A stretch of 64,000 nt of DNA from an uncultured Pseudomonadota bacterium (GTDB lineage Bacteria > Pseudomonadota > Alphaproteobacteria > RF32 > CAG-239), in the NCBI GenBank assembly GCA_902763535.1, contig CACWSG010000004.1:7568-71567 (forward strand), given 5' to 3'. The notes beneath the pieces are model-generated. The model saw only the letters and a program-made list of their open reading frames with translations. It made no database searches and was not told the DNA's origin. The number at the start of each line of letters is the position of its first letter. Position 1 is the first letter of the stretch. Below, in pieces: positions 1 through 64,000 of this stretch. The position numbers and the translations under genes are program-made.

Positions 1-146
1 TTGATAAGAAAATAGTCAATGCCATGAAGCGCGGAAGCCGCATGATTATTGACGGTACATCTTCTAAAGGAACATTAACCAAAGATACATATTCTTTGGA
101 TGGTTTTTCTTCTGCATACAAAGCTATAAGCAACAAGTGTAAATAA
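1..146 (+). CDS. 3' end of an upstream gene (last ~47 codons), possibly IalB (invasion-associated locus B) family
   Basis: Frame open from window edge to TAA 144-146 (..DGTSSKGTLTKDTYSLDGFSSAYKAISNKCK*). The stop overlaps the rlmN ATG (TAATG). Family call rests only on the remembered SL.GF..A....C C-terminal pattern. Confidence 0.4.
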   Translation, partial: DKKIVNAMKRGSRMIIDGTSSKGTLTKDTYSLDGFSSAYKAISNKCK

Positions 147-1204
147 TGAAAGACTTAATAGGATTATCCAAAGAGGAATTGCAGAACGAGATTGCCGCTA
201 TCGGCGAAAAGCCTTTTCGTGCTAAGCAGCTGTGGCAATGGATTTATTTTCATGGTGAAACGGATTTCACCAAAATGAGTAATTTTTCAAAGCCTTTGCG
301 GGAAAAGCTGCAGCAAAATTATTTTATTTCGCGCCCAAAAATTGTTACCGAACAGCAATCTTCGGATGGAACACATAAGTGGCTTTTAGAGTTTTCGGAT
401 GGTGAGCGTATAGAAACGGTCTATATCCCCGAAGAAGATCGCGGAGCGGTTTGCATATCTACGCAGGTCGGTTGTGCGGTGGGATGCAAATTTTGCCACA
501 CCGGCAGCCAAAAAATTACCCGTAATCTCAATGCCTGTGAAATTGTTGCTCAGTTTATGGTCGCCCGAGATGCATACGGTGAATGGCCATCGCCCACCAA
601 TGAAACGCGTTACCTTTCCAATATTGTGGTAATGGGAATGGGCGAGCCTTTGCACAACAAGGCTGAGGTTTTTAAGGCTCTTAAAATATTATCCGATGGC
701 GATGGAATTGCTATTTCAAAACGCCGTATAACCTTATCAACTTCCGGTATTGTGCCGCATATTGAAGCCGTTGCTCAGGAATTAGGCGTAAAATTGGCCA
801 TAAGTTTACACGCGCCCACCAATGAAAAGCGTTCGGCTATTATGCCGATTAACAATAAATACTCGATAGAACAAGTTTTGGAGGCTTGCCAAAAATATCA
901 GGCTGTCATGGGAATGAGTCGCATGATAACTTTTGAATATTTAATGCTCAAAGATTTCAATGACACCCCTGAAGATGCTCGTCTGCTGATTTCTTTGATG
1001 AAAAAGTATAAATTGGGAGCAAAATTCAATCTTATTCCCTTTAATCCGTGGCCGGGATGCGATTTTCAGCCCAGTTCCAACAATAAAGTACACGCATTTT
1101 CTAAAATATTGGAGCAGGCCGGTTATGAGGCGCCTATTCGTGTAGCCAGAGGCCAAGATATCCTCGCCGCCTGCGGGCAGCTCAAAAGCAAAGTTAGTAG
1201 CTAA
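146..1204 (+). CDS. rlmN: 23S rRNA/tRNA adenine-C2 methyltransferase RlmN (radical SAM)
   Basis: 352-aa ORF with radical-SAM CxxxCxxC (CAVGCKFC), MGMGEPL, and the C-terminal GQDILAACGQL typical of RlmN/Cfr. Confidence 0.9.
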   Translation: MKDLIGLSKEELQNEIAAIGEKPFRAKQLWQWIYFHGETDFTKMSNFSKPLREKLQQNYFISRPKIVTEQQSSDGTHKWLLEFSDGERIETVYIPEEDRGAVCISTQVGCAVGCKFCHTGSQKITRNLNACEIVAQFMVARDAYGEWPSPTNETRYLSNIVVMGMGEPLHNKAEVFKALKILSDGDGIAISKRRITLSTSGIVPHIEAVAQELGVKLAISLHAPTNEKRSAIMPINNKYSIEQVLEACQKYQAVMGMSRMITFEYLMLKDFNDTPEDARLLISLMKKYKLGAKFNLIPFNPWPGCDFQPSSNNKVHAFSKILEQAGYEAPIRVARGQDILAACGQLKSKVSS

Positions 1205-1242
1205 CTCTTGCCATCAACTACATAAAAAAACAATATGGACAA

Positions 1243-2811
1243 CTAAAACAAACTTAATATAGAGTTACTTGATTCTGACGCTAAAGCTAAAGCGTTAACA
1301 GCAAGCTGTTGGCGTGTCTGTAAGGCTAGATAATTAGCACTTTCTTCATTTATTTCAGCCAAAACTAAATTATCAGCTCCGGTTTGCAAAACATCAATTA
1401 AGCCATCGGTAAAATTTTGTCTTGTTTTAATAATGGAAAAATCATTACCCAATTGCTCGCTAATATTGCGCAAAAGTTCTGTTGCATTCTGCAATTGCAA
1501 AATGGTATTTTGCATATCCTCTACATTATTCCATTTTGCTTTGGTTATCCCCAGTGACAACGCATCGGCATTTTTGCCCAAAATTACATATCCATTTGTA
1601 CGTGTCTCATTAAATATTACTGTAAGATTGTTACCATTGAGCAAATTAATACCTTGATAAGATGCATCGTTAATCATTTTGTTGAACGAATCATACATAT
1701 TGTTAAATTGCTGACATGCCCTACTAACTTTATCATCAACGACCCATGTTCCTTTATTGCCAGTGGTATATATTGCATTTAACTCAGTAGCCCTAATATC
1801 ATCAAGTCCTTCAACATTGTAAGTTCTAATATCCGATGTGCACCACTGCGCATAATTTGAACTACCGGTATAAGGAGTTCCTGGATTAAAATTATTAGGC
1901 TGATTATATGTACTAAACTTAAAATCCTTAAGATTGATAACTCTTGCTGATCCGCCATCATCAGACACCCATGTTACCACACCGACAAGAGTTTTAGAAA
2001 CATCACCAGGATTATAATCTCTTGCTGATCCATACGTCATATCGGAATACACAACATCGCCAATTATCGGAAAACCGTCATCACTAACAAATTTATTCTC
2101 CAATAATGTCAAGGCTCTTACATATAATCCGGTGCTTTTATTCGTTTCCGACACATTACCATTGCTCATTGATATAGTCAAAGCTGTATTATCACCGCTT
2201 TCTGATGATGACCAATACGTTCCCGTCCCTATGGTAGAGGATACACTTCTGTCTATATTATATAATTCTGTAAATGCTCTATTAATAGCAGTTTTATGAT
2301 TATAAATATCAACTAATTCACAAGCTGACGGCAAATACCATTTACCTTGCCCCCAATCACCATCATTAGAACTAACTCCAGGAGCATAAAATTGACTGGT
2401 AGCTCTTGCAGCTAAACCCTTCTCTTGTAATTGATCAATGATAATAGGTGAACTTACACGCCCATCAAACTCCGGATCCGCTTCAAAATATGAGGAAACA
2501 AAACTACTCATTGCCGTGGCACTAGCCATGGAATTCATTTGTTCAATCATTTTTAAACCGGCTTCAATTCCCTCGATAGATGCTTGAATAGTTTGAATAC
2601 TCTGTCCCATACTATCCAACAAAGCGTCTAAATCTTTGGAGCGATTCGACAATGCTCTTGACTGATAATAAGATGAGGCATTATCAATTGCATCATTTAC
2701 CTTTTTACCTGTTGACAACCTTGTCTGTGTCGTTCCCATTTTTTTATTAAGTGATTTCAACGACGACAAATTACTCCGCATACTGGCCGTTAATGTTATA
2801 TTGTTTGCCAT
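1243..2811 (-). CDS. Flagellin-family protein with a large non-flagellin central insert (DUF1566/Lcl-C-like)
   Basis: N-terminus ITLTASMRSNLSSLKSL..TQTRLSTGKKVNDAIDNASSYYQSRALSNRSKDLDALLDSMGQ and C-terminus NFTDGLIDVLQTGADNLVLAEINEESANYLALQTRQQLAVNALALA match flagellin D0/D1 helices. GGAGG lies 7 nt before the ATG. The centre carries W-Y-LPS..EL / YWSSSE / YVRAL motifs. Confidence 0.8.
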   Translation of the reverse strand: MANNITLTASMRSNLSSLKSLNKKMGTTQTRLSTGKKVNDAIDNASSYYQSRALSNRSKDLDALLDSMGQSIQTIQASIEGIEAGLKMIEQMNSMASATAMSSFVSSYFEADPEFDGRVSSPIIIDQLQEKGLAARATSQFYAPGVSSNDGDWGQGKWYLPSACELVDIYNHKTAINRAFTELYNIDRSVSSTIGTGTYWSSSESGDNTALTISMSNGNVSETNKSTGLYVRALTLLENKFVSDDGFPIIGDVVYSDMTYGSARDYNPGDVSKTLVGVVTWVSDDGGSARVINLKDFKFSTYNQPNNFNPGTPYTGSSNYAQWCTSDIRTYNVEGLDDIRATELNAIYTTGNKGTWVVDDKVSRACQQFNNMYDSFNKMINDASYQGINLLNGNNLTVIFNETRTNGYVILGKNADALSLGITKAKWNNVEDMQNTILQLQNATELLRNISEQLGNDFSIIKTRQNFTDGLIDVLQTGADNLVLAEINEESANYLALQTRQQLAVNALALASESSNSILSLF

Positions 2812-2940
2812 GATGTACCTCCGGCAATACCATTACATAGCCCAACCTCTGCAAAGCTCAATAAGTTAGCATTATCTTTTACAATTAAAAAATCATCATA
2901 ATGTAATAGCGTATTGATTTTAGGTAATATTATTCCTATC

Positions 2941-2950
2941 GGGGGGGGGG
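2941..2950. repeat. G10 (C10 on the coding strand) homopolymer about 130 nt upstream of the flagellin-like gene
   Basis: Directly visible run gggggggggg in an AT-rich intergenic region. On the minus strand it reads TTGTTG-C10-gatagga-(a)TAATAT. Confidence 0.9.
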
Positions 2951-3271
2951 CAACAAAACATCGCGCCCTCACACAAGTGCACAAAAGATGATATCCTCCT
3001 AAAAGACCTGCCTTTCATAGCATTTCCCCTAACTTTTCGTTGTTTTCACACCACTACGTTATTTATATTATACAATAAACAAAAATACTTGCAATCAAAA
3101 ATACTTCCACGACCACAAAAACATTCTAACATCAAGAAGTTAAATAAACATTAATGTTAATCTAATCTATTTGTGGGCAATTAAAGAGCAAAAATTTAAC
3201 AAAATTAACATAATTTTTACCATAAAATAGTGTTATAATAAAAAGTGTCACGATAGCAAAAGGAGGGGGCT

Positions 3272-4831
3272 ATGCGAAAAGTTGTTATTTTCGGAGCGGT
3301 GTGTAGTGCGTTGCTTGTTTCTTCATCAGCATCGGCTAAAATTACTCCTATTCAGCAATATAAGTTTGGAGAATTAAATCTTGAAAATGATTTCAGATGT
3401 GAGGATATGGACGGATATTATTCTTCCGAACCAGCAGGTCATCAATGTAGCAAAAAAAGCTTTAAAGGGCATGAATGTTACTATAATTGCACTCTAGTGT
3501 GCAACAGTAGTGATTATCCTTATACGGAAAGTAATTGTGTAACCGCCAAGCACGGAGCATTGGGCGGAAATTCTTGCACATTTGAAGGCATAACTCGTTA
3601 CAAAACTTGTTCATGTTCCGATGATTATACAACCTGCGCTTCGCCTAAAACTCACTCAGATGAAGTTTGTACAGCCGATGGTGAAGCCAAATATAAAAAT
3701 TGCGCTTGCCCTGCTGAATATCAATATGCTTGTGATGGAGCCAATCAAACCGGCAGCGGACAATCTTGTGACGGAAGATATACGGCTTGTAATACGACTT
3801 GCCCAGGATCTTATAACAAATTGTGTGATGGTGTCGGAGAAGTCGGTGTAGGTACGCAATGCGGCGGCAAATATCAAAGTTGTGCCTGTGCCAGCACCTA
3901 TCACACTTGCAGTGGTAACGGAGTTGTAGGGATAGGGCAGGCCTGCACAACAGATGGTGGTAACAAATATGCTTCCTGCGGTTGCTCAAGCAATTACAAC
4001 TATTGTGCAAGCAATCAAACCGGTGTCGGTACTCCCTGTACTGCTGATGGTGGAAATAAATACACCAGTTGTGAAACAGTTCCGGAATGTTCTGCAGGTA
4101 AAATTTTGGCCGATGATATGAATTGTTATTCACAATTACCTGTAGGCAGAACAGCTATAGGTGTTATGTTTACTGAGGATTTGGCGGTTGATATTGCGGC
4201 AGTTTCAAGAAACACTTCAACTTATACAGCCGAATTCAGTACCGAAGCTATGAGCTGCAATTATTCTTCTGATTATAGTTTTGGGGCAAACGGAAAGCCT
4301 TGTAACTTTTTGCAGGGGTATCATGTAGGAGTTTCCTCCAGCAGTAGACCTTATTCATGTTATTGCTATGAAAACGGGCAATACGAAACTTATAAGGCCA
4401 ATGCCGTGACTACTGCAAGTAATCCTAAAGGAAAGACCGATACGGCTACTTTTGTAACAAGATTTGGTAGTACCAGCTACGGAGGCAATACTTATTCTGG
4501 AACACCTTTCCATATATGTTACAATAAAACAACATCAGGGTTAGCAGCTCACAGTTGGTTTTTACCGGCTGTAGGTGATATTATTGCTCTAAAGAATAAT
4601 TTGTCTGCAGTTAACAATGGGCTGGAAGCGGTTGGAGGTTTAACTATTTCAAACGGCACCAGTAGCGGTTGTGGAGTAGATGCAATGAATTCATCAACTC
4701 CGCAATATGGTTATGTTTCGAGTAGTGGTAGCGCTTGGTCCTCAGCTTACTTTGCCAGAACCGGACAAGTTACATACGGACAAGGTAATACTCGTTGTAT
4801 TATATCTCGAGCATTAACCACTGCAAACTAA
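3272..4831 (+). CDS. Secreted cysteine-rich repeat protein with DUF1566-like C-terminal domain
   Basis: Signal peptide MRKVVIFGAVCSALLVSSSASA. About 6 degenerate Cys repeats (C..DG(G/E).KY..C.C...Y..C). C-terminus has HSWFLPAVGDIIAL ... SAWSSAYF ... RCIISRAL. Strong RBS AAGGAGGGGG. Confidence 0.7.
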   Translation: MRKVVIFGAVCSALLVSSSASAKITPIQQYKFGELNLENDFRCEDMDGYYSSEPAGHQCSKKSFKGHECYYNCTLVCNSSDYPYTESNCVTAKHGALGGNSCTFEGITRYKTCSCSDDYTTCASPKTHSDEVCTADGEAKYKNCACPAEYQYACDGANQTGSGQSCDGRYTACNTTCPGSYNKLCDGVGEVGVGTQCGGKYQSCACASTYHTCSGNGVVGIGQACTTDGGNKYASCGCSSNYNYCASNQTGVGTPCTADGGNKYTSCETVPECSAGKILADDMNCYSQLPVGRTAIGVMFTEDLAVDIAAVSRNTSTYTAEFSTEAMSCNYSSDYSFGANGKPCNFLQGYHVGVSSSSRPYSCYCYENGQYETYKANAVTTASNPKGKTDTATFVTRFGSTSYGGNTYSGTPFHICYNKTTSGLAAHSWFLPAVGDIIALKNNLSAVNNGLEAVGGLTISNGTSSGCGVDAMNSSTPQYGYVSSSGSAWSSAYFARTGQVTYGQGNTRCIISRALTTAN

Positions 4832-4845
4832 ATGCTGATTAAAAA

Positions 4846-4878
4846 AATAGCGGTTATCATGAGATAGCCGCTATTTTT
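4846..4878. terminator. Bidirectional intrinsic terminator between the Cys-rich gene and clpB
   Basis: 13-bp stem aatagcggttatc/gatagccgctatt with 4-nt loop, A-run before and T-run after. Confidence 0.7.
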
Positions 4879-4888
4879 AGTGAAATTA

Positions 4889-7480
4889 TTATTTCTTTTC
4901 TTTAGCTTTGGTTATTTCCAGCCCTCCGTTAAGGACAATTATCTCAGCTGTATCATTGTCTTTAATGTCGCCGTTGATAATTTTAACCGCCAGCTTATTT
5001 TCTATATTATTTTTGAGCAGGCGTTTAAGCGGACGCGCTCCATAAATCGGATCATAACCATTGTTGACAATCCATACAAAAGCGGTGTCGTGTACTTTGA
5101 GTTTTATATTACGCGAGCTCAAACGCTTTTCGATATTAGCAATTTGAATTTGGGCTATTTCTTTGATTGCACTCTTATCCAAGCGATGGAAAATGGTTAT
5201 TTCATCAATTCGGTTGATAAATTCAGGACGAAAAGCACCCTTTACAATATCCATTACTTGAGCACGAATTTTCTTGCCATCATCAGCACCACTGACATTG
5301 CTTAAAATTTCTGATCCGAGGTTTGAAGTCATTATAATCAAGGTATTTTTAAAATCTACCGTGCGTCCTTTACCATCGGTAAGTCTGCCATCATCAAGTA
5401 CTTGCAGCAAAATATTAAAGACATCGGGATGAGCCTTTTCCACTTCATCAAACAAAATTACCTGATAAGGGCGGCGTCGTACCGCTTCTGTCAAAAATCC
5501 TCCTTCTTCATAACCGACATATCCCGGAGGAGAGCCGATTAAACGAGCAACGGCGTGCTTTTCCATGTATTCTGACATATCAACTCGCAAAATCGCGCGT
5601 TCGTCATTGAATAAAAATTCAGCTACGGCTTTGCTGAGTTCGGTTTTGCCTACACCGGTCGGTCCAAGGAACAAAAACGATCCAATCGGTTGGTTGGCAT
5701 CAGAAATGCCGGCTCTTGAGCGTCGAATTGCATTGGCTATGGCCGAGATTGCCTCTTTTTGCCCGACTACACGACGGCTGAGATATTCTTCCATCTTCAG
5801 CAATTTTTCTTTTTCGCCGGTCAGCATTTTATCGACCGGAATACCGGTGCGTTTTGATACAACATGAGCTATATCTTCTTCGGTGACAGTTTCAGAGAAG
5901 GAGCTTTTTTTGTTGCCGTTAAGTTTTTCAGCTTCGGCAATTTTCTTTTCCAAATCAGGAATGATGCTGTATTGCAATTCTCCGGCACGTTCAAATTTGC
6001 CTTCTCTTTTGGCGATATCAACCTCAATTTTAGCTTTGTCAAGTTTGTCTTTTAAAATCGTAAAATCAGCCAAATCGCGCTTATTTTTTTGCCACTTATC
6101 TTCCATTGCCGAGGCTTTGCTTTGTAATGCGTTGATTTCATAATTAATACTCTGTAATCTTTCTTTCGATTGCGCATCGTTTTCTTTGCTCAAAGCGGCA
6201 GCTTCGATTTTGAGTTGAGTTATTTTTCTATCCAACTCGTCCAAATCTTCCGGTTTTGAATCAATAGCCATACGCAAAGCACTGGCTGCTTCATCCATCA
6301 AATCAATGGCCTTATCGGGTAAAAATCTGTCATTTATGTATCTGTCTGATAAAGTGGCTGCGGCTAATAGAGCATTATCAGAGATTTTTACTCCGTGATG
6401 CAGTTCAAATTTTTCCTTTATGCCGCGCAAAATTGAAACAGTGTCTTCAACAGTCGGTTCAGCTACATAAATTTCTTGAAAGCGTCGAGCCAGTGCCGCA
6501 TCTTTTTCGATGTACTTTTTATATTCATTTAAGGTAGTTGCTCCCATGCAGTGCAATTCGCCGCGTGCCAAAGCAGGTTTCAGCAGATTGGACGCATCCA
6601 TAGACCCTTCGGCCGCTCCGGCACCCACAAGAGTATGCATCTCATCAATAAAAAGTATTATTTCTCCTTGAGCTGCTTCAATATCTTTCAAAACAGCTTT
6701 CAACCGTTCTTCAAATTCACCTCTGAATTTTGCGCCGGCAATTAATGCGCCTAAATCCAAAGACAATAAACGCTTTCCCTGTAAGCTTTCCGGTACATCA
6801 TTATTAATTATACGATTGGCCAATCCTTCGACAATAGCGGTTTTGCCTACTCCGGGTTCACCGATTAATACAGGGTTGTTTTTCGTACGCCGTGATAAAA
6901 CCTGAACGGCACGCCTGATTTCTTGTTCGCGTCCGATAACCGGATCAAGCTTTCCTTCTTTGGCGCGTTGAGTTACATCAATGGTGAATTTTTTTAAGGC
7001 ATCAAATGTATCCTCAGCAGTTTGACTTTCGGCCAAGCGTCCTTGTCTGTATTCATTAATGGCGGCATTTAGTTTAGCCGCATCTAATCCGGCCTTGGAT
7101 AAAATGGTACAAGCATCGCTGCTGGGATTAATTGTCAAAGCTTGTAACAAACGTTCTACTGTTACAAATTTATCATTAGCTTTTTCTGCTAATTTTTCAG
7201 CCTCTTGCATGGTGTAGGTAAATTCTTGGCTCATTAATGTTTGTACGGATCCGCCGGCAACTTGAGGCAGCTTAGCAATTTCCGCATCAACACCTTCTTT
7301 GACCGAAGCAACAGAAGCTCCCGCTTTTGTAATCAAATCATTTATAACCGGATTTTTAGCATTCAAAAGAGCTTTCAATAAATGCAATGGTGTAACATAT
7401 TGATTTTTAGCCGCCACAGCCATATTAACGGTCTTTTCAATAATGTCTTTTGATTTATCAGTAAGTTTTTCAAAATCCAT
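4889..7480 (-). CDS. clpB: ATP-dependent chaperone/disaggregase ClpB
   Basis: 863 aa with two AAA+ modules (GEPGVGKT and GPTGVGKT Walker A), a long middle coiled-coil, and a Clp N-domain. Confidence 0.95.
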
Positions 7481-7513
7481 GACTTTTATCTCCCATACAT
7501 CTTCTAATATATA

Positions 7514-7543
7514 ATATAGGAAATACTATGGTTAAAAATCAAG
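7514..7543 (-). promoter_or_regulatory. Sigma-32 (RpoH)-type heat-shock promoter for clpB
   Basis: Minus strand reads CTTGAT-N17-CCTATAT about 35 nt upstream of the clpB ATG. This matches the remembered alphaproteobacterial sigma-32 consensus CTTG-N17/18-CYTATNT. Confidence 0.5.
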
Positions 7544-7557
7544 AGACTTTTTGTGAT

Positions 7558-8697
7558 TTATTGTTTAGGGTGCAAATTTACAACGGCAATGTCAGCAGGA
7601 GCCAATAAACGCATATTCGGTCCTAAGGTTCCGGCGCCGCGTGAAACAAACAAATCAATATCGTTAACTTTGTATGTTCCGGCCAAATAATGATTAAGTT
7701 TTTGCACAAACCAGTGAACAGGGAAAAATTGACCGCCATGGGTGCGTCCCGACAACACAATATCAAACAACTCTTTAGATAAAGCATCTACAATTAAAGG
7801 TGAGTGGGATAACAAAACTCTGTAATTTTCTTTTTTTGATTTATAGATGGTGCGCCACAAATTTATTCTTTCGGCCATTGTAGAATAGTCAGGAATTCCG
7901 GCTATAAATATATTGGCAATTTTAATTGTCGCCCCGCCGTTAAACAAAAAGGTTATTCCTCTCTGCTCAAAAGCTTTTTTTGCATCATAAACATTATTAT
8001 AAAATTCATGATCTCCCATTATTGCATAAATGCCATAGGGAGCACTCAACTCGCGCAACTCATCTAACAAACCGTTTATCTTATTTATATTATCTCCGAT
8101 TGTGTCACCGGTAAGTACAATGGCGTCCGGAGATAAGGCGTTTACTTGATCAACAATGCTCTTAACTCTCTCTTTAGAAGTAGTTCTTGATATGTGTAAA
8201 TCACTTACTTGCACAATCTTTACATTGTTTTTTATCTTGTCACTGTAAAAATTTAATTCTTCTACATAAGGCAGTTTATTGGCTTGCCATGCAGCATAAA
8301 AACAAACTACAAAACTCAGGATAATTACCGCAAAATTGGTTTTATTTAATTTATCGCTGTTATTAGGATCCCATTCCCAAGAAGCTTTATCAAACAATTT
8401 TAAGAGTCTGAATAAAATAAACCAAAAAATATCGCGCAGCATCAAGCAAACAAACAAAATAAACACAAATGCCAGCATACAGTAAAAAATTTGATGCAGT
8501 GAAGTATATGTCATGTCGGTGACAAGATCATATTTCCCGACAAAATATAATATTGGAGCTCCAAACCAGCCAATTATAACCAACGCAATCACAGAATTTT
8601 TAATAATTGGGCTGAAATCACTATAACCAACCAAGTTTCTTATGGTTATTATAGAACAAGCAGCTGCTATTATAACAAAAGCCAATATTACAGACAT
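7558..8697 (-). CDS. Membrane-anchored metallophosphoesterase (YaeI/YkuE-like)
   Basis: N-terminal TM helices followed by calcineurin-like motifs VQVSDLHIS, LTGDTI, GDHEF, LLSHSP, GRTHGGQ. Confidence 0.75.
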   Translation of the reverse strand: MSVILAFVIIAAACSIITIRNLVGYSDFSPIIKNSVIALVIIGWFGAPILYFVGKYDLVTDMTYTSLHQIFYCMLAFVFILFVCLMLRDIFWFILFRLLKLFDKASWEWDPNNSDKLNKTNFAVIILSFVVCFYAAWQANKLPYVEELNFYSDKIKNNVKIVQVSDLHISRTTSKERVKSIVDQVNALSPDAIVLTGDTIGDNINKINGLLDELRELSAPYGIYAIMGDHEFYNNVYDAKKAFEQRGITFLFNGGATIKIANIFIAGIPDYSTMAERINLWRTIYKSKKENYRVLLSHSPLIVDALSKELFDIVLSGRTHGGQFFPVHWFVQKLNHYLAGTYKVNDIDLFVSRGAGTLGPNMRLLAPADIAVVNLHPKQ

Positions 8698-8717
8698 AAT
8701 ATCCCTTTACCGTTCAC

Positions 8718-9224
8718 CTATTCGTTAGCAATATTTTCGTTATCTTCTTTTTTTTGTCTTGATTTATAAACGCGGCGAGTTTTAGGCTCGGCCTGCTTTT
8801 CTTCAGTTATCTCAATTACTTTGAAAGATTTTTTAGGTTTTGTTTCAACCAAAGTATTGCCGATATCACTATTTTGGGAAGTTGTATTTTCTTCTTCCGA
8901 TACAGCCTCTGCGACAGAAGCATCATTTATATCGGCAACCGTATTATTATCTATTGAAGGAGTTGTATCTTTGGGCTCAAAACGTTGTTTGCGCTCATTT
9001 ATTTCGGTTACAATTTTGCGATAATGTTCAGCATACTGACGAAAAACCTCAGCTTCCACATAATCTCCGTTGCCATGTGCCTCTTTAGCCAAGTCATTAT
9101 AGCGTTTGATAAGATCCAAAGCTGTGCCGCAGCATTTTCCTGCCGGAGAAACGCTGTCAAATTTGTAATTCAAAGAATATCCCTGATTATTATAGTTATT
9201 ATTGCGAAATTTATTTTTTTTCAT
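8718..9224 (-). CDS. DUF4167-domain protein
   Basis: GTALDLIKRYNDLAKEAHGNGDYVEAEVFRQYAEHYRKI matches the DUF4167 core (..Y..LA.DA...GD...AE...QHAEHY). Position next to prmC is typical of Alphaproteobacteria. Confidence 0.65.
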   Translation of the reverse strand: MKKNKFRNNNYNNQGYSLNYKFDSVSPAGKCCGTALDLIKRYNDLAKEAHGNGDYVEAEVFRQYAEHYRKIVTEINERKQRFEPKDTTPSIDNNTVADINDASVAEAVSEEENTTSQNSDIGNTLVETKPKKSFKVIEITEEKQAEPKTRRVYKSRQKKEDNENIANE

Positions 9225-9351
9225 AAAACACTACCACATAAGGCGCTCTACAATTAGCGCAGTTAAAAACATAAAAACAGAAAATTGCGTGGCACACCCG
9301 CTTAACGCCACATTTTAAGGGCATAATAATCAAAAATTTATTAAAAGCAAA

Positions 9352-10212
9352 TCATTTTTTTAAAATTATACAGCGGTCAATATTGTTTAAATCTTTTAAG
9401 ATTTTTAGGCATTGCATTTTATAGCCTTCTGCCATTTGTTTAATTTGTCTTAGTTGCTGTCCGTCTCCGGCTTCAAGTATAATTATGCCATTTGGCTTTA
9501 ATAACTTTTCGGATACTTGCAAAATTCGATTATAGTCTTTTAAGCCATTTGCTCCTCCGTCTAAGGCAATTAGCGGATCAAAGTCTTTTACTTCTATATC
9601 CAATTTATCAATTTCCGAAGTGGCAATGTATGGAGGATTGCTTACAACCATATCAAAAGGTGCATAATCGCTTAATTTTTCAATTATATCTTCATCAAAC
9701 CAACTGGCTTTAAGCAAATTTAGGCGTTCGGGTTCTATCTTAAGATTTTCCGCATTAAGATCTGTTATTGCCAGTGCGGCATCGGACACATCTATTCCTA
9801 CTCCGGAGACAAAGGGCAAATCGGCCAAAACAGACAAGATAATACAACCTGAACCGACACCAAGTTCTAAAATATTGGCATTTTGAGATGGTGCCAATAA
9901 TTCTATGGCTTTTTCTACCAAAATTTCCGTGTCATATCTTGGTGAAAGAACATCATCAGACACAGCAAAGTCATATTTATAAAATCCTTTTTTGCCGATA
10001 ATTTTATCAATCGGACGATGGTTGCATCTTTCTTTTAGCATATCATCCAAAAGAGCTGCCTGATGTTCAGTTATTTCCATATTGGGGGATATATTTTTGG
10101 GCTCAATTCCTAAAATATGAGCAAGAAGCAATTTTATCTCAAAAACAGACGAATCAATGCCGCTTTCCAGCAGCATTTTCAGTCTGTCGTTTATAAAATC
10201 ATTAATATTCAA
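9352..10212 (-). CDS. prmC: Release-factor glutamine N5-methyltransferase PrmC
   Basis: SAM motif LELGVGSGC and catalytic NPPY (VSNPPYI). 286 aa. Confidence 0.85.
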   Translation of the reverse strand: MNINDFINDRLKMLLESGIDSSVFEIKLLLAHILGIEPKNISPNMEITEHQAALLDDMLKERCNHRPIDKIIGKKGFYKYDFAVSDDVLSPRYDTEILVEKAIELLAPSQNANILELGVGSGCIILSVLADLPFVSGVGIDVSDAALAITDLNAENLKIEPERLNLLKASWFDEDIIEKLSDYAPFDMVVSNPPYIATSEIDKLDIEVKDFDPLIALDGGANGLKDYNRILQVSEKLLKPNGIIILEAGDGQQLRQIKQMAEGYKMQCLKILKDLNNIDRCIILKK

Positions 10213-10224
10213 ATTTTCCTCAAA

Positions 10225-10392
10225 TTAACCATTTTGGTTTTGTGCTTTTTGCAAAGGCTGTTTAGTTGTAGCGCCATTTTTGATTACTGCATTATGAACT
10301 TTATCTTTTAAGTGAGTTATAAAATCTTTAACACCACTCATAGTTCTTTCACTGTCTTGAGGATTTGGCTCTTTATAGTTGTAACTTGTCAT
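10225..10392 (-). CDS. Small hypothetical protein (about 55 aa from ATG 10392; track ORF extends to a TTG at 10413)
   Basis: Only an intergenic ORF between prmC and rpoH. No recognisable motif. Confidence 0.25.
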   Translation of the reverse strand: MTSYNYKEPNPQDSERTMSGVKDFITHLKDKVHNAVIKNGATTKQPLQKAQNQNG

Positions 10393-10437
10393 GACCTTAT
10401 TCCTATCGCTCAAATTTTGTCTATTTATGTCAGTGTA

Positions 10438-11337
10438 TCACTTTTTTACCGATATTGCAAGCAAAACTAATTCTTTTAATTTTTTCATCGCAGCATCTTC
10501 AATTTGACGCACTCTTTCGCGGCTGATGCCAAATTCCTCGCCGACCTCATTCAGTGTTTTCGGGGTGCTTGTCAACAGGCGATTCTTTATGATATATTGC
10601 TCGCGTTCACTGAGTTGAGCCAAACATTTTTTTATAATATCTTTTTTATAAGATGCTTCTTGAGCCAAAGCAATTCTTTCTTCTATATTCTGGCTCTTAT
10701 CGACCAGCAAATCGATTCGCTCTGCCCGCTCATCATCAGAATTAGCAATAGTTGCATTCAATGAAGTATCGCCGCCAAGTCTGCTGTTCATATCCTTGAC
10801 TTCTTGCTCATCAACCACCAATTCATGAGCAATCTGCTTAACTTCTTGAGGCGAAAGTTCCTTGTTTTCATAAATTCCCAAATGCGCTTTCAGTCTTTTA
10901 AGATTATAGAATAGCTTTTTTTGTGCTGCACTGGTACCCATCTTAACCAACGACCAAGACCTTAAAATATAGTCATTGATAGCAGCTTTTATCCACCAAA
11001 TGGCATAAGTTGCCAAGCGCACTTTTTTTGATAAATCAAACTTTTTGACAGCTTGTATCAGCCCAATGTTTGCCTCAGATATAATATCAGCCATGGGCAA
11101 TCCGTAATGGCGATAAGTCATAGCAATCTTGGCAGCCAAGCGCAGGTGTGAGGTTACCAAAGTTTGAGCAGCTTCCATATCGCCCTTTTGTTGTAATTTA
11201 TTTACTAATTCAACTTCCTGTTCTTCGCTCAAAACCGGAAATGTCTTTATTTTATCCAAATAAGCAACTAACGAGTTGTCGTTAATGACAACCGGCAGAT
11301 TGCTTTTTCTTACAACAAGACCATTGTGATCACTCAT
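10438..11337 (-). CDS. rpoH: RNA polymerase sigma-32 factor RpoH
   Basis: Sigma-70 regions 2-4 plus the RpoH box QKKLFYNLKRLK. Confidence 0.9.
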   Translation of the reverse strand: MSDHNGLVVRKSNLPVVINDNSLVAYLDKIKTFPVLSEEQEVELVNKLQQKGDMEAAQTLVTSHLRLAAKIAMTYRHYGLPMADIISEANIGLIQAVKKFDLSKKVRLATYAIWWIKAAINDYILRSWSLVKMGTSAAQKKLFYNLKRLKAHLGIYENKELSPQEVKQIAHELVVDEQEVKDMNSRLGGDTSLNATIANSDDERAERIDLLVDKSQNIEERIALAQEASYKKDIIKKCLAQLSEREQYIIKNRLLTSTPKTLNEVGEEFGISRERVRQIEDAAMKKLKELVLLAISVKK

Positions 11338-11417
11338 AAAACTACTTACGCTCCTTATCGCTGATTAACACAACAGCATATACTTTTTTCATTTTTTTGC
11401 AATATCTAATTTAGATT

Positions 11418-11975
11418 TTATTTTTCGAAAACAAACGACGGGCTTTTATTGTTAAAATTAATTAATTCAACCACTAACTTATCTTCAACATAGTACATAA
11501 TCGTGTAAAAATTTAAATCGACAGCATGATTAGACATTTTGCATATCTTTATATCTTCGTTATTTTTTCGCGAATTTATCTTAATTTCAATCAATCTGTT
11601 GGCTGCCGGTTTGTCATTTTTAGGATTGACTTCCGATGAGTTCAATTCGATAAAATTTTTAATATTTTTCAACAGGATGCGCATTTTTCGTTGATTACGG
11701 ATGGTTTTATCGCTTTCATCCATATAAGGCATCAAATTTGTTCGGAGTTGTTCAAGCAATTTGGAGTCGTTGCAATCCGGCATATTGGCACTTTCGCCCT
11801 TAAGAGAAGCCTTCTCATTTGATTCTATAACCGTAACCAACTCTTTATCGGGATAACCGAAAGCGTTAAGTTCTGCTTCATTTACATCATCTGTGCTATC
11901 CTCTTGTGCCGAAAGCGCAAAAGGATAACACAAAAGTCCCAATATAAAGCTTAATAACAACCCTCTTTTTAGCAT
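11418..11975 (-). CDS. Secreted hypothetical protein
   Basis: Signal peptide MLKRGLLLSFILGLLCYPFALSA. No recognised domain. Confidence 0.5.
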   Translation of the reverse strand: MLKRGLLLSFILGLLCYPFALSAQEDSTDDVNEAELNAFGYPDKELVTVIESNEKASLKGESANMPDCNDSKLLEQLRTNLMPYMDESDKTIRNQRKMRILLKNIKNFIELNSSEVNPKNDKPAANRLIEIKINSRKNNEDIKICKMSNHAVDLNFYTIMYYVEDKLVVELINFNNKSPSFVFEK

Positions 11976-11983
11976 TTTCTACC

Positions 11984-13381
11984 TTAAAAACTAATAGATT
12001 TAGGAGTTCTGGGGAAGGGAATTGTATCGCGGATATTGCCGATTCCTGTAATCAACATCATCATGCGCTCAAACCCAAGACCAAATCCTGCGTGCGGTAC
12101 CGAGCCATAACGCCGCGAGTCTAAATACCATTCATAATCGCTGAGTTCCATACCTAATTCTTTGATGCGCGCTTCCAAAACTTCCATGCGCTCCTCGCGT
12201 TGGGATCCGCCGATAAGCTCACCGATTCCCGGAACCAAAACATCCATTGCGGCAACCGTACGCCCATCATCGTTAAGTCTCATATAAAAAGCCTTAATCT
12301 CTTTGGGGTAATCGCGCACAATCACCGGACGCTTAAAGTGTTCTTCTGCCAAAAATCTCTCGTGTTCGGTTTGCATATCAATGCCGAATTCCGGTTTATA
12401 TTCAAATTTTTTGCCGGATTTCTGCATAATTTCAATGGCCTCGCTATATGTAATGCGTGCAAACTCGGTGTTCAAGATATGATTTAACTTGTTGAGCAAT
12501 CCCGGTTCAACAAATTTATCAAACAATTCCAAATCTTCTTTGCAAGTATCCATCACATATCTGATACAGAACTTGACCATATCTTCAGCCACATCCATAT
12601 CATCATGAATATCAGCAAAAGCCATTTCCGGCTCAATCATCCAAAACTCGGCAGCATGACGAGTGGTGTTGGAGTTTTCAGCACGAAAAGTCGGACCAAA
12701 GGTATAAATATCACCTAAAGCACAAGCATACATTTCGCCATTGAGCTGACCGGAAACCGTCAAATGAGCCTGTTTGCCGAAAAAGTCTTGGCTGTAATCA
12801 ACTTTGCCGTCGGCAGTCTTGGGTACATTGTTCAAGTCCAAAGTTGTAACTTGAAACATCTCTCCGGCGCCTTCACAGTCCGATCCGGTAATAATCGGGG
12901 TGTGAACATATCTAAAACCGCGCTCGTTGAAAAATTTGTGAATAGCATAAGACAATTCCGAACGAACTCTGAAAGCCGCGCCGTATTTATTGGAACGCGG
13001 GCGCAAATGAGCAATGGTGCGCAAATATTCGTCGGTATGTTTTTTCTTTTGCAAAGGATAATCTTCCGGAGCAATTGAATAAATTTCAATTTTTTCAGCA
13101 GCCAATTCAAACTTTTGATTACCGCCTTGTGATGGAACAAGCGCGCCTTCGATTGCCAAAGAAGATCCGGTAGAAAGTTTTTTGATTTCTTCATAGTTAT
13201 TCAAAGAGTTTTTGGCAATAACCTGCATATTTTTCAGGCAAGAACCGTCATTTACTTCAACGAACGAAAAATCTTTGGCATCGCGCCTTGTTCTCACCCA
13301 ACCTTTAATTAATACTTTTTCTATCGGCTGTTCTGATTTCAGCAATTCAGCAATCTTTGTTCTTTTCAACATAACTAACAC
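11984..13381 (-). CDS. asnS: Asparagine--tRNA ligase
   Basis: Class IIb aaRS with OB-fold N-terminus, motifs [21 protein letters not shown] and [11 protein letters not shown], and C-terminal FPRTP. Confidence 0.9.
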
Positions 13382-13510
13382 CTTCTTTATAAAATTTAAC
13401 TGTTTTTCGACACTCTATAACCTTTTTTATCAAAAGTCCAGCATTGACAAATCTTATTCTACGGTTTAAAAATAACACAGTGTTTAATTTATTTTTTTTG
13501 AGGTCAAATC

Positions 13511-13963
13511 ATGAAAAAAGAGCTTTTATCGCTTGGTGCATTGTCAATGTTGCTGACAGCTTGCGCTCCCAACATCAATTCTAATCACTATGCCACATCG
13601 GGTACCGGTGCGGTCGGTCAGGCCATGGGGTGCACTGTTGTTAGTGTCCGTCAGGTTAATGTTTCGTCATCCGATTCGTCTGCCGGTGCAGTTTTGGGAG
13701 CTATCGGCGGTGGTGTTGCCGGATCAACCGTTGGTCGCGGCCGCGGTTCATTGTTAGGTGCTTTAGGCGGTGCTGCTCTGGGTGGTTTGGCTGGTAATTA
13801 TGCCCAAGAGGGTTTGTCTTCGCAAAGTGGTGTTGAATATATCGTAAAACTTGACAATGGCAATTTGCGCACCATCACTCAAGGTACAGATGTGTATATG
13901 CAGCCCGGTCAAAGGTGCTATTTGCTTTACGGCGACCAGTCGCGTGTAATTCCTGCCAACTAG
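13511..13963 (+). CDS. Glycine-zipper outer-membrane lipoprotein (SlyB/17-kDa antigen-like)
   Basis: Lipobox LLTAC. Glycine zipper GAVLGAIGGGVAGSTVGRGRGSLLGALGGAALGGLAG. Confidence 0.65.
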   Translation: MKKELLSLGALSMLLTACAPNINSNHYATSGTGAVGQAMGCTVVSVRQVNVSSSDSSAGAVLGAIGGGVAGSTVGRGRGSLLGALGGAALGGLAGNYAQEGLSSQSGVEYIVKLDNGNLRTITQGTDVYMQPGQRCYLLYGDQSRVIPAN

Positions 13964-13984
13964 TAGAATTTCATCAAAACAACC

Positions 13985-14820
13985 GAGAAACCTAAAATTC
14001 TCGGTTGTTTTTTTATATATCCCCCTCGGACACTTTTTTATTGTCATCCTTGGGGACGCGTTTTTTTTATATGTCATCCTTGGGGACGCGTCAGCGTAAC
14101 CCGAGGATCCAAGCAAATTAGATTCAGAATAGATTCTCGGGTCATACACTCAGTGTATCGCCCGAGAATGACTTTTGGACACTTTTGGTCACTCAAAAGT
14201 GTCAATAATATAAAAAAATTCGAAGATGCCTAATTCGCTCATTTCACTCGCTCAGGCATGACAAAAAACTGTCACCCCTGAAGCCCCTCTACTGTCACCC
14301 TCGGACTTGGAGTCGATAGTTGGCGAGAACAAGGCGCTAGCCGCAGTTCAAGGCTTACGAGACGAAAGGGGCCCAGCTTCGTTGGGAATATCCATCCGAG
14401 GGTCAAACAAATTATCTTCGATTCTCGGGTCAAGCCCGAGAATGACATAAAAGAAAATAAGCCCAAGAATGACAGAAGAAAAATATCGCCCGAGAATGAC
14501 TTTTTATATAGGGTTTGGGATTGCGAGACAAGCGGAATAAGCAAACAGCGAAAAGGCTGGCAAAGATTTGCTTTATGCGGCTTTTGTCGGGCGCGTAAGT
14601 CGCCTGTAAATAAGCCGCAGCCTTATGCCTTTGAGCTGTTTGCCCGCTTGGCGAACAGCCCAATGACTTTTGGACACTTTTGGTCACTCAAAAGTGTCAA
14701 TAATATAATAAAATCGGAAGATGCCTAATTCGCTCATTTCACTCGCTCAGGCATGACAAAACCGGTAATGTCACCCCTGAGTGGTTTGCCAAAACCACGA
14801 ATTAGGGGTCTTCGATGTTT
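13985..14820. repeat. Repeat-dense non-coding region made of several hairpin-repeat families
   Basis: gtcatccttggggacgcg appears twice. (c)ccgagaatgac/attctcggg inverted copies appear at least 5 times. A unit of about 115 nt (approx 14167-14281 and 14662-14780) contains gacacttttg-gtcact-caaaagtgtc and atgcct-aattcgctcatttcactcgctc-aggcat hairpins. Confidence 0.85.
14511..14663. mobile_element. MITE-like 153-nt self-complementary element, copy 1
   Basis: Matches 16653-16805 with 2 mismatches, same orientation. Imperfect terminal inverted repeats (ttgggattgcgagacaagcgg / ccgcttggcgaacagcccaa). Nested internal pairings gcaaacagc/gctgtttgc, aaggctg/cagcctt, tgcggctt/aagccgca. Confidence 0.7.
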
Positions 14821-16526
14821 TAGAACAATTTCAACACTGCATTATTGGATTGTGCCGCTAAGGCAAGAGCATTGACTGCTAATGAATTTCTAGTTTGCAA
14901 AGCAAGATAATTTGCTGACTCTTCATTCATATCCGCCAATACCAAATCATCAGCACCAGTCTGTAATACATCAACCAAACCATCAGTGAAATTCATGCGT
15001 GTTTCAATGATACTTAAATTGTTGCCCAACCTTGCAACCTCATCACGAATAGAAATCATTGCATTTTGAATTTCTTTGATGCTTGCGGCAATATCGCCTT
15101 TGGTCTGCCACTCGCGAGTTGTAATGCCCAATCCGCTCAAGCTCATATCTTTGCCGTTAATAGTATAACTATGCGTGCGGTCTTCATTAAACATTGTGGT
15201 CAACTTGCCGCCTTTGAGCAGGTTGACACCTTGATAACTACTGTCTGATATCATCTCATCAAAAGCACTCATCGCCGTCAAATATTGCTCCGCGCTTTGC
15301 GCTAAAACTTTTTCATCAGCTCGCGGTTCGGCAGTCGGATAAACAAATTGCTCATCTTCAGCCATTCTCTGCACATTCAAAAGGCTTTGAATATTTGATG
15401 CTTGTATATTTTGATTTATTAAACTGGCATCTTCCATCACTTCATAACTTCGCCCACCAACCGTAACATGTGCTCCTTTAGCATAATTAATAACAACCAT
15501 ATTGCTTTCATAGGCCCCTCTTATAGCATTACCCAAAACATCAGCCGAAGCAGCTATATTAACAGTTCCACCTTCACAACCCCACCACCCGTTATTAAAC
15601 ATTTTTCCTTCTATATTTAATACACCATTACTGCAACACAAAACCCCAAAACCTTGAGTTTTGCAGGTTAATTTAGCTCCACTTTTTATCATCATATTTG
15701 CATTGTTTCTAATACCGCGGTTTTGGTTGTCTCCCATAGTTTTAAGATTAACATTTCCTTCAATGGATAAATTCCCCAGATTATAAACAGTGTATGACCA
15801 ATTTGAGCGAATTGGATTGTCTTGATTTATTTCTACATTCTTGATAGTCATCGTTCCATTGTTGCGCAAACAACTATTTGCTGATGAATTAGTGGTAGCA
15901 AAATTGATACTCAAATCCGATATCAAATTGTTTGCCGTGGTATTATTAGCTAACATAATAATGTTACGAGTGCAAGAGGCACTTATCGATGAGAATTTAT
16001 CTATCTCGCTGTCAAAATCGCCAAAATATCCGACACCGACCAGTTTTTGGTTATCATTTAAGGTTAAACCGGAAGTTATTTCGCCCATATCGATATGCCC
16101 ATAAACACAAATGGTTTCCTTGTTAGCATTGACCGCATCTTTGAGCTCTTGTGCTGTTGATACAACCGCGCCATTAGGGCCGACTTGAGCTTCAAACCAA
16201 GCCTTTTCCGGTATGATTGCTGCCTCGTATGCTTCTTTGGCAATCACCGCGGCATTTTCCAATATCTCGCCGCTGGCTTCTAAGCCTTTTACCGCCGTGG
16301 TAATAGTCTGGATACTTTGCCCCATGCTATCAAGGAGCATATCAAGGTCGCTTGCTCGGTTGGTCAAAGCTCGGCTTTGATAATAAGAGTTGGCATTATC
16401 AATCGCTGAGTTCACTTTTTTGCCGGTAGAAAGTCGTGTCTGGGTGGTGGACATCTGACTTGCCAACGACTTCAAGGAACTCAAGTTGCTGCGCATACTG
16501 GAGGTCAAAGTTATGTTAACAGACAT
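14820..16526 (-). CDS. Flagellin-family protein with beta-helix-like central insert
   Basis: True start is ATG 16526 (MSVNITLTSSMRSNLSSLKSL..), preceded by AAGGAGGGGG. The track ORF to 16808 is read-through of the repeat. Flagellin N- and C-terminal helices are present (..NFTDGLVDVLQTGADDLVLADMNEESANYLALQTRNSLAVNALALA). The centre has N.G.l.I-type repeats. Confidence 0.8.
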   Translation of the reverse strand: MSVNITLTSSMRSNLSSLKSLASQMSTTQTRLSTGKKVNSAIDNANSYYQSRALTNRASDLDMLLDSMGQSIQTITTAVKGLEASGEILENAAVIAKEAYEAAIIPEKAWFEAQVGPNGAVVSTAQELKDAVNANKETICVYGHIDMGEITSGLTLNDNQKLVGVGYFGDFDSEIDKFSSISASCTRNIIMLANNTTANNLISDLSINFATTNSSANSCLRNNGTMTIKNVEINQDNPIRSNWSYTVYNLGNLSIEGNVNLKTMGDNQNRGIRNNANMMIKSGAKLTCKTQGFGVLCCSNGVLNIEGKMFNNGWWGCEGGTVNIAASADVLGNAIRGAYESNMVVINYAKGAHVTVGGRSYEVMEDASLINQNIQASNIQSLLNVQRMAEDEQFVYPTAEPRADEKVLAQSAEQYLTAMSAFDEMISDSSYQGVNLLKGGKLTTMFNEDRTHSYTINGKDMSLSGLGITTREWQTKGDIAASIKEIQNAMISIRDEVARLGNNLSIIETRMNFTDGLVDVLQTGADDLVLADMNEESANYLALQTRNSLAVNALALAAQSNNAVLKLF

Positions 16527-16652
16527 AACCCCCTCCTTTTTATTATAACTAATTCGTAGACCCCTAATTCGCTCCTTACAGTCGCTCAGGGGTGACAGGT
16601 GGTGAAATAGACCCCTAATCTTGCTCAAGGGGTGACAGTTTAAAGATTCATC

Positions 16653-16805
16653 GGGTTTGGGATTGCGAGACAAGCGGAATAAGCAAACAGCGAAAAGGCT
16701 GGCAAAGATTTGCTTTGTGCGGCTTTTGTCGGGCGCGTAAGTCGCCTGTAAATAAGCCGCAGCCTTATGCCTTTGAGCTGTTTGCCCGCTTGGCGAACAT
16801 CCCAA
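16653..16805. mobile_element. MITE-like 153-nt element, copy 2 (in the 5' leader of the flagellin-like gene)
   Basis: See copy 1. Followed by the 12-bp perfect hairpin gttacttttggg-tg-cccaaaagtaac. Confidence 0.7.
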
Positions 16806-16894
16806 CACTTTTTGGTTACTTTTGGGTGCCCAAAAGTAACATAAACCGCTTGCAATTACATTGATTAACTGATTGATTTTATTAGATATTCCAT

Positions 16895-16902
16895 GGGGGG
16901 GG
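16895..16902. repeat. G8 (C8 on the coding strand) homopolymer upstream of flagellin-like gene 2
   Basis: Visible run. Minus strand reads TTGAGT-gtta-C8-atggaa-TATCTA (18-nt spacer). Confidence 0.9.
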
Positions 16903-17194
16903 TAACACTCAAACGGGTGGATTTTTGTGCTACTCGGGCGGACACACCAAAACCCATCGTATAATCATACGATGAGCGCTTTCGTCCCATAATTGTCCAC
17001 CCTAAAACCAACATTCTTGTCAGTCCTTCTTTTACTATAAGTTTCGCACGATACTACAATAATTATACCACATTTTTAAGCCCTATTCAACCCTAAAAAG
17101 CGATTCGTTTTTCAACGAGTTAGCTCAAGTCTGACTCGATTTTATTAAGATTCTCTGAACGTTTTCGATTCGAATTTTTTTTATTTTTTTTTCA

Positions 17195-17232
17195 TAAAAA
17201 AAGGAGCTTTAATTTCTCAAAGCTCCTTTTTT
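17195..17232 (-). terminator. Intrinsic terminator ending the AKR-flavodoxin-larBCE-transporter operon
   Basis: 9-bp stem aggagcttt/aaagctcct flanked by A-run and T-run, 3 nt after the stop of the 17235-17897 gene. Confidence 0.7.
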
Positions 17233-17234
17233 AG

Positions 17235-17897
17235 TTACAAGCCGCACAGTATTGCAACACCGCAAAGTATAATGGTCAATCCGGCCAACTCGTGCGTCCA
17301 GTTTTCCAATTTGTGCCAATGCAATTTTTGCAATCCCAGCAAGCCGATTGACACCATTGCCATCATCGCCGCAATTGTTGCAACCGAAAAAATAAAGGTT
17401 GAGCTGATGACGGCTTTGGTGCTCAAGACGCTTGCCGCGGTTAAAATCGGCAACAAAGCTTCACATGGGCCCAATACAAAAATAATAAAAATCACCCAGA
17501 CACTGATGTTTTTATCTTTGGGCAAATCATGGTGATGATGATTGTGCGGAGCGCGTAATTTGTGTTGCAACTTGTGTCGCAAGGCAAAAATTATATAAAC
17601 CACACCCAGTACAATCAAAGCCCAAGCCGCCACATCCGAGCGATGTTCTTCCAACCACGCAAACTGCTCTTGATTCAAAAAATGCGACAGATAGACAAAG
17701 CCCAAAGCAATCAACAAAGCACTGCCGATATGCCCGATACCGCATATAAAAGTCCACAGCAAAGTTTTTTTCAAACTGTAATTGCGAGCTTTGGCAATGG
17801 CGATAAACGGCAGATAGTGATCCGGTCCGGTAACTGTGTGAATGACGGCAGTCAAAAAAGCGGTCAACCACAATGAATAAATTGTAATATGTGTCAT
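17235..17897 (-). CDS. His-rich-loop membrane protein, probable Ni/Co transporter (NicO/RcnA-like)
   Basis: 6 TM helices, HTVTGPDH in TM1, GPCE in the second half, cytoplasmic loop APHNHHHHD. Sits at the end of the lar cluster. Confidence 0.5.
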   Translation of the reverse strand: MTHITIYSLWLTAFLTAVIHTVTGPDHYLPFIAIAKARNYSLKKTLLWTFICGIGHIGSALLIALGFVYLSHFLNQEQFAWLEEHRSDVAAWALIVLGVVYIIFALRHKLQHKLRAPHNHHHHDLPKDKNISVWVIFIIFVLGPCEALLPILTAASVLSTKAVISSTFIFSVATIAAMMAMVSIGLLGLQKLHWHKLENWTHELAGLTIILCGVAILCGL

Positions 17898-17917
17898 AAT
17901 CGTAAAAATAATTTAAG

Positions 17918-18748
17918 TTAAATTGTTCTTGTTTTTTTTAAGGTCTCATTCATGCTGCCGGTGCGATAACCTTTTAGGTCGAGAGTTGTATAAGCAAAAC
18001 CCATTTCGGTAAACTCATTATTGATTTTTTGGCGTACATTATCGACCATAATTTTAGCAAAGTCTTCCGGCAAAATTTCTATTCGAGCTAAATTGCCATG
18101 AATTCGCACCCTAAACTGTCTAAATCCCAAATTAAGCAAAAGCTGTTCAGCCTTATCAACCATCATCAGTTTTTCTTTGGTGATTGTTTCGCCATAAACA
18201 AAACGCGAGGCCAAACAGGCAAAAGATGGTTTATCCCAAGTCGGCAACCCCATTTCTTTTGAAATGTCGCGAATGTCTTGTTTGGAAAGATTACAATCCC
18301 GCAAAGGGCTTTTGATGTTTTGTTCACTCAATGCCTGCAATCCGGGACGATAATCTCCCATATCATCCAAATTGGAGCCTTCAACAATATGCTCAAATCC
18401 TTTATCCAAAGCAATTTTTTTGAGTTGCGTAAAAATAGCCGACTTGCAAAGATAACAACGATTAGCAGGATTTTTTACCACTGCATCATTATGCAGAATA
18501 TCTATCGGTACAATGATATGATTTATCTTTCGGTTGGCACAAAATTCTTTCGCTTCGTCCATTTCGCGCAGTGGGAAAAAATCTGATATTGCAGTCAAAA
18601 CCAGCAATTTATTGGAAGGCAAAACTTCTTTTGCTACCGCGACCAAAAAGGTTGAATCAACTCCGCCGGAGAAGGCTATTGCAACCGATTCCAAATTTTT
18701 AAGGTAGCACTTTAAATCCGCCAACTTTTGTTCTAAATCTTTATTCAT
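17918..18748 (-). CDS. larE: LarE, ATP-dependent sacrificial sulfur transferase (PP-loop)
   Basis: Likely start is MNKDLEQ at 18748, an 8-nt overlap with the larC stop. PP-loop SGGVDS. SFACLASRF contains the conserved Cys. Confidence 0.8.
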   Translation of the reverse strand: MNKDLEQKLADLKCYLKNLESVAIAFSGGVDSTFLVAVAKEVLPSNKLLVLTAISDFFPLREMDEAKEFCANRKINHIIVPIDILHNDAVVKNPANRCYLCKSAIFTQLKKIALDKGFEHIVEGSNLDDMGDYRPGLQALSEQNIKSPLRDCNLSKQDIRDISKEMGLPTWDKPSFACLASRFVYGETITKEKLMMVDKAEQLLLNLGFRQFRVRIHGNLARIEILPEDFAKIMVDNVRQKINNEFTEMGFAYTTLDLKGYRTGSMNETLKKTRTI

Positions 18749-20027
18749 AATACTCTTTGCTTTCAGCTTTTTGTTGCGCGGCGGTAAAAATTTCGTGAAA
18801 CGAAGCACCCGATTTCAGCGCCAATTCTTTAACACTTTCATATTCCGGCTGACAACGGATAATGTCTTTATAGGTGGAAATTTTGACCTTTACCTCGCCA
18901 TTTTGCAATTTTACTTTAACAATTTTACGCTCCATGCAAGAACGATCCACCATATATTTGCGCAAACCGATTGTCGATGTATGGCGAAAGACGGCATCTT
19001 CAACTTTTGCCAAAGCAGCGCCATTGGTAATTGCCCGCAACATATACGCCGGACGGCACTTTTTCATATAACAGGGCTCAAAATGCACATCAAAAGCACC
19101 GGCTGAAAAAATTTGTTCCATTGCAAAACCCAGTTCTTCAGGTGTTGAGTCGTCAATATTGCTTTCTACCACCCACATCTGGTCGTCATCCGAAACATCT
19201 TCAATCAGCATAATGCGCAAAAAATTAGCTTTGCCAAAGTCGCGTTTGCCTAATCCGATGCCTGATTTTAAGATTTTGTATTGTGCCGGCAATCTGTCAT
19301 GCGTTTTTATGGCTGCGGCAATAGCTATGCCGGTAGGGGTAACCATTTCTCCTTTTACGGCACTGGAGCGCAAAACAATACCTTCGGCTTGTGCAATATT
19401 AAACACGGCCGGAACCGGTACGGGAAGCTCACCATGCTGGCACATAATAGTGCCTTCACCCTCGGTCAAACCGCAGACAATGCAATTCTCTATTCTCAAA
19501 TCATCAATCAACACAGCTGCTGAAATAATATCGACTATTGAATCAATTGCGCCGACTTCGTGAAAATGCACTTCTTCTTTTTTCACTCCGTGAGCTTTGG
19601 CTTCGGCAACAGCCACGATGTCAAAAATTTTTTTAGCCAATGTTTTGGCTTTATCGCTCATATCAGCACTGTCAATAATAGCAATAACATCATTCAAGTG
19701 GCGATGCTGATGGTGATGGTGCTCATGTTCATGATGATGTTCATGTTCATGTTCATGTTCATGATCGTGATGATGGTGCTCATGTTCATGATGATGCTCA
19801 TGATAATGTTCTTCATGCGGTGCATCTTCATGATGGTGTACGGCAAAATCAAGTCCGGCAATGCTGTATGAATTTTTATGCTCAATGTGATAATGAAATT
19901 CATCGGAATTAAGACTGCGCAAAGCCTTTTCCATTTTTTCTTTTGCTGCTCCCATATTCAAAAGAGCGGCCACCGTCATATCGCCGGAAATTCCGCTTGC
20001 ACCTTCAATATAGAGATATTTAGTCAT
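18741..20027 (-). CDS. larC: LarC, nickel insertion (NPN cyclometallase), DUF111 family
   Basis: N-terminal GASGISGDM. Very long His/Glu tract (HHHEDAPHEEHYHEHHHEHEHHHHDHEHEHEHEHHHEHEHHHHQHRH). DUF111-type C-terminus. Confidence 0.85.
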   Translation of the reverse strand: MTKYLYIEGASGISGDMTVAALLNMGAAKEKMEKALRSLNSDEFHYHIEHKNSYSIAGLDFAVHHHEDAPHEEHYHEHHHEHEHHHHDHEHEHEHEHHHEHEHHHHQHRHLNDVIAIIDSADMSDKAKTLAKKIFDIVAVAEAKAHGVKKEEVHFHEVGAIDSIVDIISAAVLIDDLRIENCIVCGLTEGEGTIMCQHGELPVPVPAVFNIAQAEGIVLRSSAVKGEMVTPTGIAIAAAIKTHDRLPAQYKILKSGIGLGKRDFGKANFLRIMLIEDVSDDDQMWVVESNIDDSTPEELGFAMEQIFSAGAFDVHFEPCYMKKCRPAYMLRAITNGAALAKVEDAVFRHTSTIGLRKYMVDRSCMERKIVKVKLQNGEVKVKISTYKDIIRCQPEYESVKELALKSGASFHEIFTAAQQKAESKEYYE

Positions 20028-20700
20028 TATTTTTTCCTTTTAATTTGAGAATGCGAAACGCTTGCACCGCAGCCCCAAAACCATTGTCAATATTGACAAC
20101 CGATACCCCCTCAGCACAGGAATTTAACATTGCCAAAAGCGCAGACAGCCCGCCTAAAGAAGCACCATAGCCAACCGAAGTTGGTACGGCAATCACCGGC
20201 GAACTTACCAATCCTGCCACTACCGAGGCAAGCGCACCTTCCATGCCGGCAACCGCAATTATAACATCATTTTGGCGGATATCCTCGATTTTGCTCAACA
20301 AACGGTGCAGTCCGGCTATTCCGACATCATAATGGCGTGATACTTCGCTTCCGAAAAATTCCAAAGTTTTGGCAGCTTCTTCCGCCACCGGCAAATCAGC
20401 CGTTCCTGCACAGCAGACTGCGACTTTGCCGCCGACATTGGGTAAAGGCTCACCTAAAGTTAAAACTTTTGATGTTACATCATATTCAACAGCCAATCCG
20501 TTGGAGACCACAAAGTCAGCCTGTTCTTGGGAGCATCGCGTTCCCAAAACCGCACAATTTTTTTTCTGAAAAGTGCGCAAAATTTCTACTAACTGCTCCT
20601 TAGTTTTGCCGGCACAAAAAATTGTTTCCGGCAATCCGGTGCGCTCTTTTCTACTCAAATCGAGTTTGGCAAAACCTATGTCTGTATATGTATCGGCCAT
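20020..20700 (-). CDS. larB: LarB, NaAD carboxylase/hydrolase (PurE-like)
   Basis: AIR-carboxylase-like core VAVCCAGTADLPVAEEA ... AVAGMEGALASVVAGL ... PVIAVPTSVGYG. Start shares one base with the flavodoxin stop (TAATG). Confidence 0.85.
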   Translation of the reverse strand: MADTYTDIGFAKLDLSRKERTGLPETIFCAGKTKEQLVEILRTFQKKNCAVLGTRCSQEQADFVVSNGLAVEYDVTSKVLTLGEPLPNVGGKVAVCCAGTADLPVAEEAAKTLEFFGSEVSRHYDVGIAGLHRLLSKIEDIRQNDVIIAVAGMEGALASVVAGLVSSPVIAVPTSVGYGASLGGLSALLAMLNSCAEGVSVVNIDNGFGAAVQAFRILKLKGKNND

Positions 20701-21278
20701 TATTTTACATCAAATCCCAAACCTTTAAGCCAATCGGCAATTCCCATTGTGCGGTCGTTATAACCGACCCAAGGTGCATCGCTTACTTTGCAGCCTTTGC
20801 ATTGAGCAGTCAAATCGCTGACTGTATTTTGAACACCGCCGCCACCGTGAGTGATGAACGGAATAACAGTTTTACCGCTCAGGTCATAAGCTTGAAGAAA
20901 ACTGGACAATTGCGGAGTGATAGTGCTCCACCAATTGGGAGTACCGATAAATACTACATCATATTGCGCCAAATTCTCAAGTTTTGTTGTCAAGGCCGGA
21001 CGATAATTGTTGGTAATTTCTTCTTTGGCTTGTTGAACCATTTCATTATAATTTTCCGGATAAGTTCCCTCAGTTTTGATTTCAAACATATCGCCGCCGA
21101 TTTTGTCTTGAATGGCTTGAGCAACTTTTTTGGTATTGCCGCTGTACGAATAATAAACAATTAAGACTTTTCCCTCAGCGGATACTTTCTCGCTCGGGGT
21201 TTTTTGCGCCAAGGCTTTATATGTGCCAAACGATGCTGCCGCCATAATTAAAATTGCAATAATCAAATATTTATACAT
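20700..21278 (-). CDS. Flavodoxin-family protein with N-terminal signal peptide
   Basis: Signal MYKYLIIAILIMAAASFGTYKALA. Flavodoxin motifs VLIVYYSYSGNTKKVA, VFIGTPNWWSTI, PFITHGGGG. Confidence 0.75.
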   Translation of the reverse strand: MYKYLIIAILIMAAASFGTYKALAQKTPSEKVSAEGKVLIVYYSYSGNTKKVAQAIQDKIGGDMFEIKTEGTYPENYNEMVQQAKEEITNNYRPALTTKLENLAQYDVVFIGTPNWWSTITPQLSSFLQAYDLSGKTVIPFITHGGGGVQNTVSDLTAQCKGCKVSDAPWVGYNDRTMGIADWLKGLGFDVK

Positions 21279-21303
21279 ATCAATTCTCCTTAATGTTTAT
21301 CAA

Positions 21304-22542
21304 TTAAGCTTCAAAAACTTTTGCAACCTCTTTCATCCAGTCGCTGATTTTTATGTGTTGCGGACAATGTTTTTCACAAGCATGACAATGCAAGCAAGCT
21401 GATGATTTGGTTGAGTTTTTAATAAGGTTACTATAATAAACTTTTTGCACGGTAAAGGGCTTATCACTGCGTTCTTGTTTTTCGGCATTATAGAGGGCAA
21501 ACATCGCCGGAATATCAATCTTCATCGGGCAATATTCAACACAATAACGGCAAGCCGTACAAGGAATAGCAATTGCCGAATGCAGTTCTTTTACTGCATT
21601 TTCAACCACTTTGTATTCATCGCTGGTCAAAGGCTTAAAGTTTTGCATATAAGAGGTATTGTCCTCCAATTGTTCCATGGTGGTCATGCCGGATAGTACC
21701 ATCATCACTCCATCTAATGAGGCAGCATAACGAATTGCCCAAGAAGCCGGAGACATATCAGGTTCGGCATCCTTAAATACTTTTTCAACTGCCGGAGGAA
21801 CTTGGGCCAATGATCCGCCTTTAACCGGTTCCATGACCACAACCGGCAAATTGTATTTTTGCGCTATTTCATAGCACTTGCGCGATTGAATGGAGGTGTT
21901 GTCCCAATCAATATAGTTGATTTGCAACTGCACAAAATCAAGGTCAGGATTCTCTTTAATAACCTCTTCCAACAATTCAGGTGAATCATGGAATGAAAAT
22001 CCGATATTTTTAATCAAACCTTGCTTTTTCTTTTCTTTAATAAAGTTAAAGCTGTTGTGTTTGCGAATTTTATCAATTGTTCCGGCATTAACATTGTGAA
22101 TCATATAATAGTCAAAATATTTTAAACCGGTCTTTTCCAGTTGTTTATTGAAAACTTCTTCTTGTTCGGCTTCAGATTTTAAGTACCCTGCCGGCAGTTT
22201 GCTGGCTACGGTGAAACTATCGCGCGGGTGGCGTTCTACCACGGATTTACGAATAGCAACTTCACTTTCATAGCCCATATACATCCATGCTGTATCAAAA
22301 TAGGTGAAGCCGCGTTCCATAAATTTATCAACCATCTGATTGAGCAATTCATAATCAATTGAAGTCTGATCATCGGGATTTTTCAATGGTAAACGCATAA
22401 ATCCAAATCCCAATTTGTTCTTTGGATTCACAACAGCTTTTACCTTATCGGATACGGCAATTGTTTCACCGAATGTTAATTTGGGCAAAGCAGCACAGGC
22501 AAAAAAGGCTAAAGTACTCATTAAAAACTCGCGACGATTCAT
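21304..22542 (-). CDS. Aldo/keto reductase with C-terminal 2x[4Fe-4S] ferredoxin domain and twin-arginine signal
   Basis: MNRREFLMSTLAFFACAALP matches RRxFL plus an h-region. AKR TIM-barrel motifs (FDTAWMY, GFSFHD). CTACRYCVEYCP and CLHCHACEKHCP. Confidence 0.8.
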   Translation of the reverse strand: MNRREFLMSTLAFFACAALPKLTFGETIAVSDKVKAVVNPKNKLGFGFMRLPLKNPDDQTSIDYELLNQMVDKFMERGFTYFDTAWMYMGYESEVAIRKSVVERHPRDSFTVASKLPAGYLKSEAEQEEVFNKQLEKTGLKYFDYYMIHNVNAGTIDKIRKHNSFNFIKEKKKQGLIKNIGFSFHDSPELLEEVIKENPDLDFVQLQINYIDWDNTSIQSRKCYEIAQKYNLPVVVMEPVKGGSLAQVPPAVEKVFKDAEPDMSPASWAIRYAASLDGVMMVLSGMTTMEQLEDNTSYMQNFKPLTSDEYKVVENAVKELHSAIAIPCTACRYCVEYCPMKIDIPAMFALYNAEKQERSDKPFTVQKVYYSNLIKNSTKSSACLHCHACEKHCPQHIKISDWMKEVAKVFEA

Positions 22543-22577
22543 TTTATCATATCTCCTTATAATTATAAAAACGACTG

Positions 22578-22608
22578 ATTGTAAAATTTAGAGCTTACTC
22601 TAAGTCAA
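22578..22608 (-). promoter_or_regulatory. MerR-type promoter/operator, site A (upstream of the AKR-lar operon)
   Basis: Minus strand: TTGACT-TAGAGTAAGCTCTAAATTT-TACAAT. The spacer is 19 nt and the dyad is TTAGAGT-AA-GCTCTAA (one arm mismatch). The -35 overlaps the tatC stop codon. Confidence 0.6.
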
Positions 22609-23321
22609 GATTTTTTTTGTTGTTTTTTTAATTTTCCAAAATACAGTCCTAATTCAAATAGAGCATAAGTCGGTAAAGTTAACATCAGTTGACTCACAAC
22701 ATCCGGAGGTGTCAAAACTCCCGCCAAAATCAGAATGCCCACAAAAACATAAGTTCTTTTGTTTTTAATCGCTTCATAAGCGACAATATCATTGGTAATC
22801 AGCGCATAGGTTATCAGCGGAAATTGAAAACATATCCCGAAAATCAGTGCCAGCCACAAAGCCAAACTTATCACATTCGATATTCCAAACACTGCCGTTA
22901 TATTGTCGGTAGCAAAACTAAGTCCGAATTTTATAATCATCGGCAAAATAAAAAACAGACAAAACATCACCCCGATTATAAACAATGTGCTGGAAATTAA
23001 AACAATTGACCGAATAAACCGACGCTCATTATCATATAATGCCGGCAAAACAAAATTCCAAATTTGTTTTGCAATATAAGGAAAGCAAACCAATATATCC
23101 AGCACTAAAGCTGTTTTAATTTGCAAAATAAAAACTTCCATCGGTGAAAAATAGTTCAGGCTGACACTTTGTCCGTCAATCATAACCTTAATCAGCCAAT
23201 TAATTACCTGTGGCGCAACAAAAAACAACGGCACAATGCCGATGGCCAAAGAAAGCAAACACTTTATCAGTGTTGAGCGCAATGCCTCCAAATGTGCTAT
23301 AAGACTTTTGTCTTCATCCAT
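22605..23321 (-). CDS. tatC: Twin-arginine translocase subunit TatC
   Basis: 238 aa, 6 TM, N-terminus LIAHLEALRSTLIK typical of TatC. Directly abuts the tatA stop. Confidence 0.85.
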   Translation of the reverse strand: MDEDKSLIAHLEALRSTLIKCLLSLAIGIVPLFFVAPQVINWLIKVMIDGQSVSLNYFSPMEVFILQIKTALVLDILVCFPYIAKQIWNFVLPALYDNERRFIRSIVLISSTLFIIGVMFCLFFILPMIIKFGLSFATDNITAVFGISNVISLALWLALIFGICFQFPLITYALITNDIVAYEAIKNKRTYVFVGILILAGVLTPPDVVSQLMLTLPTYALFELGLYFGKLKKQQKKS

Positions 23322-23528
23322 TTATTTTGACTTTTTTTCTTCTTCGTTTGCTGCTTCCTCAACGCTTTCTTTCAGCTCATTAACTTCGTTTTCAATAGCT
23401 GTCTTGGCTTTTTTGTATTCTGCTTGGGCTTTACCCAAAGCGCGGGCTAATTCAGGAATTTTCTTACCGCCGAACAGTACCAAGACTACGACTAAAATAA
23501 GAGCTATTTCGGTAACACCTAATGACAT
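23322..23528 (-). CDS. tatA: Twin-arginine translocase subunit TatA/E
   Basis: 68 aa. TM plus hinge [16 protein letters not shown], acidic C-terminal tail. Confidence 0.8.
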
Positions 23529-23540
23529 ATTTAATCTCCT

Positions 23541-24839
23541 TTACAAATTTCGATGTTGTTCCACCGGATAGATTGTGATGGCTTCAACCGGACAAGCACT
23601 GTGGCAAGCACCGCAACCGATACATTCTGAAGCATCAATAATCGGTTTTTCGCCTTCCTGTTTGGCTATAATACCTTTGGGACAAGTATGAACACACAAA
23701 CCGCATTCAATGCATTTTTCTTCATCAATCACAGCCATCGCGATTTGGGTATTCTGCTTTTGTTTCAGGCTTATATGCTCAATTGCACCGGAAGGACAAA
23801 CTCTTGCACATTTATTGCAATCATATTTACAGAAATTTTTGCCATAGTCAAGATGAACGACCGGATATTCGTTGTTGGCTTTTTTGATGATTTTCATCGG
23901 ACAGTTGTTTACGCACAAATTACAGTTTAAGCAGCGATTGGCAAAATCATGATAATTTTTGGCTCCGGCCGGAACAATGACTCTTTTAACTTTTTTCGCT
24001 ATATCCTGACTTATTTTAAGACCGGATTTATAAGCTCCTGCCAATGCTCCCAGAACCACAGCGCCAATTAACAGTTTTCGCCGCGTCGGGCTGAAATCCG
24101 GTTGGGGTTTGGGAGCGGCTTTTTGTCTGATAATATGACCTTTAGGGCAGGGAGCCAAGCAACGCAGACATTTCACACAGGTCTCATTATTGATGACTTG
24201 ATTTTGATAATCTATGCTGTTTGAAGGACATCCTCTTGCACACATTCCGCATTTGACGCAACCGGATTCGGCAAATTTTATTTTAAATAACGCAAAACGC
24301 GACAAAAAGCCTAAGATTGCGCCCACCGGACAGATGTTGGTGCAGAAAAAGCGCTTTTTTATAAATGTCAAAATTGCCAATAAAACAAAAAATGTTATCC
24401 CGTAAACCGCAAGAGAAGACAAATTGCCGCTGACGGAATAGGGATCAATATAGCGTATTATTACCGCACTTCCGCCCATCAACAAACCAAACGCAATTAC
24501 CGCAATCAGGTAATGAATAGCATAATGCTTCTGGTAAAAGTTACCTCTTTTCTTTTTCATGCGATGAAAAATCGGTTTATACAACCATAACAACAATTCC
24601 TGTAACAAACCTAAAGGACACAAGGTTGAACAATAAATTCGCCCGAATAATAATGTGATTAGTATTAAAAAAGTCAGTAATACCAAGGCGGTTATTGAGG
24701 GATATATAATGACTCTTTGCACAAGCGGGGCAACTTGCAAATCAAAAAAGGAAATCGGGTAGAAATACCCCAAAAATCCCAACAACATAAAAACACCAAA
24801 ACATATCGCAACTATTCTGCGCAGATAAAAATAAAGCAT
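23541..24839 (-). CDS. Membrane-bound polyferredoxin (NapH/MauN-like, multiple 4Fe-4S motifs)
   Basis: N-terminal TMs with GRIYCSTLCPLG. At least four CxxCxxCxxxCP motifs (CVKCGMCARGCP, CLNCNLCVNNCP, CIECGLCVHTCP, CIGCGACHSACP). Confidence 0.7.
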   Translation of the reverse strand: MLYFYLRRIVAICFGVFMLLGFLGYFYPISFFDLQVAPLVQRVIIYPSITALVLLTFLILITLLFGRIYCSTLCPLGLLQELLLWLYKPIFHRMKKKRGNFYQKHYAIHYLIAVIAFGLLMGGSAVIIRYIDPYSVSGNLSSLAVYGITFFVLLAILTFIKKRFFCTNICPVGAILGFLSRFALFKIKFAESGCVKCGMCARGCPSNSIDYQNQVINNETCVKCLRCLAPCPKGHIIRQKAAPKPQPDFSPTRRKLLIGAVVLGALAGAYKSGLKISQDIAKKVKRVIVPAGAKNYHDFANRCLNCNLCVNNCPMKIIKKANNEYPVVHLDYGKNFCKYDCNKCARVCPSGAIEHISLKQKQNTQIAMAVIDEEKCIECGLCVHTCPKGIIAKQEGEKPIIDASECIGCGACHSACPVEAITIYPVEQHRNL

Positions 24840-24869
24840 ACAACACTCCTTTATTGTGAAATATTCACA

Positions 24870-24900
24870 ACTATAAATTTTAGAGTTTACTCTAAGTCAA
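24870..24900 (-). promoter_or_regulatory. MerR-type promoter/operator, site B (upstream of polyferredoxin-tatA-tatC)
   Basis: Minus strand: TTGACT-TAGAGTAAACTCTAAAATT-TATAGT. 19-nt spacer, perfect dyad TTAGAGT-AA-ACTCTAA. Confidence 0.6.
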
Positions 24901-24901
24901 G

Positions 24902-25807
24902 TTATTTTTTGTTAATGGGAAATACTTGCACGGAAGCATTCGCACCTTTAGCCTGAGTACCGGAATTTACAGAACTGCTGATTCCTGCCGCAGCACTTGC
25001 CGAAGATTTGGCGGCATTTTTAGGTGCTTGCAAAGCCGGAGCTAACGGATAAGCATTTTTCGCCAAGCGCAAAATCATATAGCCGTTGCCTCCGCCATAA
25101 GCCGGTCCGGAAATACCGATTGAATAATATCCACCGATATAACCATAATCCAAATCTATGTAATCGACCACAAAAACAGTCTTTACGCTGGATGAACCGA
25201 TTGTTGTCATGTTGCAGGTATATTGACTATCTTCCAATAAAATGTGATCAATATCACGGATAAATAAAATAGATTGGGACGGAGTGCACGAGGCAACCTG
25301 ACCGCCATAAGTCAAGTTGTAATTTAGAATTAATTTCATGCTGTCATTTTTCTTGCCCAATATAACATCAGTAATTTTTACGCTGTCGATATAAGCATAA
25401 GTGGGCACAATACCAACCTTAACAGGTAAAGCGATATAATTTTCCAAGCAAGTATGGGCGGTGTCGCTGGCTTTACAAATAAGGGCGGTGGAATAATTGT
25501 TGTTATCTAATAACTGCAATAAAGAATTATGAATGTATTCTTTGGTCATTGACAGCTTAGCCGGAGCACATTGTTGCGAACGACATACAACAACCGGAGC
25601 ACGACCGGGAACTGAGGGCTGAAAATCAGTATTGGCTTCCGGATTATCAGAACAATCTTCACAAACTTTCTCAACAAACCTGTTTGAATCATCAATAAGA
25701 TCGCCAGATAAAATCTGTTTAGGTGTATGCGTGCGCAAATAATTACACCCAACCAATGTCTGAGATACAGCCAAAACCATCGCAATAAAAAATGTTTTTC
25801 GTAACAT
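24902..25807 (-). CDS. Hypothetical lipoprotein
   Basis: Likely start MLRKTFFIAMVLAVSQTLVGC (lipobox). Ala/Ser-rich low-complexity tail. No recognised domain. Confidence 0.5.
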   Translation of the reverse strand: MLRKTFFIAMVLAVSQTLVGCNYLRTHTPKQILSGDLIDDSNRFVEKVCEDCSDNPEANTDFQPSVPGRAPVVVCRSQQCAPAKLSMTKEYIHNSLLQLLDNNNYSTALICKASDTAHTCLENYIALPVKVGIVPTYAYIDSVKITDVILGKKNDSMKLILNYNLTYGGQVASCTPSQSILFIRDIDHILLEDSQYTCNMTTIGSSSVKTVFVVDYIDLDYGYIGGYYSIGISGPAYGGGNGYMILRLAKNAYPLAPALQAPKNAAKSSASAAAGISSSVNSGTQAKGANASVQVFPINKK

Positions 25808-25965
25808 ATCGCACCAAGCCCGATTCATCCAAAATATATTCTATAATATGCATGCTTCATATAAATACAAAGTTTTTTTTTAGGTTATTCTATGAATTTT
25901 TATTTTTTTGCTTGATAATTTTTTTTAATCGGAGCAAATTACTGAGCAAACAGCAGGTAAATGAA

Positions 25966-26457
25966 ATGAAAAAGATTTTGCTTTTTATTGTGTTTGCAAC
26001 ATTGGTTGCATTTTCTGTCTCGGGCAAATATACTGATTATCGGGTTGTCGATGGAGATAGTTTGGAATCCGGTGAAGAAAGAATTCGGCTGCAAGGAATT
26101 GATGCACCGGAGTATTTACAGTATTGTTTTGATAAAAATGGCGACAAATATCATTGCGGTGCCAAGTCAAGTGAGTATTTGCAATCTTTGGTGAACGGTG
26201 AAATAAAATGCAATCACCAAAGCAAAGATCGTTATGGCCGTTATTTGAGTGAGTGTTTCAACTCAGGCGGGATTAATATCAATCGCCAGATGGTAATATC
26301 GGGTTGGGCAGTTGCCTATGGTGATGAATATACCGAAGAAGAAAAAATTGCTAAAAAGTCTAAAATAGGCGTTTGGCAGGGCAAGTTTATGCGGCCGGAA
26401 TTGTTTCGTGCGCTTAATCGCTCCAAAGATAAACGCAATAAAAATGAAAAAAGATAG
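25966..26457 (+). CDS. Secreted thermonuclease (staphylococcal nuclease-like)
   Basis: Start MKKILLFIVFATLVAFSVSG at 25966. SNase motifs VVDGDS, IRLQGIDAPE, DRYGRYL, GWAVAY. Confidence 0.75.
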   Translation: MKKILLFIVFATLVAFSVSGKYTDYRVVDGDSLESGEERIRLQGIDAPEYLQYCFDKNGDKYHCGAKSSEYLQSLVNGEIKCNHQSKDRYGRYLSECFNSGGININRQMVISGWAVAYGDEYTEEEKIAKKSKIGVWQGKFMRPELFRALNRSKDKRNKNEKR

Positions 26458-26466
26458 AGATTCTTG

Positions 26467-26494
26467 TTGACACCGCCGAAAAGTTATGTATATT
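26467..26494 (+). promoter_or_regulatory. Sigma-70-like promoter for rplU-rpmA
   Basis: TTGACA-N16-TATATT about 30 nt upstream of the rplU ATG. Confidence 0.45.
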
Positions 26495-26523
26495 GCAAAG
26501 CAACATTTTATTTTATATAAAGG

Positions 26524-26835
26524 GTGAAAAATATGTATGCAGTAATTAAAACCGGCGGAAAACAGTACCGCGTTGCTTCTGGCGATGTACTGAAGATCGA
26601 AAAAATCGCTGGAGAAGAAGGAAAAGAAGTCGTTTTTAACGAAGTTTTGGCTATGGGCGATGTAATTGGCAATCCTTTGGTTGCTAATGCATGCGTTAAG
26701 GCTTTGGTATTGAAACAAGCTAAAGATAAAAAGGTTGTTGTTTTCAAGAAAAAGAGAAGACAAAACTATCGTCGTAAAAACGGTCACAGACAAAACATTA
26801 CATTGGTAAAAATTACCGATGTATGTGGTAAGTAA
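26524..26835 (+). CDS. rplU: 50S ribosomal protein L21
   Basis: MYAVIKTGGKQYRV.. is the canonical L21 N-terminus. Confidence 0.95.
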   Translation: MKNMYAVIKTGGKQYRVASGDVLKIEKIAGEEGKEVVFNEVLAMGDVIGNPLVANACVKALVLKQAKDKKVVVFKKKRRQNYRRKNGHRQNITLVKITDVCGK

Positions 26836-26847
26836 AGGAGATAAACA

Positions 26848-27102
26848 ATGGCACATAAGAAATCAGGCGGTAGCTCGAATAACGGACGCGATTCTATCGG
26901 ACGCCGTTTAGGTCTGAAAAAATCTGGTGGTCAGACTGTTATTCCCGGAAACATCATTGTTCGTCAACGCGGAACACAGTATCATCCCGGTGCCAATGTG
27001 GGCATGGGTAAAGATCACACAATCTTTGCTATTGCTGAAGGCAAAGTTGCTTTCACTAAGAAAGCTGGCAATAAGACCTTTGTTTCAGTTGTAACCGAAT
27101 AG
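26848..27102 (+). CDS. rpmA: 50S ribosomal protein L27
   Basis: [26 protein letters not shown] is canonical L27. Confidence 0.95.
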
Positions 27103-27139
27103 TTTTATCGCGAAAAGTTGCAATAAATCAAGGTAACAT

Positions 27140-27178
27140 AAAGGGGATGTGCTTTTTGTAGGCGTCCCCTTTGTTTTT
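27140..27178 (+). terminator. Intrinsic terminator after rpmA
   Basis: Stem aaagggga/tccccttt followed by gttttt. Confidence 0.55.
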
Positions 27179-27207
27179 CCTAAATATCAAGAGGGTTATA
27201 TCTCAAG

Positions 27208-28269
27208 ATGAAGTTTTTGGATCAAGCTAAAATATATGTTCAATCGGGTAATGGCGGCGCAGGTTGCGTTTCATTCCGCCATGAAAAGTATATTGAGTTT
27301 GGCGGACCTAACGGTGGAGACGGCGGCAAAGGCGGCAGTGTTTATGTTGAAGCAGTGCCTAATTTGAACACTTTAATCGATTTTCGTTACCATCAACATT
27401 TTAAGGCTCAAAAAGGTCGCAACGGTATGGGTTCGGAAAAAAATGGACCCAAAGGCGAAGATTTGATAATAAAAGTTCCGGTTGGTACCGAAATTTTGGC
27501 TGATGATCAAGAAACGGTTATTGTTGATATGGTTGAAGACGGACAGCGATTCTTGTTGGCCAAGGGCGGCGATGGTGGTCGCGGCAATACCCAATTCAAA
27601 ACTTCAACCAATCAAGCTCCGCGTTATGCTGAGCCGGGATGGCCCGGTGAAGAAAAATGGGTTTGGTTGCGCCTGAAAGTTATTGCTGATGTCGGATTGC
27701 TGGGTTTGCCGAATGCCGGTAAGTCAACTTTTCTATCGGTAGTATCCAAAGCGCGTCCCAAGATTGCCGATTATCCTTTTACCACGATTCATCCCAATTT
27801 GGGTGTAGCTTGGGTTAACAACTACGAAATGGTCATAGCTGATATTCCGGGGTTGATTGAGGGTGCTCATGACGGAGTCGGTTTGGGTGATAGATTCCTA
27901 AAGCACGTTGAACGTTGCTATGCTTTGTTGCATTTGGTAGACGGAACTTCGGAAGATGTTGCCAAATCCTATCTTGATATTCGCAACGAATTAGCTTTAT
28001 ATGATCAAAAATTGGCTGACAAGCCTGAAGTGGTTGCTTTGAGCAAAATAGATGCTCTTGATGAAAAAGAGATTGCCCGAAAAAAGAAAGAACTGGAAAA
28101 AGTTTCTCACAAAAAAGTTTTTGTTATTTCATCTGTTGCCAAACAAGGTGTTTATGAGTGCCTAAACGAGGTTAATCAATTTATTACCCGCGATCGTAAA
28201 CAAAAAGATGAAATTCAACTTCAAACTACCGAAACCCAAGAAAACAATACGGCATGGTCGCCGATTTAA
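27208..28269 (+). CDS. obg: GTPase Obg/CgtA
   Basis: [28 protein letters not shown] Obg fold. G motifs [22 protein letters not shown]. Confidence 0.9.
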
Positions 28270-28652
28270 ATTTTAAGGAGTACAGCAAATTGGTTAGAGC
28301 AAAAAAACAAACATCTGATGAAACCGCCCAAAAAATATTAGATATAGTAAAAAAATCTTTGGACGATGGCAAAGCTGAAGATATTTCTGTGATTGATTTG
28401 GAAGGCAAATCATCTATTGCCAATTATATGGTGGTTGCCAGCGGAACATCTAATCGCCATGTTGCTTCATTGGCCGAGAATTTGCAGCTCAAACTGAAAG
28501 AACAAGGTTTTAAATCAATATCGGAAGGAGAAGAAAAGGCCGATTGGATTCTCATCGATGCCTATGATGTGATTATTCATATCTTCAAACCTGAAGTGCG
28601 CTCTTTTTACAGTCTTGAAAAAATGTGGTCGATTGCCCGCAAAGATATCTAA
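28254..28652 (+). CDS. rsfS: Ribosomal silencing factor RsfS
   Basis: [33 protein letters not shown] ... [15 protein letters not shown] is typical RsfS/IojAP. Confidence 0.8.
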
Positions 28653-28667
28653 AAAAGCAGATTCTGA

Positions 28668-29054
28668 TTAAAACATTTCAATCATCGCTTTGGCATCATC
28701 GCTCATCATGCTGATGTCCCAAGCCGGTTCCCACACTACTTTAACCTCGACACATCCAACCCCTTCGAGTGCTGCCACAACTTCAGCTGCTTGGTTGGGC
28801 AATACTTCGGCCACCGGACACATTGGCGAAGTTACCGTCATTTCAATATAAACATCGCCATTATCTTTTTGTTCCAGCTTGTAAACCAACCCCATATCCC
28901 ATATATTGATTGTAATTTCAGGATCAGAAACGGTTTTTAGTGCATCAATAATTGCCTCACGCGAAGCAGAATTTTGGCCTTGTAAAGGTGTTCCTGCTTT
29001 GGCTACATAGTTTTTTTTATATTGTTCCAAATCTATATCTTCAATTTCTTCCAT
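28668..29054 (-). CDS. sufT: Fe-S assembly protein SufT (DUF59/MIP18 family)
   Basis: DPEITINIWDMGLVY ... MTVTSPMCP motif. Last gene of the suf operon. Confidence 0.7.
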   Translation of the reverse strand: MEEIEDIDLEQYKKNYVAKAGTPLQGQNSASREAIIDALKTVSDPEITINIWDMGLVYKLEQKDNGDVYIEMTVTSPMCPVAEVLPNQAAEVVAALEGVGCVEVKVVWEPAWDISMMSDDAKAMIEMF

Positions 29055-29066
29055 AACTTTGACCTG

Positions 29067-30281
29067 TTAAAAAAATGTTTTAGCTTTTTGCAAGGCATTG
29101 CATAAAATATCAATATCTTCTTTGGTGTTATACATTCCCAAAGATGCTCTCAAAACCGACTCATAACCCATGCGGCGCACCAAAGGAGCGGCACAATGGT
29201 GTCCGACTCGCAAAGCCAGCCCTTCTTTATCCAGTATAAAGGCCAAATCTTGCGGATGAATTCCCTCAATCACAAAAGAATAAATTCCGCTTCGGCTTTT
29301 GTGAGTGCCGAGCATTTTAAGCCCCTCAATTTTATGCAGTTTATCAAAAGCATATTCGGCCAAATCGTCTTCATAGGCTTTAATATTATCCATGCCCAAA
29401 TTCATCATATATTGCAAAGCCTCACCCATACCGATTGCCTGTACAATCGCCGGTGTTCCGGCCTCAAATCTTGCCGGAGGCTCATCAAATGTGGTTGAAG
29501 TATAGGTAACAACATTAACCATATCGCCGCCATATTGATAGGGAGGCATTGCCGATAATATATCATATTTGGCATAAAGTACGCCGATTCCGGTCGGACC
29601 ATAGGTTTTATGTCCGGAAAAGGCTAAAAAATCACAGTCTAAATCTTGTACATCAATCTTTTGGTGTACTGCATATTGGCAGGCATCAATCAAAACTTTA
29701 GCTCCGATTCGGTGTGCTGAAGCAATAATATCTTTAATCGGGAAAATCGTACCCAATACATTGGACATTCCCGTAATCGCCACCAATTTGGTTTTTCCGC
29801 TCAGTTTGGAACAAAAATCATCCCAATCAAATGAACCGTCATCATTGACACGGCATATTTTCAGCTCAAAACCTATTTCGTCGCGCAGGACCTGCCATGG
29901 CACAAGGTTGGCATGATGTTCGGCTTCTGAAATAATAACCTCATCAATTTTGGTTAAAAATTTTCTGCCCCAAGTAAAAGCCGTTAAATTAATAGCTTCG
30001 GTTGCATTGCGGGTAAAAACGATATCTTCTTTTTGTTTGGCATTAATAAATTTTTGCACAATCTGCCGTGCATTTTCATAAGCGGAAGTAATTTCTTCGG
30101 ACAGCAGATAAGATCCGCGATGTACATTGGCATATTCCGAACCATAAGTTTTCACAATTCGGTCAATCACGCATTGAGGTTTTTGCGCTGAGGCTGCCGT
30201 ATCTAAAAAAGTGTTAGGTTTACCGTTGACAGCAACCTTAAAAATAGGAAAATCTTGGCGAACTTTTTCTACATCAAACAT
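29067..30281 (-). CDS. sufS: Cysteine desulfurase SufS
   Basis: Class V aminotransferase. FSGHKTYGPTGIGVL carries the PLP Lys and RVGHHCAAPL the catalytic Cys. Confidence 0.9.
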   Translation of the reverse strand: MFDVEKVRQDFPIFKVAVNGKPNTFLDTAASAQKPQCVIDRIVKTYGSEYANVHRGSYLLSEEITSAYENARQIVQKFINAKQKEDIVFTRNATEAINLTAFTWGRKFLTKIDEVIISEAEHHANLVPWQVLRDEIGFELKICRVNDDGSFDWDDFCSKLSGKTKLVAITGMSNVLGTIFPIKDIIASAHRIGAKVLIDACQYAVHQKIDVQDLDCDFLAFSGHKTYGPTGIGVLYAKYDILSAMPPYQYGGDMVNVVTYTSTTFDEPPARFEAGTPAIVQAIGMGEALQYMMNLGMDNIKAYEDDLAEYAFDKLHKIEGLKMLGTHKSRSGIYSFVIEGIHPQDLAFILDKEGLALRVGHHCAAPLVRRMGYESVLRASLGMYNTKEDIDILCNALQKAKTFF

Positions 30282-30311
30282 TGTTATCTATATCCTCTAT
30301 ATTGCTCTTTA

Positions 30312-31559
30312 CTATGATTGCAGCAATAATTTAATCCAGTCAGCAATTTTTTCATTATCAACTTTAGCAATAACTTCCTGCAAGTATGCATCAACCAACA
30401 TTGCTTTGGCCTCTTCTTCACCCAGTCCTCTCGAGCGCAGATAGAAAAGTTGTTCAGCATCAAGTTGCCCGCAAGCTGAGCCATGGGAGCATTGGACATC
30501 ATCAGCAAAAATCTCCAACTCCGGTTTTACATCAACTTCGGCTTCATCGGTTAAAAGAAGTGCGCGGTGTTGTTGATAACCTTTAGTTTTGATTGCGTTT
30601 GGTTCAATGTGGATGCAACCCTGAAAAACGCCTTTGGCCTGTCCTCCGACCACACCTTTAACCAGCTGATCAGAAAAAGTTTCAGCCACCAAATGTTCAA
30701 TATCGGTAGTGGTATCAATCGTAGCCCATCCGTTCATCATATAAGCTGCATTAACTTCGGCTTTTGCTAAAGTATCGGCAAGCCGAACTTTTGATTCATT
30801 GCGTGCCAAATCCGCACCTTTTTGCAGACAAAAGCTTTTGTAATAACCTGATTTTTTAACTTCAACGCAGCTTAGGGCCAAATGAATGGCTTTGAAAGCC
30901 TCCATCTGAGCTTTATAATGCTTTAGAACAGCATTTTCTCCGATATGAATTTCATTCACCACATTGTTAAAATAGACCGATTTTTGATCGCCGGTATAGT
31001 TAAAATATTCGATTAACTCTGCTCTGGCACCTTTCTCCAGTACAACTAAATTGCGTATATTAGACATCGGGCGTGCATTTTGACAACTTGAATGATATAC
31101 CAAAGCTAAAGGCTTTTCCAATTGGCAATCATTGGGAATTTTGATATAAATTCCTTCATTAAGATAAGCTGTATTCAATGCGGCAAAAGGGTGTTTTGTG
31201 TTATCGACTAATTTACCAACCATATTTTTGGCTTGAGCGTCAAACATCACAAACTCTGCCAACGGCATTATCTCAATTTCCGACGGAAGATTGGATATAT
31301 TAGGAGCAAAAACGCCGTCAATAAAAGTTACCTGATATGTTGCAAACGGAAATTCATAACGATAGTTTGCAGAACATCCGGCGCTGTAAACCTCAAATTC
31401 ATCGGTTAAAAACATATTGGGTTTGGTATATTTCCAAGCTTCAGTCTTAGCATTCGGAATACCCAAAGCAGTAAAAGTGTCGCGCCCGCTTTGACGCAAC
31501 TCTTTCAGCCAAGGAATGTTTTCTCCCAACAGTTTTACCTGATGCAGCAACTTGGTCAT
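30312..31559 (-). CDS. sufD: Fe-S cluster assembly protein SufD
   Basis: 415 aa beta-helix protein, C-terminus DVQCSHGSACGQLDAEQLFYLRSRGL, overlaps the sufC stop. Confidence 0.85.
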   Translation of the reverse strand: MTKLLHQVKLLGENIPWLKELRQSGRDTFTALGIPNAKTEAWKYTKPNMFLTDEFEVYSAGCSANYRYEFPFATYQVTFIDGVFAPNISNLPSEIEIMPLAEFVMFDAQAKNMVGKLVDNTKHPFAALNTAYLNEGIYIKIPNDCQLEKPLALVYHSSCQNARPMSNIRNLVVLEKGARAELIEYFNYTGDQKSVYFNNVVNEIHIGENAVLKHYKAQMEAFKAIHLALSCVEVKKSGYYKSFCLQKGADLARNESKVRLADTLAKAEVNAAYMMNGWATIDTTTDIEHLVAETFSDQLVKGVVGGQAKGVFQGCIHIEPNAIKTKGYQQHRALLLTDEAEVDVKPELEIFADDVQCSHGSACGQLDAEQLFYLRSRGLGEEEAKAMLVDAYLQEVIAKVDNEKIADWIKLLLQS

Positions 31560-32332
31560 GCTTGTTCCTTTACAAATTCGGAATATCCGGTGCGTTCCAG
31601 CTCTTCTGCTAAATCTTTGTTGCCGGTTTTAACAATTTTGCCGCCGGTATATACATGCACAAAATCAGGCACAATATAGTTTAACAGTCTTTGGTAGTGA
31701 GTAATAACCAACAATCCGCTTTGCGGGGTGCGGCAGGCATTAACCCCTTCGCCGATAATACGCATGGCATCAATATCAACACCGGAGTCCGCTTCATCCA
31801 AAATTGCCAAGCAGGGGCGCAAAATTGCCATTTGCAAAGTTTCCAATCTTTTAGCCTCACCGCCGGAAAAACCGACATTTATTGAGCGTTTCAACATATC
31901 AGCATTAAGATTCAGCTTACGGCCTTCTTCACGCAGCAGTTTCATAAATTCCACGGTGTCCATTTCTTTTTCGCCGCGATAAGCTCGCAGACTGTTTAGG
32001 GCGTGTTTCAAAAACGGAGTGATGGATACTCCCGGAATTTCAACCGGTTTTTGCATCGATAAGAACAAACCTTCACGAGCTCTTTCTTCGACCGACATTT
32101 GCAATAAGTCTTTTCCCTTAAACAAGACTCTGCCGGAAGTTACTTCATAACCCGGCTTGCCGCATAACACATAGGATAATGTCGATTTTCCGGCACCGTT
32201 CGGGCCCATGATGGCATGAACTTCACCTTCATTAATGGTCAAATTAAAACCTTTGATAATTTCTTTATTTTCAACTTTGGCATGCAAGTCTTCAATTTCG
32301 AGTAGAGGTTTGCTCATTTTTGTGCACTCCAA
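31556..32332 (-). CDS. sufC: Fe-S cluster assembly ATPase SufC
   Basis: Walker A GPNGAGKST, signature FSGGEAKR, Walker B AILDEADSG. Start may be the internal MSKPLLEIEDL (32317). Confidence 0.95.
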   Translation of the reverse strand: MECTKMSKPLLEIEDLHAKVENKEIIKGFNLTINEGEVHAIMGPNGAGKSTLSYVLCGKPGYEVTSGRVLFKGKDLLQMSVEERAREGLFLSMQKPVEIPGVSITPFLKHALNSLRAYRGEKEMDTVEFMKLLREEGRKLNLNADMLKRSINVGFSGGEAKRLETLQMAILRPCLAILDEADSGVDIDAMRIIGEGVNACRTPQSGLLVITHYQRLLNYIVPDFVHVYTGGKIVKTGNKDLAEELERTGYSEFVKEQA

Positions 32333-32589
32333 TCATCCAATCTTTGCTCAATTTTTTGCAGTTTTTGTTCTTTGTAATCAGCCACTTGTTTATGGATATT
32401 ATAGCAATATTTTAATTGTTCCAACATAATTTCGACATCGGCAGTTTCTTCAATAATCTCATCCACATTATCTTTGTGCCGATTAATGTTTTTAAGTATT
32501 TCTTTAATCAGTTCGCTCATTTCTTCAATAACTTGCAGCATTTGCGGCTCTTTGCCCCAAGTTTTTAAGGCTCTTTCATAAGTGTTCAT
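32314..32589 (-). CDS. Small MazG-like (all-alpha NTP pyrophosphohydrolase-type) protein inserted between sufB and sufC
   Basis: 91 aa. The start abuts the sufB stop and the end overlaps sufC. EEMSELIKEI ... IIEETADVEIMLEQL resembles the EExxE...ExxD metal motif of MazG-type domains. Confidence 0.45.
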   Translation of the reverse strand: MNTYERALKTWGKEPQMLQVIEEMSELIKEILKNINRHKDNVDEIIEETADVEIMLEQLKYCYNIHKQVADYKEQKLQKIEQRLDDWSAQK

Positions 32590-34044
32590 CTATCCGACAC
32601 TCCCTTCTAAACTTATGTTGATTAATTTGGCTGCTTCAATTGCAAATTCCATCGGCAGTTTTTGCATAACTTCTTTGCAAAATCCGTTTACGATAAGACT
32701 GATAGCCTCTTCTTCGGATATACCGCGTTGACGGCAATAAAAAAGTTGTTCATCCGATATTTTGGAGGTTGTAGCTTCATGTTCCAGTTGAGCAGTTTTA
32801 CAGCGGCTTTCTATATATGGCACAGTATGAGATCCGCAAGTTGCTCCAATCAAAAGACTGTCGCAACGCGTATAATTGCGGGCATTAGCGGCACTGGCAG
32901 CGGCTTTGACCAATCCGCGGTAGGTTTGGTTAGAAAATCCGGCGGAAATACCTTTTGATATAATACGAGAAGAAGTGTTTTTACCGATATGAATCATTTT
33001 GGTGCCGGTATCAGCTTGTTGACGATTATTGGTCAGGGCAACCGAATAAAACTCACCACATGAGTTGTCGCCCTGTAACACACAAGACGGATATTTCCAA
33101 GTAACGGCCGAACCTGTTTCGACCTGAGTCCATGAAACTTTGGAATTTACGCCGCGACAAGCGGCTCGTTTGGTTACAAAGTTATATACACCGCCTTTGC
33201 CTTCTTTGTCACCGGGATACCAGTTTTGCACGGTAGAATATTTTACTTCGGCATTATTCAACACCACTATTTCGACTATTGCCGCGTGCAGCTGATTCTC
33301 ATCGCGTTGCGGTGCCGTGCAACCTTCAAGATAAGAAACATAACTATCATCATCGGCTACAATCAATGTGCGCTCAAACTGACCGGTATTGCGGCTGTTG
33401 ATGCGAAAATAGGTCGATAATTCCATCGGACAGCGCACGCCTTTGGGAATATACACAAAAGTACCGTCGGTAAACACTGCTGAGTTAAGACAAGCAAAAA
33501 AATTGTCGGTGTAAGGTACGACAGAGCCAAGATATTTTTGCACCAAATCAGGATATTCTTTGATTGCTTCGGAAATTGAGCAGAAAATAATGCCTTTTTC
33601 TTTGAGTTGTGCTTGATAAGTCGTCGCTACCGAAACACTGTCAAAAACAGCATCAACCGCAACGACTCCGGCCAAAGCCTCTTGCTCTTTTAAGGGAATT
33701 CCAAGCTTTTCATAGGTCTTGAGAAGTTCTTTATCAACCTCATCCAAACTTTTAGGTGCAGTTTTTTGTTTGGGCGCCGAGTAATAGGCCAAAGCTTGAT
33801 AATCTATTGCATCATACTTTAGTTTTGCCCAATGCGGTTCCTTCATGGTCTGCCAAAATTCAAAAGCTTGCAATCGCTTTTGCAGCAGCCATTCCGGTTC
33901 ACCTTTTTTGTGCGAGATTATGCGGATAATATCGGCATTCAAGCCCGTTGGTACCGTATCGGCTTCAATATCTGTAACGAAGCCGTACTTATATTTATCT
34001 CCGCTTTCATCTGCGATTTGAATTTCATTTTTTGTATCAGTCAT
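32590..34044 (-). CDS. sufB: Fe-S cluster assembly scaffold SufB
   Basis: 484 aa with [19 protein letters not shown] and [21 protein letters not shown], typical of SufB. Confidence 0.95.
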
Positions 34045-34143
34045 GACACAAGGAAATTAGTTTCTTTTTTTGATAAAATCAACCGATATTTGCTTTAAAA
34101 TCAGCTTTATTTAGAAAATATTAAGTCTTAAAGGCATATCATA

Positions 34144-35070
34144 ATGCAGGTTTATGATAAGTTGAGAGTATTTATGCGCGCCAGAATATGGACTATTTTA
34201 ACCATTCTTTTGCTCGTCGGTGCCTGTTCGAACGGAGCCCGCATCGGCAATTATACTTTGTGGGGAGGTTATAGTAATTATACAAGCGGCGCGTCAAAGG
34301 TAGTAGTTCGCAAAGGTGATACATTATACAGTATAGCCAATCGCAATAATGTACCGTTACGCAGTCTTATTGAAACCAATAATCTTTATCCGCCATATAC
34401 CTTAAAAGTCGGGCAAACTTTAAGATTGCCGGCAGCTAAATACCATATTGTTGCCAAAGGCGATACATTGTATAACATATCCAAACGCTACAATGTCGAT
34501 ATGCCGAAACTCAGTGCTGAAAATAACTTGAGCGCGCCTTTTACCTTAAAATTAGGACAAAAGCTCACTATTCCTGATAGTCTCTATACCAAAAGTTCGA
34601 CTAAGTCTGTCTCTTCAACTAAAAAGACAACTAAAAGCTCAACCCCTTCCCAAAGTGTGACCAAATATTCCTATGTCCAACCTTCAACCAACCGCAAGCA
34701 AAAATTTGACTGGCCGGTAAAAGGGCAGGTAGTCTCCGGTTATGGTCCGATTGCTAAAGGGCGCAATAATGATGGTATCAACATCAAAGCGCCTGCCGGT
34801 ACTGCAGTAAAAGCAGCAGACTCGGGCACGGTTGCTTATGCCGGTAATGAGCTGAAAGGATTCGGCAATTTGGTTTTGATAAAACATGATGATGGTTGGG
34901 TAACTGCCTATGCCCACAACCAGACCCTTAAAGTGAAAAAAGGTCAGAAAGTTAAGCGTGGTGAACAAATAGCCACAGTCGGTTCTACCGGCGGGGTAGG
35001 GACACCGCAACTGCATTTTGAAACTCGTGCCGGCAAAAAAGCCCTTAATCCGCAAAATTATCTGCGTTAA
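34144..35070 (+). CDS. nlpD: LysM-repeat M23 peptidase lipoprotein (NlpD-like)
   Basis: Lipobox LLLVGAC (start possibly 34174). Three LysM repeats (V..GDTLY.I..R....). M23 core GINIKAPAGTAV.. GNLVLIKHDDGWVTAYAH .. GSTGGVGTPQLHFE. Confidence 0.8.
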   Translation: MQVYDKLRVFMRARIWTILTILLLVGACSNGARIGNYTLWGGYSNYTSGASKVVVRKGDTLYSIANRNNVPLRSLIETNNLYPPYTLKVGQTLRLPAAKYHIVAKGDTLYNISKRYNVDMPKLSAENNLSAPFTLKLGQKLTIPDSLYTKSSTKSVSSTKKTTKSSTPSQSVTKYSYVQPSTNRKQKFDWPVKGQVVSGYGPIAKGRNNDGINIKAPAGTAVKAADSGTVAYAGNELKGFGNLVLIKHDDGWVTAYAHNQTLKVKKGQKVKRGEQIATVGSTGGVGTPQLHFETRAGKKALNPQNYLR

Positions 35071-35106
35071 AGCATAAATAAATCTCATCTATGTGACAAA
35101 AAAACC

Positions 35107-35135
35107 TTGACTTTTGTCTACGGGGGGGGTATAAT
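35107..35135 (+). promoter_or_regulatory. Near-consensus sigma-70 promoter with a G8 tract in the spacer
   Basis: TTGACT (35107-35112), 17-nt spacer tttgtctacGGGGGGGG, TATAAT (35130-35135). Confidence 0.65.
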
Positions 35136-35161
35136 GAGATTAACATTATAACCAAACATAG

Positions 35162-36223
35162 ATGAGGATAAAGGAAATGAACTTAGACTTTACATTTTTG
35201 AAGGAAGATCAGATATGGGGCGATGATGCCCTGGAAGTAATGAAGAAGTATGGCACGAAGGTTGCGCCAACGGATCTGACCGTTATATTGGGTGTCTGTA
35301 TGAGCGGTATGAGCGGTTGGGGTGAGCTTTATTATAATTATAAAGGTTATTTAGCTTGTACTACCCCTGAAGGCGATTTAACTTGTGGCTCTTGGTCCGC
35401 GTCTTCGGGTGAGGATGGGAGCGTGCGTTGCGTCGGCTATAATGGTTATAATTACTGTTATCTACCGAATGTACGTATAAGCTCGGCGCACCCCGCTTTG
35501 CCGCAAAAGGAGGCATCTAAAATCAGCCCGAGCGAAGCGAAGGTTATCGATGGAATCCGCGTAGCGGAATATGGGGAATACCCGCAAACGGTCGCCGATG
35601 AGCGCACTAGCGAGAAATTAGAAAGATTACATGGCTCAAACTCTCTTCGTTCGACCGGAAAAAATTACACATTTGATTCAGTTGAATTAGAAAATTATGA
35701 TACCCCTTTTAAGGCTATATCCTACCCCGAATATGAAATGGATGGCAAAAGGTATATTCGTGTCCCCGGACGGCCTGCTGACGACGATAGTAAGTTATCT
35801 ACCGGGGAACAAGTAGAGGAAGGGAAACCATACTGGGTTGAGGTTCAACCGATAGAATGGTTGATGGACAGAAGTGGCACCATGGTGGCCAGGAAATGTT
35901 TGTTCGCCGGTATTCAGTTTGATACAAAAAGCTCGTATGATGGTGATTTTAAGGGAACGTTCATGAAACATTATTTGGATACCTATTTTGCCAAAGAAAT
36001 GCAACCTTTAGAACGCACAAATGTAAAAGAAAATTCAACGAAAAAGACAGATGATGATCCCGCGACAAAAAGAATTAAAAAAATAAAAGAGCAAATGTTG
36101 CGCACTATTGCCGCCGAAAATGTATCACCCCAAAAAGGTGTGGTAAAACGCAAACGCTCTGATGCTGAGAAACAAATCATTAAAGCAGCGTTAGATAGTG
36201 CATCTAAAGGTATCGGAAGATAA
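35162..36223 (+). CDS. DUF6273-like protein with basic C-terminal tail
   Basis: APTDLTVILG ... VRISSAHPAL ... EYGEYPQTV ... VQPIEWLMD resemble the TDYA / RPAL / YPQ / IEW.VL motifs of DUF6273 proteins. No signal peptide seen. Alternative SD-preceded start at 35177 (MNLDFTF). Confidence 0.55.
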   Translation: MRIKEMNLDFTFLKEDQIWGDDALEVMKKYGTKVAPTDLTVILGVCMSGMSGWGELYYNYKGYLACTTPEGDLTCGSWSASSGEDGSVRCVGYNGYNYCYLPNVRISSAHPALPQKEASKISPSEAKVIDGIRVAEYGEYPQTVADERTSEKLERLHGSNSLRSTGKNYTFDSVELENYDTPFKAISYPEYEMDGKRYIRVPGRPADDDSKLSTGEQVEEGKPYWVEVQPIEWLMDRSGTMVARKCLFAGIQFDTKSSYDGDFKGTFMKHYLDTYFAKEMQPLERTNVKENSTKKTDDDPATKRIKKIKEQMLRTIAAENVSPQKGVVKRKRSDAEKQIIKAALDSASKGIGR

Positions 36224-36253
36224 TTTTATTTTCAGTTAGCTAAATTTTATTCC

Positions 36254-36290
36254 AGAGGTGACAATACTGTTTATTGTTACCTCTTTTTTT
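36254..36290 (+). terminator. Intrinsic terminator of the DUF6273-like gene
   Basis: 13-bp stem agaggtgacaata/tattgttacctct (one G.U) followed by T6. Confidence 0.65.
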
Positions 36291-36422
36291 GGATTCTCAA
36301 TTTATCCCATTAATATTTCCCCTCTTATACAAAAAATAACTTGTGAAATAATAAAAATTTCCCTATATATGCTTTAGAATATGTTATATAGTGTAGAAAA
36401 ATTTTAAAACGGAGTTGAGAAT

Positions 36423-36785
36423 ATGTTTATCAGTTCAGCTTTGGCGGCCGATATGGCAGCCTCATCTGCGGGCGGAGTGTCCAGCATGATTATTCAGTTG
36501 TTGCTTATATTTGCAATTTTCTATTTGTTGTTGATTCGTCCCCAACAAAAACGCATTAAAGAGCATGAGGCTAAAATCAATGCTCTCAAAAAAGGCGATG
36601 AAATTATTACCGGTGGCGGTATTGTTGCCAAAGTCGTTGAGATTAACGAAGCTGACGATGAACTGAAGGTTGAAATTGCCTCCGGCGTTGTAATCAGAAT
36701 TGCTCGTCCTACTGTGCGCGAGGTTTTAACGGAAGAGCTTAAGTCGGCTGATAACAACAATAAAAAAACTAAAAACAAGAAATAA
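36423..36785 (+). CDS. yajC: Preprotein translocase subunit YajC
   Basis: Single TM plus FYLLLIRPQQKR motif. Precedes secD. Confidence 0.85.
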   Translation: MFISSALAADMAASSAGGVSSMIIQLLLIFAIFYLLLIRPQQKRIKEHEAKINALKKGDEIITGGGIVAKVVEINEADDELKVEIASGVVIRIARPTVREVLTEELKSADNNNKKTKNKK

Positions 36786-36794
36786 GGTGTAGAA

Positions 36795-38339
36795 ATGTAC
36801 AAATTGTCAAAATCACGAATTATAATCATCTTGGCTATATGTTTGGTCGGGTTTTTCTTTGCTTTGCCTAATGTTATGCCAAATAAAGATGCACTTCCCA
36901 AATGGTGGCAGCCTGTTAGTTTGGGACTCGATTTGCAGGGCGGATCCAACCTTTTGTTGGAAGTAAAATTAGATGAAGTCTTAAAGGAGCGTATGTCATC
37001 AATTGAGGATTCGGCTCGTCAGATTTTGCGTGAAAACAAGATTCGTTACAAGAGCATTACCTCAAATGAGAATGGGGTTAAGGTTATAATTGACAATGCC
37101 GGATCGCGCACCAAAGCGGCCGGATTGTTCCGCAAAATTGATGAAGGTATCATTGCAAACGAAACAGAAGATGGCGGGTTGCTTATCAATTATAGTGAAG
37201 TGGCAATTAATCAGTTGAAAGCTAAAGTTGTTGAACAGTCAATTGAGATTGTTCGTCGTCGTATTGATGAACTTGGCACCAAAGAACCTTTGATTCAATC
37301 GCAGGGCACCAGCCGAATTGTTGTTCAACTTCCCGGATTGCAAAATCCTGAACAAGTCAAAGCTTTGCTAGGCAAAACCGCTAAAATGTCGTTCCACCTG
37401 GTTGACAGCAATGCCAAAATGTCAGATGCCAAACGCGGTATGGTCGGCGGAAAATACAAACTGGTTTATGGTGAAATGGGCGAGCCTTATTTCGTAACTC
37501 GCAAGCCGGTTGTCGGCGGCGAAAATTTGGTTGATGCACAAGCCACATTCCAAAACGGTGAGGCAGTGGTCTCTTTCCGTTTTAATTCATTGGGTGGTAA
37601 AAAATTTGGCGAAGCAACCAAAAACAATATTGGTGAAAGATTGGCCATCGTTTTGGATAACGAGGTAATTTCTGCTCCCACTATTCAGGGGGCAATTATG
37701 GGTGGATCCGGTGTCATTACCGGCAACTTTACTATTCAGTCGGCCAATGATTTGGCTTTGTTGTTGCGCTCCGGTGCTTTGCCTGCTCCGTTGGAGGTTT
37801 TGGAAGAACGCACGGTCGGGGCCGGATTGGGCGCCGATTCGATTAAGGCTGGTGTTATCGCTTCCATTATCGGACTTATAGCTGTTGTTGCTTTTATGCT
37901 TGCGGCCTATGGACTGTTCGGTGTGTTCACTACCATTGCCGTATTTACCAACCTGATTTTGATGATGGCCGCCTTGAGTGTGTTGGGTGCTACTTTGACT
38001 TTGCCCGGTATTGCCGGTATGATTTTGAGTATCGGCATGGCGGTTGATGCTAATGTTTTGATTTTTGAACGTATGCGTGAAGAGGTAAAAGGCGGTCGCT
38101 CGACTCGTGATGCTGCCGATGCCGGATTTAACGAGGCTTGGGCAACTATTGTCGATTCTAACTTAACGACCTTGGTTGCGGCTTTGGTTTTGTTCTATTT
38201 TGGTACCGGACCGGTCAGAGGCTTTGCCGTTACTTTGGCAATCGGTATTGCGACCTCGATGTTTACATCTGTAACAATTACCCGCGTGATTATTACAACA
38301 TGGCTTAACAAATATAAGCCTACCAAGTTGCCTATATAG
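36795..38339 (+). CDS. secD: Protein translocase subunit SecD
   Basis: 514 aa, LGLDLQGG motif, C-terminal 6-TM RND-like domain. Confidence 0.9.
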   Translation: MYKLSKSRIIIILAICLVGFFFALPNVMPNKDALPKWWQPVSLGLDLQGGSNLLLEVKLDEVLKERMSSIEDSARQILRENKIRYKSITSNENGVKVIIDNAGSRTKAAGLFRKIDEGIIANETEDGGLLINYSEVAINQLKAKVVEQSIEIVRRRIDELGTKEPLIQSQGTSRIVVQLPGLQNPEQVKALLGKTAKMSFHLVDSNAKMSDAKRGMVGGKYKLVYGEMGEPYFVTRKPVVGGENLVDAQATFQNGEAVVSFRFNSLGGKKFGEATKNNIGERLAIVLDNEVISAPTIQGAIMGGSGVITGNFTIQSANDLALLLRSGALPAPLEVLEERTVGAGLGADSIKAGVIASIIGLIAVVAFMLAAYGLFGVFTTIAVFTNLILMMAALSVLGATLTLPGIAGMILSIGMAVDANVLIFERMREEVKGGRSTRDAADAGFNEAWATIVDSNLTTLVAALVLFYFGTGPVRGFAVTLAIGIATSMFTSVTITRVIITTWLNKYKPTKLPI

Positions 38340-38361
38340 ATAATGAAAAGGATTTAAGACT

Positions 38362-39297
38362 ATGATGAAAATGTTTAAGTGGGTTACACTTGATACCAAT
38401 TTCAATTTTATGAAAGCCAAAAAGCTGACCTATATATTGTCGTCTTCGTTGGTAGTATTGTCATTGGTATGTATTATGGTTAAGGGGTTTAATTTCGGTA
38501 TTGATTTTTCCGGCGGTATTTTGATGGAAATAAAGTCTGAAAACAAAATCAATGTTGATGAACTTCGCAATACATTAAACAAACTCAATGTTGACGATTT
38601 GAACTTGCAATCCATGGGCGATGACGGTACCGAAATGGTTATTCGTGCGCAGGCCAAAACCTTGGATGAAAAGGCACAAATGGCCGTTGTCAACGAAATA
38701 AAATCGACCTTGGGTAATGATTATGAGTATCGCCGCGTAGAGTTGGTCGGTCCGCAAGTCGGCGGTGAACTTAAAAAAGATGGGTTAATTGCATCTGTTA
38801 TTGCCATTTTAGCGATTACTGCTTATGTTTGGTTCAGATTCGAATGGCAGTTTGCTTTGGGTGCTATTCTTGGTTTGACCCATGATGTCATTGTTACTGC
38901 CGGATTGCTTTCATTGTTTGGTTTGGATTTCAGCCTGACTACGGTTGCCGCAATTTTAACCTTAGCCGGTTATTCGGTTAATGACACTGTGGTAACTTAT
39001 GATCGTATTCGAGAAAATTTGCGTAAATATAAAAAGATGAAACAAACCGATTTGCTCAATAAGAGCATCAACGATATTTTATCGCGTACATTTTTGACCG
39101 GTTTGACCACATTGTTTGCAGCCTTGGCTTTGTTGATTTGGGGCGGTGATGCATTGCGTTCGTTTGCTTTTACCATTTTCTTTGGTATTGTAATCGGTAC
39201 CTATTCATCTATTTATGTTTGCACCACATTACTGGAGTTGTTTGATTTGCGTGCTCATCAGGATGAAGCAACAATTAATCCGTTTGGTAATGCTTAA
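38362..39297 (+). CDS. secF: Protein translocase subunit SecF
   Basis: GIDFSGG motif, 6 TM, follows secD. Confidence 0.9.
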   Translation: MMKMFKWVTLDTNFNFMKAKKLTYILSSSLVVLSLVCIMVKGFNFGIDFSGGILMEIKSENKINVDELRNTLNKLNVDDLNLQSMGDDGTEMVIRAQAKTLDEKAQMAVVNEIKSTLGNDYEYRRVELVGPQVGGELKKDGLIASVIAILAITAYVWFRFEWQFALGAILGLTHDVIVTAGLLSLFGLDFSLTTVAAILTLAGYSVNDTVVTYDRIRENLRKYKKMKQTDLLNKSINDILSRTFLTGLTTLFAALALLIWGGDALRSFAFTIFFGIVIGTYSSIYVCTTLLELFDLRAHQDEATINPFGNA

Positions 39298-39312
39298 AAT
39301 TGGCGAGGTGAG

Positions 39313-40119
39313 ATGAGTAAAATATCTTGGAAACCTGGAACAATGCTTTTTCCGTTGCCGCCGGTAATGGTTACCTGCGGCACTATGGAAAAACCTAATG
39401 TGCTGACTATTGCTTGGACCGGAATAGTCAATTCAGAGCCGCCCTTGACTTATATATCAGTGCGTCCTTCCAGATATTCTCACGACATTATCGCTGAAAA
39501 CAAAGAATTTTGTATCAATTTGGTAAACCTTCCTCTGGCAAAAGCCTGCGATTATTGCGGTGTGAAGAGCGGAGCCAAAACCGATAAATTTAAGGATATG
39601 AATCTTGAGCTGGAAGCTTGCTCACAAATAAAAGCTCCTCAGCTCAAAGCTTCACCGGTAACTTTGGAATGTAAGGTTTTGGATAGTGATAAACTTGACA
39701 CTCATGAAATGTTTTTGGCTGAGATTGTCAATGTGAACATTGATGACAAATATATTGAAGAAGACAATCGCTTGGCGGTTGAAAAAATGGGTTTGGTTGC
39801 TTTTGCTCATGGCAGATATTATACTTTGGGGCGCGATTTAGGAGGATTTGGTTTTTCAGTTGATAAAACCAAAGAAAATAAAACTAAACCGCGTAAGTCC
39901 AAATTTATGGAAATCCTGAAGATTGAGGAGCAACTTAAAGAAGGCACTTTAAAAATAAAAGACAAAAAGCCATCGCTAAAGAAGGCTTTGGCCGAGAAAA
40001 AAGCTGCCGCTAAACATAACAAGCGTTCGCGCAATCATAATTTTTTGCAAATTGATCGCCGCCGACGCGCAAAAAAGCACAGACCGCAAGTCTCATCTCC
40101 TCAAAATGATAATAAGTGA
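39313..40119 (+). CDS. Flavin reductase-like (FMN-binding split-barrel) protein with an ~80-aa Lys/Arg-rich tail
   Basis: PLPPVMVTCGT..NVLTIAWTGIVNSEPPLTYISVRPSRYSH is typical of the Flavin_Reduct domain. The tail KENKTKPRKSK...RRRRAKKHR is low complexity. Confidence 0.7.
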   Translation: MSKISWKPGTMLFPLPPVMVTCGTMEKPNVLTIAWTGIVNSEPPLTYISVRPSRYSHDIIAENKEFCINLVNLPLAKACDYCGVKSGAKTDKFKDMNLELEACSQIKAPQLKASPVTLECKVLDSDKLDTHEMFLAEIVNVNIDDKYIEEDNRLAVEKMGLVAFAHGRYYTLGRDLGGFGFSVDKTKENKTKPRKSKFMEILKIEEQLKEGTLKIKDKKPSLKKALAEKKAAAKHNKRSRNHNFLQIDRRRRAKKHRPQVSSPQNDNK

Positions 40120-40215
40120 TTAAAAAAATTGTGGATTAAAGCTTGCTATTTTTGGGAAGATAATGTAGATTCCTGAGTGAATTTTGGGTATTAATTTTAA
40201 CAGTAAGGATATGAT

Positions 40216-40521
40216 ATGAGCACAATTACTCGTTCTGATGTTGTCGATGCGATATACAGTGAAATAGGTTTATCAAGAAAAGATTCCGGCGATATATTGG
40301 ATATGGTTATTGATGAAATTGTAAAAGAGTTGAGCTCAGGTAATGATGTTAAGTTATCAACTTTCGGTACTTTTTCGTTACATGATAAAAATGCTCGTAT
40401 TGGTCGCAATCCTAAAACCGGTGTTTCTGCGACAATTTCTCCTCGTCGGGTAATTTCTTTCAAAGCATCGCAGACATTGCGTAACCGCATAAATCGTCGC
40501 GGCAAGTATAAAGCAGCTTAA
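40216..40521 (+). CDS. ihfA: Integration host factor subunit alpha
   Basis: HU/IHF fold. GFGTF-like [22 protein letters not shown], 101 aa. Confidence 0.85.
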
Positions 40522-40522
40522 T

Positions 40523-40918
40523 ATGACAGTAAACAAAAGTAAATCTGCATTTCGCACCATTGCTGAACTGGCTGAAGAGCTGGGAGTTGCGACGCATGTT
40601 TTACGTTTTTGGGAAACCAAATTTGAACAAATCAAGCCGATGAAACGCGCCGGTGGACGCCGTTACTATCGTCCTGATGATGTCGAGCTTATCAAAGCTA
40701 TTAAGACTTATCTTTATGACAAAAGGTACACTATTGAGGGTGTGCAGAAGCTTTTTAAGGAAAAAGGCTTAAAAGCTATTTTGGGTGAAGAGATTCAAAA
40801 AGACTTTTTTGCGGAAGCCCCACAAGAAGTCGAATTAAACGAAAATTCCCGTGAGATATTGACACGCATTAAATCATCGCTTGAAGATATAAAAAGCAAA
40901 CTTTTGGAAGCTGTATAG
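40523..40918 (+). CDS. MerR-family transcriptional regulator (ihfA-linked type)
   Basis: [32 protein letters not shown]. Starts 1 nt after the ihfA stop, the conserved alphaproteobacterial arrangement. Confidence 0.8.
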
Positions 40919-41025
40919 TTTTTATTGCATAAAATTTATTTTGTATAACTGTTAGAAAGTGTTTGTATTAAAGCGCACTCTAACAGTTATTTTATATTTG
41001 CTTATAATATTAAGGAGTAATTATC

Positions 41026-42035
41026 ATGATGAGATTTTTGCTGACTTTGTTTTTAACCGTAATAATAGGGAAAAATGTAATGGCTGAAGATATACTAACC
41101 GCAAAAGAACAAGCTATCGCTTATGTGTCATCTTATGCAGCACGCGGCGATCAAATGGGCTTGAAAAAAGCAATTATACAAGGATTGGATAAAGGTGTTA
41201 CTATTAACGAACTTAAAGAAGTTTTGGTGCAGAGCTATGCCTATTGCGGTTTTCCGCGCAGTCTTAACGCATTGTCAACTTTGATGCAGACAGTGGAAGA
41301 ACGCGGCAATAAAGATGAAAAAGGTGCTGAGCCCGGTGCCAAACCGCAAGGAAGCAGCTTGGTATATGGCACGGAAAATCAGACCAAATTAACCGGAGCC
41401 GAGGTAAAAGGTAAACTGTTTGAATTTGCTCCGGCAATTGATGAATACTTAAAAGCCCACTTATTTGGTGATATTTTTGCTCGTGATAATTTGGATTGGA
41501 AAACTCGCGAACTGGCTACTATTGCTATGTTGGCTTCGCGTCAAGGAGTTGAAAGTCAATTGCAGGCGCACATAAATATCGGCAAACATAATGGGTTAAG
41601 TGATGAGCAAATCTCTGAAATCTTGAAAATTGCCTCTAAAACCGGAGCTGAGGCTGTGTTGTTTGGTTTTGGCGAAGAAAATACAGCTTATGCTCAATAT
41701 TTTATCGGTAAAAGCTATTTGCAGCCATTGACATCTGATGGAGTGGGAATGGCAAATGTCACATTTGAGCCCAAGTGCCGCAACAATTGGCATATTCATC
41801 ATAAAGGCGGTCAGATATTATTGGTTGTTGCCGGACAGGGATGGTATCAGGAATGGGGCAAACCGGCACAAAGCTTAAAGCCGGTGATGTAGTGAATATC
41901 CCTGCTGAGACAAAGCATTGGCACGGTGCCGCGGCTGATAGTTGGTTTACCCATATTGCAGTAGCCGTTCCGGCCGAAGGTGCAACAACCGAATGGCTGG
42001 AGCCGGTCAGCGATGAGGAATATAACAAATTGTAG
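41026..42035 (+). pseudogene. Exported carboxymuconolactone-decarboxylase (AhpD-like)/cupin fusion, interrupted by a 1-nt frameshift
   Basis: ORF 41026-41892 ends inside a cupin motif (HIHHKGGQILLVVAGQGWYQEWGKPAQSLK|PVM*). Frame +1 continues it (..LKAGDVVNIPAETKHWHGAA). The shift maps to ttaaag at 41875-41880, and one extra A would restore the frame. Signal peptide MMRFLLTLFLTVIIGKNVMA. Confidence 0.6.
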
Positions 42036-42128
42036 ATTAATCATTTGATATAAATAGCAATACCGCTTGCATCGTAAAACTTTTAGTTTTAATATACAGG
42101 CGGTTTTTGTTTTTATCAGAGGTCTAGT

Positions 42129-43601
42129 ATGTTGTCTTTATCTATTATTTTTATCGGTTATATGATTTTTGCCACAGCGAATTGGATTATTCATAAATTT
42201 GGTCCGGTAACTTATGAACAAATTATGTTTCATCTTAATATGCCGTTTGATTCTGAAACCAGATTGATGATGAGTTATTTCAAAAACTCAATTATGACTG
42301 CAACTATTGTTGTTTTGGTTTTGGTATTGCTCTTTTGCCGCAAATATAAATTTCATATAAAAGCAATCGATAAAATCAGAGACTACATTTACAACAAAAG
42401 GTTGATGATAAGTTTAGGCTGGTTGGCATTTTGTTGCTTGTGGTTTTTTGTGCGTATGAATGTTTGGACAATGATAAATTATCGCAATATCAAAAGCGAA
42501 ACCTCTAATTTTTATGAACAAAACTATGTTATTCCGCAACATACCAAAATAACTTTTCCCAAACACAAACGCAATTTAGTCTTGTTATTCATGGAAAGCA
42601 TGGAAGCGACCTATGCCAAAACTCCCAAACATGACTATTTTGACGCTGATTTAATACCTGAATTGCACCATTTGGCAAAACAAAACATCAATTTCAGCGA
42701 TAATGAATATATCGGAGGATCTTATCCGATTGATGGCACTCAGTGGACACAGGCAGGATTATTTGCACAAACTTGCGGAGCTCCAATTCAGCTTCCTATA
42801 GGTGACGCCAACTTATTTCACCCGAAAGAAAGTTTTTATCCCAATGCTTGGTGTCTGTACGACATTCTAAAGCAAAAAGGCTATGCGGAAAGTTTTCTCA
42901 TCGGTTCTAATGGTGAGTTTGCCGGTATGAACAGATTTGTCGAAACTCACGGCAAGCAAAAATTATTAGATATAATGTATTATGCCAAACGCGACAATAT
43001 TAAAGTATCATTTGAAAAAACCACCAAGTTGCCGGATAAACAACTTTTTGAATATGCTAAAGAAGAATTGTCTGATTTGGCAAAGCAAAATAAACCTTTT
43101 GTTTTTACTTTTATGACTTTGGATACTCATTATGGGACTGCCAAATTTGCTGATGATATTTGCGAGCGCAAATATGGAGCTGATAATAATATCAAAAATG
43201 TAATTTCTTGCTCCAGTTATCAAATCGGAGAATTTATCAATTGGTTGAAAGCACAAGACTTTTATCATGACACGGTGGTTGTTATGTTAGGCGACCATTT
43301 GACAATGAATGAGTGGTTCAGCTCGGATATGAATCGCAAAGTGCTTAATATATTTATCAATACTCCGATTGGTGCCGATAGAACTAAAAATCGTATTTTT
43401 ACTTCTTTTGATATTTATCCCACTATTGTCGAAAGCTTGGGGGCAAAAATTTCCGGACATCGCTTAGGTTTGGGCACATCTTTGTTTTCAGATATTCCGA
43501 CTTTAACTGAAAGTAAGATGAGTGTTGAAGAAATGGATACCGAAGTGCGTAAATCTTCCAAACTTTATGATTGGTTGCTTTACGGTAAAAATGTCAGATG
43601 A
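42129..43601 (+). CDS. Sulfatase-superfamily membrane transferase (LTA-synthase / phosphoglycerol-transferase OpgB-like)
   Basis: N-terminal TMs. MESMEATY, TLDTHYG and MLGDHL motifs of alkaline-phosphatase-superfamily transferases. Confidence 0.65.
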   Translation: MLSLSIIFIGYMIFATANWIIHKFGPVTYEQIMFHLNMPFDSETRLMMSYFKNSIMTATIVVLVLVLLFCRKYKFHIKAIDKIRDYIYNKRLMISLGWLAFCCLWFFVRMNVWTMINYRNIKSETSNFYEQNYVIPQHTKITFPKHKRNLVLLFMESMEATYAKTPKHDYFDADLIPELHHLAKQNINFSDNEYIGGSYPIDGTQWTQAGLFAQTCGAPIQLPIGDANLFHPKESFYPNAWCLYDILKQKGYAESFLIGSNGEFAGMNRFVETHGKQKLLDIMYYAKRDNIKVSFEKTTKLPDKQLFEYAKEELSDLAKQNKPFVFTFMTLDTHYGTAKFADDICERKYGADNNIKNVISCSSYQIGEFINWLKAQDFYHDTVVVMLGDHLTMNEWFSSDMNRKVLNIFINTPIGADRTKNRIFTSFDIYPTIVESLGAKISGHRLGLGTSLFSDIPTLTESKMSVEEMDTEVRKSSKLYDWLLYGKNVR

Positions 43602-43726
43602 GTGAAATTTGGGACTTATATAATGAACAACGCCAAATTATCGGAGAGCACACCCGAGGTGAGGAATTGCTGGATAACAACTTTATGATGAACATAAATT
43701 GGTGCAAACTCTGCAATATTTTCTGA
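43598..43726 (+). pseudogene. 42-codon remnant resembling the N-terminus of a NUDIX hydrolase
   Basis: MSEIWDLYNEQRQIIGEHTRGEELLDNNF.. resembles the EIWD.YDE.R..TG..H.RG N-termini of NUDIX proteins but stops before the NUDIX box. The ATG overlaps the upstream stop. Confidence 0.25.
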
Positions 43727-43740
43727 AATAACTTATCCTG

Positions 43741-45042
43741 TTATTCAGCCTCATCACTTTCTTTGATGCGTTCAATATCAGCACCGACACCACGCAATTT
43801 TTCTTCCAGTTTTTCATAACCGCGATCAAGGTGATAAACACGATTAACAATTGTCTCGCCTTCGGCAACCAGTCCGGCCAAAACCAGAGCAAAAGAAGCC
43901 CTTAAATCGGTTGCCATTACCGGAGCACCGGAGAGTTTTTCAACTCCGCGCACAATTGCCGAAGCGTGTCCGTGAACATTGATATTAGCTCCCATACGCA
44001 TCAATTCTGGCACATGCATAAAACGATTTTCCCAAATGGTTTCGGTAACCATTGATGCACCTTCGGCTGTCAGCATCAATGCCAAAAACTGTGCTTGCAA
44101 ATCGGTTGGAAAGCCGGGGTAAAAATCGGTCATAATATCTTGTCCGACCAGTTTTTTGCCTCTGGCATCAACAATGAGCGAGTTATCTTTTTCGGTTATC
44201 TCAACACCCATCGAGCGCAAAATACTCAAAGGAGTTTGCAAGGTTGAGCTTTGGGCATTTACCAATTCAATGCACCCGCGAGTAATAGCTGCTGCCACGG
44301 CATAGGATCCGGCTTCAATACGATCAGGGATAACTTTGTGAATAGCCTTGTGCAGACTCTCAACTCCTTCAATGGTTAAGGTTGAGGTATCGCGACCGGA
44401 TATTTTGGCACCCATGTCATTCAATAAATCAATCAAATCACCGATTTCCGGTTCCTTAGCCGCATTTTCGATTCTGGTTGTACCATCAGCCAAAGTTGCC
44501 GCCATTAAAATATTGCAGGTTGCCCCAACCGAGGCCACTTTAAATATAATGTCGGCACCATGTAAACGACCATTAATATCAGCATGAACATAACCGTTTT
44601 TAATTTCAATGGTTGCGCCCATTTGTTCCAAGGCACTTAAGTGTATGTCCATAGGTCTGGCACCGATAGCGCATCCCCCCGGCAAGGATAGTTCAACATG
44701 GCCATAACGCGCCAACAATGGTCCCAGAACATAATATGAAGCTCGCATTTTGCGCACATAATCATAAGGCGCAATCAAGCTGGTGGCTTCAAGGGTGGTA
44801 TAAGAATAAGTCTTAGTCGGGTGACCATCTACAAAATCATCAAACTCATCAATTTTGGTACCCATTTGCAAAAGTAGAGAGTTGAGCGACTTAATGTCCG
44901 ACAGCATTGGCATATTGGTCAAAGTAACCGTATCTTTGGTCAAGAGCGAAGCGCAAATCAAGGGCAGTGCGGCATTTTTAGCTCCGCTTATAAAAATTTT
45001 ACCGTTTAATTGATTACCGCCATGAATTTTGAGTTTATCCAT
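43741..45042 (-). CDS. murA: UDP-N-acetylglucosamine 1-carboxyvinyltransferase MurA
   Basis: 433 aa. ISGAKNAALP and active-site loop LPGGCAIGARPMD. Confidence 0.95.
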   Translation of the reverse strand: MDKLKIHGGNQLNGKIFISGAKNAALPLICASLLTKDTVTLTNMPMLSDIKSLNSLLLQMGTKIDEFDDFVDGHPTKTYSYTTLEATSLIAPYDYVRKMRASYYVLGPLLARYGHVELSLPGGCAIGARPMDIHLSALEQMGATIEIKNGYVHADINGRLHGADIIFKVASVGATCNILMAATLADGTTRIENAAKEPEIGDLIDLLNDMGAKISGRDTSTLTIEGVESLHKAIHKVIPDRIEAGSYAVAAAITRGCIELVNAQSSTLQTPLSILRSMGVEITEKDNSLIVDARGKKLVGQDIMTDFYPGFPTDLQAQFLALMLTAEGASMVTETIWENRFMHVPELMRMGANINVHGHASAIVRGVEKLSGAPVMATDLRASFALVLAGLVAEGETIVNRVYHLDRGYEKLEEKLRGVGADIERIKESDEAE

Positions 45043-45181
45043 TATTTGTCTCTTTCTTAAGTTCTGATCGTTTTGATTGTTGCAGTTTGCGTTTGGCTAT
45101 ATTTTTACGCAAAGCTTCCGCCTCACGAGAAATGCGAGCCTTAGAGCGAGGCTGATTGTTTTTTTTCTGATTTGCAACCAT
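45035..45181 (-). CDS. Small basic protein (48 aa), possibly DUF4169-like
   Basis: Start MVANQKK at 45181, end overlaps the murA start. Lys/Arg-rich SKARISREAEALRKNIAKRK. Weak family guess. Confidence 0.35.
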   Translation of the reverse strand: MVANQKKNNQPRSKARISREAEALRKNIAKRKLQQSKRSELKKETNNG

Positions 45182-45310
45182 AGCAAAGTCCTTATTTTTA
45201 TTTGAATATGGGGCATCATAACATAAAAGATGTAAAAAACAATTAAGATAATTAAAAAAATTACTTGATTTTTGTAATTTATGCTGTATGTTTGGCACAT
45301 ATTCAATGCC

Positions 45311-45362
45311 GGGCTCTACGAAAAAAAGATTTTATTATTATGCCGCTATAGCTCAGTGGTAG
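45311..45362 (+). repeat. Duplicate of the tRNA-Thr leader plus tRNA positions 1-21 (pseudo-tRNA fragment)
   Basis: 52 nt match 45488-45539 with 1 mismatch. After gccgctatagctcagtggtag the copy diverges. Confidence 0.85.
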
Positions 45363-45518
45363 TGCTAAGTAAAATTGATACAGTGTATCAATTTTGTCTG
45401 CAAACTCTTTGGAACATCTTAGCGAGAGAGGGCAGCTTAATAGCAACCGAAGCGAGCTTAGATGCCAAAGGCACACCCTTTAAGGGTGGGCTCTACGAAA
45501 AGAAGATTTTATTATTAT

Positions 45519-45593
45519 GCCGCTATAGCTCAGTGGTAGAGCACACCCTTGGTAAGGGTGGGGTCGCAAGTCCGATTCTTGCTAGCGGCACCA
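45519..45593 (+). tRNA. tRNA-Thr (anticodon GGT)
   Basis: Hand-folded cloverleaf: acceptor GCCGCTA/TAGCGGC, D-arm GCTC-AGTGGTA-GAGC, anticodon arm CACCC-TTGGTAA-GGGTG, T-arm GCAAG-TCCGATT-CTTGC, encoded CCA. The T-loop reads TCC rather than the usual TTC. Confidence 0.8.
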
Positions 45594-45755
45594 TTAAAAA
45601 AGCCACCTTTATGGTGGTTTTTTTAATGGTAACATAAGCCAAGAACAGACTTGCGGGGGTAACGCAAAGTCCGAACCGATTTCGCCAAAGCGTGAAATGC
45701 TTTGGCGGCAGAGGACGACAGCGAGCAAATGAGGATTTGCGAGCTGTCATTCGCA

Positions 45756-45786
45756 GCTAGCGGCACCATTAAAAAAACCACCTTTA
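45756..45786 (+). repeat. Duplicate of the tRNA-Thr 3' end plus terminator start (att-like)
   Basis: gctagcggcaccattaaaaaaaccaccttta matches 45581-45611 with 1 mismatch. Confidence 0.85.
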
Positions 45787-45810
45787 GAAGGTGGTTTTTT
45801 AATAAGCAAT

Positions 45811-46848
45811 TTACTTTAAATTTTCCTTGAAAAATTGTTCAATTTTATCAAACGGAATTTTGCTCATATTGTCATACAAATCAACATGGTTGGCATCGGG
45901 CACAATATACAATTCTTTGTTATCGCCTTTAAGTTTCTTAAAAGCATCTTCGCTGAAATAGCGGCTATGTGCTTTTTCGCCATGTACTACCAACACCGCA
46001 TTTTTAATAGTGTCGCTATATGCCAAAATCGGTTGAGTAATTAAAGACAATGCCGAAGTGGTATTCCAGTTGCCGTTCGAGTTAATTGAGCGGGGATGAA
46101 AACCGCGCGGTGTTTTATAATATTCAAAATATTCTTTGACAAACAACGGCTCTTCACCGGTCAATTTTTCCGGCAGCCCCGGAGCTTTGGCAAAAGTTCC
46201 TGCTTTATAATCTTTTGTGCGTTGGTTGTTTAGATCCTCACGCAATTTGTATAAATCCTCTTCGCTCATAACATCATTATAGCCTTTGGACGATACTCTG
46301 GTCATGTCATACATCGTTGAGGCTACGGTTGCTTTGATGCGGGTATCTTGTGCCGCGGCATTGAGCCCGAAACCGCCAAATCCGCAAATGCCGATAATAC
46401 CGATTTTGTTTTTATCAACTTGCGGCAAAGTCAGCAAATAATCTACCGCTGCACTAAAATCATCGGTATTGACATCAGGTGAAGCTACATTGCGCGCCTT
46501 ACCACCGGATTCACCGGTAAAAGACGGATCAAAAGCCAAAGTGATAAATCCGCGCTCAGCCAAGGTTTGGGCATATAATCCCGAGGCTTGTTCTTTAACT
46601 GCACCAAACGGACCTGATATGGCAATTGCCGAGCCGTTAATGGCATTTTTGTCTTTAGGCTCATACAAATCACCGGCTAAATCAATGCCAAAGCGATTGG
46701 TAAAACTAACCTTTTTTACTTCAACTTTGTCAGATTTTGCAAACACCTTATCCCAAGACTCGCCATCAGCCGCTATTGCCTTGCCGTTGGGAGCAAATGC
46801 CACACCCAAAGCGGCGATAGAACAAGCGCAAAGATTCTTCAAATTCAT
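45811..46848 (-). CDS. Secreted alpha/beta hydrolase (dienelactone-hydrolase-like, Cys nucleophile elbow)
   Basis: Signal peptide MNLKNLCACSIAALGVAFAPNGKAIA. Nucleophile elbow GICGFGG. C-terminal HVDLY His motif. Confidence 0.7.
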   Translation of the reverse strand: MNLKNLCACSIAALGVAFAPNGKAIAADGESWDKVFAKSDKVEVKKVSFTNRFGIDLAGDLYEPKDKNAINGSAIAISGPFGAVKEQASGLYAQTLAERGFITLAFDPSFTGESGGKARNVASPDVNTDDFSAAVDYLLTLPQVDKNKIGIIGICGFGGFGLNAAAQDTRIKATVASTMYDMTRVSSKGYNDVMSEEDLYKLREDLNNQRTKDYKAGTFAKAPGLPEKLTGEEPLFVKEYFEYYKTPRGFHPRSINSNGNWNTTSALSLITQPILAYSDTIKNAVLVVHGEKAHSRYFSEDAFKKLKGDNKELYIVPDANHVDLYDNMSKIPFDKIEQFFKENLK

Positions 46849-46878
46849 TTTTCACCTCACAAAATTAAAACTATAAGC

Positions 46879-46909
46879 AATATAATTATTAGAGTAAACT
46901 CTAAGTCAA
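46879..46909 (-). promoter_or_regulatory. MerR-type promoter/operator, site C (upstream of the alpha/beta hydrolase)
   Basis: Minus strand: TTGACT-TAGAGTTTACTCTAATAAT-TATATT. 19-nt spacer, perfect dyad TTAGAGT-TT-ACTCTAA. Confidence 0.6.
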
Positions 46910-46980
46910 GTACTTTTAATCATTTGTTAAAAAAACTCTGTTACAAATTGAACTAATTTAAGATTGTAAATGGGCAGATT

Positions 46981-47271
46981 ATGCAAGAATTTATCGGATT
47001 AATCGGATCACTTTGTTTTGCTTTCAGCTCTTGGCCGCAAGCGTGGTATTCATGGCGCCACCAAACAGCCAAAGGGGTTAAATGGTCGTTTATATTTTTG
47101 TGGCTTTCGGGGTCATTTTTCAGCACCATTTATGCAATTTATTATCAAAAATATATGTTGCTGCCCAATTATTTGTGCGGTGGTGCAGGGACTTTGGTAA
47201 TTTTGTATGTGCGAATTGTTGAATTTCGAAAACGTCATGATAAAGTTGATCAAAGGAGAAAAAATGCTTGA
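46981..47271 (+). CDS. PQ-loop (SemiSWEET-like) 3-TM protein
   Basis: 96 aa, SSWPQAWYSWR PQ motif in TM1, 3 predicted TMs. Confidence 0.55.
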   Translation: MQEFIGLIGSLCFAFSSWPQAWYSWRHQTAKGVKWSFIFLWLSGSFFSTIYAIYYQKYMLLPNYLCGGAGTLVILYVRIVEFRKRHDKVDQRRKNA

Positions 47272-47530
47272 GTTTATAATTGATATTTGCGGTTGGATTG
47301 GTGCTTTATCCTATTCAATTTATTCTATTCCTCAAGCGACATCAGCAATTCACTTAGGGCGCACTCAAGGGTTGAGCTCCGGCATGGTGATATTGTTGTT
47401 TGGCGGAGCGTTGTGCAGTTTGATTTATATCTTGCCCGATACTTCGTCACCATTGTTTTATAACTTTGGACTTTCGCTGATATCAGCAACTACTATTTTT
47501 CGTTATCACTTTTGGCCGCGAAAAAAATAG
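47264..47530 (+). CDS. PQ-loop (SemiSWEET-like) 3-TM protein, overlapping the previous gene by 8 nt
   Basis: Start MLEFIID at 47264 after AAAGGAGAA. YSIPQATSAIHLGRTQGLS PQ motif. Confidence 0.55.
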   Translation: MLEFIIDICGWIGALSYSIYSIPQATSAIHLGRTQGLSSGMVILLFGGALCSLIYILPDTSSPLFYNFGLSLISATTIFRYHFWPRKK

Positions 47531-47535
47531 CCGGT

Positions 47536-47796
47536 CTATCGCTTGTTTTGAATAATTATCCATAAAATGGGCAAAGCAAACGCTAAAGAAATACCGTTGC
47601 AAATCATCATTTGCCATGAACTTAAATATACGCCATAAGCAGTCCATAACAGCATGGTTATACAATATATTATATAAGAACTTAGTGATAACCCTGTAGT
47701 GTCGCGTGTTGAAATGGTCTTAATCGCTTGTGGTAAAAATACTACTGCCGAACCGATGCCGGCCAATATGCCCAAACTCTCGCCGATTATACTCAT
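47536..47796 (-). CDS. SemiSWEET/PQ-loop 3-TM protein
   Basis: 86 aa. VFLPQAIKTISTRDTTGLSL is the canonical bacterial SemiSWEET motif. Confidence 0.6.
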   Translation of the reverse strand: MSIIGESLGILAGIGSAVVFLPQAIKTISTRDTTGLSLSSYIIYCITMLLWTAYGVYLSSWQMMICNGISLAFALPILWIIIQNKR

Positions 47797-47872
47797 TTTA
47801 TTAATACCTTTGTAATAATGTTTAGGCTATGATACAGACAAATAAGTTAAATTTTAGTTTAGGTCAAAATAA

Positions 47873-48397
47873 ATGCAGCTTTATCACTACGCTAAAAAAG
47901 GTAATACGGTTTTAAGCAAGGGAATATTATCTTTTGCCGCTAACCCCAAAGCCGACTTGCATTATTATCAAAAACGCTCATGTGCTACCACTCATCAAGG
48001 AATAGTTGCTTGGATGGAAAGCTGCTTTGCGGGACGCTCAAGAGGTATCCGCTGTTTTTCCGAGCCGATAGCTTGGACGAACAAAAGCCTTCATTGCTTG
48101 AAAGATTTTGTTGATGAGTGTGATATGTTCGCCATTGATATTGATGCGCTCAAAAAAGATGGTCTGATAGAGGCGGTTTATGTATCCCCGCCGATTAGTG
48201 ATTTCCCTGAAATAAAAGAAAAACCCGGCATGGATGAAATTTTGTTAAAATTAAATTCGGTTAATGATATTGATTTTTCAGCCGTTGATTGGAGCGTTTG
48301 TGATGATGCAACCGGCAAACGCTTTGCCTTTGTCCGTTATTATTTATTGATAATCAAAGACGGGATAATTCCACCGAAATACATTAAAAAAGTATAA
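47873..48397 (+). CDS. Hypothetical cytoplasmic protein
   Basis: 174-aa ORF in an otherwise empty interval. No motif recognised. Confidence 0.4.
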   Translation: MQLYHYAKKGNTVLSKGILSFAANPKADLHYYQKRSCATTHQGIVAWMESCFAGRSRGIRCFSEPIAWTNKSLHCLKDFVDECDMFAIDIDALKKDGLIEAVYVSPPISDFPEIKEKPGMDEILLKLNSVNDIDFSAVDWSVCDDATGKRFAFVRYYLLIIKDGIIPPKYIKKV

Positions 48398-48398
48398 T

Positions 48399-48920
48399 CT
48401 ATTTCACCACTCCGCAAGCAATTCTTGCGCCTCCTCCGCCCAAAGGGGCAGGGGTGTCTTGATAGTTATCGCCGCCCTCGTGAATCATCAGCGAGCGGCC
48501 TTTAATTTCACTCAATTTAAGGTGCGGAGCATAAACTGTTTGTTTAACTTTTTGCTCTTTATCAGCACTCAAATAGGGCAAATCCCCTTTATGCCCGTTC
48601 TTATCCGGTCCTAAATGTTGTGCTGTTTTGTCCGGATCATAATGCCCTTTGGCTTTTAACCCGGCAGTCATTTTGCCGGTGCTGTCAGTATCTGCGCCGC
48701 AATCTCCCATCTCATGAACATGAAAACCATGCTCTCCTTGGGGCAAACCTTGCAGGTCAACTGCCAGTTGCAGTCCTTGAGGTGTATCCTGCATTTCTAT
48801 AGTTCCGATTTTTTTGCTTAAACCCTCAGCATTTATCAAATAAATTTCGGTTATGCTTTTATCTCTGCCATAACAAGCCGCTAATACTAACAAAGACAAC
48901 AACGCAAAATATTTTTTCAT
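48399..48920 (-). CDS. sodC: Periplasmic Cu/Zn superoxide dismutase lipoprotein
   Basis: Start MKKYFALLSLLVLAAC at 48920. GEHGFHVHEMGDCG and GGGGARIACGVV motifs. Confidence 0.85.
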   Translation of the reverse strand: MKKYFALLSLLVLAACYGRDKSITEIYLINAEGLSKKIGTIEMQDTPQGLQLAVDLQGLPQGEHGFHVHEMGDCGADTDSTGKMTAGLKAKGHYDPDKTAQHLGPDKNGHKGDLPYLSADKEQKVKQTVYAPHLKLSEIKGRSLMIHEGGDNYQDTPAPLGGGGARIACGVVK

Positions 48921-49003
48921 TCTATTTCTCCTCTTATAAGCTAAATATAATTTGCCTTTTGTTATTTTCCAAGTTATATCTTGCCGCATAAGGAGAAAAA
49001 ACA

Positions 49004-49528
49004 ATGCCGACCTATCTCATTATCGGTAACATATTTTCATTGCTTTCGGCAATATGTATTGCCATATCGGTGGCACAAAAAAGCAAAAAGAAGTTTATGC
49101 TGTGGCAGATTGGTGATACGGCTTTCGGAATAGGCGTTAATATCGCTTTGGTAACTTATGCGGCCTTAGTTATAAGCATAATCTGCCTTATTCGCAACAT
49201 CTTGTCTTATTGCGGCAAACTCACCAAAAGCATCACGGTTATCTTTACTGTTTTGGGGGTGATAATCGGTTTTTTAGTCAACAATCTGGGATTTATCGGG
49301 TGGTTTCCCATAGTCGCTTCTGCCAGTTATACCATTTTTATCTATACCACCAAAAATGAGCAACAAATGCGCTATGCCTCAATTTTGAATATGGTTTTGT
49401 GGTTGGTGCACAATGCTTATGTCGGGGCTTATCCTTCGGCAATAGCCAATGTCATCTTGTGCGGTTGGACAATCTGGCAGATATGGCAATACCATAAAAA
49501 CATTGACAAAAAATCAAAAGACATCTAA
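49004..49528 (+). CDS. YgjV-like inner membrane protein
   Basis: 174 aa with two 3-TM halves. N-terminal IGNIFSLLSAICIAISVAQKSKKK resembles the Imp-YgjV family. Confidence 0.5.
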   Translation: MPTYLIIGNIFSLLSAICIAISVAQKSKKKFMLWQIGDTAFGIGVNIALVTYAALVISIICLIRNILSYCGKLTKSITVIFTVLGVIIGFLVNNLGFIGWFPIVASASYTIFIYTTKNEQQMRYASILNMVLWLVHNAYVGAYPSAIANVILCGWTIWQIWQYHKNIDKKSKDI

Positions 49529-49582
49529 ACTGAGCCAAATTTTACTATTATGCAAATTATGTTTAACCTAAAAAAATAGATT

Positions 49583-49828
49583 ATGTATATAAAAGAGATA
49601 AAAAGAGCGCCCTACATTTGTATAGTGCCAAGCAGCGGGCCTCATGCCATCAAGTGTTATCCGGATGCTAAGACATGGGTCATAAACGGTCAAAAATTCG
49701 GATATTCCAAAAGAGAACAAACCATGATTGCCCCAATGGCTGTTAGTAAGGCTGAAATAGAAAATGCAAAAAAGTTCTTTGAGGAAATTTCTCTCTCCGA
49801 ATGGAAAGGATTATTTCCCTCTGATTGA
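49583..49828 (+). CDS. Small soluble protein, family A copy 1 (unknown function)
   Basis: 81 aa. Paralogous to 51240-51473 (IKRAPYIC.VP..G..A.KCYPDA.T.VING.KFGYS..EQT.I.P). No SD; A-rich leader. Confidence 0.5.
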   Translation: MYIKEIKRAPYICIVPSSGPHAIKCYPDAKTWVINGQKFGYSKREQTMIAPMAVSKAEIENAKKFFEEISLSEWKGLFPSD

Positions 49829-49905
49829 AAGCAGCAAAAGAGATGTTGGCGATGCTCTAGCTTCTCATTTATGCCAATTAAATGTCTAATTAAAAATAAA
49901 AAATT

Positions 49906-50205
49906 ATGACGGTATTATTGATTACAGGCATTAAGGTGGTCTTAATGGTGATGGCAATAATCCTGACGATTATCGCACTTGTTACCATCATAAGGTATGA
50001 TGATTCAGAGTTTTGCGCTCTTGTTGAAGTTTTGGTGCTGTTGGGTGCAATAGTGCTTTTAGTTTTGAAAATATTCCTTCTGATGGAATGGTTCAATCCG
50101 GAGGCAATATCAGCACTCTTGTATGTGATCAAAGTTATCTGGATCGTGCTGGCAATTATCGCTCTTATCGCTAACGGCGTAAGATTATTAACCATTTACT
50201 ATTAA
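49906..50205 (+). CDS. Small 3-TM membrane protein, family B copy 1
   Basis: 99 aa with three hydrophobic spans. Leader taaaaataaaaaattATG. Confidence 0.5.
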   Translation: MTVLLITGIKVVLMVMAIILTIIALVTIIRYDDSEFCALVEVLVLLGAIVLLVLKIFLLMEWFNPEAISALLYVIKVIWIVLAIIALIANGVRLLTIYY

Positions 50206-50224
50206 CCAATAAAAACAAAATATT

Positions 50225-50485
50225 ATGTTTGCAACCGTTTTTACAATCTTACTGGCTGCTATTATAGCAACTTGTGTCGTCGGCATCTGCATTATAGCCA
50301 AGGCAATTAAAGAATTGGGTGCAGGTGTGTTTTCCATTAGCGGCATAATAGCATTACTACTTGTTGTCGCCATTACAGCCTTAGGTATATGTCTATTACA
50401 AGGCTGGGGTGATGCTCGCATCATTGAGCAGTGGATGGCAGGTTTGGGAATTGCCGCCATTGTCATCGGTTTTGCTATTGCCTAA
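50225..50485 (+). CDS. Small 3-TM membrane protein, family B copy 2
   Basis: 86 aa with three hydrophobic spans. Leader aataaaaacaaaatattATG. Confidence 0.5.
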   Translation: MFATVFTILLAAIIATCVVGICIIAKAIKELGAGVFSISGIIALLLVVAITALGICLLQGWGDARIIEQWMAGLGIAAIVIGFAIA

Positions 50486-50534
50486 ATTGTGGGAATAGGA
50501 ATAATACTGATGATAAAAAACAAATAATCAATTT

Positions 50535-50559
50535 GCTCGCTTGAAAAAGCGAGCTTTTT
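50535..50559 (+). terminator. Intrinsic terminator inside the small-gene cluster
   Basis: gctcgctt-gaaa-aagcgagc followed by ttttt. Confidence 0.65.
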
Positions 50560-50642
50560 GTCGTTTAAAAACATTGACAAAAAACAAAAAAACTAATAAC
50601 TTGAGAACAATTCACATTATTTATAAATTAAATTTTAACAAT

Positions 50643-50921
50643 ATGGAAAAAGTAGTTGTAACTATTGTTTTCGCAGTGGTCATCACTGTCATTGCCGCAG
50701 TTTTCGTATTTTTATGGAGACTGATGGAAAATCACAAAGATTTTTCTGTTCTGTCAGGCTTAGCACTTCTGGAGCTGGTGCTCGGTTTCGCCTTTCTGTC
50801 CTATTGGGGATTGGCTTGGGCGACAACCGCGCTGAAAATTGTAACAGTTGTGTTGTATGCAGTGATTCTATTTCCGGCGGTGTTTCGCTGGTGCAAACGA
50901 CCGAAAGAAAGTAATGTTTAA
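50643..50921 (+). CDS. Small 3-TM membrane protein, family B copy 3
   Basis: Start MEKVVVTIVF at 50643. The track ORF from 50541 spans the terminator and is unlikely. 92 aa. Confidence 0.45.
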   Translation: MEKVVVTIVFAVVITVIAAVFVFLWRLMENHKDFSVLSGLALLELVLGFAFLSYWGLAWATTALKIVTVVLYAVILFPAVFRWCKRPKESNV

Positions 50922-50936
50922 CTAAAAACAAAAATT

Positions 50937-51227
50937 ATGAATGCTTTAATTATTATCGGGGCGATAGTTATCATCGCTTTCTTTATTTGGTGCATTTGCA
51001 CCCTCGCTCCATTCTACAAAGATGAGGGCTGGAACTTCTTCAATGTCGGCACAATTGCCAGCTTTGTGATGCTGATAGCCATTGTTATATTGACAGCGGC
51101 TTATTTCATCGGCTGTTGGCAATGGCTGACTCCAAATGTTATGTCGACAGTTTTTCTGTGTGCGTTGGTTTGGTTGGGTGTATACCTCGTAGCCATCGCC
51201 TTTAGTATGCGAGATAAAAAACAATAA
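50937..51227 (+). CDS. Small 3-TM membrane protein, family B copy 4
   Basis: 96 aa with three hydrophobic spans. Leader taactaaaaacaaaaattATG. Confidence 0.5.
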   Translation: MNALIIIGAIVIIAFFIWCICTLAPFYKDEGWNFFNVGTIASFVMLIAIVILTAAYFIGCWQWLTPNVMSTVFLCALVWLGVYLVAIAFSMRDKKQ

Positions 51228-51239
51228 AAAATAAAAATT

Positions 51240-51473
51240 ATGGTTATCATCAATGAAATAAAGCGGGCGCCCTACATCTGCACGGTTCCCGGCGGTGGTG
51301 TCAGAGCAACCAAATGTTATCCGGATGCGCAAACTTATGTCATAAATGGCAAAAAGTTTGGGTATTCTCAAAAAGAGCAAACTCTGATAACACCAATTGA
51401 TGCATCGGGAAGCGACATAAGTGCCGCTGAAGTTGCAATAAAGGCGATAAAAAATTTGAGCCTCTCAAGTTAA
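51240..51473 (+). CDS. Small soluble protein, family A copy 2
   Basis: 77 aa, paralogue of 49583-49828. Leader aataaaaaataaaaattATG. Confidence 0.5.
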   Translation: MVIINEIKRAPYICTVPGGGVRATKCYPDAQTYVINGKKFGYSQKEQTLITPIDASGSDISAAEVAIKAIKNLSLSS

Positions 51474-51546
51474 AAAAAGTATTAGTAGTTTTCTTGATAC
51501 TTTTTGGGGTGTCATTTTTTAAAATCGGTAAAGAGTAACTCCTCTC

Positions 51547-51577
51547 AGCTCGCTTGTTAAAAGCGAGCTTTTTTTTA
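51547..51577 (+). terminator. Intrinsic terminator ending the small-gene cluster
   Basis: agctcgctt-gttaa-aagcgagct followed by T8. The stem sequence is the same as in the 50535 terminator. Confidence 0.65.
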
Positions 51578-51588
51578 TTAAAATAACA

Positions 51589-51607
51589 TTGAAAATTTCA
51601 AAGCTCT
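51589..51607. repeat. 19-nt direct repeat, left copy (ttgaaaatttcaaagctct)
   Basis: Exact match to 53321-53339. Brackets the two-gene effector module. Confidence 0.9.
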
Positions 51608-51672
51608 CGGGGTTAAATATAAACAAGAACTCTTAACTCTTATTTATGAAATGTTACAATTTGTGATTGTTA

Positions 51673-52308
51673 CTAAAATTCCGATAAACCGACGCAGTTG
51701 TGATAATCGCTATCAGCATTTTCAAAATTACGCCAAGTTTCATAACCATAATAAGTAAAGCAACGTGCTTTATTTTCCTCTTTTTTGCAAGCCATGCTAT
51801 ATTCACCGATTGCTTTTTTCACTTCCCCATCATACCAATACATTTTGCAGTGACATTCATCACAATATTTTAAATTAAAACGCAAAGTTTTTTGTTTATC
51901 GTCTAAACAGTAGTTTACAACATAATTCCCATTACCAGTACTATGAAATACCACCTCTTCTCCTAACCCCACATGACAAGTTACTTCTGTATAATCATTA
52001 TTATGTTGTTCACAAAAAAAATTTAAGTCTTCTTTTCTTCCTGTATTTTTTTCCATGATTGTTCCCATACATCCAGCATTACCGCAATTCGCAAATGATG
52101 TCGGAAATTTGGAAGAACCTGAAAGGTTAATATTTAAACTATATCCTTTTGTATCTCCTTTATAAGCATATTCAAAAACACCATCATTATCGCTGATTGT
52201 TTCGTATTTTTCAACCTTCAGAGCAAAACACGGCCAATCTTGCGGTAAAGCATAAGCTCTGCCGCAAGAAAGGACCATAAACAACATTAAAATAATTTTA
52301 TTTTTCAA
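51673..52308 (-). CDS. Cys-rich secreted protein (candidate immunity/partner protein)
   Basis: TTG start at 52308 preceded by TAAGGGA. Signal peptide MKNKIILMLFMVLSCGRAYA. More than 12 Cys. Overlaps the upstream gene by 11 nt. Confidence 0.55.
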   Translation of the reverse strand: MKNKIILMLFMVLSCGRAYALPQDWPCFALKVEKYETISDNDGVFEYAYKGDTKGYSLNINLSGSSKFPTSFANCGNAGCMGTIMEKNTGRKEDLNFFCEQHNNDYTEVTCHVGLGEEVVFHSTGNGNYVVNYCLDDKQKTLRFNLKYCDECHCKMYWYDGEVKKAIGEYSMACKKEENKARCFTYYGYETWRNFENADSDYHNCVGLSEF

Positions 52309-53290
52309 ATTCCCTTAACCTTGTTTCAATCCATAAAAATTTCGTTTTCAAGTCTGGATCATTTATTTTACCATAATCCATATAATACATACCATTTTTA
52401 TCCTTTTCAATATGCTTGAAAAATTTATTCATATAATCAATTCCTGTTCTGTGAATTGCTGCTAATAATCCGGTATCTGTTATGGTAAAATTAAATTTTA
52501 ATCCTTTATATTTGGAACCTACATATTTTGTTTCTCCAAAGTGAGACAAATATCTATATTGAACTTTCATATATTCGTCTAATATTTGTTCCTGTATAGA
52601 TGGATTATTTAAAAAATCTTCAACAGAATATATACCATTTTTTCCGGTCCATTTATTGTCTTTTGTTAAATATCCTGTATCAATTAGTCCATCTCTGCGT
52701 ATCTGGTACATTCCTAAAGCACCAATTCCCCCACCTGAAGTATTAGTTTTATTATAATTGTTCTTACTTTCCTTATATCCTAATAAGTTACGCATTTTCT
52801 TTGAAAAAATGTAATGTTCATCTTTATGATTTTTATTTCGTATTTCCGATTCATTATTTTTAGCATATTGGGGCAAGCCGGATAAATCAACTTTCGTCAC
52901 ATCAGATTGTTTTACTCTATCCGATTGATATGGCTCTGCCCAGCAACGACAATTATAATCTTCACCGGGATTTCCGCCTTCAGGCGGAATATATTTGTTA
53001 AATATTTTCCCCTCACGTTCAGCGTGTGCGCCGCGAACTTTATCATCTCCTTTCGTGCGCCAAATATAATAATTTTCCGGATTTTCTTTTATATCATAAG
53101 CCAATATCTCTTTGAGTTTCGGATTGGGCGTATTTTCACTTTCAACATCTATTTGTTGCATATCCGAAACGGTTTCGGCATCTCTTGGATCAAGATAATA
53201 CCAATCTGTTTCTCCTTTTCTCTTAGAATCACGTCTAATCGGCTTAAATCCATTCATTCTTTGATATAAATCATTATATAATTCGTTCAT
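52298..53290 (-). CDS. MuF-domain (Phage_Mu_F/SPP1 gp7-like) protein fused to a lysozyme-like/lytic-transglycosylase-like C-terminal domain
   Basis: IWRTKGDDKVRGAHAEREGKIF....PGEDYNCRCWAEPY matches the MuF core (W.T..D.rVR..H..l.G......P....nCRC). The C-terminus has KES-(18 aa)-GALGMYQI, resembling the SLT E-S...GA.GLMQ motif. Preferred start is MNELYN at 53290 after GGAAAGGA; the track start is 53308. Confidence 0.6.
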   Translation of the reverse strand: MNELYNDLYQRMNGFKPIRRDSKRKGETDWYYLDPRDAETVSDMQQIDVESENTPNPKLKEILAYDIKENPENYYIWRTKGDDKVRGAHAEREGKIFNKYIPPEGGNPGEDYNCRCWAEPYQSDRVKQSDVTKVDLSGLPQYAKNNESEIRNKNHKDEHYIFSKKMRNLLGYKESKNNYNKTNTSGGGIGALGMYQIRRDGLIDTGYLTKDNKWTGKNGIYSVEDFLNNPSIQEQILDEYMKVQYRYLSHFGETKYVGSKYKGLKFNFTITDTGLLAAIHRTGIDYMNKFFKHIEKDKNGMYYMDYGKINDPDLKTKFLWIETRLREFEK

Positions 53291-53320
53291 TTTTACTGTC
53301 CTTTCCATAAAAAAAGAGCT

Positions 53321-53339
53321 TTGAAAATTTCAAAGCTCT
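53321..53339. repeat. 19-nt direct repeat, right copy, embedded in a perfect 12-bp-arm palindrome
   Basis: agagctttgaaa-a-tttcaaagctct (53315-53339) flanked by an A7 run. The right arm plus centre equals the left-copy repeat. Confidence 0.9.
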
Positions 53340-53580
53340 TTGGATTAAAAAATATGGCGGAAAAACGGGTACAAAAAAATCCCGCCATTTTTTATGACAG
53401 GATTTTCACCCACTCATCCACCATACTGATTTTTATATCATCAGCCGACGGCTTAAGTCAAGGTGCTGACCTCTATTATCCACAAAAAGTTGATGTTTGT
53501 AACATTATTCGCTTTTTTGCTATGAAAAATAAAATTTCCTTAAAATAAAATCATTTATCGTATAAGTTGTAACCAATAAC

Positions 53581-54249
53581 TTAAGAATTTAAGTCATCAT
53601 TGGGTTTATATTGCGTTTTGTAACCATGATTTTCTTTCGGGCGCAAATCGTTAGGATACATTGTATCAGCAAAAATATCGGTTTGCAATTTTTTTACCAG
53701 CTGGTAAACTTGTGCATAATCGGCAATATCGCAGATAGTGGTGCCGCGATATAAGTTATGTCGGGAATTATAGCCATCGTGATTGCTTGTCATTACCACA
53801 TCACCCACCCCAAGCATCTGATCAAAAATTCCTCGATGCAGGTTGACATTTGACATCTCACTAAAAGGCTTGCGCTCCAAATTTTGAGTAAATATTCCTC
53901 CTGAAGTATATACTCCCTGATCGGTAACAATAAAACTGGTATGTTTATAGCGCAAAAATGAAAATATTACTCCCGCCAGATAAATCCATACCGGCATTAA
54001 ATGCAAAGCAAAAAATCCGCCCATTATAAGCCCCATGGGTGCTGTTACTTGATTCGTTTGCATATTTCCGCTCATTGCCGCATACATAAACCCGCAATCA
54101 ATTGCACCCCAAATAAGAGCAATCGGCAACAGCGGATTAAAAATAGATTCCAAAATAAAACATCTTTTATTCGGTCGGCCTTGCCAAAGAATGTTTTCTC
54201 CCTCACTTACCAAGCTTAAAAGTTCATAAAGAGCCGGATGGTTTGACAT
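53581..54249 (-). CDS. Membrane bPH_2 (YdbS/YdbT-like, DUF304) domain protein
   Basis: ILWQGRPN, two TMs, then FIVTDQGVYTSGGIF...NVNLHRGIFDQMLGVGDVVM, typical of bacterial PH domains. Confidence 0.65.
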   Translation of the reverse strand: MSNHPALYELLSLVSEGENILWQGRPNKRCFILESIFNPLLPIALIWGAIDCGFMYAAMSGNMQTNQVTAPMGLIMGGFFALHLMPVWIYLAGVIFSFLRYKHTSFIVTDQGVYTSGGIFTQNLERKPFSEMSNVNLHRGIFDQMLGVGDVVMTSNHDGYNSRHNLYRGTTICDIADYAQVYQLVKKLQTDIFADTMYPNDLRPKENHGYKTQYKPNDDLNS

Positions 54250-54331
54250 GATTTTAGTCCTCTTGCCAATTATTGAATATTGACATTATAGCATAACTAT
54301 ATAAAATTTTAGTTAACTGTAATAAGGAGAT

Positions 54332-54880
54332 ATGATCATGCGCGACTATATCGAAAACAACCTCCAGCTCGACGAGGGAATAGTAATAGCCCCCAAACTT
54401 CATTGGGCTATCTACCTTGACACCTATTTGCAGTTGTCAGTGTTATACATTGTTTTTTGCCACTTTATGGCGCCCTTTATTAATTATGATCGCGATGTTA
54501 TGAATTTTTTTGAAATGTCGGAAAGAGTAATAGGCTTCATAATACTTTTGCGCATCATCTTTGTGTTTTTCCGCAATTATTCGGTGGAAATGGCCGTAAC
54601 TAATTATCGTGTGGTCTATAAAATCGGTATTCTTAATATCCATACGGACGAATTGGTTAACAGTCGTATTGAGGCTTTGAGCGTGCGCCAGTCAATTATG
54701 GGGAAAATTTTGAACTATGGCAACATTATGTTTTCCGGAACCGGAACTTCCAAAGTTGTGTTTAAAAAAGTTTATGCTCCTTGGTGGATAAAAACTCAGG
54801 CAGAAGAAATTATTCATCAAAGCATCGAAAACGATAACTCAATGGCATATAATCGCAACATTTATAATCGTCATCTATAA
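54332..54880 (+). CDS. Membrane bPH_2 (YdbS-like) domain protein
   Basis: Two TMs then VTNYRVVYKIGILNIHTDELVNSRIEALSVRQSIMGKILNYGNIMFSG. Confidence 0.65.
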   Translation: MIMRDYIENNLQLDEGIVIAPKLHWAIYLDTYLQLSVLYIVFCHFMAPFINYDRDVMNFFEMSERVIGFIILLRIIFVFFRNYSVEMAVTNYRVVYKIGILNIHTDELVNSRIEALSVRQSIMGKILNYGNIMFSGTGTSKVVFKKVYAPWWIKTQAEEIIHQSIENDNSMAYNRNIYNRHL

Positions 54881-54920
54881 AAAAACAGCCCTGTTGATGA
54901 GGGCTGTTTTTTATTGTAGG

Positions 54921-57098
54921 CTATGCAGCCTGTTTAGACAATTCTGCCAAAACTTCCTTTTTCAATGTTACATTGTCAACCTTACCGGTGCCGGAAGTCG
55001 GAATTTTATCTTTGTACAAGATGACCCTAGGCATATACAATTCCGGATAACCGTTTTTACGAATAAAGTCATGCAACATATCAGAGGTCAGTGTCGGTTC
55101 ATTAGTCACAACCACAATTTGTTCACCTTTGTTTTCGTGGGGAATTGCTACAACACCGCAGCAAAATTCATCTTTACCCTCAAAGGCTTTGCAAATCATG
55201 TTTTCAACCGCTTTCAACGATACCATCTCACCACCGATTTTGGCAAAGCGTTTAATGCGATCTTTAATTTTGATAAATCCGATATCATCAATTTCAACCA
55301 CATCTCCGGTGTGATACCAACCATTATGCGGTTCGACCAATACCCCCGGATTATCCGCCATAATATATCCGGCCATGACATTCGGACCTTTAACTACCAA
55401 TTCACCGCCCTCATCAATACCATCGACTTTTTCCAAACGGCACTCCATTCCCGGACAAAGCTTGCCGATAGTGCCGAATTTGTTAAATACCATATTGTTT
55501 CCGGCAACTGCAGGTGAGCATTCGGTAGTACCATAAGCTTCCATCAACCGAGCTCCTAATCTTTCATTCAGCAGGTTGCGGGTATCCAGTTTTACGCCTT
55601 CTGCACCGGCATAGCACAAGCGCAACGATCCAAAGTCCAAAGGATGAGCAATTTTGGCATAACTGCGGAAAAATGTATCGGTGCCAATCATTACCGTGGC
55701 GTTCAACTCATAAAGCAAGTCGCTGATAACGCGGAAATGCAAAGGTGAGGGATACAAGAAAACTTTTGCTCCTTGATACAGGGCGTACAATGTTCCCAGC
55801 ACCAAACCAAAGCTGTGGAACAGCGGCATTGAGTTTAAAACAACATCAGTGCGGTTCAATGTTTCAAACGAAGCAATTTGCCATACATTAGATATCACAT
55901 TGCGGTTGGATAATACAACGGCTTTTGGGGCACCCTCAGAGCCGGAAGTAAATAAAATTACGGCTCTGTCATCAGGAGTTGCTTTGTAAGGAACATATCT
56001 GATTTTATATTGCAACAAAGCCAACAATTTAGCCGGCAATGATATTTTCTTGGCAACTTCTTCCAAATAAATAACTTCGGTTCCGTTTTCTTCAATGGCT
56101 TTAACCACTTCTTCCAATCCGGCCTTTTTTACAAACAATTTTGAGGTTATAACTTTTTTGACCAAAGTTGTATTAATGCCGCTTACAATATTTTGCGCTC
56201 CGGCTGAAAAATTCAGCATAACCGGAACTTGTCCGTAGGCATTAAGTCCGAAAAATGTGCAAACCGCTGCAACCGAATTGGGGAGCATAACACCGATTGA
56301 TTCCTGATAGACCGAAGTTTTGTTAAAATATCTTCCCAAAACATAAGATCCCAGCATAATATCTTTAAAACTTTTTGGTTTGCGTCCGATATCTTCCAAA
56401 ACTTTCGGTCTTATCAAACCGAAACATTTTTTGGCATGAATTTTAGCAGCTTTAATGAGTTGAGTGAATACGGTCATTTTGGGATTATACATCGACTCAA
56501 ACATCATCTGGCGCATAATCATATAGATTTCATTTGAAATATGATTACGCACATGACGCAAATTATCTTTTAGTTTCAAAGGTCTGGGTTTTTCAACAAC
56601 AATTTTTACTTTAGGAAAATACCAGTGTGGCAATCTGCCTCCGGTTTTTGAGAAAAAGCGGCAATATTGCAGTCCGTTAATCCAAATCGGAATAATGGGC
56701 GAATTGGTTTTATCGGCAATCAAGCCGGCTGATTCATATATCTTCATAATATTGCCGTTGGTGGTCATGCGTCCTTCGGGAAAAATTACACACAATCTGC
56801 CGGCATCAACTTTGGCAATTAAATTCTTCAAATCTGGCACATCTAAGTTGCCATATTCCATAACATCGGCTTTGCGCATAAAAAATCTGACCCATATATT
56901 GCGATAAAGCTGTCCGTGCAGAGCAAAAATCGGATTTCCCGGCAGAAAAGCAAACAAAATTATCGGATCAACATAGGATACATGGTTTGATATATAAACA
57001 CCTTTATTGGGTAAATCCCTGAGATCAAAACGCATTTCAAAACGCACTTTGAACAACCTGAACATACATCTTAAACAAAAACGCACAAAATTTCGCAT
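54921..57098 (-). CDS. aas: Bifunctional lysophospholipid acyltransferase / acyl-ACP synthetase (Aas-like)
   Basis: Start MRNFVRF at 57098 after GAGGAA. N-terminal PlsC motif NHVSYVDP and FPEGR. C-terminal AMP-binding motifs LFTSGSEGAPKAV, YGTTE, GWYHTGD. Confidence 0.8.
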   Translation of the reverse strand: MRNFVRFCLRCMFRLFKVRFEMRFDLRDLPNKGVYISNHVSYVDPIILFAFLPGNPIFALHGQLYRNIWVRFFMRKADVMEYGNLDVPDLKNLIAKVDAGRLCVIFPEGRMTTNGNIMKIYESAGLIADKTNSPIIPIWINGLQYCRFFSKTGGRLPHWYFPKVKIVVEKPRPLKLKDNLRHVRNHISNEIYMIMRQMMFESMYNPKMTVFTQLIKAAKIHAKKCFGLIRPKVLEDIGRKPKSFKDIMLGSYVLGRYFNKTSVYQESIGVMLPNSVAAVCTFFGLNAYGQVPVMLNFSAGAQNIVSGINTTLVKKVITSKLFVKKAGLEEVVKAIEENGTEVIYLEEVAKKISLPAKLLALLQYKIRYVPYKATPDDRAVILFTSGSEGAPKAVVLSNRNVISNVWQIASFETLNRTDVVLNSMPLFHSFGLVLGTLYALYQGAKVFLYPSPLHFRVISDLLYELNATVMIGTDTFFRSYAKIAHPLDFGSLRLCYAGAEGVKLDTRNLLNERLGARLMEAYGTTECSPAVAGNNMVFNKFGTIGKLCPGMECRLEKVDGIDEGGELVVKGPNVMAGYIMADNPGVLVEPHNGWYHTGDVVEIDDIGFIKIKDRIKRFAKIGGEMVSLKAVENMICKAFEGKDEFCCGVVAIPHENKGEQIVVVTNEPTLTSDMLHDFIRKNGYPELYMPRVILYKDKIPTSGTGKVDNVTLKKEVLAELSKQAA

Positions 57099-57349
57099 GG
57101 TTTTATTCCTCAAATTTAACATAATTGCCCAAAAAATACTTCTTTTACACAAGGATGTAAAGTAGGCACTTTAGGGAAACTATTAAAATATTTCGGTAAT
57201 CGTCAGCCGGTTGTAATAATCAGTCATATTAAGTTATTTATTCCAGTCAAAGATATGCTTGCAACTGCCGGTAAAACCTATAAAATACCCCTCAAACTGA
57301 TAGCCAGTTCAGTTTTATTTTTTTTTGTGAACTATAATGAGATTGAACT

Positions 57350-58555
57350 ATGAATAAAACAAATTTATATGCTTTACTGCTTGGTGCAGCTTTGATTCCG
57401 GCCAATGCTTATGCCGGAGGTTTTCAATTATCCGAATATTCAGCATCAGCAATTGGTCGTGCTTTTGCCGGAATTGGGGTTGCCGGTGATGATTATTCGG
57501 CCGTGGCTTATAATCCGGCAGCAATGACTTTAAAAGAAACCGGTATGCAAGGTGTGGCCACTTATTTCAAATTGCGTGGACATGCCTATAATTTAGATAA
57601 TCCCGGTCAGAATGAAGGTTTGTTATCAACTAAGGTAACTGTTCCGGCCTTTTTTGCTCAATATAAACTCAACGATAAATGGCATATTGGTGCCGGCGTT
57701 TATGTGCCTTTCGGTTTGGGTACCAACTGGAAAGGTCGTTGGTTTGGTGACACTGAAGCCACCGATTCGGTTATCGAAGATGTAAACTACAATCTTTCAG
57801 TTGCCTATAAAGCCACCGATAAACTATCTTTGGGAGTATCAGTTATCGCTGATGCAATGCACGCTGAATTAACCAACTATTCAGCGGCTATTCCCAATGC
57901 ATATTCTATGATGGAAGCCGATGGCTTTAATGTTATTTGGCAGGCTGGTTTAATGTATGAGTTGTCCAAAGATACTCGTTTTGGTTTGTCTTATCGTCCG
58001 AAATCAGCGCAAGAATTGCATGGTGATCACGATGTAACAGTTGCAAATTTGCAAGGACGTGTTCACACTCGTTTAACTTTACCTGAATACATTAATGCTT
58101 CGGTATATCACAAATTGAATGATAGTTTTGCGGTTATGGCCGGTGCTCGTTGGACACGTTGGAGTAGATTTAAAGCCTTGGATATTTGGTCAACAGCCAG
58201 ACCGGGAGGAGCTGATCAATCTACCGGTAAAGTTGATGAATGCTGGAAAGATGTTTGGATGTTGTCTGCCGGTGCCGATTGGTATGTTAACGATCAGTGG
58301 ACTTTGCGTGGTGGTATTGCTTGGGATGAAAGTCCGGTTAAAGATTCTAATCATCGTACTGCTCGTATTCCCGATAGCAGTCGTGTAATCTTGTCTGTGG
58401 GCGCAACCTATAAAACAGGTAATTGGACATGGGATGCCGCTTTTTCGCATCTGATTATGCAAAAACATGATGGATATCGTCAGTCTCATAACTTTAACTA
58501 TCGTCGTGAACTTAATACTGATATGTTAAGTTTGGGAGTTCAATACAACTTCTAA
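57350..58555 (+). CDS. fadL: Outer-membrane long-chain fatty acid/hydrophobic compound channel (FadL/OmpP1/TodX family)
   Basis: Signal peptide, GGFQLSEYSASAIGRAFAG hatch motif, C-terminal beta-strand ending in F. Confidence 0.8.
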   Translation: MNKTNLYALLLGAALIPANAYAGGFQLSEYSASAIGRAFAGIGVAGDDYSAVAYNPAAMTLKETGMQGVATYFKLRGHAYNLDNPGQNEGLLSTKVTVPAFFAQYKLNDKWHIGAGVYVPFGLGTNWKGRWFGDTEATDSVIEDVNYNLSVAYKATDKLSLGVSVIADAMHAELTNYSAAIPNAYSMMEADGFNVIWQAGLMYELSKDTRFGLSYRPKSAQELHGDHDVTVANLQGRVHTRLTLPEYINASVYHKLNDSFAVMAGARWTRWSRFKALDIWSTARPGGADQSTGKVDECWKDVWMLSAGADWYVNDQWTLRGGIAWDESPVKDSNHRTARIPDSSRVILSVGATYKTGNWTWDAAFSHLIMQKHDGYRQSHNFNYRRELNTDMLSLGVQYNF

Positions 58556-58576
58556 TCATAATTGATTAAATTAAAA

Positions 58577-58609
58577 ACCGTCGCGATAATTTGTTGCGGC
58601 GGTTTTTTT
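58577..58609 (+). terminator. Intrinsic terminator after fadL
   Basis: accgtcgc/gcggcggt stem (one G.U) followed by T7. Confidence 0.55.
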
Positions 58610-58629
58610 CAGGAGCTGTGATGAAAGGT

Positions 58630-58833
58630 TTATAATATTTTTATATTGCCGGCGGCAATCCTTCCGCGATCGTCATAAAGTTCATAACCGACGCGTTGCC
58701 CGTCATTCAAACGATGTAATCCGATTTTTTCCAGTTGGGTAATGTGAAGAAAAACATCTTTTTTATCTGCTTCCGGTTCAATAAAACCATAGCCTTTTTT
58801 ATAGTTAAACCATTTAATCGTCCCTGTTAACAT
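58630..58833 (-). CDS. cspA: Cold-shock domain protein
   Basis: Start MLTGTIKWFNYKKGYGFI at 58833 after AAGGAAGGA. RNP1 KGYGFI and RNP2 VFLHI motifs. Confidence 0.85.
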   Translation of the reverse strand: MLTGTIKWFNYKKGYGFIEPEADKKDVFLHITQLEKIGLHRLNDGQRVGYELYDDRGRIAAGNIKIL

Positions 58834-58953
58834 AACATACAATCCTTCCTTTAGTTTTTTAATTGTAAACAATCTTTATTTAAACCAAAGGTTGATAATT
58901 GTATATATAACATTTTTCGAATTTAGACTTCTAAAAATTAGCAGTTATCGATA

Positions 58954-59718
58954 TTAGCTTATTTTACGGATGAAATAGTCTAAATGCTCTTGTGAGGCAG
59001 CGGCAATAATTGAGGATGATTGAAAATAGTTTTCAAATTTTTGATTGTTGAAGTTTCTGATTTCACCACCGGCCTCGGTAACTATCAGGCTGCCGGCAGC
59101 ATAGTCCCAAGGTAATGTTTCCAGTTCCCAATAAACTCCAAACCTCCCAACAGCAACTCCGGTCAAATCTAAAACTGCCGCTCCGTTGCGCCGCACATCC
59201 AAAGCCATATTAAAACTTTTTTCCGCTAAATTCCACGTCTTGCCATGTAGAGACTTGTTGTATGGTGAGGTTCCAAAAACGATTAACGAGTTTTGTAAAG
59301 GGATATTTGTCGTATGGATAACATTTTCGTTTAGAAAAGCACCTTTTCCCTTTTCTGCCCAAAACATCTCATCAAGGTAAGGATCATAAATTACGCCGAT
59401 AATCGGTTGTCCATCATATAGCAATGCAACCGAAACAGCACTATGCTTTAACCCTTTAATAAAATTGGTTGTTCCGTCAATAGGATCACAGATAAAGCAA
59501 TAACCTTTATCCTTAAAATTTTTTTCTTGTTCCTCGCCTAAAAATCCGGCTTCAGGTACAATATCCAACAATTCTTGCTTTAGGATTTTTTCAATTTTAC
59601 CATCATATTCGGTTACCAAATTGCGCATATCATCATTTTTAGATTCAATGTGGTTAATATGTGCATCTTTGATGATGCCGCCGCACTTTCGTACGACATC
59701 TTTAATTTGCTTCAACAT
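58954..59718 (-). CDS. suhB: Inositol monophosphatase family protein (SuhB-like)
   Basis: GEE, CDPIDGTTNF, WDYAAG motifs. Confidence 0.8.
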   Translation of the reverse strand: MLKQIKDVVRKCGGIIKDAHINHIESKNDDMRNLVTEYDGKIEKILKQELLDIVPEAGFLGEEQEKNFKDKGYCFICDPIDGTTNFIKGLKHSAVSVALLYDGQPIIGVIYDPYLDEMFWAEKGKGAFLNENVIHTTNIPLQNSLIVFGTSPYNKSLHGKTWNLAEKSFNMALDVRRNGAAVLDLTGVAVGRFGVYWELETLPWDYAAGSLIVTEAGGEIRNFNNQKFENYFQSSSIIAAASQEHLDYFIRKIS

Positions 59719-59720
59719 AA

Positions 59721-61553
59721 TTACTTTTTCCTGCTAACTGATTTATCTAATTTTTCCAGCTCATCAATATAGCTTGAAATCAGGCTTAAGCCAAAATCCC
59801 AAAACTTGGCATCTTTTGCATCAAGTCCGAAAGGCTTTAAGATTTCATCATAGCGTTTAACACCGGTCAGAGACAGCATATTCAGGTATTTGTCAGCAAA
59901 ATCCTTTACTTTTCCCTGTTGATATACTTGATACAGTGAGTTAACCAAGCAATCCGCAAAGGAATAAGCATAAACATAAAATGGTTTCCAGAAAAAGTGT
60001 CCGACCTGAACCCAGTTATTTTCGGTTACTTCATCAATATTAACATATTTTCCAAGTGAAGCAGCCATCTCTTCTTTCCAAATTTGTGCCAAACGCGCTT
60101 GGCTGACTTCGCCTTGACGGCGTTCATCATGAACACGCGTTTCAAAAAAGTGAAAAGCAATCTGGCGAACGGCAGTGTTAATCATGTCATTAACTTTACC
60201 GGCAATCAGACACAGTTTTTCTTTGTCGCTTTTTGCCTGACGCAATAATGATTGGAAAGTCAACATCTCGGCAAAAACCGAGGCAACCTCAGCCAAAGTT
60301 AACGGAGTTGCATCATTCAGATCACCTTGTTTGGAGCTCAAGCGCATATGACAACCATGTCCCAACTCATGAGCAAGTGTCAAAACATCATTTTGGCGTC
60401 CGGTAAAGTTTAAAAATAAATAAGGGTGATAAGCTTCCGGCAAAGGCATGGCAAAAGCCCCGCTTCGTTTGCCGTCACGAGGCGGAACATCAATCCATGA
60501 ACTTTTCTTATTGAAAAAGTCTTTGGCTAAATCATAGAGTTTCGGCGAAAATTCTTTATAAGCTTTTAATACAATTTCAACCGCTTCATCCCAAGCATAT
60601 TTTTTATCATTTTCAAAAGGTAACGGCGCATTTCTATCCCAATACTCCAACTTTTTAACATTGAGCCATTTGGCTTTAAGTTTGTAGAAACGGTGAGCAA
60701 TGTTGGCATAATTGGCACGAACTTCTTTGGCCAAAGCTTCAACCGCTTTGTCATCAACACGATTGGCCAAATTTTGTGATGCTACCGGAGATTTAAAACC
60801 GCGTTTCATGTCTTCTATGGCTTTGTCTTTTATAATCATGTTATAGTTGAGGGTAAAAAGCGGTGCATTTTCGGTGCAAACTCGAGCAATCTCTTTTCCG
60901 GCCTTTGCTCTTGTTTTGGCGTTTTTATCCAAAGTCAATTTAGCAATTTCGGCATCATTATATTCTTTTTTATCTACGATATATTTCAGCCGTGCGGAAG
61001 TTTCTTCGTACAATCTTTCCCAACCCTCGCCGGAAGTAACCGATTTTTCATGTAAAATTTCTTCAACTTCTTCACTCAGTTCATACTTTTTGAACATTCG
61101 TATTCTGCTCAACCAAGGCTTGAAATAAGCGGCGTTTTTATCTTTCATCCATTCATCTATTTTTGTATCGGGCAATTTGTTTATTTCCAAAGACAAAAAG
61201 ATTATCGGTTTGCTGTATTCATTGAGTTTCTCTGAAGTATTTTGATAAAAAGTCATCGCTTCAGCATTTTTCATTTGTGTTACCATTGACAGATAGGCGA
61301 ATACACCGATTTTATTGCTCAAAACTGAGCGAGCTTCACAATCTTTTGCCATTTCGGTAAAAGCTTTAGCTGACAATTTAGCTATTTTTCCCTTATACTT
61401 TTTAGCAAAATCTGCCGCCGATTTTTTATAGGTATTCAAATCCTTGGTTATTTGCGGATCGTTGATGCTTTTATATAAATCTCCCAAATCCCATGCCGGA
61501 AGTGTGGATTTAGGGGATGAATTTTTCGATGGAGCTATCTTTGTCTTGGGCAT
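59721..61553 (-). CDS. pepF: Oligoendopeptidase F (M3B family)
   Basis: 610 aa, zinc motif HELGHGCH, length and layout typical of PepF. Confidence 0.8.
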   Translation of the reverse strand: MPKTKIAPSKNSSPKSTLPAWDLGDLYKSINDPQITKDLNTYKKSAADFAKKYKGKIAKLSAKAFTEMAKDCEARSVLSNKIGVFAYLSMVTQMKNAEAMTFYQNTSEKLNEYSKPIIFLSLEINKLPDTKIDEWMKDKNAAYFKPWLSRIRMFKKYELSEEVEEILHEKSVTSGEGWERLYEETSARLKYIVDKKEYNDAEIAKLTLDKNAKTRAKAGKEIARVCTENAPLFTLNYNMIIKDKAIEDMKRGFKSPVASQNLANRVDDKAVEALAKEVRANYANIAHRFYKLKAKWLNVKKLEYWDRNAPLPFENDKKYAWDEAVEIVLKAYKEFSPKLYDLAKDFFNKKSSWIDVPPRDGKRSGAFAMPLPEAYHPYLFLNFTGRQNDVLTLAHELGHGCHMRLSSKQGDLNDATPLTLAEVASVFAEMLTFQSLLRQAKSDKEKLCLIAGKVNDMINTAVRQIAFHFFETRVHDERRQGEVSQARLAQIWKEEMAASLGKYVNIDEVTENNWVQVGHFFWKPFYVYAYSFADCLVNSLYQVYQQGKVKDFADKYLNMLSLTGVKRYDEILKPFGLDAKDAKFWDFGLSLISSYIDELEKLDKSVSRKK

Positions 61554-61965
61554 TTTCCATATCCTTTCTCAAATTTTTTAATCTTTCCATTTCATCTAAA
61601 GTATCGGGGTATTCTTTTAAATAAGCTTTAATTTCTTCATCATCAAAATAAGATGGGCGAGGCTGTTCGGGCTCAAATATATAGCCGCTCCACGGATAGG
61701 GATTTTTTCCGTCAATCCAGTCAGTAAAACTTTTAGCGATAATTTTTATATCACACCAAGTATTATTCAAAACGGCCTGCATGGAACACAACGATTCTCT
61801 TTCACAATCCGCCAGATTATCGGCCAAATTTTGAGTGCAAAAAGCAAACCCGCGATTTTGTGCATCATAATGAGGAGCCGCCAGCACAATTCCAACCAAT
61901 CCTATGAATAAAACCATCCATAATCCCAGCAAAGCTCCAAACCAATGATGTTTTATAAAATTCAT
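61510..61965 (-). CDS. Hypothetical single-TM protein
   Basis: Start MNFIKHHWFGALLGLWMVLFIGLVGIVLAA at 61965. No recognised domain. Confidence 0.4.
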   Translation of the reverse strand: MNFIKHHWFGALLGLWMVLFIGLVGIVLAAPHYDAQNRGFAFCTQNLADNLADCERESLCSMQAVLNNTWCDIKIIAKSFTDWIDGKNPYPWSGYIFEPEQPRPSYFDDEEIKAYLKEYPDTLDEMERLKNLRKDMENAQDKDSSIEKFIP

Positions 61966-61970
61966 TGATA

Positions 61971-62717
61971 TTAAGCCTCGTTTTCGGCACAACGCTTTTT
62001 ATAAAGTTCTTCCAATAAAGCCAGTTCTTCCAAGGTGTTTGCCGCCGATGCTTCCTCAACCGAACATTCAACGGCAGAACATTTTAAGCCTTTGCGCAGT
62101 GCAATTTCGACAGCATCGGTCAAATAGTATTCTTGAGCGGCATTGGCATTAGTTATAGCACCTAAAATTTCAAACAATTTAGTGCCATCAAAACACATAA
62201 TTCCCGAATTGCAAAATGTTATGGCTTTTTCTTCATCAGTAGCATCTTTAAATTCGACAATACGTTTTAAATCATCACCATCCATAACCAATCTTCCGTA
62301 ACGAGCCGGATCGGCAGGGCGAAAGCCCATGCATACAACCGAGTATCCTTGAGCGCGGCGTTTTAGCAGTTTACGAATACTGGCTTTGGTATATAAAGGC
62401 TGATCACCGAATATGACCAAAATATCACCCTTAAATCCGACAAACTCTGAACTTGCCGCCAACACGGCATGACCGGTACCGAGCTGTTTTTCTTGTACAC
62501 AAGTGGTATGAGGGGCAACAACTTGTTTAACGGCAGCACCATCCGGCGAAATCACGGTAACGATTTTGTTTATTTTCAAATCTTCCAAGGTGTCGATGAT
62601 ATGACGGATCATAGGTTTGCCGCCAACCGGCATCAAAACCTTCGGCAGATCAGATTTCATGCGAGTTCCTTTACCGGCACCTAAAATAATTGCACCTATT
62701 TCATCTGAATTGACCAT
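61971..62717 (-). CDS. GlmU-like N-terminal nucleotidyltransferase (uridyltransferase domain only)
   Basis: ILGAGKGTRMKSDLPKVL, QLGTGHAV, GDQPL, EYYLTD motifs of the GlmU pyrophosphorylase domain. The ORF ends at 248 aa with no left-handed beta-helix acetyltransferase domain. Confidence 0.7.
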   Translation of the reverse strand: MVNSDEIGAIILGAGKGTRMKSDLPKVLMPVGGKPMIRHIIDTLEDLKINKIVTVISPDGAAVKQVVAPHTTCVQEKQLGTGHAVLAASSEFVGFKGDILVIFGDQPLYTKASIRKLLKRRAQGYSVVCMGFRPADPARYGRLVMDGDDLKRIVEFKDATDEEKAITFCNSGIMCFDGTKLFEILGAITNANAAQEYYLTDAVEIALRKGLKCSAVECSVEEASAANTLEELALLEELYKKRCAENEA

Positions 62718-62802
62718 ATTTATGTATCTCCTTTATAACTTTTTAATAACTTAATGTTATACTATCATATATAATAAAACAGTTAATAGTGAGTTTAAAG
62801 TT

Positions 62803-64000
62803 ATGAATAAATTTTTTATTGCAATATGTTTCAGTTTATTTTTGGCGACATCCGGTTATGCCGGAATAACTCCGATTAATAACTATAAAGGTACTTTGCA
62901 ACCATCGCAGCGCAATGCCACGCCTACTGTTAAGGTTGTGGACTATAACGATTTTGCATCTTTTGTTCATGAAGCAATTAAAAAAGCCAAATTTGCCACT
63001 AAGGAAGATATGGCAGGAAAAACCACAAGCTATGTGCCAAGTCTTAAGCGGCAGAAACAAGAGAGTGAAAGCAAAAAGAGCATATTCGAAAAAATTTATG
63101 ATCAAGCCATGCATAGAGCATCAGCCGGCACTAATATCACAAGATCTGATGTTGCAGTTAACAACTTGCAAAAATTACAACCGACTAAGGTTCAGCAACA
63201 ACAGTGGCAAAATCCCAAAATCCCGACTATCACCGTTAAAATGCTTCCCGATAATGTGGCAACAGCTATTCCTGCAGTTGAGCACATTCCCTATTGCATG
63301 AGCTCAATAGAGGTTCTCAATGACGGATTGGTTAAGATAGTAGAAACGGTTATGGTGGTAGCAAACGGCGAAAAGTTAAAATACGGATTAACCAAAATTC
63401 TACCGGCTAAAGTTTACAACGGTAAAAGCAAAATGCAAACATTGGATTATTCCATAGTCAGTGTCTTGCGCAATGACCAACCTGAAGATTATCGTTTGGT
63501 TGCTCAAGGCAATAATGTATTTTTAGTTCCGCAAGATGATTCGCCTTTAGCCCCAGGAGTATATACTTATCGATTCGAATATTTGGTCGATAATTTGCTG
63601 ATTGATAAAGGCGATTCGTATATGTTATATTGGGATGTCGGCGGCCATGGTTGGAATTTGGTAATCGATCGTTTAGGAGCCATACTAAACCTTCCGGAAA
63701 GAAAAGGATTGTTACAGCATAATGTTTTGTTCGGCAATGAAAATAATCTCTATTCCGGCGGTGTTTTGGTCGGACAACATGGTCCGGCAAGTATGGCTTA
63801 TGTTGCACAAAATCCTCTGTTTGTAGGGGAGGGAATGTATCTGCTGGCCTTAATTGACAAGTCTGTTATGATGCCGGTAGGATTATTGCAAAAATTTATG
63901 CGTTCTTTTTATGATTTTGGAGACATATACTTATCAGTTATAGGTTGTCTGTTTATAGCTGTTTCGTTGATTATATCTTGGCGTTACATTAAATCAGGGA
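62803..64000 (+). CDS. DUF2207-like membrane protein, 5' part (runs off the window)
   Basis: ATG at 62803 (frame 1) is open to the window end and is absent from the ORF track because it has no stop. Signal peptide MNKFFIAICFSLFLATSGYA. YTYRFEYLVDN..YWDVGGHGW resembles the DUF2207 N-domain. A TM helix lies at the end. Confidence 0.6.
   Translation, partial: MNKFFIAICFSLFLATSGYAGITPINNYKGTLQPSQRNATPTVKVVDYNDFASFVHEAIKKAKFATKEDMAGKTTSYVPSLKRQKQESESKKSIFEKIYDQAMHRASAGTNITRSDVAVNNLQKLQPTKVQQQQWQNPKIPTITVKMLPDNVATAIPAVEHIPYCMSSIEVLNDGLVKIVETVMVVANGEKLKYGLTKILPAKVYNGKSKMQTLDYSIVSVLRNDQPEDYRLVAQGNNVFLVPQDDSPLAPGVYTYRFEYLVDNLLIDKGDSYMLYWDVGGHGWNLVIDRLGAILNLPERKGLLQHNVLFGNENNLYSGGVLVGQHGPASMAYVAQNPLFVGEGMYLLALIDKSVMMPVGLLQKFMRSFYDFGDIYLSVIGCLFIAVSLIISWRYIKSG

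Follow-up and report, generated by a model that had tools for sequence, protein, structure and literature searches.

MuF polymorphic toxins are known from temperate phages (Zhang et al., 2012, PMC3482391; Jamet et al., 2017, PMC5576092), with Apk2 and Bxa (PMC11699363) among the described examples. The toxins named in PMC3482391, PMC5576092 and PMC11699363 are nucleases, peptidases, ADP-ribosyltransferases, deaminases and alarmone synthetases, and Jamet et al. (2017, PMC5576092), who do not use the word “orphan”, assign ~96% of muf genes to prophages or prophage remnants. How these toxins are delivered and what they do biologically was left open (PMC5576092, PMC11699363). The locus described here resembles them in its N-terminal MuF-type region with swapped, putatively toxic C-terminal domains, and in the small cognate genes that adjoin, with relatives L185, L041 and L043 even located in a phage head block. 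In contrast to the published toxins, the copy analysed here and most relatives with the same C-terminal module (C-module) lie outside prophages, the hosts are Alphaproteobacteria instead of mostly Firmicutes, and the MuF part is just a ~50-residue core within a ~143-aa N-terminal module (N-module). Likewise, all recognisable C-modules are wall glycosidases with a putative periplasmic action, the partners bear signal peptides, and arrays of orphan modules are present. The locus is a variant of the MuF polymorphic toxins in a previously undescribed form, and probably belongs to a small polymorphic family of two-gene effector/immunity cassettes whose hosts are Alphaproteobacteria of the rumen and gut.

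The window, i.e., the whole 64-kb stretch of DNA that was analysed, carries this cassette as two overlapping genes on the minus strand, with the following coding features:

51673..52308, minus strand: partner gene, 211 aa, TTG start, predicted signal peptide at aa 1-20 (52249-52308)
52298..53290, minus strand: effector gene, 330 aa, with MuF-type N-module, disordered linker and lysozyme-like C-module
52862..53290, minus strand: N-module, aa 1-143, its end (NCRCWAEPY...VDLSGLPQYA) being the recombination junction
52940..53083, minus strand: MuF core, aa 70-117, the sole part resembling ordinary phage MuF / SPP1 gp7 proteins
52301..52834, minus strand: C-module, a lysozyme/lytic-transglycosylase-like domain not in Pfam
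52766-52771, minus strand: E174-S175 of the C-module, an invariant E-S motif

An earlier note on this DNA had read a stand-alone 330-aa MuF protein followed by a gene that overlaps it by 11 nt and has its own Shine-Dalgarno sequence and TTG start, and this layout is borne out. The longest MuF-like ORF (52298..53308, minus strand) would encode 336 aa, but its start at 53308 was dropped in favor of ATG 53290, because every homolog alignment begins at residue 7. The overlap spans 52298-52308, AAGGGA lies just 5′ of the partner TTG, and this TTG start is kept in L003, L004, L011 and L022. The effector and partner are the only ORFs inside the cassette, which has no integrase or transposase of its own and no lysis or release gene, and its GC content is low (0.29-0.33 vs. 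0.36-0.45 in the surroundings). Housekeeping genes alone flank it in the window, where no portal, terminase or capsid gene is found, and no phage, GTA or secretion gene occurs in these 64 kb. The copies in L003, L004, L100 and L101 are not surrounded by phage genes either. PADLOC detected no defence family.

The MuF/SPP1-gp7 assignment of the N-terminus also holds, over a short stretch of the protein. Pfam PF04233 matches the effector at 30.5 bits (just above the cut-off of 29.6) and covers profile positions 62-110 of 112, i.e., a truncated core corresponding to just the last ~50 residues of the profile, and TIGR01641 reaches 35.3 bits, under its cut-off of 39.65. PHROG 324 (head morphogenesis) matches at 1e-19, ~70 columns of the core align in Foldseek to phage minor capsid and head morphogenesis proteins, and paralogs match PF04233 with E-values down to 5.8e-12. 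The N-module as a whole is rare (only 18 proteins at E ≤ 1e-30 out of 1.84 billion representatives), and is 55-65% identical to that of paralogs bearing other C-modules. Pfam, NCBIfam and PHROGs recognise no receptor-binding or translocation domain in the effector, TonB boxes being too short to exclude by sequence. The effector has no signal peptide, and its AF2 model (pLDDT 83) consists of two domains with a low-confidence stretch in between (aa 144-159).

For the second of these domains, a lysozyme-like C-terminus had been proposed from motifs. All the motifs listed (VRGAHAEREGKIF, PGEDYNCRCWAEPY, GALGMYQI and AAIHRTG) are present in the protein, although the spacing after KES is 14 aa and not 18 aa. 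E174-S175 is followed by G-x-A-x-G-x-YQ-x-R and then by an AAxHxxG motif, and an alignment of 31 C-module sequences leaves E, S, Y, Q and H invariant. PHROG 27932 (“baseplate hub and tail lysozyme”) matches the C-module at 2.9e-10, and Foldseek against viral models returns tail lysozymes, SLT and LT_GEWL proteins (E 1.7e-5 to 6e-4). Among PDB structures, MltD, MltF and i-type lysozymes come out on top, with a probability of ~0.9 but E > 1e-3, and PDB sequence searches with the effector and with the C-module profile gave no useful match. By tblastn, the C-module is 33-37% identical to virion wall-hydrolase domains, including T4-like rhizobiophage tail lysozymes. A further match is in Pseudoalteromonas phage pYD6-A, which we take to be N4-like, over a stretch whose annotation reads “virion RNA polymerase”. 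The checks suggested in the earlier note came out in part: PF04233 is matched and the model predicts an alpha-helical lysozyme-like fold, but Pfam assigns the C-module to no family, its SLT profile being reached by one of 15 members, at 0.049. We take the C-module to be a putative peptidoglycan-cleaving enzyme.

The partner protein contains 13 Cys, 12 of them beyond the signal peptide, in agreement with the secreted, Cys-rich product (>12 Cys) described before. Cleavage is predicted at AYA|LPQDWPC. A lipoprotein was considered and rejected: the conserved Cys15 is often preceded by Phe, which misfits a lipobox, and the AxA site is conserved, so that cleavage by signal peptidase I is preferred. 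The partner's periplasmic address is a prediction from these features. The mature protein is modelled as all-beta with 12 conserved Cys (pLDDT 86.9, pTM 0.74), and neither Pfam nor a sequence-profile search of the PDB gave a family or a match. Its best Foldseek match, Tsi1, was set aside with a TM score of only ~0.2. Evolutionarily, the dN/dS ratio against other species is 0.07-0.21, which corresponds to purifying selection on the N-module, the C-module and the partner alike.

To follow modules across loci we relied on HMM scans, as single-linkage clustering of the C-terminal parts merged unrelated modules via the shared linker. Overall, 309 homologs were found, many matching the N-module only and others the C-module only. 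Elsewhere, the N-module is joined to pesticin-like, GH108, VgrG3-C-like, GH24 and GH46 domains, and in the 69 N-module paralogs with other C-parts, glycan hydrolases are all that Pfam recognises (Pesticin in 8, VgrG3-like_C in 7, GH108 in 6, Phage_lysozyme in 3, GH46 in 1). The signal-peptide partner lies directly 3′ of all 8 distinct complete C-modules (window, L003/L023, L004, L022, L060, L100, L101, L102/103), the position that the earlier note had taken to be that of an immunity gene, vs. 0 of ~35 N-module genes with other C-modules. Since L100, L101 and L102/103 carry the C-module and partner without any MuF part, MuF appears dispensable for the use of this pair. A second signal-peptide family (type: L185 11000-11476, minus strand, 158 aa) is the neighbor of pesticin/T4L-like C-modules at 18 loci or more, with tandem triplets in L046 and L048. 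Orphan modules start at N-module positions ~105-109, i.e., at the NCRCWAEPY junction, in L004, L029, L031, L050, L054, L061 and L063, and single MAGs hold two or three loci. Finally, a 362-bp deletion in L021 took out the catalytic part of the effector and left the partner gene intact; immunity genes kept after effector loss are typical of effector/immunity systems. The strict linkage between C-module and partner, the module swapping and the orphans support an effector/immunity pair, with the partner most likely a candidate periplasmic inhibitor (immunity protein) of its C-module.

Pfam has no match for three of these protein families: the C-module and two partners, the Cys-rich one and the 158-aa one beside pesticin-like modules, both partners being candidate new lysozyme inhibitors. 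The hosts of the family are uncultured rumen and gut Alphaproteobacteria, and little is known of competition among them. Carrier MAGs include RGIG4432 and the source of contig ERZ27279995 k141_689726. Among cultured bacteria, stand-alone cassettes with a short MuF core occur in Rhodobacterales (Aliiroseovarius zhejiangensis KCTC 42443, Sulfitobacter, Ruegeria).

The cassette occurs in unrelated chromosomal contexts (L003, L004, L021, L100, L101), and the effector/partner pair is conserved in at least six of such contexts. Between two strain lineages, the coding block is 99.6-100% identical and both non-coding flanks only ~85%. These comparisons support a cassette that moves between genomes as a unit, the part of an earlier “inserted cassette” reading that stands. 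MuF-tagged effectors are evidently not confined to the prophage and, once outside it, behave as classical polymorphic toxin loci, with orphan modules, multiple loci per genome and exchange of coding blocks between strains. A head-block location next to portal and terminase was found for relatives L185, L041 and L043 only: on the viral contig L185 (a rumen phage), a protein with the N-module and a lysozyme-like part follows the large terminase and lies between portal and major head protein, and the same phage type is the prophage of L041 and L043.

Upstream of the effector, the leader contains two hairpins:

53313..53341, minus strand: terminator-like hairpin with a 13-pair stem and a T-run behind it, holding the right copy of a 19-nt repeat
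53352..53426, minus strand: large leader hairpin, very stable, then a U-run, travelling with the cassette

The leader as a whole (53295-53440, minus strand) folds at -57.9 kcal/mol (z -8.0) and is conserved with L021, which lies in another genomic context and whose homology extends up to window position 53513. The smaller hairpin (dG -17 kcal/mol, z -4.2) lies 3′ of the larger one, ahead of the effector's ribosome-binding site. Because it separates the only room for a promoter from the gene, expression must rely on read-through. A leader sequence that resembles a sigma-70 promoter on visual inspection (TTGACT-18-TATAAA) did not come out of the scan and is given no weight. In Rfam, neither the leader nor the 3′ region had a match above the gathering score, the sub-threshold matches being terminator noise.

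The mechanism that we infer, from enzyme activity and inhibition to capsid loading and delivery, would start from an N-module that derives from a MuF-type head protein of a phage and is joined to a wall-cutting C-module. With the N-module as its handle, the enzyme would be packed into capsids of phages or of phage-like particles (prophage or GTA-type), ejection would place the enzyme in the recipient periplasm, where it would cut the wall, and cells making the partner would be protected. Recombination at the conserved NCRCWAEPY...VD(L/V)SGL junction may give rise to new effector/immunity pairs. A capsid-loading role for so short an N-module is an assumption, and the capsid route of delivery, taken alone, is a tentative proposal. 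The key point is a mismatch of compartments, with an enzyme that would stay in the cytoplasm for want of an export signal and an inhibitor that would be exported. Because the characterised MuF toxins act in the cytoplasm, their immunity genes are silent on whether the toxin leaves its producer; a wall-hydrolase payload with an exported partner implies that the enzyme must reach the periplasm from outside or during lysis. One may speculate further, and with more doubt, that chromosomal “ammunition” cassettes of this kind act in trans on phage or GTA-like particles, the MuF-derived handle loading interchangeable enzymes into capsids encoded elsewhere in the genome, that the particles bring these enzymes to the periplasm of neighboring cells, and that only kin with the matching inhibitor survive. 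If true, this would be the first sequence-level argument for MuF toxins acting from outside the producer, and it would turn the question of MuF delivery into a simple periplasmic killing/rescue assay.

The phage-borne relatives also suit a device directed by phage against phage, which we consider unlikely. The MuF-lysozyme would then be a protein ejected from inside the capsid to open the wall to incoming DNA, the partner would be a superinfection-exclusion factor blocking the matching enzyme of related incoming phages, and the chromosomal cassettes would be leftovers or reservoirs that recombine with phages. The same architecture does occur in a phage head block with a signal-peptide gene adjoining, L021 retains the inhibitor alone, and a leader dependent on read-through would suit phage-type late control. 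The C-module is moreover of the type found in virion peptidoglycan hydrolases, with the identity given above to rhizobiophage T4 gp5-type proteins and their like (T7 gp16, N4-like virion proteins), and it would share with them an action during ejection if the effector were capsid-loaded. Those hydrolases, however, are structural parts of one phage without cognate inhibitors, not polymorphic chromosomal cassettes. In several species, in turn, stand-alone effector genes located far from phage genes have stayed intact under purifying selection, and orphan arrays and several loci per genome look like arsenals more than relics. Most steps of this explanation are nonetheless common with the effector/immunity reading, which makes the two hard to tell apart by sequence.

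Less likely still is a bacteriocin of the pesticin type, released by lysis or leakage, whose N-module would serve in receptor binding and outer-membrane uptake and whose muramidase would kill from the periplasm, the partner being a periplasmic immunity protein like Pim for pesticin. Pesticin/Pim and the lysozyme-like bacteriocins do share with the cassette a C-terminal muramidase, periplasmic immunity and a modular N-part. Their layout fits (a signal-less protein in the producer cytoplasm, periplasmic immunity, and killing domains exchanged behind a conserved N-part), the Pfam Pesticin domain is found in eight of the N-module paralogs, and the C-module/partner pair is also combined with non-MuF N-termini. 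However, the N-module has its homologs among phage head proteins and in a phage stands at the MuF position, no uptake domain, TonB-box-like element or receptor-binding domain was recognised in the effector, no lysis or release gene accompanies the cassette, and the locus is chromosomal, not plasmid-borne.

Very improbable is a cargo of a contractile or other (T6SS-like) secretion system with the N-module as adaptor. Periplasmic immunity against wall-degrading effectors is a T6SS pattern: in Tse1-Tsi1, Tse3-Tsi3 and VgrG3-TsiV3, as here, a signal-less wall-degrading effector stands beside the gene of a periplasmic inhibitor, and VgrG3-like (on seven paralogs) and lysozyme-like domains occur in this family. 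The N-module here is phage-head derived, in contrast, and the partner belongs to an unrelated Cys-rich family, its match to the T6SS immunity protein Tsi1 being too poor (see above) to count. The VgrG3-like domain is merely one more lysozyme-like fold, and neither the window nor the inspected loci contain T6SS genes, PAAR, MIX or DUF4123-type adaptors.

Very improbable as well is an inert prophage remnant, i.e., a decaying head-morphogenesis gene and a lipoprotein-like neighbor without joint function, the 19-mer being a chance or terminator repeat: the published location of most muf genes (PMC5576092), the low GC content and the terminator-like right repeat would suit it, but both genes are intact, overlapping and under purifying selection across species, the pair recurs in unrelated contexts with a strict partner/C-module linkage, and the chance expectation for the repeat is low.

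This repeat, exact at 51589-51607 and 53321-53339 as the earlier note had seen, has a chance expectation of 0.11 matches, and three matches were reached by no shuffle. It belongs to two longer direct-repeat copies (38 nt at 84% identity):

51580..51617, plus strand: left copy, core at 51589-51607, within the 3′ UTR of the partner
53312..53349, plus strand: right copy, exact 19-mer core at 53321-53339

The 19-mer is at most a candidate insertion footprint. The cassette lies in the interval between the gene of a bPH_2 protein and a 77-aa gene. The empty site with a single 19-mer expected in related genomes was found neither in same-species contigs, all of which have the cassette at the same place, nor in metagenomes scanned for the flanking bPH_2 protein, where the 80 loci returned were non-syntenic homologs from unrelated organisms (GC 0.28-0.49), none with any other flanking gene of the window. 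Direct repeats also flank the cassette in L021 (76 nt) and L004 (~185 nt), and a fixed target-site duplication misfits because these repeats differ in sequence and length between loci. A reverse copy with one mismatch (53315-53333) makes the right repeat a palindrome with the 12-bp arms noted previously (13 pairs when flanking bases are counted), the right 19-mer forming the 5′ arm and loop of the terminator-like hairpin in the MuF gene leader, and the left copy corresponding to one hairpin arm and loop, partial and without a fold. In the second strain lineage, an identical T-to-C change is present in the left and right repeat copies, and the substitutions in the right hairpin preserve pairing as G.U in the minus-strand RNA.

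Homologs of the effector all align from the seventh residue of the ORF starting at 53308, so that start was rejected in favor of the ATG at 53290. The Cys-rich partner begins at a TTG 11 nt before the effector stop codon, with AAGGGA immediately 5' of it, which bears out the overlap and start codon described in the earlier note; the TTG is conserved in four more versions of the pair (loci L003, L004, L011, and L022). The cassette formed by these two genes and the features beside it are:

52298-53290, minus strand: effector gene, 330 aa, ATG start at 53290
51673-52308, minus strand: partner gene, 211 aa, TTG start
51474-51672 and 53291-53520: non-coding stretches beside the cassette, ~85% identical between strain lineages
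51240-51473: small paralog, 77 aa
49583-49828: small paralog, 81 aa
49906-50205, 50225-50485, 50541-50921, and 50937-51227: small, very hydrophobic ORFs between the paralogs

The cassette (29-33% G+C, vs. 36-45% in its surroundings) sits among housekeeping genes, including RlmN, flagellins, ClpB, a sigma factor, a tRNA synthetase, Suf, SecDF, Tat, SodC, FadL, and Aas. Genes of phages, GTAs, or secretion systems are absent from the 64-kb window, extending to its full length the reported lack of nearby portal, terminase, or capsid genes. The two small paralogs immediately beside the cassette, which enclose the four hydrophobic ORFs (49583-51473), share the pattern KRAPYIC.VP...KCYPDA..VINGKKFGYS and ~71% nucleotide identity; none of these small ORFs had a family match except a weak one to TcaA. 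Two long flagellin-like genes (1243-2811 and 14820-16808) are recognized only in the N-terminal flagellin region, one of them having an additional Lcl C-terminal domain.

The effector model (AlphaFold, 31-sequence alignment, mean pLDDT 83) contains two domains separated by disordered residues 144-159. The MuF identity proposed for the N-terminal module was upheld, narrowly for Pfam MuF (30.5 bits, cut-off 29.6, with only profile positions 62-110 of 112 covered) and more clearly for PHROG 324 (head morphogenesis, 1e-19), with the TIGR01641 score under its cut-off; about 70 residues only match minor capsid or head-morphogenesis proteins among viral models. Three relatives in our alignment (P0016, P0017, and P0042) retain the first ~60 residues (G..P.RR..GQSEWYYLDPRG..IDVESENSPNP) and the C-terminal module but miss the MuF core itself, so the N-module may be made of two sub-modules, the first possibly the real targeting signal.

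The lysozyme-like nature of the C-terminal half likewise held: residues 170-258 match PHROG 27932 (baseplate hub and tail lysozyme, 2.9e-10), and among viral models the fold resembles gp5/baseplate-hub tail lysozymes, that of Agrobacterium phage Atu_ph04 included, and SLT/GEWL proteins (E 1.7e-5 to 6e-4). No solved structure matched under E 1e-3, the best being MltF, MltD, and i-type lysozymes (probability ~0.9). By tblastn against cultured phages, the matching part is residues 164-306, with the top match in a "virion RNA polymerase" stretch of Pseudoalteromonas phage pYD6-A (37% identity, 1e-19), while T4-like rhizobiophage tail lysozymes are 33-34% identical (about 1e-6). The E174-S175, Y-Q, and A-A-x-H motifs are invariant family-wide; every motif quoted earlier was found, KES and GALGMYQI being 14 rather than 18 residues apart. 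Without a Pfam family or PDB sequence match, this C-module is an unclassified lysozyme-like family.

The partner has only 25 homologs in 5.8 billion clusters, and all of them carry a signal peptide whose AxA site is conserved, then LPQDWPC and 12 conserved cysteines, as expected from its earlier description as a secreted Cys-rich protein. It had no match in Pfam, PDB, or PADLOC, and its model is all-beta (pLDDT 86.9, pTM 0.74). Its top structural match, the T6SS immunity protein Tsi1, was given no weight (TM-score only ~0.2).

A protein search recovered 309 relatives, a few of them full-length, many sharing the N-module only (55-65% identity) and others the C-module only. In 69 N-module paralogs with other C-terminal parts, the Pfam-recognizable domains are without exception glycan hydrolases (Pesticin 8, VgrG3-like C 7, GH108 6, Phage_lysozyme 3, GH46 1), PG_binding_3 accompanying GH108 in 3 of 6. 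HMM scans of all fetched loci placed the partner directly after the C-module in 8/8 distinct complete cases (the window, L003/L023, L004, L022, L060, L100, L101, and L102/103), even where the effector N-terminus is not MuF-like (L100, L101, and L102/103), and beside none of ~35 N-module genes with other C-modules. Truncated "orphan" modules 3' of the main gene (L004, L029, L031, L050, L054, L061, and L063) start at N-module positions ~105-109, the NCRCWAEPY junction. In the nearest species (L021), the C-module has lost its catalytic part to a 362-bp deletion and the partner gene is intact, and between-species dN/dS is low for N-module (0.11-0.21), C-module (0.07-0.12), and partner (0.18-0.21) alike. 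Taken together, C-part swapping, strict partner linkage, orphans, partner retention, and dN/dS are, at the sequence level, hallmarks of a polymorphic toxin/immunity system, and we consider the effector/immunity nature of the pair well supported.

When one genome per species was scanned with the N-module alignment, the close family turned up only in rumen and gut MAGs labeled "Alphaproteobacteria bacterium" or uncultured Rhodospirillales, some with two or three loci; many contigs end inside the N-module. Matches to the entire N-module are scarce, just 18 among 1.84 billion representatives at E<=1e-30, compared with 5,642 to the generic MuF core at E<=1e-3. In IMG/VR the entire module occurs in one contig only (L185, from a rumen sample), where a 343-aa N-module plus pesticin/T4L-like protein is encoded right after the large terminase, in the interval from portal to major head protein, the canonical MuF place. 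MAG loci L041 and L043 contain the same type of phage as a prophage. The family thus began as a phage head protein carrying a wall hydrolase, or still exchanges with one. The effector gene follows the terminase in L185 and the major head protein in L041, showing that movement of the cassette extends to positions within phage genomes.

Published MuF toxins are mostly from Firmicutes and prophage-encoded (prophages or their remnants hold about 96% of muf genes), with nucleases, peptidases, ADP-ribosyltransferases, deaminases, and alarmone synthetases as named payloads (PMC5576092, PMC3482391, PMC11699363). The window locus differs in lacking a prophage location, a defining feature of that family, and in payload class and immunity compartment; our literature search turned up no paper that connects MuF with pesticin, or with peptidoglycan hydrolases whose immunity is periplasmic.

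The effector lacks a signal peptide, and the presumed inhibitor is predicted to be exported; the latter would therefore be useful only against an enzyme that reaches the periplasm from outside the cell or upon lysis. In view of the origin of the N-module and its place in phage L185, the likeliest route, which we advance tentatively, is that the effector would be loaded into phage or phage-like capsids and delivered upon ejection. A phage-versus-phage exclusion device, a pesticin-like bacteriocin, and secretion-system cargo are less probable alternatives.

The earlier note had read the cassette as an insertion between exact 19-mers, and these were confirmed at 51589-51607 and 53321-53339 (three matches vs. 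0.11 expected by chance, with no shuffle reaching three). On the minus strand, the palindrome reported at the right copy is a hairpin of 13 pairs with a T-run after it (-17 kcal/mol, z -4.2), situated between a larger upstream hairpin and the effector ribosome-binding site; folding of the entire leader gives -57.9 kcal/mol (z -8). Substitutions in this hairpin in a second strain lineage retain pairing as G.U on the minus-strand RNA, and the left copy, one arm and loop only and not folding, carries the same T-to-C change there. The direct repeat extends to 38 nt (84% identity) in the window. Cassettes elsewhere are flanked by direct repeats that differ from it: 76 nt (87%, containing hairpin and T-run) in L021, and ~185 nt in L004 (spanning the upstream region and ~64 nt from the start of the effector gene). 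These differences argue against a fixed target-site duplication and favor recombination or duplication involving the cassette's own upstream region; an empty site was searched for and none found.

Comparison of sequences shows that the cassette is mobile. Its contexts are unrelated in different species, and between two lineages of the window's species the coding block is 99.6-100% identical, against ~85% for leader and 3' spacer and 88% on the bPH_2 side. This mosaic (window vs. L011, L017, and L019, with the p96/p77 genes and coding block 99.5-100% identical) suggests recent exchange of the coding block between lineages. The flanking bPH_2 membrane protein (53581-54249) has homologs 51-75% identical on contigs of 0.28 to 0.49 G+C with no shared neighbors; it appears widely transferred and of no use as a synteny anchor. 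In L003 (9766-10130), a tRNA-like gene (identified by eye) closely precedes the cassette; its 3' end and terminator are duplicated 245 nt further on (9837-9882/10082-10126), resembling the att-type repeats that an integrative element leaves behind.

In L185 (9983-11476), the pesticin/T4L-like effector is followed by a convergent gene for another signal-peptide protein (158 aa), which probably represents a second immunity family. At least 18 loci have a homolog placed in this way (e.g., L041, 7977-9368); tandem triplets occur in L046 and L048 (9137-10789), and in L003/L023 a lone copy adjoins the Cys-rich partner. In L100 (4755-5984), a 150-aa soluble protein and two small multi-pass membrane proteins, upstream of and co-directional with the non-MuF pair, may be another toxin/immunity set within a small island. 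In L102/L103 (1-7253), a C-module with only a ~45-aa N-terminus precedes a frameshifted partner gene, and the pair lies where a prophage lysis/tail region ends (holin, Phage_lysozyme, BppU_N baseplate, 817-aa protein).

Finally, stand-alone MuF cassettes seem widespread in Alphaproteobacteria. Short MuF-core proteins (250-330 aa) in Rhodobacterales and Rickettsiales (L062, L066, L068, L078, L086, L090, and L095) share a different C-part (W..NDFV.HYY.G.GRGVT..E.GHL), with a ~165-aa membrane-anchored ORF downstream, among housekeeping genes or transposases. Carriers include the cultured Aliiroseovarius zhejiangensis KCTC 42443 and Rhodobacteraceae bacterium KLH11, and the cassettes of cultured Rhodobacterales are thus open to study in culture.
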